Positions 1-27,641 of a stretch of 27,641 nucleotides of DNA are shown piece after piece (positions within the stretch are counted from its first letter, which is position 1; each line of letters opens with the position of its first letter). A program made the translations under genes and the position numbers. The stretch comes from Thecamonas trahens ATCC 50062 (taxonomy: Eukaryota > Protista > Apusomonadida). Location of the stretch: the NCBI RefSeq assembly GCF_000142905.1, contig NW_013657674.1, positions 1 to 27,641 of the forward strand, read 5' to 3'. A model generated the notes under the pieces. It made no database searches, was not told the DNA's origin, and worked only from the letters and a program-made list of their open reading frames with translations.

Positions 1-362
1 ACCACAACGACCACACCCCACCCCCTACTCCACTGTCACCACAATCATTTCAACCACAACTACCACCCCCATGCCATGGCCATACCCACCACCATCTCGT
101 CGCGCACTCCGCTTCCTCTTCCTCCTCATCCTCCTCCTCTCCCCGCTCCATCTGACCCGCATCCTCATCCCCGACTCCGATACCCACACCCCTCAACCAT
201 CACATGCCATTCTGCCTATTCACCAACCAACGGCAATCTCAAGCCGCCCAGCCCCGACCCAGCCTCCTCAGCTGCCCCTGCCTCGCCGACCACCAGCCGC
301 CAGCCGTCGCCCGCTGGCCCGATCAGCCCACATTCATCACCATCTAGCTCCCTCCCACTACC
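1..362. repeat. Diverged direct repeat, copy 1 (~360 bp; may extend beyond the window)
   Basis: Aligns colinearly with ~1449-1810; shares the identical core tcgcgcactccgcttcctcttcctcctcatcctcctcctctccccgct and cctcagctgcccctgcctcgccgaccaccag. Confidence 0.9.
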
Positions 363-1448
363 AGCTACGCTACCCACAACCTCACCCAATGTCATCACAC
401 ACCCCACACTATCACCAGTATCAATATCGCTGTCATCGACACTCATCTTCCTCGGCTCACTTTCGCGTCGACTTGTTCTGCCTAGGTGGTTGAGCACGTC
501 CTCGACCGCCCGACCCCGCACACAACCCCCATCACACTCATTGCAAGATATGGCCAATCTGATTTCACAACTACTCTACTACATACACACACTACCCCCA
601 TGCACAGTCTCCAATCCACAGCTGCTGTATTCCGGAATCCGAGTTCTGCCACCTGAGGCCCAACTTGTTGTCCTGGTGTCCCTTCGATGCTGCTGACTCC
701 CCTGCCCCGGGCCCATCTCCGACCCCCACTCCCCACCATCACCACCCACAACCACCACACCCACGCCACACGTACTCACTATGCCTGCAAACATAGCCAC
801 CCTCTTCCTGCCCGCTGATATTGACATCAGCCGACGCCATCCCGTCAACAGCATCGCTGCTGACCGCCTGCTGCTCGCCGCCGACCGCCGCCCGCCGCCG
901 ACCGACCACTGCCGGCACCACCAAGAGCAAGCTAGCCATCGACAGGGCATTGGAGACGATGCATACGGATAGCCACATCAATGGCAATGACTACCAGTCT
1001 GCCCTCCAACCCATTTCTCCCCTCCCTCCTCCGGCCTTGCCCATCACAGCCCCCGCCGGCCGGCTCATCGCCAGCCGCCCCTGCTGCCGACCGCCGAGCC
1101 AGACGACGAAGCCACCGGGCTGGCCAAGACAAAGAATAACAAGAGAGGGCAAGTGCAAGCGATAGGCAATGCAGTGGTGGACTAGAGTGCAGTGGTCTGC
1201 CACCTCTTCCAATCCCAAGCCATCGTCCCCATCGACATCCATCTCAATCCAATCCGTCCGCCCTCCTCCCCCTCGCCGCCCAAGCCCCTCCACCCTCATT
1301 GCCCACACCCCCCACACACCCATTAGCCGTATCATACTCACCTTTAGCAATGCTCAAGCCCAATCGCCATACCCACTGCCATTCCGCCCGTCCCGCCTCC
1401 CACATCACGACCCCCTCATCCCCCCTACCATACTCATTACCACCCGTC

Positions 1449-1810
1449 ACCACAAACCACCACCCTCACCCCTACTTCACCACCATCACTATCATCCTAG
1501 CCACAACCACCACCACCTTGCCTTGGCCATCCTCACCACCATCCCATCGCGCACTCCGCTTCCTCTTCCTCCTCATCCTCCTCCTCTCCCCGCTTTACCT
1601 CACCCCCATCCTCATCCCCGACCCCGACACCGTCATCCGTCAACCATCACCAGTCATGCTACTCATCTACCAACCAATACCAATCTCGAGCCACCCAGCC
1701 CCGACCGCGCTGCCTCAGCTGCCCCTGCCTCGCCGACCACCAGACGCCAGCCACCGCCCGCTCGCCCGATCAGCCCCACATTCATCACCACCTAGCTCCT
1801 TCTCACTACC
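1449..1810. repeat. Diverged direct repeat, copy 2
   Basis: Colinear with 1-362; similarity stops abruptly after ...ctcactacc (~1810). Confidence 0.9.
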
Positions 1811-2300
1811 CGTGAACGTCGGCGAGCTGTGGTACTCGCCACATCGCAGAGACGGAACCGAACAAGATGAGACTCAGCAATGCAAGCACCTCTATCCCAC
1901 TCACAGATCAGAGCCCACTTACAGCCGCATCGCGCCGGAAGCAGCCACATCTTGCCTCAACCATCCGATCGCCATCTCGCGACCGGAACCCTTTTGCGAC
2001 CGCCCTTCGTCCTCGTCCTCCAACAGATGCCTACCACGCACACTCTCGTCCATCGAATGCGTTCATCCTATGCTGAAAATACCCGATCCCGTCTCGCTCT
2101 CGGAAGTCAAGCAGCATGAGGCTTGGTTGGTACTGTGGTGGGGGACCACACGGAATATCGAGTAACGCTTTCTATTTTCTTTTACTCGTTGCCCAACTCT
2201 CCCTTCCCTCCTCACTCTCACTCCTCATGATCAGCGCTCGGCTACATGCCACATCGCCCACTCTGGTGGAACGTGCTCCAGCTTGCAACGCATCCCGGTC

Positions 2301-2750
2301 ATGGGCGTGGAGTACTAGCCGCGGAGGTGCAAACAAGCACAACGAGGGACTGCTGCCTCGCGAGGGTCCACAGACGGGACAGGCGCCCACAACCGAGGCA
2401 TCGGCGCTCTCGCTTGCAAAGAACTCCTGATCCCCCAGCTGGGAATCAGGCGCAGTGGCCATGACTGGCGCTCTTCTCTCCTCACGCCCGTAGAGAAGGT
2501 CCCCGACGATAGTGCAGCCGACCGCATGCGCGAGATATGCGCGGATATCGAGTGTCAGGGTGGCTGAGGCCTCGCACCTGCCCTGCCGTGTACTCGGACG
2601 TAGTCAACGCCGGTCGGCTCGATAGGGACATCAATAACAACATGCCACCCCTCACGACAAGTCATATGCATCCTCTAATAGGGTATTGTTGGGCGACCCA
2701 CCCGTGTTCTCGACGGTGCGCTCAAAATCCCGCTCGAGCTCCCTCACCGC
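2301..2750 (-). pseudogene. Decayed RluA-family pseudouridine synthase fragment
   Basis: Minus strand, across frameshifts: AVRELERDFERTVE..., VIDVPIEPTGVDYVRVHGRAGARP, DIRAYLAHAVGCTIVGDLLYG, PPRLVLHAH. These match the order of RluA motifs (IDAPI, QIRxHL..GxPIVGDxxYG, RLxLHA). No HRLD catalytic motif; stops are present. Confidence 0.65.
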
Positions 2751-2893
2751 CAACGGTCTCGTTGTTCGGCGTCGGCCTCCGCGCCTCCCCGCTGCATCCG
2801 GACCTGCCCTGCCCACCCGACCCCACACGCCGCGCTCTCTGTCACTGGCCCACACTCACACTTACACTTAACGACACTCTTCTTTCACTACTA

Positions 2894-2984
2894 GTACGTT
2901 GAGCTTTGTCGTTCCGCACCCTCTGGTTGTGCCTGCCCTGGCCCACACTCACCTTTCCCGCTTCTCGCTACTCGCTTCCCGCAG
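2894..2984 (+). other. Probable 5'-UTR intron of the TPR gene
   Basis: GTACGT donor, CTCAC branch-like motif, pyrimidine tract, CGCAG acceptor 2 nt before the ATG at 2987. Confidence 0.6.
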
Positions 2985-2986
2985 AC

Positions 2987-3721
2987 ATGGCAAAGAAGGA
3001 CAAGGCCAAGGCCAAAGACAAGGGCAAGGGCAAAGACAAGGGCAAAGGCAAGGGCAAGAGCTCCAAGGAAGGCAAGTCATCGCGAGGTGATGCTTCAGAG
3101 ATCGGCTCCATGGCCGAGTCCAACTACGATGTTGAGTACACCGACGCCAAGGCCGAGCGCCTCTACCATAAGGCCTGCGAGTTTGAGGCCGACGGCGATC
3201 TCAAGAACGCGCAGCGGACCATGGAGGACTGTGTGGCGCGCAACCGTGACTACGCCAAGTATTTCCAGAAGCTTGGCAATCTTCGCATGCAGCGCGGCCT
3301 CGCCGCCGGCGGCAAGAGCAGCGACAAGGGCTACGCCCTGCTCAAGGCTGCTTACAAGGATCTCCGAAAGGCTGTTGAGCTCAACCCAACCTTCTCCGCA
3401 CTTGGTGACCACGCGCTCCTTCACATGCACCTCAACGCCCTCAAGCGCGCCGCCGTATTCTACGAGCTGGCCATCGACGAGGCCCTCGCCCACAACATCG
3501 AGGCCGATGCAAACACCTACGAAATCCTTGGTGACGGCCTTCGCCGCGCCCGTTACAAGCTGCAGTATGACGTCTCCATGCCCGAGGAGGAGAGCAATGC
3601 TGATGGAGACACGGGCAAGGGTAAGGGCAAGGATAAGAACAAGAACAAGAGCAAGAGCAAGAGCAAGAGCAAAGGCAAGTCCAAGTCCAAATCCAAGTCC
3701 AAGGACTCGTCGTCGTCCTAA
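2987..3721 (+). CDS. TPR-like helical protein with Lys-rich low-complexity termini (244 aa)
   Basis: Strong codon bias; TPR-like segments (YFQKLGNLRMQRG; AYKDLRKAVELNP); (KDKGKG)n N-terminus and (KS)n C-terminus. Confidence 0.75.
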   Translation: MAKKDKAKAKDKGKGKDKGKGKGKSSKEGKSSRGDASEIGSMAESNYDVEYTDAKAERLYHKACEFEADGDLKNAQRTMEDCVARNRDYAKYFQKLGNLRMQRGLAAGGKSSDKGYALLKAAYKDLRKAVELNPTFSALGDHALLHMHLNALKRAAVFYELAIDEALAHNIEADANTYEILGDGLRRARYKLQYDVSMPEEESNADGDTGKGKGKDKNKNKSKSKSKSKGKSKSKSKSKDSSSS

Positions 3722-3730
3722 ACTCCCGCA

Positions 3731-4789
3731 CTACAGGCATTTACGGTGGATGATGTTGGGCCCGCACTCGGCGTACGCAATCTTGGTCACGCACATCTTC
3801 TTAAACACACCGACGGTGGTCACGATCACGCCGCCGTGCCACACCGCGCTAACAGGGTCCGGCGGCGAGGACACCGCCACTGCAGTCCGCTGCCCCGCCC
3901 ACTGCTTGACCTCAGCCTGCAACCGTTCGCATGAGCCCGGCGTGAGTGCGTTGCCGCCCGACATCACAATGGTGGCGTACAGTGTGTCACGCATCTGGGG
4001 TTCGACGGTCTCGATCCCGGCAGCCACCGCGTGCTGGACAGAGCCCATCGACGACGTTCCGTCAAAGAGTGATGAACCAATCAGAGCCCGCGCCACGTAC
4101 GGCACTGTCACTGCTGTCCCGTCTGGAAGCTCAAACGAGGCCTCTTCGCCGGCGCCCTCAGCCGACACGTCGAGCCCCATCGGCGCCACAACCGCCACCG
4201 CGTGCTTGAACTCGCGCGCCACGTCAAGCGATCCGTTGTAGTTACTTCCTGCGTTGCGCTTCAACCACGCATCCGCCGCCGCAGTCGCATCCTCGCCGGC
4301 AAGCTCGATCCGCTGCATGCCCTCACGCCGCGGAAAGCCGTCGTAAATCGGGACGGTCGTGGTGACGCCGGCCCCAGACTCGACCACCACTCCGGACGTC
4401 TTGCCCGCCGCAAACAGCGCGAGCTGGCCCGCAACGCAGATGTATCCGGCGTGCACGTCGAGCGACTCGAACATAATCTGTGCCGTGTGCTCGCGTGCCG
4501 CCTTAGTGTTGAGCGTCTGCTCAGCCACAAGCATGACCGAGCCAGCCGACTCGACCTCAGCCTTGGCGTACGCTGACCGCCACAGCGTCTCCACCTGCTC
4601 CCACGACCGCACACTCCCACGGTGGACAGGCCAGACCGCGTCCGGCACCGCCGCCGCCTCGTCACCCACCACACTTCCGTCTGGCGTCACCGTCGAGAGA
4701 AAGTCGACCGACGGTGCATGGCCCGTAGCCAAGCCGGCCTTGGTCCGCCGCGAGCCGGTGTCGACCACAAACACAGCCCGGTTGTCCAT
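3731..4789 (-). CDS. Divergent actin-related protein (352 aa)
   Basis: VVDTGSRRTKAG, REHTAQIMFE, GVVVESGAGVT..VPIYDG, FELPDG, IVMSGG, VWHGG, C-terminal YAECGPNIIHRKCL. Confidence 0.92.
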   Translation of the reverse strand: MDNRAVFVVDTGSRRTKAGLATGHAPSVDFLSTVTPDGSVVGDEAAAVPDAVWPVHRGSVRSWEQVETLWRSAYAKAEVESAGSVMLVAEQTLNTKAAREHTAQIMFESLDVHAGYICVAGQLALFAAGKTSGVVVESGAGVTTTVPIYDGFPRREGMQRIELAGEDATAAADAWLKRNAGSNYNGSLDVAREFKHAVAVVAPMGLDVSAEGAGEEASFELPDGTAVTVPYVARALIGSSLFDGTSSMGSVQHAVAAGIETVEPQMRDTLYATIVMSGGNALTPGSCERLQAEVKQWAGQRTAVAVSSPPDPVSAVWHGGVIVTTVGVFKKMCVTKIAYAECGPNIIHRKCL

Positions 4790-4949
4790 GAGCTCACACC
4801 GCCAGAACCAGTACTTTGCCCTATGTCCGCCTCTGGCTCCAACCACAGCCGCTACTTGCCCCCGCTCTACCCGGAACGAGTCGTGTGTTGCGTGTCGGCC
4901 CTTGCCCTACCCCTCCCCCAGGCCGCGGCTTTACGCGCTACCGCCAAAG

Positions 4950-7630
4950 ATGTCCGCCCTCCGAGTCACGCCCGCTCTGCTCCTCCTCCACCTCCTCCTC
5001 CTCCACCTCCTCTCTACCACCGCTCACTCCTGCTCACTCCCATCACTTCTCTCCCACACCCCACATGCAGTGTATGGGTGGCCGTTTGGAGGATACCCTC
5101 GCTGCAGAGGGCGGGGCTCTCCCTGCTCTTGTCTTTGCCTGTGTTACTTTCCTCGCAGACGCAGGTATGCACGCCCTGCCCTTCCCCCTCCCCCTCCCCC
5201 CTTCCCTACCTCCGTTTCGCCGTCTACTCACCCCGTTGACCTGCTAGGTATCTACACCGACGGCATCTTCCGCGTCTCGGCTTCTGCGTCGGACATCGCT
5301 GAGCTCAAGACCGCGCTCGAGAGCCAGACATCTGCCGGCGACGCTCTGGTCATCCCGACCGATACCGAGGCTGCTGCCGTCGCTGCTCTGCTCAAGGAGT
5401 ATCTGCGCGAGCTGCCGGAGCCCATTGTGGCTGATCATCTGTTCGAGGTCTTTATGGGCGTGGTTGAAGACGAAGAGTACGCCCTCGATGAGGAGCGCAT
5501 GTTCAAGGTTCTCCTGCTCCTCGACCCTCCGCGCAAGTCACTCATGGCTGTCCTCATGGGCCTTCTCCACGAGATCTCGACCTACGCCAACATCAACCGC
5601 ATGACGGCGAGCAACCTTGCGGCCGTCATGGCGCCGAACATCCTTCGCCGCAAGGGCATGGCTCCACTGGAGGAGGCCGAGCGCTCGTCGACCGCCATCA
5701 AGTTTATGTCTTTTGCCATTGAGCATGCCCCGGCGCTCATTGCCAAGCTTGCCCCTGACGGCGTCTCCGACTTTGCCTTTATCACCCGCTCGCGGAATCC
5801 GCTTGCACTCATGTCCGACTCCTCCGATGACGACACTGCCGGCATGCTCGGCACCTCGGCGGCCGCGCTGGAGCTGGCCATCGGCACCGGTGGCGCCGTC
5901 ACCCGCGCTACCCGCTCGCGGACGTACACAGACTCATCAGGCCTTCTCGCCACCTCCTCCGACGACGACGGTCTTCTTACGCCGGCCGGTCCAATGCCAA
6001 ACCTCTCGTCATCGTCGTCCGGCAACAGCAGCAGCCCAGGTGCCGCCGCCTTGTCCCCGGCCAACGCCGTTGTGGTTCTTGTCTCGTCGTCTGACAACGA
6101 TGACGACGGCCTTGCAAGCTCGGTCGCGGCTCCAGCTGCTTCCCACGGCTCGCCTGAGAAGCCGATCGTCATTCACGCCGGGACCGAGGAGCCGGTGCCT
6201 GTCGCTGCTCCCACCTCTGCTCCTCAGCCAGAGCTCGAGCCCGTTGTCGCCGATGCAGCCGCTGGCGACGAATCGTCGTCGGGTGACCTCGTCGAGTCTC
6301 CAGTCCGTCCGTATGCCACTCTCCCGCCTGCCACCACTGCACCGTCATCCGACGCAGAGCTTGCCGATCTCCGCAAGCAGCTCAAGCTGGCTTGTGCAGA
6401 GAATCAGGCTCAGGCCCGGCAGCATGCCGACGAGCTCAAGCGCGTACATGCCAACTACGCCCACGACCTCGAGGTTCTCCGCACTCATCTCCGCGAAGCC
6501 GAAGCCAAGGCCGAAGAGGCCTCGCTCACCGTCACGCCGCTGCATCAGGAGACCGTCGCTGTCATGCAGGCCGAGATCCGCTCGCTGTCTGAGAAGCTTG
6601 CCGCCGCCGGCGTCAACCCCAAGTCTGGCAATCCGGAGCTCTGCATGCGCATGCTCCCGCCCATCGCGCCGCAGGCGCTCACCACTGACGACAACGAGCC
6701 ACTCCGCGCCCACGTCTGGGCCTCGTTTGCTTCCTTCACCGACTCGGACGAGCTGCTCAACATCCGCGAGGGCGACGAGCTTGATGTCCTTTCCACCGAG
6801 GGCAACTGGTGGCTGGCCCGCTCACGTGCTACCGGGGCTACCGGTCTTGTTCCTTCCAACCATGTCGTCATCGATCTCGAGAACCTTGTGCAGCGGCGGC
6901 GCGAGGCTACCGAATCCGACGCATCGTCGGGCCCCGCCCCCACCACCGCTGAACAGGCCGACCCCGATGCCGACCCCACCCCCACCGAGCAGGCTGACTC
7001 TGCTCTCGCCCCCGCCGAACAGGCCGACCCTGACACCGCTCCCACCACCGCCGAACAGGTCGACTCTGCTCTCGCCCCGCCAAACAGGCCGACACCGACA
7101 CCGCCGAACAGGTCGACTCTGCTCCCGCTCCCGCCGACGATGCTGACCCTTCTCCCGACACCGCCCCGGCCCCCGCCAAACAGGCCGACACCGACACTGC
7201 CGCTGCCCTCAAGGCTTCTCAAGACGCACACAAGACTGCCGCTGCGCGCGCCCAGGAGTTTGCTGGCAAGCTCATCGGCTCCCAAGCCCAGATCGAGGAA
7301 CTGACCTCCGAGCTCGACGCCGCCCGTGCTCGCATGGCCGAGATGCAGGTCACCATCCGCAGGCTCATCGAGCAGATGCCTGCCGCCGTCCACCAGTACA
7401 CCCGGGTCTTCCGCGAGCTCGACTCGTCGATCGACACCTCGCTCGAGGACTCGATGCACCGCTCGCGCTCGATGTCGCGCTCGCCATCACCGCCCGCCGC
7501 CGCCGCTCCTCGCGGCGTCACCTCCGCCGCCGCCGCCGTGCCTTCGGGCCCGCGCACGCCCGAGCAGATTCTCTCGGCTTATCGCGCCGACCGCGCCAAG
7601 CGCGACGTCGCCAGCGCTGTCCACTCGTAG
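4950..7630 (+). CDS. RhoGAP + coiled-coil + SH3 protein. Exons 4950-4964, 5071-5164, 5248-7630; one-base frameshift at ~7075-7078
   Basis: Splicing out 5165-5247 (GTATGC..CTAG) gives LPALVFACVTFLADAGIYTDGIFRVS (arginine finger). Also LLKEYLRELPEP and NRMTASNLAAVMAPNIL; SH3 ELLNIREGDELDVLSTEGNWW...GLVPSNHV. The first exon (GTCACG donor) is less certain; alternative start is the ATG at 5074. Confidence 0.85.
6934..7205 (+). repeat. Coding minisatellite (AEQAD/AEQVD/AKQAD units)
   Basis: Recurrent gccgaacagg(c/t)cgac units encoding (T/A)AEQAD(P/S). Confidence 0.8.
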
Positions 7631-7636
7631 CGCTCT

Positions 7637-10600
7637 TTACTTTGCCTCCGCTTGCGCCTGCTGCAGCCGCATGCCGAACCAGTGCTCCAGCTCGTGCACG
7701 ATGTCGACCTTACGGACGCCGGTCCCGCCGGTGACCAGCTTACGGACGAGCCAGTCGCGGGTCTTCAGCGAGTCCCACAGCGCGAGCTCGGCTGACTTGG
7801 CCGCAGCCCGCTTGCGGATGTCCGCCGGAATGCCTGCCAGCCGCGCCACGTTGAGCCCGTACGAGTCGTCGGCGCAGCCGGCAACAAGCTGGTAGAGGAA
7901 CACAAGCTCGTCCTCGCCCTCGCCCTCGCCCTCGCCGCCTCGCGACTTCATAAACGACATGTGGTAGTTGGCCACCTGCTCCGCAAACTGGGCCTCAAAC
8001 GCCGCCATCTGCGGATAATGCGTGATGAAAAGCGTGACAGGCTGCGTCACCGTCACTAGGTGATGGAGCACTGCCGCCGCAATGGCCACCCCATCGTGAG
8101 TCGACGTTCCGCGCCCAAGCTCGTCCAGAATGACAAGCGACCGCGGCGTCGCCTCGGCGAGCACGTTGGCAGTCTCCAGCAGCTCGACAAAGAACGTCGA
8201 GTGGCCCTTGAACAGTGCGTCCGAGGCGCCCATTCGTGTGTACACCGCATCAAACGGCGTGAGCACCATCTCGGTTGCGGGCACGTACGATCCCATCTGC
8301 GCCATCACCGCCAGCAGCGCCACAGACCGCGCCAGCGAGCTCTTGCCGCCCATGTTCGGCCCGGTCAGCACCACCGTCCGTGGCCCGTCAAGTCCAATCG
8401 AGTTGGCCACGTACTCGCCAGCCCCAGACGACGCCATCACCTGCTCCAGTACAGGATGTCGAGCCTTTGTCGCCCGCAGGATCCCGGCTCCGTCCGCGTT
8501 GGCCTCGACAAGCTGCGGCGCAGTGTAGCCCGGTGTACGCGCCAGCAGCGCAAGAGAATGCAGTGCGTCCAGCGTCGCAGCTACGTCGACGTACGCCTTG
8601 AGATCAGAGTACATGTCGGCAATGCCTTTCAGCCACCCTGCCCATGCCGCCCGGCCCGCCGCCTCTGCCAGCTCGCTCTCCACCTGCAGCTGCTGGTGCG
8701 CCCGCGACACTGCTGCCGGGCGATAACGCTTGACCTTTTTCGTCGTCGAGACTAGACTCCAGTCCATCGGCACCCGGTCCACGGCTTTGACCGGAACCTC
8801 GAGCAGGTAGTCCTCCTGCGAGACAGAGACATAACTCAGCGCTGGGAGGCCGACCTCGCGCCGTGCCGTCGGGAGATGCACCTCGTCCAACTCGCGCCGC
8901 AGCCGCGCCATCGCACTCCGCGCCCTCGCCAGCTCCGGAAACTGCGCATCCGACATAAACAGCCGCACCATGTCACCCGATGCCGCAGCCGCAGGCAAGA
9001 GCTCGCCGAGCTTGGCCCGGAGCACTGGCGCGAGCTCCGGGAGCGACGATGTGAGCTTGGCCAGCAGCGGCGCGCCAGCCAGCGCCGACGCTGCAGGCAG
9101 CGCGTCCATCAGCACTAGCATGCCCTCTGCTACCTTGACAAACTGCGCCGGCGACAGCCTCCCAAACACAAGCGCTCCGACTGCACGCTCCAAGTCCGGC
9201 AGTGTCCGCAGCGCCGTCAGCAGCTTGACAAGCTGCTCCGCCCCGCTCGACTCAAACGCCAGATACGCCACAGCGGCCTGTCGCTCTTGGATCGCCTTCG
9301 CATCCACCAGCGGCGCCAGCATCCACGAGTGCAGCCGCCGCCGCCCCGGTGCGCTCTGCGTCCGGTCGAGAACCCAGAACAGCGACCCGTAGTCCGACCG
9401 CCGCTTGGCTGATGAGAACGCTCCTGCACCGGTGAGCCCCAGTGGGGAGCTCACGCTCACCATGTCTAGATTCGCCAGTGCCGATGCCGACAGCCGCATC
9501 CGCGTCGCATGCAAGACACGCGCAGGCTGTGCCCGCGGCCCAAGGACCTGCGCAAGCTTGAACTGGCCCAGCCAGTCCGCCATCGCTCCAAACGCCCGCA
9601 CCAGCGCCTCGCTCTCGTCCGCCACCGCCAGCACCGACGAGCCCAGCTCCACAAGCGCCTTGCGCGCTGTTGCCGCCTCGAACGCGCTCATCGCAAGCCG
9701 CTCGGTCCGCACGCCCGTCAGTGTGTTGCGTTTGGCGTCGACGTGTGACGAAATGATCCGTTCGGTCTGCTTGGAGAGCGTGCCCGCCGGCGGGAGCAAA
9801 TACTCGGACGGCTGAAGTCGCTTGAGCATTGCATCGAGGTGCGTTCGCAGCGGATCGGGTGCAAACGACTCGTGCAGCACCTCGCCCGTTGACGGCTGGA
9901 CAACAGCAAGCGCGATCGCCGGCTCGCGCCCGGCCTCGCCGCTCTCCTCCCACACCGACACAAGATATGTCGGGCGCCACGCGTCTGGCCCGCCCGAGTC
10001 GCTCACAGCTGCTCCGCTACGCTCGCCTGCACTCGACTTGCGGAACCGTCCGCCGCCAGGTACAAACCGCGCCTGTGGTGTCGACGCGTGCTCGGTCGTC
10101 GAGCTCACCTGCGCCGCAAACGCCTCATCAATGAGTGTCGAGATGGTGAAGACCTCGGCAAGCGACCGCGTCATCAAGCCCTTGGACGCCGTCGCCTTTT
10201 TCACCGCAGCCGTCTCGGTCTGCCGCACAATACCGACCTTGTGCCCAGCGCGGACCAGCCGCGGGACGTGGACCGCGAGCGAGGTGAGCGGAAACGCGGC
10301 GTTGGCAAAGTTGTTCTTCGGATAGCACACAATCGAGAGAATCCTTGCCGCCGCAACAGCGTCTTCACCAAACATCCGGAACTTGTACCCAACCTGGACG
10401 CAGAGCAGGATCTCCGGGTGCTTCTCCTTGATCTCCAGGACCTGCGCCTCAAGCACCGTGTACTTGACCCCTGCCCGCCGCACCAGCCGCGTTGTATGCG
10501 CCGGCAGAGCCGGCCCAGACCCCACTCGCATCATTTGACCGTCGTCCTTGCCCTTGTCTCCTCCTCCGCCCACCCTGCTGGTCCTGCCGCTTGCGCTGCT

Positions 10601-10987
10601 GCCTCCACTCGCCCGAGTAGAATCGTTGCTGCCTCTCTTGGCACGCTTTGCCGTCCGCGGCTCCTCGCCGCTACCCACCGCCACCTCCTTTCGTTTCCGC
10701 TTGCCCGGTATCTCATTGGCTACTCCACCACCAGCCGCAGCAGCCGCAGCAGCCGCAGCAGCCGTCTTGACTGCGTCTGCGGCAACCTGCATCGGTGCCG
10801 GCGCCGCCTCGCTGCCGCTCGCCAAAGCCTCGCTCGCCGACAGATCCTCAGCCGGCTCGACACACATCGGCGCCACCTCGGCCTCTGTGCCCACACTTGC
10901 TGACATAACCGGAGATGGGACTGGTGCGGGCTTTGATGCAGGTGCGGGTGCTGAGAAGAACCGCGAGATGGCAGTCTGCTTCGACAT
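7637..10987 (-). CDS. MSH3: DNA mismatch repair protein MutS homolog 3
   Basis: N-terminal PIP box QTAISRFF; KYTVLEAQ; VGYKFRMFGEDA (MSH3-type, lacks the MutS/MSH6 Phe-x-Glu); TGPNMGGKS; STFFVE; DELGRGTSTHDG; FITHY; SYGLNVARLAG. Confidence 0.93.
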   Translation of the reverse strand: MSKQTAISRFFSAPAPASKPAPVPSPVMSASVGTEAEVAPMCVEPAEDLSASEALASGSEAAPAPMQVAADAVKTAAAAAAAAAAGGGVANEIPGKRKRKEVAVGSGEEPRTAKRAKRGSNDSTRASGGSSASGRTSRVGGGGDKGKDDGQMMRVGSGPALPAHTTRLVRRAGVKYTVLEAQVLEIKEKHPEILLCVQVGYKFRMFGEDAVAAARILSIVCYPKNNFANAAFPLTSLAVHVPRLVRAGHKVGIVRQTETAAVKKATASKGLMTRSLAEVFTISTLIDEAFAAQVSSTTEHASTPQARFVPGGGRFRKSSAGERSGAAVSDSGGPDAWRPTYLVSVWEESGEAGREPAIALAVVQPSTGEVLHESFAPDPLRTHLDAMLKRLQPSEYLLPPAGTLSKQTERIISSHVDAKRNTLTGVRTERLAMSAFEAATARKALVELGSSVLAVADESEALVRAFGAMADWLGQFKLAQVLGPRAQPARVLHATRMRLSASALANLDMVSVSSPLGLTGAGAFSSAKRRSDYGSLFWVLDRTQSAPGRRRLHSWMLAPLVDAKAIQERQAAVAYLAFESSGAEQLVKLLTALRTLPDLERAVGALVFGRLSPAQFVKVAEGMLVLMDALPAASALAGAPLLAKLTSSLPELAPVLRAKLGELLPAAAASGDMVRLFMSDAQFPELARARSAMARLRRELDEVHLPTARREVGLPALSYVSVSQEDYLLEVPVKAVDRVPMDWSLVSTTKKVKRYRPAAVSRAHQQLQVESELAEAAGRAAWAGWLKGIADMYSDLKAYVDVAATLDALHSLALLARTPGYTAPQLVEANADGAGILRATKARHPVLEQVMASSGAGEYVANSIGLDGPRTVVLTGPNMGGKSSLARSVALLAVMAQMGSYVPATEMVLTPFDAVYTRMGASDALFKGHSTFFVELLETANVLAEATPRSLVILDELGRGTSTHDGVAIAAAVLHHLVTVTQPVTLFITHYPQMAAFEAQFAEQVANYHMSFMKSRGGEGEGEGEDELVFLYQLVAGCADDSYGLNVARLAGIPADIRKRAAAKSAELALWDSLKTRDWLVRKLVTGGTGVRKVDIVHELEHWFGMRLQQAQAEAK

Positions 10988-11115
10988 GACCGTACCCTAC
11001 ACCGCGACGACAAGTGGGCTCTCGCTCTCGCCCTCCTCCCCGGTCACCAGCCACCGACCCACCGCGAGGTTTGACCACGCCGGCCCACAAAAAGGTCGTG
11101 CTTTTCCTTCCACCC

Positions 11116-14100
11116 ATGCCTACCAAGCACTTTACTTACTTCCAAGGTGGCTCGAACGTACAGCCCGCCATGTCACGCCCGGCCCTGGCCGCCCTCGGCT
11201 GCCAGCGGGTCGGGGACAAGGTCTACTGCGATGCATGCATGGTGCTGTTGGCGCCGCCCGACCCATACTACAACTGCCTCGACTGCGCCGACTTTGACCT
11301 CTGCCCCGCCTGCTTCTCGCCAGTCGCGTCTCCGGCTGACTCTCTCGATTCGCTCAATCACCCCGGCCACGATGCCTTCCCGCACCCGTACCCACCCCAT
11401 CATCCCGGCTGTGAAGACCACATGTTTGTGCGGGTGACGATGGCCACGAGTGTTGCACGGAGCCGCGTGTGCTGCCAGCCGCCCCACCCTCGCGCCGCGC
11501 TCCTTGAGGCGATGTTCCAGGCTTACGGCCCCCGCCCGAGCCTCGGTGTCTTTCCCTTCCGCCCATCAAACTGGTGGAGCTACGCTGAGCTTGGTCTCCG
11601 AGTTCGTTCTGCTGCCGCCAAGCTTGTCGATGCTTCCGCAGGCCTCTCGGGCCGTCCAACGGTGGTTGTGTTGGGGGCCAACTCGCGAGCCTGGCTCGTC
11701 GCCGACATGGCGGTGTGCTGGATCGGAGGCCTCACCATCCCGCTCAGCACCTCGATGAGCGACAGCGCGCTGGTAGCCGCAGCTGATCTTGCAGCTGCAA
11801 ACATGATCGTGTGCGACGATGCCAGTGCCGACCGCCTGGCGCTCCTCCTTCCCGCGCTGCCGACGGTGTCGATGGAGGCACTGGCAGAGCGTTGCGAAGC
11901 GCAAGTTGCGGACCCGGTCTCTGTTTGCCCCCACGAGTTGACCACGCTCTTTTTCTCCTCGGGTACGTCCGGCAACCCAAAGGCAGTCATCTGCACCGAT
12001 GCCATGTTTGTCTCGGACGCCGTCTTTCCGCTCTCGCCACTCCTTCAGCCGCTGGTCCACCTCTCGTGGCGGCCCCTGGCCCATGCCAACGATCGCACCA
12101 TGTGCGCGCGCATCCTGACGTCAGGCGGTCGGGTCGGCGTGTGGCGCGGTGACCCTGCGCTGCTGTTTGACGACTTTTACACCCTGGCCCCGATTCGGAC
12201 CGCGCTCCCGCCGGCAGTCCTCTCTCGTCTCTACAACGAGTACACGGCCGCGCTCGCCGACACCGACGCCGATCTTGACATTGTTCGCAAGACCTTCAGT
12301 GCCGCTTTTGGCCAGCGCATCAAACTGATCACCGTCGGAGGCGCCCCGGTCCCACGCCACGTCTTAGCCTGGGCCAAGGATCTGTTCACCTCTGCCGACG
12401 TTGTGGAGACGTACGGCATTACCGAAGCTGGCGGCGTGGCTGCCGACGGCCGCATTGTTCCGGGCGTTCAAGTCAAGCTCGTTGACGTGCCCGAGATGGG
12501 GTACGCAACCACCGACAAGCCGCACCCACGTGGTGAGATCCTGGTCAAGTCGGCACAGCTTGCACCGGGCTACTTTTGCGACGATGCTGGCACTGCAGCT
12601 GCCTTTCTCGACGACGGCTGGTACGTCACCGGTGACATTGGTGTCATGCCGGCGCCTGACGAGCTGCATGTCATCGACCGCCGATCTGCGTGCTTCAAGC
12701 TGGCAAACGCAACCTGGGTCACTCCCGGTCGAGTCGAGAACGCGCTCCTTGTCGCGCTACCGCAGCTGAGAGCGGTGGTGGTCATGCAGGGCGTCGGTGA
12801 ACTGGCCCGATTCCCCGCATGCGTCGCCGTTGTCGACTCTTCTGACGTCGGCTCGGTTGCCGACGCCATCGCCACTGCCACCGCCTCGGCTCACGCCGGC
12901 CTCCCACACATCCCTTCCCATGCGGTGGCGGTGGCGACCGTGCCTTTTTCTGTTGCCGATGGCACGATGAACGCGTCCGGAAAGGTCGTCCGCGCCCGGG
13001 TCCGAGCAAAGTATCTCGAGGCGCTTCGCTCGCAAGCTGCGCAGTTGTTGGAAGACACCGTGGCCACCTCAGTGGCCAGCGTGGTTGGTGAGCTTGGCGT
13101 CGACGATCACTGGTTTGATCGCGGAGGCCTCTCGTCCATCGACGCGCTCTCGCTGGCGAGCCGGCTTCAGTCGAGCCTCGGAGTCGAGCTCGACGTCGCC
13201 GACCTGTACCGGGCACCAACGGTGCGGGCGCTGACTGCTCTCGTCGGCGGCTCCGCCCTCGCACAGCCTGCCAAGCCGACAGTTGCCAACTGGGCTGCCG
13301 CCAAGGCACAGGCCGAGGCGTGGATGGCCGAGCGGTGGCAGGACGTGCCGCCATCGGACGGCTGCGGGGCGGCAGGACGGGTCATCGTTTCGGGTGCGAC
13401 TGGCTTTGTGGGCTCGTTCCTCGTCGCAGCTCTCCTTAATGCCGGAGACGTGTCCGAGCTTGTTGCGCTTGTTCGTCGTCGAGGTGGCGGGCACGCTGCG
13501 GCGGCTGCCCGACTGCACAAAGTGCTGTGCGGCATCGGGGTTGAACACGAGACCCTCAAGTCGCGGCTCACGGTGGTGGGCATTACTTCGATCGGCGACG
13601 TGCGCTTTGGTCTCAGTGCGCCCGAGTATGCGGCGGTGGTGGGAGGCGACGGCGCTGTGCGTGTTGTACACGCTGCCGCCGTTGTCTCGTCGGCTCCGTA
13701 TGAGGCACTGGCAAGCGTCAACGTATGCGGCGTGGTTGAGATGGCGCGACTGGCCGGGCTTGTGCGCGCGGCGCGAATGGATGTTGTCGGCTCGTTGAGC
13801 GGCAAAGGAGTGACGATGGAGTGCGGCGACATCGCCGCCGCCGCCGCTGCCGCTGACGCTGACTTTTCCGCCCGCGGTGGCTACGGGACGACCAAGGCGC
13901 TGGCCTCTCTTGTGGCAGAGCGCGCCGCGAGTCTCTGCCCCGCAGTCGTCGTCCACGTGTGTGGCCTGCTGGGGCCGAGCCGTGCCGGGTTCGGCAACTG
14001 GAACGACAGGGTCACCGTCTTGGTCCGCGCCATAGCAAAGACTGGCGAGGCACCGCCGCGGCGGAGCTACTCGTTCCAGCTCTTTCCAGTCGACGAGGCG

Positions 14101-14424
14101 GTCGTGGTCATGCTGGGCGCTGATGCGAGCAGTGAAGTGGTGGGCGAAGCGGTGCTCGCGCTCGATGATGTGCTCGACGCGCTGCCGGTCCGCCTCCGGC
14201 ACGCCGGGTCTCTCGCCGAGTGGGTGGAAGCCGTGCTAGTTGCCCTGCAGAAGCAAGGCGATGAGAGACTGCATGCCGCGTTTAGCACGCTCTACCGCAA
14301 CGGCGGCGGCGGTTGTGCCGATGTGGCGGAGGTGAGCACCGGTGTGGATGCTGCGGCTTATGCGGCTTGGGTGGCGGAGCGTGTGGCGGAGACGTCGTGT
14401 GGCGGAGCAGCCGCGTCGTCTTAA
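11116..14424 (+). CDS. ZZ zinc finger fused to a carboxylic acid reductase-like NRPS module (adenylation-thiolation-reductase)
   Basis: ZZ: CDAC..YNCLDCADFDLCPAC..H..H. A domain: FSSGTSGNPK, PLAH, YGITE, KLVDVPEMGYATTDKPHPRGEILVKS, GWYVTGDIG, IDRR..FKL, SGK. T domain: FDRGGLSS. R domain: SGATGFVG, HAAA, GYGTTK. Confidence 0.88.
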   Translation: MPTKHFTYFQGGSNVQPAMSRPALAALGCQRVGDKVYCDACMVLLAPPDPYYNCLDCADFDLCPACFSPVASPADSLDSLNHPGHDAFPHPYPPHHPGCEDHMFVRVTMATSVARSRVCCQPPHPRAALLEAMFQAYGPRPSLGVFPFRPSNWWSYAELGLRVRSAAAKLVDASAGLSGRPTVVVLGANSRAWLVADMAVCWIGGLTIPLSTSMSDSALVAAADLAAANMIVCDDASADRLALLLPALPTVSMEALAERCEAQVADPVSVCPHELTTLFFSSGTSGNPKAVICTDAMFVSDAVFPLSPLLQPLVHLSWRPLAHANDRTMCARILTSGGRVGVWRGDPALLFDDFYTLAPIRTALPPAVLSRLYNEYTAALADTDADLDIVRKTFSAAFGQRIKLITVGGAPVPRHVLAWAKDLFTSADVVETYGITEAGGVAADGRIVPGVQVKLVDVPEMGYATTDKPHPRGEILVKSAQLAPGYFCDDAGTAAAFLDDGWYVTGDIGVMPAPDELHVIDRRSACFKLANATWVTPGRVENALLVALPQLRAVVVMQGVGELARFPACVAVVDSSDVGSVADAIATATASAHAGLPHIPSHAVAVATVPFSVADGTMNASGKVVRARVRAKYLEALRSQAAQLLEDTVATSVASVVGELGVDDHWFDRGGLSSIDALSLASRLQSSLGVELDVADLYRAPTVRALTALVGGSALAQPAKPTVANWAAAKAQAEAWMAERWQDVPPSDGCGAAGRVIVSGATGFVGSFLVAALLNAGDVSELVALVRRRGGGHAAAAARLHKVLCGIGVEHETLKSRLTVVGITSIGDVRFGLSAPEYAAVVGGDGAVRVVHAAAVVSSAPYEALASVNVCGVVEMARLAGLVRAARMDVVGSLSGKGVTMECGDIAAAAAAADADFSARGGYGTTKALASLVAERAASLCPAVVVHVCGLLGPSRAGFGNWNDRVTVLVRAIAKTGEAPPRRSYSFQLFPVDEAVVVMLGADASSEVVGEAVLALDDVLDALPVRLRHAGSLAEWVEAVLVALQKQGDERLHAAFSTLYRNGGGGCADVAEVSTGVDAAAYAAWVAERVAETSCGGAAASS

Positions 14425-14500
14425 GCCGCGCGTTTGGGGTGCGCTGGAAAGCCGCCCGCAAGACCCAACCACTCTTTCGACGACCTTTTACACATACATC

Positions 14501-14896
14501 ATGCCTGCTGCACCTGAGGATGGCGACGGCAACGGTCACGAGTGCACATGCTCGGCAAGCGAGTTTGTCATCGACGTGGCGCAGAGTGGGGCCGGCCAGG
14601 GCCGGATCATGCGTGTCTGGGGATGCGACGAGAAGAAGGCTGGCGAGAGCAAGGTCATCTGGAGCTGCGGCGCGGACCACGTGGACTGGAACGCGTTCGC
14701 CGCTGCCCGCCGGTTCCCGCGCGGATTTGTGGAGAGCGGGCGCGGGCACATCCATGTCCCGTTCCAGCCAGTCGACGACGACGAGGTTGTTGGCGGCGTC
14801 ATCATCCCGTTTGTGTGCGGCGCCAAGCGCGCGCTCTGCCGCGTCGCTACCCCTCCCGGCCAAGTTGCAGGCTCGCTCTGCTCATGGATGATGTAG
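14501..14896 (+). CDS. Small hypothetical protein (131 aa)
   Basis: ATG after an A/C-rich leader; codon bias like neighbouring genes; no recognised motif. Confidence 0.6.
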   Translation: MPAAPEDGDGNGHECTCSASEFVIDVAQSGAGQGRIMRVWGCDEKKAGESKVIWSCGADHVDWNAFAAARRFPRGFVESGRGHIHVPFQPVDDDEVVGGVIIPFVCGAKRALCRVATPPGQVAGSLCSWMM

Positions 14897-15130
14897 ATGC
14901 AGAACGTTGAGCCTGCTTGTAGTCAGGCCCCAATGAAACTTGACACGATGTCGTTGCTCCGGGGGAAAACGAACAGGAGGGGAGAAAAACAGAGACATCA
15001 TTGAAAGATAGCCATGCCCTGTCACCTTCTTTCCAACACACCCACACCACCAGCACGACACCGCCAGACGCTGCTCCCGGTCTCCGCCACCTCCCACTCC
15101 CACATTCCTCCACTCCCACTCCACTCAATT

Positions 15131-15165
15131 CCACCTTCCACCTTCCACCTTCCACCTTCCACCTT
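15131..15165. repeat. (CCACCTT)5 tandem repeat
   Basis: Five perfect 7-mers upstream of the MAP2K gene. Confidence 0.9.
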
Positions 15166-15320
15166 CCAAAGACCAACCTCGGTCCTTGGGTGAACCCTTA
15201 CACACAGCCACAACTCGTGACGTCGGAGCCCGACAGCCACAGCGCCCCCCCCCCCCCCCCCCCTACCCCTACCCCCCTCGTGCCGCCACCGTTTGGGACG
15301 GTCAAGTTTCGGACAGCTTC

Positions 15321-17845
15321 ATGTCGGCATCAGCAAGGACAACACCGCGACGGGGTGGGTCGAGCACCCCAGGTAGTGGCGCAGAGACGCTGGTTCGGTC
15401 GACGTCAGAGACTCAGCTAGACGTGCTGCGGCATGCGCTGCTCTCGGTCTTTCCGCCCGAGTCGGAGGACGCTCGCGAGGCGCTTGCCGCCGTCTCGGAG
15501 GCCACCTCGCTCGATGCGGCGCTCAACTATCTGATGGCACTGCCGCCGCTGCCGGACACCGAGGCGGATCGGGCGCTGACCGCGATTGTGCTGCGGTCCA
15601 AGGGCCCGTCGCCGCGCGACGATGTGGCGGCGGGCGCCGAGAGCGAAAACGCTGGCGACAGCGGCGGCGATGGCGGCAGGCCGGGGCCGGTGACGATTCC
15701 CGGAAGCGAGGCCTGCGCGCTAGAGGCGACACTTGCAGCGTCGCCAGGCTCGCCGCACTCGTCGCCGCCGCGGCCGCCGCTGCTGACCGTCCCGCCGCCA
15801 CCCACCTTTGAGTCGCTCATTGTGCCCGAACAGGAGCAGCTGTACCGCCTCTCGCCGGTGGCCAGCGGTGATGACGCGACGCTGGAAGAGCTGATGCAGC
15901 AGCTAGCAGACGGTCAGCAGAAGAGTGTGCGCGCGAGCAGCGGTTCGCCGCACTCGTTTACCGAAGCACGGACGGCCAAAGTGGCGTCGCTGGAGCACAA
16001 GATGGCGATCACGCCGCTGGCGGTCGATGTCAAGCGCGGAGCCGCGGCGATACCGGTCGACGTGGCGGCGGCGGTGGCGCAAGCAGAGGCCGGTGTCGGG
16101 CCGTTCTTCGACTCAGTCAAAAGAAGCGAGCCGGCCTCGCGGAGCTTGCGCCGCTGTCGGACGGGTCGGAGACTGGACTTGCACCGCTTGGCCCGCGGGC
16201 GCGGCGCCTGCCTGTAGCTGGGCGGGCTATTTCGCGGCCGGGCTTCAAGGTGCCGTCGCTTGCGTTGGTGGGCTCGAGCTCGGGTTCGTCGGGCCCGCAG
16301 TCTGTCGGGCCACGAGCAGTGCGGATCGACGAGGCCGGCAGCGAGTCGGCAAGCAACGAACCGCCGCGGCGGACGTTCTCGCTCCAGCCGCTGGCGGTCA
16401 AGCCGTTTGAAGGCGTGCGGGCGATCCGGACTGATGCCGGGCGCGAGCGGCACGCCGAGCCTGCGTCTGGTGGGCTCTCGCCGGGCCTGGCGTCCATTCT
16501 GGGTAAGGCAGCCAAGACGACGCCGCTGGCAGACGAGACTGACGACGACTTGCTCGACTTGATCAACATCTCTGACGACGACGACGCAGCGCTGTTTGAG
16601 GCGTCGGATACCGGAACGCTCTCGGGAGCGCTGATGAGCGGTGGCAGCGGGCGCAGCAGCGAGCTGGTGAGCTCGCGCGGGACGCTGGAGGATGTCGAGA
16701 ACGGGCTGCGGATGACGCCGTTTGGGTTTTCGATGCTCTCCGAGTCGTGCGGGCATACCGAGGCCATGTTCTCCCCTCGCGTCACGCCGCGGCTGCTGGA
16801 GCGGTTCGAGGCCAAGTGGGGCCAGCTGTCGGAGCGCCCTGTAGCTCAAGGACTCGGATCAGGCGCGAGCAACGGCGAGGGCGGAGTGAGCGGGGGTGGA
16901 AAGGCCACCGCCGGTGGCGTCCGCGGCGTGGCGTTCAACGAGTTGGAGATCCTGGGCAAGCTCGGCAAGGGTGCGTCCGGCACAGTGTTCAAGGTCCGGC
17001 ACATTCCGTCGGGCGAGTTGATGGCGGAGAAGACAATTCCGCTTGCGACAAACCCTGATATCCGCAAGCGGATTGCACGCGAGCTGCGGGTGCTTGCGCG
17101 GTGTGACTCGCCATTTATTGTCCAGTTCAAGGGCGCGTTCTTTTCCGAGGGCTCGATCAAGGTGTGCATGCAGTACATGGACCGCGGCTCGCTCCGCGAC
17201 CTGTACGCAGCCGTGGGCTCGGTGCCTGAGCCTGCACTTGCCGCCTTTGCCCTCTCGATCACCGAAGGCCTGCACTACCTCAAGACCCGACTCAACGTCA
17301 TGCATCGCGACGTCAAGCCGGAAAACGTGCTGGTCAACTCTGCGGGCGAGGTTAAGCTCTGCGACTTTGGCGTATGCGTCAACCTGGTCAACTCGCTGGC
17401 GTCGTCTGTGATCGGGACGCAGTTGTACTTTGCGCCCGAGCGGCTAAGCCACACCTCCGAGGGCCCTGCGCCGTACACCGTCCAGGCCGACGTGTGGTGC
17501 ATGGGCCTCCTCCTCGCCGAGGTCGCGCTGGGTGAGTTTCCGTACCCGCCGCGCGAGCACGGGCCCGACTGGACGCCGCCTACAGTCGGTGCGCCGCCGC
17601 CGAGCCTCTCCATCATGGAGCTTCTGTACTTTTTCCTCAACGCCGACTCGCCGTCGCTGCCGTCGCCGGCATACTCGGAGCAGGCGCGGTCGTTCATCAA
17701 CGCGTGCTTGATGAAGGACGGCAAAGCACGGCCAACGCCGTCGGAGCTCCTCAAGCACCCGTTCATCGCCGCCAACGCCTTTCCCGACTTTCACCTCGGC
17801 GAGTGGCTGTCCAAGGTCTACGACGGCGACTCCGCGTCGGCGTAG
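15321..17845 (+). CDS. STE7-family MAP kinase kinase with a long N-terminal extension; one-base frameshift at ~16119-16122
   Basis: LGKGASGTV, IARELRVL, CDSPFIVQFKGAF, MQYMDRGSL, HRDVKPEN, DFG..LVNSLASSVIGT..YFAPER. ORFs 15186..16217 and 16250..17845 join if the AAAA run has five As. The kinase domain is secure; the join is inferred. Confidence 0.85.
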
Positions 17846-17890
17846 CAAGTGGCAGCGTCGAGTATGAAACGATGCAGATCCCCTCTCCCA

Positions 17891-18441
17891 CTATGACCCG
17901 GTGGAAACGCGCGTCGAGGCGGCAGCAAGCCGGCGACGCTCGTTCTCAAGCTCGACCTCGCGCTGCAGAGCATCGTAAAGGATCTCCTCTATCTCGGCAT
18001 GGCCCTTGCGCCGGGCATAGTCGATGGCAAGATAGCCGGCATGGGTTCTGATGGTCGACTTGGCGCCATGCTCGAGGAGGAGGCGGACGCTGGACGGACC
18101 GGGCGCCCAGCGGACCGGGCGCGCAAAACATGTGAGTCAGGTGGTGGACGAAGATGGAAGAAGGGAACGGGAGGAGGGAGCAGTTCGTACCATCCCTTAT
18201 TGCCTTGGTAGGCGGCTGTGTGCAAGCAGGTCCATCCGCCCGGATCGCATCGGGCGTTGACGACCTCGGGCGCCTCGTGGCTCAGCGCCTCCAACCGGCT
18301 CCGCAGCCGCTTGACCGACCCGGCCCGCGAGAGCTTGACCAACTCGGAGACCTGTTGACGGAGCTGGTCAGCAGCAGCCTCGGCCATGGCAACAGCCGCC
18401 TCGTCCCGTATGGTCACCCCCTGTTGGCTGTCGTCCGCCAT
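17891..18441 (-). CDS. Small ankyrin-repeat protein (149 aa); intron 18090-18190
   Basis: Splicing GTACGA..TCCAG gives VNARCDPGGWTCLHTAAYQGNKGCVRLLLEHGAKSTIRTHAGYLAIDYARRKGHAEIEEIL. Confidence 0.88.
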
Positions 18442-18693
18442 GTGCCAGCAGCGGGAGTGCGTCGGAGAGAGCTGTCGAGACCAAGGCCGGCGGCATCAGC
18501 CACTACCGCACGCTACCAACAGCGGTGGTGATGGCGGATGGCGGCGGTGGTGGCAGGCAGGCCAGGGGATCAGCTTGCAAGAGACAGAAGAAACCGATCA
18601 CGACATGAGTAGCCATGACCAACATCATTGAGGGGTGAATGAGCTGTAATCGGGCTGTGACTGGCCAGCAACCAGCTCTCGCTTCCTTGGTGC

Positions 18694-18773
18694 GCTCGGC
18701 TCGTTAGGCTCGGTCACGTCGGCTCGCTCGGCTCGGTCACCTCGCTCACCTCGGCTCGGCTCGGCTCACCTCG
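18694..18773. repeat. Degenerate (GGCTC)n/CACCTC microsatellite directly upstream of the RCE1 start codon
   Basis: ctcggctcg / ctcggtcac / cacctc units. Confidence 0.7.
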
Positions 18774-18775
18774 CC

Positions 18776-19576
18776 ATGATCCACAGCCTACTCTACTGCG
18801 TTACTACGACGCTTGCCTTTGTCGGCTCGCTCTACCTCTGGCCCAACCCGCAGCAGCTCTCCCGTGACGAGCCGGCTATCATCAAGCGGCGGCTGGTGTC
18901 CATCGTGGTGGTCTCGGTCGCTGCCACTGGCTGGCTCTGGCTCGGCTTCCTCCCTCACGCTACCCTAGGCCAGCTGCTTGTCCACGTTGGTCTCCTGCCG
19001 CCGTACTCTGCCTGGGGCTGGCTGGTCTCGCTCGCTCTTCCGCTGGCGGCATCAATGGCGTGCTTCGCCGGCCCTCTGGTCATGGCCTACGTCGACGAGG
19101 AGCTGCCTGGCCAGCGGCGATCGTATCTTGCTGCTCTCGAGCCGTGGGTGGCGATGCGGAACGTGGTCATTGCTCCGCTTGGCGAAGAGTATGTCTTCCG
19201 TGCGCTGCTGATGACGGCGCTGCGGGCAGAGGGCTTCTCCTGGGGAACTGCGTCGCTCATCTCGCCGCTCTGCTTTGGCCTCGCCCATCTGCACCTCTAC
19301 TTTGCCGGCCGCCCGCTCGTCGCCCTCCTTGTCATGCTCTGCTACACCTCCATCTTTGGCGGCTACTCTGGCCTGCTCTTTGCCGCCACCCGCTCGTTCT
19401 GGCCGCCTGTTGCTGTCCACGCCTTTTGCAACTACATGGGCCTGCCCGAGTTTGCCGCCATGCCCGGCCATCGGGCCAAGGTCGCCATTCTCGTTGCGCT
19501 CTTTACCGGCGTCGCCATCTTTGCGCTCACCTTTGACCACGTCACATCTGCCGCGAGCTACGGGCACCAGCCGTAA
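18776..19576 (+). CDS. RCE1: CAAX prenyl protease 2 (CPBP family)
   Basis: RDEP..IKRR, RNVVIAPLGEEYVFR, FGLAHLH, YTSIFG, HAFCNYMGLP; several hydrophobic helices. Confidence 0.92.
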   Translation: MIHSLLYCVTTTLAFVGSLYLWPNPQQLSRDEPAIIKRRLVSIVVVSVAATGWLWLGFLPHATLGQLLVHVGLLPPYSAWGWLVSLALPLAASMACFAGPLVMAYVDEELPGQRRSYLAALEPWVAMRNVVIAPLGEEYVFRALLMTALRAEGFSWGTASLISPLCFGLAHLHLYFAGRPLVALLVMLCYTSIFGGYSGLLFAATRSFWPPVAVHAFCNYMGLPEFAAMPGHRAKVAILVALFTGVAIFALTFDHVTSAASYGHQP

Positions 19577-19594
19577 GCGGTAACAACCGTCCGT

Positions 19595-22259
19595 TCAATG
19601 GGTAATGTGCTCGTTCTCAAAGGCCTCGCTCCACTCGTCGTAGTCGTCGTCGGCACAGTCGCCGTCGCCGTAGCCGGCGTCGCCATACAGCACGGCCGTC
19701 TCGGCCTGCTCCTTCTTCATGGCAGCAATGCGGATGGCGTCTCCCAGAACCTTGACGGCCTGCGAGTAGGTGATGCGCGAGGTCTCGAACGGGTCGGCCT
19801 CGTTGAGCATGGCAACAATGTCGGCGTGCGAGCGGCCGGGGTCGATGGCGTGGACGAGGTTGCGGAAGTCCTCGTCGTTGATGATGCCCTTGATCTTGGG
19901 CTCAAACGGCGGGAGCGGCTCGAGCGCGCCCGACGCCTCATCGGCGGCGGCGGACCACTTGTCCTCCAGCGCGGCGCGCGCCTTGAGCTCGTTCTCCTTG
20001 CCGGCCTCCCACACCTCGTTGAACAGCCGCGTAAAGTCGCCGAGGAAGGCGTGGTGGCCCTCGAGCTGGTAGTCGAGCACAATCTTGCGGAAGTCCTTAA
20101 AGAGGATCGACCGCGAGGCGTCAGCAGCCTCCTCGCGCCGCAGCGACTTGTACGTCGGCTGGAGGTCGGCCAGCCGCTGCTTCTCGGCCGCCTCGCGCCG
20201 CTTGTCGTCGGCGACCTTGGCCGCCACCCGCTCAACCAGCCGCTCCTGGTCGCGCGGCAGCTCGTAGATCTTCTGAATGAGGAAAATCCACTCCTCCTCG
20301 GTGAGGTAGTCGTTGAGCCGCTCCTGGAAGAGGTCCGTGATTTCGGCCTCGGCCACCTTGGGATTCTCCAGCTTGAGCATGGCGTACAGCAGCTGGTTCA
20401 CCGTCCGCTTGATGGTGTAGTGGTAGTCAAAGAGGTAGTCCTCGTGGAGCTCGTTGTTGAGAATGTACGTAAAGCACTTGACGTCCGGATCGCGCGCATA
20501 GTCGACCAGGCCCTGCCGGATGCCCTCCAGCCAGCCCTTGATGATCCGCTTGAGGCCGTACTTTTGGTTGAGAAAGGTGAACACGTGTTCCTCCATCGTC
20601 TCGTACGGCAGCTGCGACTGCTCGCAAATCTTGTTGTAGTTTTGCTTCGACGCGTAGATCTCCTCGATGAGCGCGTGCAGATTCTTGAGCTTGAGTTCCG
20701 GCCGGAACTTGGGTGGCGGCCGCCGCCGTGCCTCCTGCGCCTTGCGCGCCTCTTCTTGCGCCTTGCGCTCCGCCGCGCTCACCCGCGGCGCCGTCAGCCG
20801 CTGGAACGACTCTGTCATCGTCACCGGCAGCCGCGCGCCCTCGTTGCGCCCTCCACCCCGCGTGGATCCGGCTCCCTCGGACCCGTTCCCGCCGGCACCG
20901 CGCCGCCGGCCGCCGCGCGACGAGCGCGACGCCCGCGACCCGGCATCGTCGCCGATCCCGGACGCTACCGACGCAGACCGCGTCGCCAGCTGCCGTCGAC
21001 CCAGCGGCAGCGTCTGTGTCTCTCCCTCCTCCTCGTCGTCGTCACCGTACTCATCGCCGCCGCAGCCGCCCCGCCCACCGCCGCTCAGCTGGGCCATGTC
21101 CAGCGCACCGCCACCGCTGCCGCCGCCGCCACCGCTGCCGCCACCGCCCGCCGCAGACGCCGCCTTCAGCTTGCTAATCTGCTCGCGGTAGTGGAGCGAC
21201 ATCGACTCGATGATGGCCGGCTGCTGCTCGAGGAACTTTTTGTGCTTGTCAAAAAATGCGTTGACGACGCGGACAAGCCCGGGATTGCCCATGTCTGCGT
21301 CGAGGATCTTCAGCAGCGCCTCCTTGCACACGTCGTAAAACTTGGCCTTGGCCAGGACATACTCGGACGCCCGCAAAAAGATGTCCGAGATGCCTTTGAT
21401 TCGCGAGAACGACTCGTCCATCAGCCGGTGCATCTTCGACTCAAACGCCGCCGTCAGCGCCGCCGCGTCCTTCTTAGAGTACGACGACGAGACGTTGAGC
21501 ACTTCCTTGTACAGATCCGCCACGTCTACACCCTCATTCAATCAACGCCACCAACACCAAGACGTCGACTATGAGTACTCTCGTCTTGATCATGTTGTTG
21601 CTCTTGCTGCGGCTCCTCCGAGCCACCAATGCGAATGCTCAGTTACTATCTAGCGTGTAATAATGATCGACATGCATGCGTTCAGATCAAATGTACAATG
21701 CATCATTGCATGATTGGTGGCGGGTGGGGGGAGGAGGGGAGGGGGGGAGGGAGGGGGGGATGGGGGCGGGGGCGGGCGGAGGGAGGGGGGGGGGGACAAG
21801 GGGAGGGGCGGCGGAACAAGGGCCCAGCCGTTGGACGACCTCCGGGGGGGGACAGTGTTTGACGTGGCTCCACAGGCCGAATGCGACGTCCAACCACGGC
21901 CACAGCCACACACATAACATGACCACTCTTCAACCGTTGTGGTAGTGTGTGGTGGAGGTGCGCGGGGTGGAGGTGGTGGCTGTGGTGCCAGTGGGAAGGC
22001 GTAGGGCTGGTGGGGGTGGGGGTATGAAAAATTGTTGCTACCAAGCAACAACGGCTGGGGAGGATCACAGTCATGGACGCCGTGGGCAAGGAGAGGACGT
22101 ACCCTGAATGTCGGCCTTGGAGAAGGTACAGATACGAGCGAGGGTATCCTTTACACGGGAGGCTGCACTAGTCGGCTCTCCTCCACTGCCGGCCGAGGCC
22201 CCACTGGCCTCGGCCACCTTCTTCTTGCGCCGCCGCCGCCGTTTGACCTGGCCCGACAT
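19595..22259 (-). CDS. TSNAXIP1-like coiled-coil protein with a C-terminal EF-hand-like region. Exons 22259-22103 and 21525-19595 (695 aa)
   Basis: IEEIYASK..LPYETMEEHVFTFLNQKYGLK..DPDVKCFTYILNNELHED resembles the TSNAXIP1-family core. The upstream exon MSGQVKRRRRRKKK..KADIQ splices in frame (G|GTACGT..TAG|AC = Asp), replacing the TTG start in the ORF track. The family name is from recall. Confidence 0.7.
21622..21721 (-). ncRNA. Intronic box C/D guide RNA (snoRNA/scaRNA-like)
   Basis: Sense to the host gene. 9-bp flanking stem GCCACCAAT/ATTGGTGGC plus inner ATGC/GCAT; box C AUGAUGC (21706-21700), D' CUGA (21685-21682), C' AUGUCGA (21673-21667), D CUGA (21642-21639); both guides match conserved target RNAs. 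Confidence 0.82.
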
Positions 22260-22349
22260 GGCGAGAGACGGATGTTGATCGACGCGTCGAAACTCCAACT
22301 GCGGCACCGGCACACGGCTGCACAGCCCAGGGGGGGGGGGGGTCCAAGC

Positions 22350-23257
22350 TCACGATTCTTCGCGCCAAGACTCAAACTCGGCGAGGTCGATGACAAATGA
22401 GCCGGCGTGGGCATGGCCGCCCCCGCCGTACGCAGATGCAAGGGCGTCGATGGTGTACTCGCCCTGCGACCGGAGCGAGACCTTGATCTTGTCGGCGCCG
22501 AGGAGATCCTCGTGGTAGGCGACAACACCGACGGCTGGCCGCCCGGCCGCTGCGCCGGCGGTCGACAGCGCGTTGCCGAGGTCCGACCGGTAGCCAGGCG
22601 TGGCTGTGACGACGGCAAGCACTCCGTCAGCCCACGGCGCCTTGGGCATGCAAAGCACAAACGCGTCCTCGCTTACCGCCCGCGCCACCTCGGCAGCCTT
22701 GCGCGCCTCTGCCTCATCGCCGCGCGCCATCACAGCAGCCACATCGAGGCCGAGCAGCGTGTCAAACACGCCCGGGTTCGCCGCCCCCGACAACTCCAGC
22801 TCGAGATCGTGAAAGCCGGCCGAGAACCGCCGCGAGCCGTCGAGCGCCCACCGCCACAGGTCGCCGTCCTCCACAAACTGGAACATCAGATCCAGGCTCG
22901 CCAGGCTCGCGCCCGCAGGCAGCGCGTGACCAAACAGCGCCTCGCGCGAGCCAGCCTTTCCGGCGTACACATCGCGGGCAATCGTCGCCGCAGACCGCTC
23001 CATGTCCATCACCACCTCGACATTGTCCGGCAGCGCGGCCTTGGCCAGCCACTCGGCTGCACTCTTGTGATGGTCCATGATCAGCACCTCGCCCACAGTC
23101 TCCGCCATCTTTCCCAGAAACGCTTCATTGGCCGTGTAGTCGACAAACACCGCCGCGTCGTCCTTCCCGAACCCCTCGCCGTCGTGCTCAGGCGGCGTGT
23201 CCGGCTCGCAGAAGATCTGCACCGCACACAAGTCAACCACAGCACACGCCACACACA

Positions 23258-23307
<50 letters not shown>

Positions 23308-23539
23308 ACCCAGCACGCGTGAGTCCACGCCCGATCCTCCGCTCCCCCCCTGCCCCTGCCCCTTGCCCCTCAACCCCCTCGCCCGCCTGCCTGCCTCTCC
23401 ATACCCGCGATGGATGCCAGCAGACCTCGGCGGTCGCGCCCGGCCGCGAGTAGAAGCAATGCGCGGCCAGCGCAGCAAAGACCCCGTCCGGGCACGGGTA
23501 GTGATAAAACACATGCACTCGCCGCACAGCGCTAGCCAT
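22350..23539 (-). CDS. DHH/DHHA1-family phosphoesterase (333 aa); intron 23217-23404
   Basis: YHYPCPDG, FVDY, IMDHHKSA, VEDGDLWRW, KVSLRS, YGGGGHAHAGSF; the GTATGG..GTGCAG intron joins the exons in phase 0. Confidence 0.9.
23251..23306. repeat. (CA)n microsatellite inside the DHH-gene intron
   Basis: Near-perfect AC dinucleotide run. Confidence 0.95.
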
Positions 23540-24028
23540 TGCTGATGCTGAGAGAGTGAGATGTGCCGCACCACACACACCTGGTCCGAGCAGCAACGTG
23601 TGTGCGGTCCGGTCCACCTGCTCTGTCACGGTAGATCAGTGACGCGTTTTTCTCTCCTATTATCGGGGGGGGTAGAGACCAGCTAGGCATGGTATGGGGT
23701 GGGAGGATAGGGGGATAGCTCGGCATGGGTGAGAGGGGGTGGAGGGAGGTTGGCGGTGAGGGGGGGTGGGGGGGGGGTGGGGAGTTGCTGCTGGTGATGA
23801 GTCCCCTTGTGGCGGCAGTGTAAAGCGAGTTTGCTGCATTTTTATTGCTTTCGACAAGCCCCGCACGTGCGGCAAAAAAGCGAGTGGCCGGCCTCCCAAA
23901 CGGCTGACGCACCGCACTTGGTGGACAGCTGCGGGTGGTCGGCCGGGGCAAGAACAGAGGGCACACAAGGTCTGTGCGATACACCTCACTCTGACTGGTC
24001 ACTCCCGAGTGAGGCAGACGAGAGGAAC

Positions 24029-24763
24029 ATGGCCGACAACCCACCACGGGCGGTGGTGCTGGACGACTTTGACGCCGAGGCTGACGACGAGGTCTCGGTC
24101 ACGGCTGGTGCGACGGTTGTGGTGCTGGAGACGTACGACGACGGCTGGGCCAAGGTCCGCGTCGTCTCCAAGGGCATCGAGGGCATGATGCCCATCATCT
24201 ATCTCGAATACACAAACAAGGCACTGGCGCCCATGCCCACCCGCACGGCACCGGCCCCATCGCCGGCGCCGTCACCGTCGTCGTCGCCGACCTCTTCGTT
24301 TGCCAAGCTTCCGGCCTACGGCACATCGACGGCCGGCTCGGCCAGCACGCCGGCGTGGATCCCGCCACGCGGCGTCTCCGCGAACCGCAGCTCAGGGCGG
24401 TCGAGCGCGAGCTCTGCAAGTGGGTCGGGAAGCAGCAGCTCACGGTTTACCATGTCGGGCTGGCTCGACATCGAGGCCTCGCCGGGAAAGTGGAAGCGCA
24501 AGTGGTACGTGGTCGAGGGCAACAAGCTCACGGCTTGCCGCAACCCGAGCTCGCTCAAGAAGCGTGCTACTGTGGTCGAGTTTGGCGTCGGCTCTGCGGT
24601 CCGCCTCCTCCACCACAAGCAAGACACTACCGCTCCGCCTGTTCTAGAGATCACCACCCGCGGCGCGACCAAGCTCTACCTCCGAACCGCAAACTCGGAC
24701 GAAGCCGAGCTGTGGCTCTCTGGCATCGAGACCGCCATCTACGGCGTCGGCAGGCTCAACTGA
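24029..24763 (+). CDS. SH3 + PH domain adaptor protein (244 aa)
   Basis: AVVLDDFDAEADDEVSV..DDGWAKV..EGMMPIIYLE (SH3); MSGWL..GKWKRKWYVV..LYLRTANSDEAELWLSGI (PH); Pro/Ser-rich linker. Confidence 0.9.
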   Translation: MADNPPRAVVLDDFDAEADDEVSVTAGATVVVLETYDDGWAKVRVVSKGIEGMMPIIYLEYTNKALAPMPTRTAPAPSPAPSPSSSPTSSFAKLPAYGTSTAGSASTPAWIPPRGVSANRSSGRSSASSASGSGSSSSRFTMSGWLDIEASPGKWKRKWYVVEGNKLTACRNPSSLKKRATVVEFGVGSAVRLLHHKQDTTAPPVLEITTRGATKLYLRTANSDEAELWLSGIETAIYGVGRLN

Positions 24764-24840
24764 CCGCGCCCTCCCCGCCGTGCCTGCTAGCCCCGCGAGC
24801 TAAAATCTCTTGCCGCACACCACCAACCAGCGTCTCGCCG

Positions 24841-25728
24841 TCAGCTGCGCCCCCGCCGCCGCGTCTCGAGCCCGAGCGCCAGGTTGTAGAGCGTGACCTC
24901 ATCGACCGCCCGCGCCATCTCAATCTCGATGGCTGGATAGTGGTCAGCGCGAAAGGCTGCGACACACGGCGCCGCCAGCCGCGCCTCTTTCCGCAACATA
25001 AACTTGAGTGCCGAGTACACCGCCTCGAGGACAACGCGCAGCTCGTCCGGTGCATCGACAAGGGCGTGCGAGCCGCCGGCGCCGTCGCGCGACGACAGCA
25101 CGCCCGAGCACGACGACGCGAGCCACGTCGTCGCGCACGCCCGCGCCGACGCCTCCTCTAGCACCAGCCACAGCGTGGCCGAGCTAGCCCAGAACACCGT
25201 GTCCATCGCCACCAGCACATCGGCAGACATCGACGCATACTCTGGCGACGGCACGCCCTTGCCCGACCGCGGCAGCGGCGTGCCCGACACTCCGTGCTTG
25301 TGCATCCACCCGCCCCACTCGCGGACAAGCGCGCCAAGCCGCTCCAGCGCCGCCGCCGCCGCCGATCCGCGCCCAACTGGCGCGTGCAGCGCCAGCGTGT
25401 CCAACCGCGCCGCCGCGCTCGCTCCCAGCCGCGCCACCTCGCCGTAGATCTTGGGCAGCATCGGCACACTCGCCGGGAACGCCATGACCGACGACGACCC
25501 AACCCGCGCCTCGCCGCCGGCCATTAGCTCTGCCAAAACCTCTTTTTCTGTCACAGACAGCACTGCGCCCTCTGCCAGGCCATGCACCTGCCAGCCGTCG
25601 TCATCATCGCCATCGCCCTGCCGCTCCGCCGTCGGCGATGGCGACCGTGACGAGCTCCGCGACGAGTTCCGCGACTGTGCTGCTCGCCGCAGCGACCCAG
25701 ACGCCATAGACAGCGCATTGGCCGCCAT
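24841..25728 (-). CDS. Hypothetical protein (295 aa), Ser/Arg-rich N-terminus and probably helical C-terminus
   Basis: Long ORF with protein-like composition; no recognised motif; start codon uncertain. Confidence 0.6.
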   Translation of the reverse strand: MAANALSMASGSLRRAAQSRNSSRSSSRSPSPTAERQGDGDDDDGWQVHGLAEGAVLSVTEKEVLAELMAGGEARVGSSSVMAFPASVPMLPKIYGEVARLGASAAARLDTLALHAPVGRGSAAAAALERLGALVREWGGWMHKHGVSGTPLPRSGKGVPSPEYASMSADVLVAMDTVFWASSATLWLVLEEASARACATTWLASSCSGVLSSRDGAGGSHALVDAPDELRVVLEAVYSALKFMLRKEARLAAPCVAAFRADHYPAIEIEMARAVDEVTLYNLALGLETRRRGRS

Positions 25729-26423
25729 TTCGCCTTCCCCTCCTCCCCGCGCCTGCCTGTTTCGGCTGCAGTCGGGTGTGCTGCCTCCTTGCCGCCTACC
25801 CACATGCCCGCCTGCGCCTGCGCCTGCGCCCACCTGCCGCCACTCTGCCTCTCGGCCCGCCAGCCTCGCGACAAACGCGCTCCCGCTCCATCCGCCCTAC
25901 CGACTCAAACCAGACAATCGCCAGACAATTACACCGTGCGGAGGTGCCCCAGGATCCATGGGCTGGCCCCCGGTCTCAGCATCGGCTCGACGATGTCCAT
26001 CTCCTCATCGCCGCAACCACGTGCGAGTCACCATCGCGGCCACGTCCATGGCCGGGCAGGGCGAGGAAGAGCCGATCTTCTCCCTCTCTGACCCAATCAC
26101 AGGTTCCTTACGCCCTGCAGTCCACGATCCTACACATTTCTCATCGCCATCACAAACGGCCACTCCTCCACCCCCACCCTCCCCCCCCCATGCCATCTAC
26201 AGAAGCGCGGCTCCAGCCGACCTGTCGTCCTCGTGCGTCCGAAAATCGGCACACGGGCAGTGTGTCGACAAAAATGGACGAAATTCCACAGACGAGCCAT
26301 TTGAGCGCGAGCTGGCAAGGCGTGACGAGGAAAGAGAAGAAGAGAACCCGAGCGAGAAGAAAGACACACTTGGCTTTAAGACCTCCATCAAGACCATACA
26401 CCTCGCTACCTTTGAGTCAAACA

Positions 26424-27368
26424 ATGGCAAGCGTGACAACAACAACGAGCGCAAACGCGGCGTTCTCCGGAGGTGTTGCCCAGGAGATGCTCGCCGGCTC
26501 AGCTGGCCGGGCCGGCGACGGCTCCAAGCTCACGCCGCTCGAGGAGAAGCAGCTGCAGTCGCAGATGGGTGCCGGCCGTGCGCAGGACGCCGCCTACTTT
26601 CTGGATCGTGCTGACGAGACGCTAGTTCTTGGCGACGCCGAGCTGATGGGCACCGACGAGGCTGGCGAGATCAAGGCCAACCAGGGCAAGACGACCGTCA
26701 TGTTCAAGGGCTGCACCGGGTGCACGTACACAATCACGAGCATGGTGGCCAAGATTCTTGTCGACCGCTGCGTCGACTGCACCTTTATCTTTGAGGGCAA
26801 GATCATGACCTCGACCCTGGAGATCTACAAGTCCTCCTCGTCCTCTTTTACCGTCGGTACCGTGCTCAAGACCGTCCAGGCCGATCTCTGCTCGGCCATC
26901 GAGCTCAACTTTGCCACCACCGAGAACTTTGATCGTGTCGTCTGGGCCGGAACCGAGGGCCTCACCGTCGCCTTTGCCGACGCCCCCGACGCCGGCCTCG
27001 TCACCTCGTACTCTGCCATGAAGGAGGAGCACGGACCGACGCTCCGCGAGGACATCGACCAGTTCATCATCCGCATCCTCGACTCCGGCGTCGCCGTCAA
27101 CGAGCGTATCATCCGCCTGCCTAACGGCTTCCCCACCACTCGCCGCGAAAAGTATGAGTTTGACGAGCGCCAGGAGCGCAACATGCGCGAAATGGCCAAG
27201 CGCGTCTACGGCGAGAACATCGTCATCCCCAAGCGCAAGACTGGCGCAAAGGTCAAGCCCAACGAGAAGTGCCCTTGCCTCTCGGGCAAGAAGTACAAGA
27301 AGTGCTGCCGCACCAAGGTTGGCGTCGAGTTTACCCAGGAGCAGGTCGATCGTGCCCGCGCGTCGTAA
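26424..27368 (+). CDS. CAP C-terminal/cofactor-C-like beta-helix protein with a C-terminal SEC-C motif (314 aa)
   Basis: VMFKGCTGCTYTI..KILVDRCVDCTFIF..TSTLEIYKS..TVQADLC (CAP_C-type repeats); NGFPTT; KVKPNEKCPCLSGKKYKKCC (SEC-C). Confidence 0.82.
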   Translation: MASVTTTTSANAAFSGGVAQEMLAGSAGRAGDGSKLTPLEEKQLQSQMGAGRAQDAAYFLDRADETLVLGDAELMGTDEAGEIKANQGKTTVMFKGCTGCTYTITSMVAKILVDRCVDCTFIFEGKIMTSTLEIYKSSSSSFTVGTVLKTVQADLCSAIELNFATTENFDRVVWAGTEGLTVAFADAPDAGLVTSYSAMKEEHGPTLREDIDQFIIRILDSGVAVNERIIRLPNGFPTTRREKYEFDERQERNMREMAKRVYGENIVIPKRKTGAKVKPNEKCPCLSGKKYKKCCRTKVGVEFTQEQVDRARAS

Positions 27369-27539
27369 ACTACAGTAATCCCCTCGCCCGCTCACACACA
27401 CGCACATCCGCCCGCCCACCACACACCACACGTGCTCTACACCATCCGCATTATGTCTAGGACCAATCCTCTCTACCCCACTGCCTGTAGCTCTCCAAAC
27501 GCCACTTTGACCATCTCTTGCCCCAGATCATTGCCCCCC

Positions 27540-27570
27540 CCACACACACACACACATACACCGACACACC
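27540..27570. repeat. (CA)n-rich simple repeat
   Basis: cacacacacacacacatacacc. Confidence 0.7.
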
Positions 27571-27641
27571 ACCAGAGAGAGAGAACCGCCACAAGCACAA
27601 CCGGCCTCACCACTTTGCACACCTCCTCCCCCCCCCCCCCC

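What the first reader, a model, noticed from the sequence alone, without database searches (positions are those of the whole stretch)
21622..21721. Intronic dual-guide box C/D RNA predicted to methylate both U2 snRNA (A30) and LSU rRNA
Seen (minus strand): GCCACCAAU CAUGCA [AUGAUGC] AUUG UACAUUUGAU [CUGA] ACGCAUGC [AUGUCGA] UCAUUAUUACA CGCUAGAUAGUA A [CUGA] GCAUUCGC AUUGGUGGC. The D' guide UACAUUUGAU pairs with conserved U2 AUCAAGUGUA (human nt 26-35, one G-U pair); the D+5 rule lands on A30, a known 2'-O-methylated site beside the branch-pairing region that vertebrates modify via mgU2-19/30 (SCARNA9). The D guide CGCUAGAUAGUA is a 12-nt perfect complement of the conserved LSU segment UACUAUCUAGCG, predicting Um at UACU*AUC. 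Inference: one compact RNA serving both spliceosome and ribosome in a protist; target sequences are recalled from human/yeast, not from this organism.
Basis: partly seen in the sequence, partly recalled or inferred. Interest (0 to 1): 0.82.

Follow-up and report, generated by a model that had tools for sequence, protein, structure and literature searches.

The report
Intronic box C/D snoRNA, two guides
This is a real-looking but ordinary small nucleolar guide RNA in a probable intron: one guide perfectly matches this organism's own large-subunit rRNA, and the other matches the standard U2 snRNA A30 site, but no U2 gene could be found in the assembly to confirm that second target.

Summary
The quoted sequence is exact on the minus strand. 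It has full box C/D anatomy and is the only AT-rich island in a 65% GC window (37% GC).

**LSU guide.** The 12-nt D guide pairs perfectly with this organism's own LSU rRNA. The +5 rule puts the methyl on U2588, near E. coli 23S position 2004. At least three metagenomic C/D snoRNA-like loci carry the same antisense element at the same offset from box D.

**U2 guide.** The D' guide has no credible rRNA target. It matches, in the same register, the antisense element of Rfam's U2-A30 guide family, which puts the methyl on the A30 equivalent. I could not find a native U2 gene. Canonical U6, U4 and U5 were also not found and only U1 was, so the U2 target is plausible but untested.

**Intron.** The snoRNA lies in a probable 577-nt GT-AG first intron that preserves the reading frame.

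**Novelty.** One C/D RNA serving both rRNA and U2 A30 is already described: Arabidopsis SnoR31 is assigned 25S A2912 and U2 A31. This is a new member of a known kind, of modest interest. Other first-stage notes report intronic C/D snoRNAs elsewhere in this genome.

The parts
21634..21711 (-). Core box C/D snoRNA (about 78 nt), from the 5' arm to the 3' arm of the 4-bp terminal stem
   Evidence: Rfam C/D models align end to end here. It is the only box C/box D/stem hit in the window and the lowest-GC island.
21713..21721 (-). 5' arm of the outer 9-bp stem (GCCACCAAU)
   Evidence: Perfect inverted repeat I4. It probably helps bring boxes C and D together during processing (inference).
21622..21630 (-). 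3' arm of the outer 9-bp stem (AUUGGUGGC)
   Evidence: I4.
21700..21706 (-). Box C, AUGAUGC (consensus RUGAUGA; last base C)
21686..21699 (-). D' antisense element AUUGUACAUUUGAU. The 10-nt core UACAUUUGAU (21695-21686) is complementary to canonical U2 nt 26-35 with one G-U pair; +5 falls on A30.
   Evidence: Aligned by Rfam to the snoU2-30 guide consensus UUCUACACUUGAcCUGA in the same register. Duplex computed. Its best native rRNA match is no better than shuffles give.
21682..21685 (-). Box D', CUGA
21664..21673 (-).
   Evidence: Sequence only; neither version matches UGAUGA well.
21644..21655 (-). D antisense element CGCUAGAUAGUA: 12/12 Watson-Crick to native LSU rRNA nt 2585-2596; +5 falls on U2588
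   Evidence: Only 2 of 300 shuffled guides scored as well under a lenient G-U scoring. The same element sits at the same 1-nt offset from box D in metagenomic C/D-like loci.
21639..21642 (-). Box D, CUGA
21526..22102 (-). Probable 577-nt GT-AG host intron (CAG G|GTACGT ... GTGTAG|AC). The snoRNA's 3' end lies about 96-108 nt upstream of the 3' splice site.
   Evidence: Boundaries and preserved frame read. By eye, weak homology runs across the junction. No transcript data.
22103..22259 (-). Proposed exon 1 of the host gene (ATG at 22259; 52 codons plus 1 nt)
19595..21525 (-). Exon 2 / main ORF of the host gene. It is related to the C-terminal two-thirds of LRR + EF-hand proteins and has no Pfam domain of its own.

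Best explanation
A single-copy canonical box C/D snoRNA of about 78 nt is released from the first intron of a protein-coding gene. A 4-bp terminal stem, extended by an outer 9-bp stem, brings boxes C and D together. Its D guide directs fibrillarin-type 2'-O-methylation of LSU rRNA U2588 (near E. coli 23S position 2004), 10 nt 5' of the conserved A methylated by U15/snR13-type guides. Its D' guide most likely directs 2'-O-methylation of the U2 snRNA adenosine equivalent to human A30, next to the branch-site recognition sequence. Shown here: the anatomy, the composition island, the perfect native LSU duplex, and the identity of the D' element with the known U2-A30 antisense element. Inferred: expression, RNP assembly, both methylations, the native U2 sequence, and splicing of the host intron. 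My separate odds are 0.9 that it is a real C/D snoRNA, 0.85 for the LSU target, 0.6-0.65 for the U2 target, and 0.7 that it is intronic.
For: The sequence and boxes are exact. It is a GC island and the only C/D architecture in the window. The outer stem is confirmed. Rfam C/D models align end to end. The native LSU lies at G000:C44:6027-9688, and the 12/12 match is unique in the rDNA locus with 0.01 expected by chance; 2 of 300 shuffles scored as well. L041/L042, L044 and L046 carry the same 12-mer 1 nt from CUGA, with box C and terminal stems. The D' element aligns with Rfam snoU2-30's guide in the same register, giving a 10-bp duplex with one G-U and +5 on A30. It has no competing target in native SSU, 5.8S, LSU, spacers, 5S, U1 or the U6-like RNA, and 238 of 300 shuffles do as well on rRNA. 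U2 Am30 is guided by scaRNA9 in human, and U2 A31 by SnoR125/SnoR31 in Arabidopsis. The intron has GT-AG ends and keeps the frame. Across the junction, KADIQ|DVADLY resembles DADMQQVQRLY of P0002.
Against: No native U2 was found. Rfam U2 gave nothing. Four U2 5'-region patterns and the stem-loop IV loop pattern gave no U2. I inspected all 15 GATCAARTNTA and all 17 ATCAARTGTA sites in the genome, and none is U2. So if U2 is in the assembly, its nt 26-35 differ from the canonical sequence. The predicted duplex has a G-U pair directly beside the target nucleotide. Box C' is degenerate and box C ends in C. The metagenomic RNAs that share the D guide do not share the D' guide. Arabidopsis does not methylate the equivalent LSU U (no site between A2257 and A2282), so that site is lineage-restricted. 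There are no expression data, and overall folding energy is no better than shuffles (z = -0.47), as is usual for C/D RNAs.
Confidence: 0.6

Rival explanations
1. It is a single-function LSU snoRNA. The D guide methylates LSU U2588, while the D' spacer is an orphan or decayed element whose resemblance to the U2-A30 guide does nothing.
For: Native U2 was not found and no canonical nt 26-35 sequence exists in a U2-like context in the assembly. C' is degenerate. There is a G-U pair next to the target. The D' guide is not shared by RNAs carrying the same D guide.
Against: By my rough estimate, an in-register 10-bp match to one particular known site has a chance of about 1e-5 per guide, so even about a hundred orphan guides in a genome would rarely produce one. 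The D' box is a perfect CUGA at the correct distance. The element equals the Rfam U2-A30 guide apart from one transition that keeps pairing.
Confidence: 0.28
2. The D' guide acts on a different RNA: a divergent native U2 at a shifted site, another snRNA, a tRNA or an mRNA.
For: This organism's snRNAs may be unusual. U1 scores only 52 bits, and the only U6-like RNA has CGC in place of the AGC triad. Canonical U2, U4, U5 and U6 were not detected.
Against: No alternative target was found in anything I could test. The match to the canonical site is specific and in register.
Confidence: 0.07
3. It is not a functional RNA: a chance constellation of short motifs, or a dead snoRNA copy in non-coding DNA.
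For: There are no expression data and no Rfam family hit at gathering score. It is single copy with no relatives available for comparison.
Against: It is a sharp AT-rich island in a GC-rich genome, with all four boxes in the right order and spacing, a 4+9 bp closing stem, and a 12/12 rRNA duplex exactly 1 nt from box D.
Confidence: 0.05

Closest known systems
Arabidopsis thaliana SnoR31 (with SnoR125 for the same U2 site)
   Same: A canonical box C/D snoRNA assigned by RiboMeth-seq and guide matching to both an LSU rRNA site (25S A2912) and U2 A31, the plant equivalent of human A30. It is the same functional combination proposed here.
   Different: The LSU site differs (A2912 against the U equivalent to about At-2272, which is not methylated in Arabidopsis). 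I did not compare the sequences, so homology is unknown.
Vertebrate scaRNA9 / mgU2-19/30 and Rfam RF00493 snoU2-30
   Same: It has the same antisense element against U2 nt 26-35 in the same +5 register. The consensus ..UACACUUGAcCUGA compares with UACAUUUGAUCUGA here. Human Am30 is assigned to scaRNA9.
   Different: It scores 17.6 bits against a gathering score of 60, and only the box C-guide-box part aligns. Here the element sits before D', not D. There is no U2 G19 guide. It is a single short C/D unit carrying an rRNA guide instead, and no Cajal-body signal can be assessed.
Other dual rRNA/snRNA guides: mgU6-77 (U6 and 28S), yeast snR81 (U2 and 25S, H/ACA), Arabidopsis SnoR24 (25S C2837 and U2 A39)
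   Same: One guide RNA serves both a spliceosomal snRNA and an rRNA.
   Different: The targets differ and, for snR81, so does the guide class.
Unnamed metagenomic C/D snoRNA-like loci L041/L042, L044 and L046
   Same: They carry the identical 12-nt D antisense element CGCUAGAUAGUA one nucleotide before CUGA, with a box C and a terminal stem, so they predict the same LSU Um.
   Different: Their 5' (D') guides are unrelated and none is complementary to U2. They match no Rfam family. The organisms are unknown.

Membership tests
Box C/D snoRNA (2'-O-methylation guide) | Box C (RUGAUGA) near the 5' end and box D (CUGA) near the 3' end | tested here: met
   AUGAUGC at 21706-21700 (6 of 7; last base C) and CUGA at 21642-21639.
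Box C/D snoRNA (2'-O-methylation guide) | A terminal stem that juxtaposes boxes C and D | tested here: met
   AUGC/GCAU 4 bp next to the boxes, plus an outer 9-bp perfect stem.
Box C/D snoRNA (2'-O-methylation guide) | An antisense element of at least 10 nt ending 1-2 nt before box D or D', with the target at the fifth pair | tested here: met
   The D guide is 12/12 Watson-Crick to native LSU 2585-2596, with 1-nt spacing and +5 on U2588.
Box C/D snoRNA (2'-O-methylation guide) | An internal D' and C' box pair | tested here: inconclusive
   D' is a perfect CUGA. C' is degenerate, either AUGUCGA or CGAUCA. Degenerate C' boxes are common in eukaryotes (general knowledge).
Box C/D snoRNA (2'-O-methylation guide) | A stable small RNA bound by fibrillarin, Nop56, Nop58 and Snu13, with the target actually methylated | not testable with these tools
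   No transcript or modification data are available.
U2-A30 guide (Rfam RF00493 snoU2-30 / scaRNA9) | Reaches the family's Rfam gathering score | tested here: not met
   17.6 bits against 60; partial alignment only. It is not filed as a member of this family.
U2-A30 guide (Rfam RF00493 snoU2-30 / scaRNA9) | An antisense element complementary to U2 nt 26-35 that places A30 at +5 | tested here: met
   Met against the canonical sequence and the family consensus guide: 10 bp with one G-U.
U2-A30 guide (Rfam RF00493 snoU2-30 / scaRNA9) | Complementarity to the organism's own U2 snRNA | tested here: inconclusive
   No U2 gene was recovered from G000 by Rfam or by six patterns. Canonical U6, U4 and U5 are also not recovered.
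Intron-encoded snoRNA | Lies within a spliced intron, in the sense orientation of the host gene | tested here: inconclusive
   There is a GT-AG intron at 22102-21526 on the same strand, the frame is kept, and there is weak by-eye homology across the junction. There is no RNA-seq, and BLASTP of exon 1 alone is not significant.

The most novel reading that the evidence does not exclude
In a protist lineage without close sequenced relatives, a plain nucleolar-type C/D snoRNA with no recognisable Cajal-body features carries the U2 Am30 guide together with a lineage-restricted LSU guide. Together with Arabidopsis SnoR31, this would argue that U2 Am30 and the mixing of snRNA and rRNA guides in one ordinary snoRNA are ancestral eukaryotic traits, and that dedicated scaRNAs came later.
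Probability: 0.45. Interest if true: 0.4.

Novelty: new member of a known kind. Interest (0 to 1): 0.3.

Why it matters
It adds an annotated snoRNA with one solid rRNA target to a poorly studied, GC-rich protist genome, and predicts an LSU Um site that Arabidopsis lacks. From my own recollection, which I did not check here, the yeast and human maps lack it too. If the U2 half holds, it is one more data point that U2 Am30, the precursor of m6Am30 beside the branch-site recognition sequence, is guided by ordinary C/D snoRNAs outside animals and plants. It does not open a new question, because dual rRNA/snRNA guides and U2-A30 guides are both established.

Tried and rejected
**Searches for the native U2, all negative**
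- Rfam RF00004 on the whole genome at E up to 10.
- Patterns for the U2 5' region, the branch-site region and the stem-loop IV loop.
- A wobble-tolerant target pattern, which gave one coding-like hit.
- Every genomic GATCAARTNTA and ATCAARTGTA site, inspected one by one.
- A promoter-similarity search using the region upstream of U1 found only itself.

**Look-alikes ruled out**
It sits in a weakly H/ACA-like fold, where AGAUCA would serve as box H, and is not U2.
- The antisense of that site (UACACUUGAUCUGG) has no box C and is not a second U2-A30 guide.

**Other snRNAs**
- Canonical U6, U4 and U5 were not recovered.
- U1 was recovered.
- Because several snRNAs are missing, I read the absence of U2 as uninformative rather than as evidence against the target.

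**Alternative D' target**
- LSU G2691 pairs at 13 of 14 positions, but three consecutive G-U pairs cover the target nucleotide. I rejected it.

**Rfam**
- No family reaches gathering score for the locus or for the metagenomic look-alikes.

**Host gene**
- The protein has no Pfam domain. I did not confirm the label 'TSNAXIP1-like'. Its homologues are LRR + EF-hand proteins.
- BLASTP of exon 1 alone against P0002 is not significant.

**Literature and copy number**
- A literature search for the guide/target 12-mer returned only rDNA primers and rDNA insertion-site papers.
- The snoRNA has no paralogue in the genome.
- The organism was not identified.

Full report
**1. Observation**

| Feature | Sequence | Window coordinates (minus strand) |
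|---|---|---|
| Outer stem, 5' arm | GCCACCAAU | 21721-21713 |
| Terminal stem, 5' arm | AUGC | 21711-21708 |
| Box C | AUGAUGC | 21706-21700 |
| D' antisense element | AUUGUACAUUUGAU | 21699-21686 |
| Box D' | CUGA | 21685-21682 |
| Box C' region (degenerate) | AUGUCGA or CGAUCA | 21673-21664 |
| D antisense element | CGCUAGAUAGUA | 21655-21644 |
| Box D | CUGA | 21642-21639 |
| Terminal stem, 3' arm | GCAU | 21638-21635 |
| Outer stem, 3' arm | AUUGGUGGC | 21630-21622 |

One spacer nucleotide separates the D guide from box D. The outer 9-bp arms are perfectly complementary (I4).

The element stands out by composition. It has 37% GC in a window averaging 64.5% (sd 6.6%). Every 78-nt window with GC at or below 42% in the whole 27.6 kb falls within 21621-21722. 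A generic scan for box C, box D and a 4-bp closing stem finds this locus and nothing else on either strand, against 0.16 hits expected in shuffles.

Rfam gives no hit at gathering score. With relaxed thresholds, several C/D models align end to end at 21634-21711(-): SNORD36 at 21.7 bits and SNORD63 at 18.9 bits. Overall folding energy is no better than shuffles (z = -0.47), which is normal for C/D RNAs with unpaired guides. The RNA is single copy in the 28.7-Mb assembly.

**2. The LSU guide**

The assembly's own LSU rRNA is at G000:C44:6027-9688(-), scoring 2510 bits. SSU and 5.8S lie upstream of it.

- The target UACUAUCUAGCG occurs once in the rDNA locus, at LSU nt 2585-2596, with 0.01 matches expected by chance.
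- The duplex is 12/12 Watson-Crick. The fifth pair from box D falls on U2588.
- Only 2 of 300 shuffled guides reached the same score under a lenient G-U scoring.
- Alignment to E. coli rrlH places U2588 at about 23S position 2004.
- The site lies 10 nt 5' of the A that corresponds, by spacing to the downstream G, to the A2282/G2289 pair methylated by U15 in Arabidopsis.
- Arabidopsis has no Nm between A2257 and A2282. From my own knowledge, not tested here, neither the yeast nor the human map has a site at this position. So the site is lineage-restricted.

It is not unique to this organism, though. One metagenome scan for box C, the 12-mer and NCUGA returned six contigs. L041/L042 (tandem copies), L044 and L046 show a UGAUGA box C, a closing stem and the identical antisense element 1 nt from CUGA. 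None matches an Rfam family.

**3. The D' guide and U2**

Against native SSU, 5.8S, LSU, the rDNA spacers, 5S, U1 and a U6-like RNA, the D' element has no convincing partner. Of 300 shuffled guides, 238 do as well on rRNA. The best rRNA hit, LSU G2691, needs three consecutive G-U pairs across the target, so I rejected it.

Against the canonical U2 segment the element forms 10 contiguous pairs with one G-U, and A30 is at +5. Independently of anyone's memory, Infernal aligned box C, the guide and box D' to Rfam RF00493 (snoU2-30). That family's consensus guide, UUCUACACUUGAcCUGA, sits in the same register as UUGUACAUUUGAUCUGA here. The one internal difference is a C-to-U transition that keeps pairing as G-U. 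The score, 17.6 bits against 60, is far below family membership.

Published maps support a conserved target:

- Human U2 Am30 is assigned to scaRNA9 / mgU2-19/30, and Am30 is the substrate for m6Am30.
- Arabidopsis U2 A31 is methylated and assigned to SnoR125 and SnoR31.

By my rough estimate, a chance in-register match of this quality to one given site is about 1e-5 per guide.

**4. The native U2 could not be checked**

- Rfam U2 found nothing in G000, even at E up to 10.
- Patterns for the 5' region, the branch-site region, the stem-loop IV loop and a wobble-tolerant target found no U2.
- I inspected all 15 GATCAARTNTA and all 17 ATCAARTGTA sites in the genome. They are coding sequence, intron or spacer sequence, two tRNA upstream regions, or the snoRNA itself.
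- The closest look-alike, a 14-nt stretch at C4:125963-125976, lies in a weakly H/ACA-like fold.

The invariant U6 core is also absent at up to 2-3 mismatches. U4 and U5 were not detected. U1 is present with a canonical 5' end, at 52 bits.

An intron-containing eukaryote cannot lack these RNAs. Either the genes are missing from the assembly or they are divergent. The G-U pair beside the target and the degenerate C' box further lower confidence. I put the U2 assignment at about 0.6-0.65.

**5. Context**

- On the minus strand, an upstream DHHA1-domain ORF (22350-23309) ends at a stop codon at 22352-22350.
- An ATG at 22259 opens 52 codons plus one base, ending at 22103.
- GTACGT follows at 22102. 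GTGTAG ends at 21526, and the reading frame continues into the long ORF 19595-21541.
- That makes a 577-nt intron. The snoRNA's 3' end is about 96-108 nt upstream of the 3' splice site.
- Homologues of the ORF are LRR + EF-hand proteins such as one from Naegleria lovaniensis, at 29-32% identity. They carry about 200 extra N-terminal residues that this gene lacks.
- By eye, the exon 1 end KADIQ followed by DVADLY resembles DADMQQVQRLY in P0002 across the junction. BLASTP of exon 1 alone is not significant.
- I rate the intronic reading at about 0.7. Other notes report intronic C/D snoRNAs elsewhere in this genome, which I did not check.

**6. Comparison and verdict**

The locus meets the sequence-level criteria of a box C/D methylation guide. 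It works like, but is not a member of, the snoU2-30/scaRNA9 family.

The closest functional precedent is Arabidopsis SnoR31, assigned to 25S A2912 and U2 A31. Other dual rRNA/snRNA guides include mgU6-77, snR81 and SnoR24.

This is a good annotation and a testable prediction, but a new member of a known kind. Interest is 0.3.

Noticed in passing
L029:1501-1605 (G000:C7:485429-485533, + strand): A U6-like RNA (Rfam U6 26 bits, E 0.002) with a 5' stem-loop, AUAU, ACAGAGA and a T10 terminator. It reads UGAUU-CGC where the invariant AGC triad should be, and no canonical U6 exists in the assembly. It is either a very unusual U6 or an unrelated Pol III transcript.
   Followed up: partly
L047:1501-1669 (G000:C10:232060-232228, + strand): A U1 snRNA gene (52 bits, below the gathering score of 69.5) with a canonical ACUUACCU 5' end and an AAUUUGU Sm site. 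It is the only major spliceosomal snRNA I could recover from this assembly.
   Followed up: partly
L003:1438-1581 (G000:C4, about 125901-126044, + strand): The 14-nt U2-like stretch AGAUCAAGUGUAGU noted by another reader (s1-744034) sits in a hairpin-AGAUCA-hairpin-ACA arrangement. It weakly matches H/ACA snoRNA models (19 and 16 bits), so it may be an H/ACA snoRNA rather than anything related to U2.
   Followed up: partly
L072:1501-1510 and L073:1501-1510 (G000:C32:305371-305380 and C34:150488-150497, minus strand): The motif AATCAAATGTA ends about 40 nt upstream of two tRNA genes (tRNA-Arg UCG, and a tRNA with an odd 4-nt anticodon call). It may be a Pol III upstream element. The same 10-mer is the complement of the snoRNA's D' guide, and I take that to be coincidence.
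   Followed up: partly
window 2055-2173 (+): A 5S rRNA gene (Rfam 89.5 bits) lies near the start of the window, unlinked to the rDNA unit on contig C44.
   Followed up: no
window 21722-21830 (minus strand): A C-rich tract of about 110 nt runs directly into the 5' arm of the snoRNA's outer stem. Similar C-rich tracts appear in introns or spacers at several other loci of this genome (L006, L007, L013, L039, L070).
   Followed up: no
L041:778-853 and 1213-1288 (-); L044:172-245 (-); L046:538-612 (+): These metagenomic C/D snoRNA-like genes carry the identical LSU antisense element CGCUAGAUAGUA before box D. L041/L042 hold two tandem copies 435 nt apart. In L044, the 5' guide is complementary to the LSU segment just upstream of the same target.
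   Followed up: partly
window 19595-21525 (-): The host protein aligns with the C-terminal two-thirds of LRR + EF-hand proteins but lacks their N-terminal LRR region of about 200 aa. It also has two long Gly/Arg-rich insertions. No Pfam domain is detected.
   Followed up: partly
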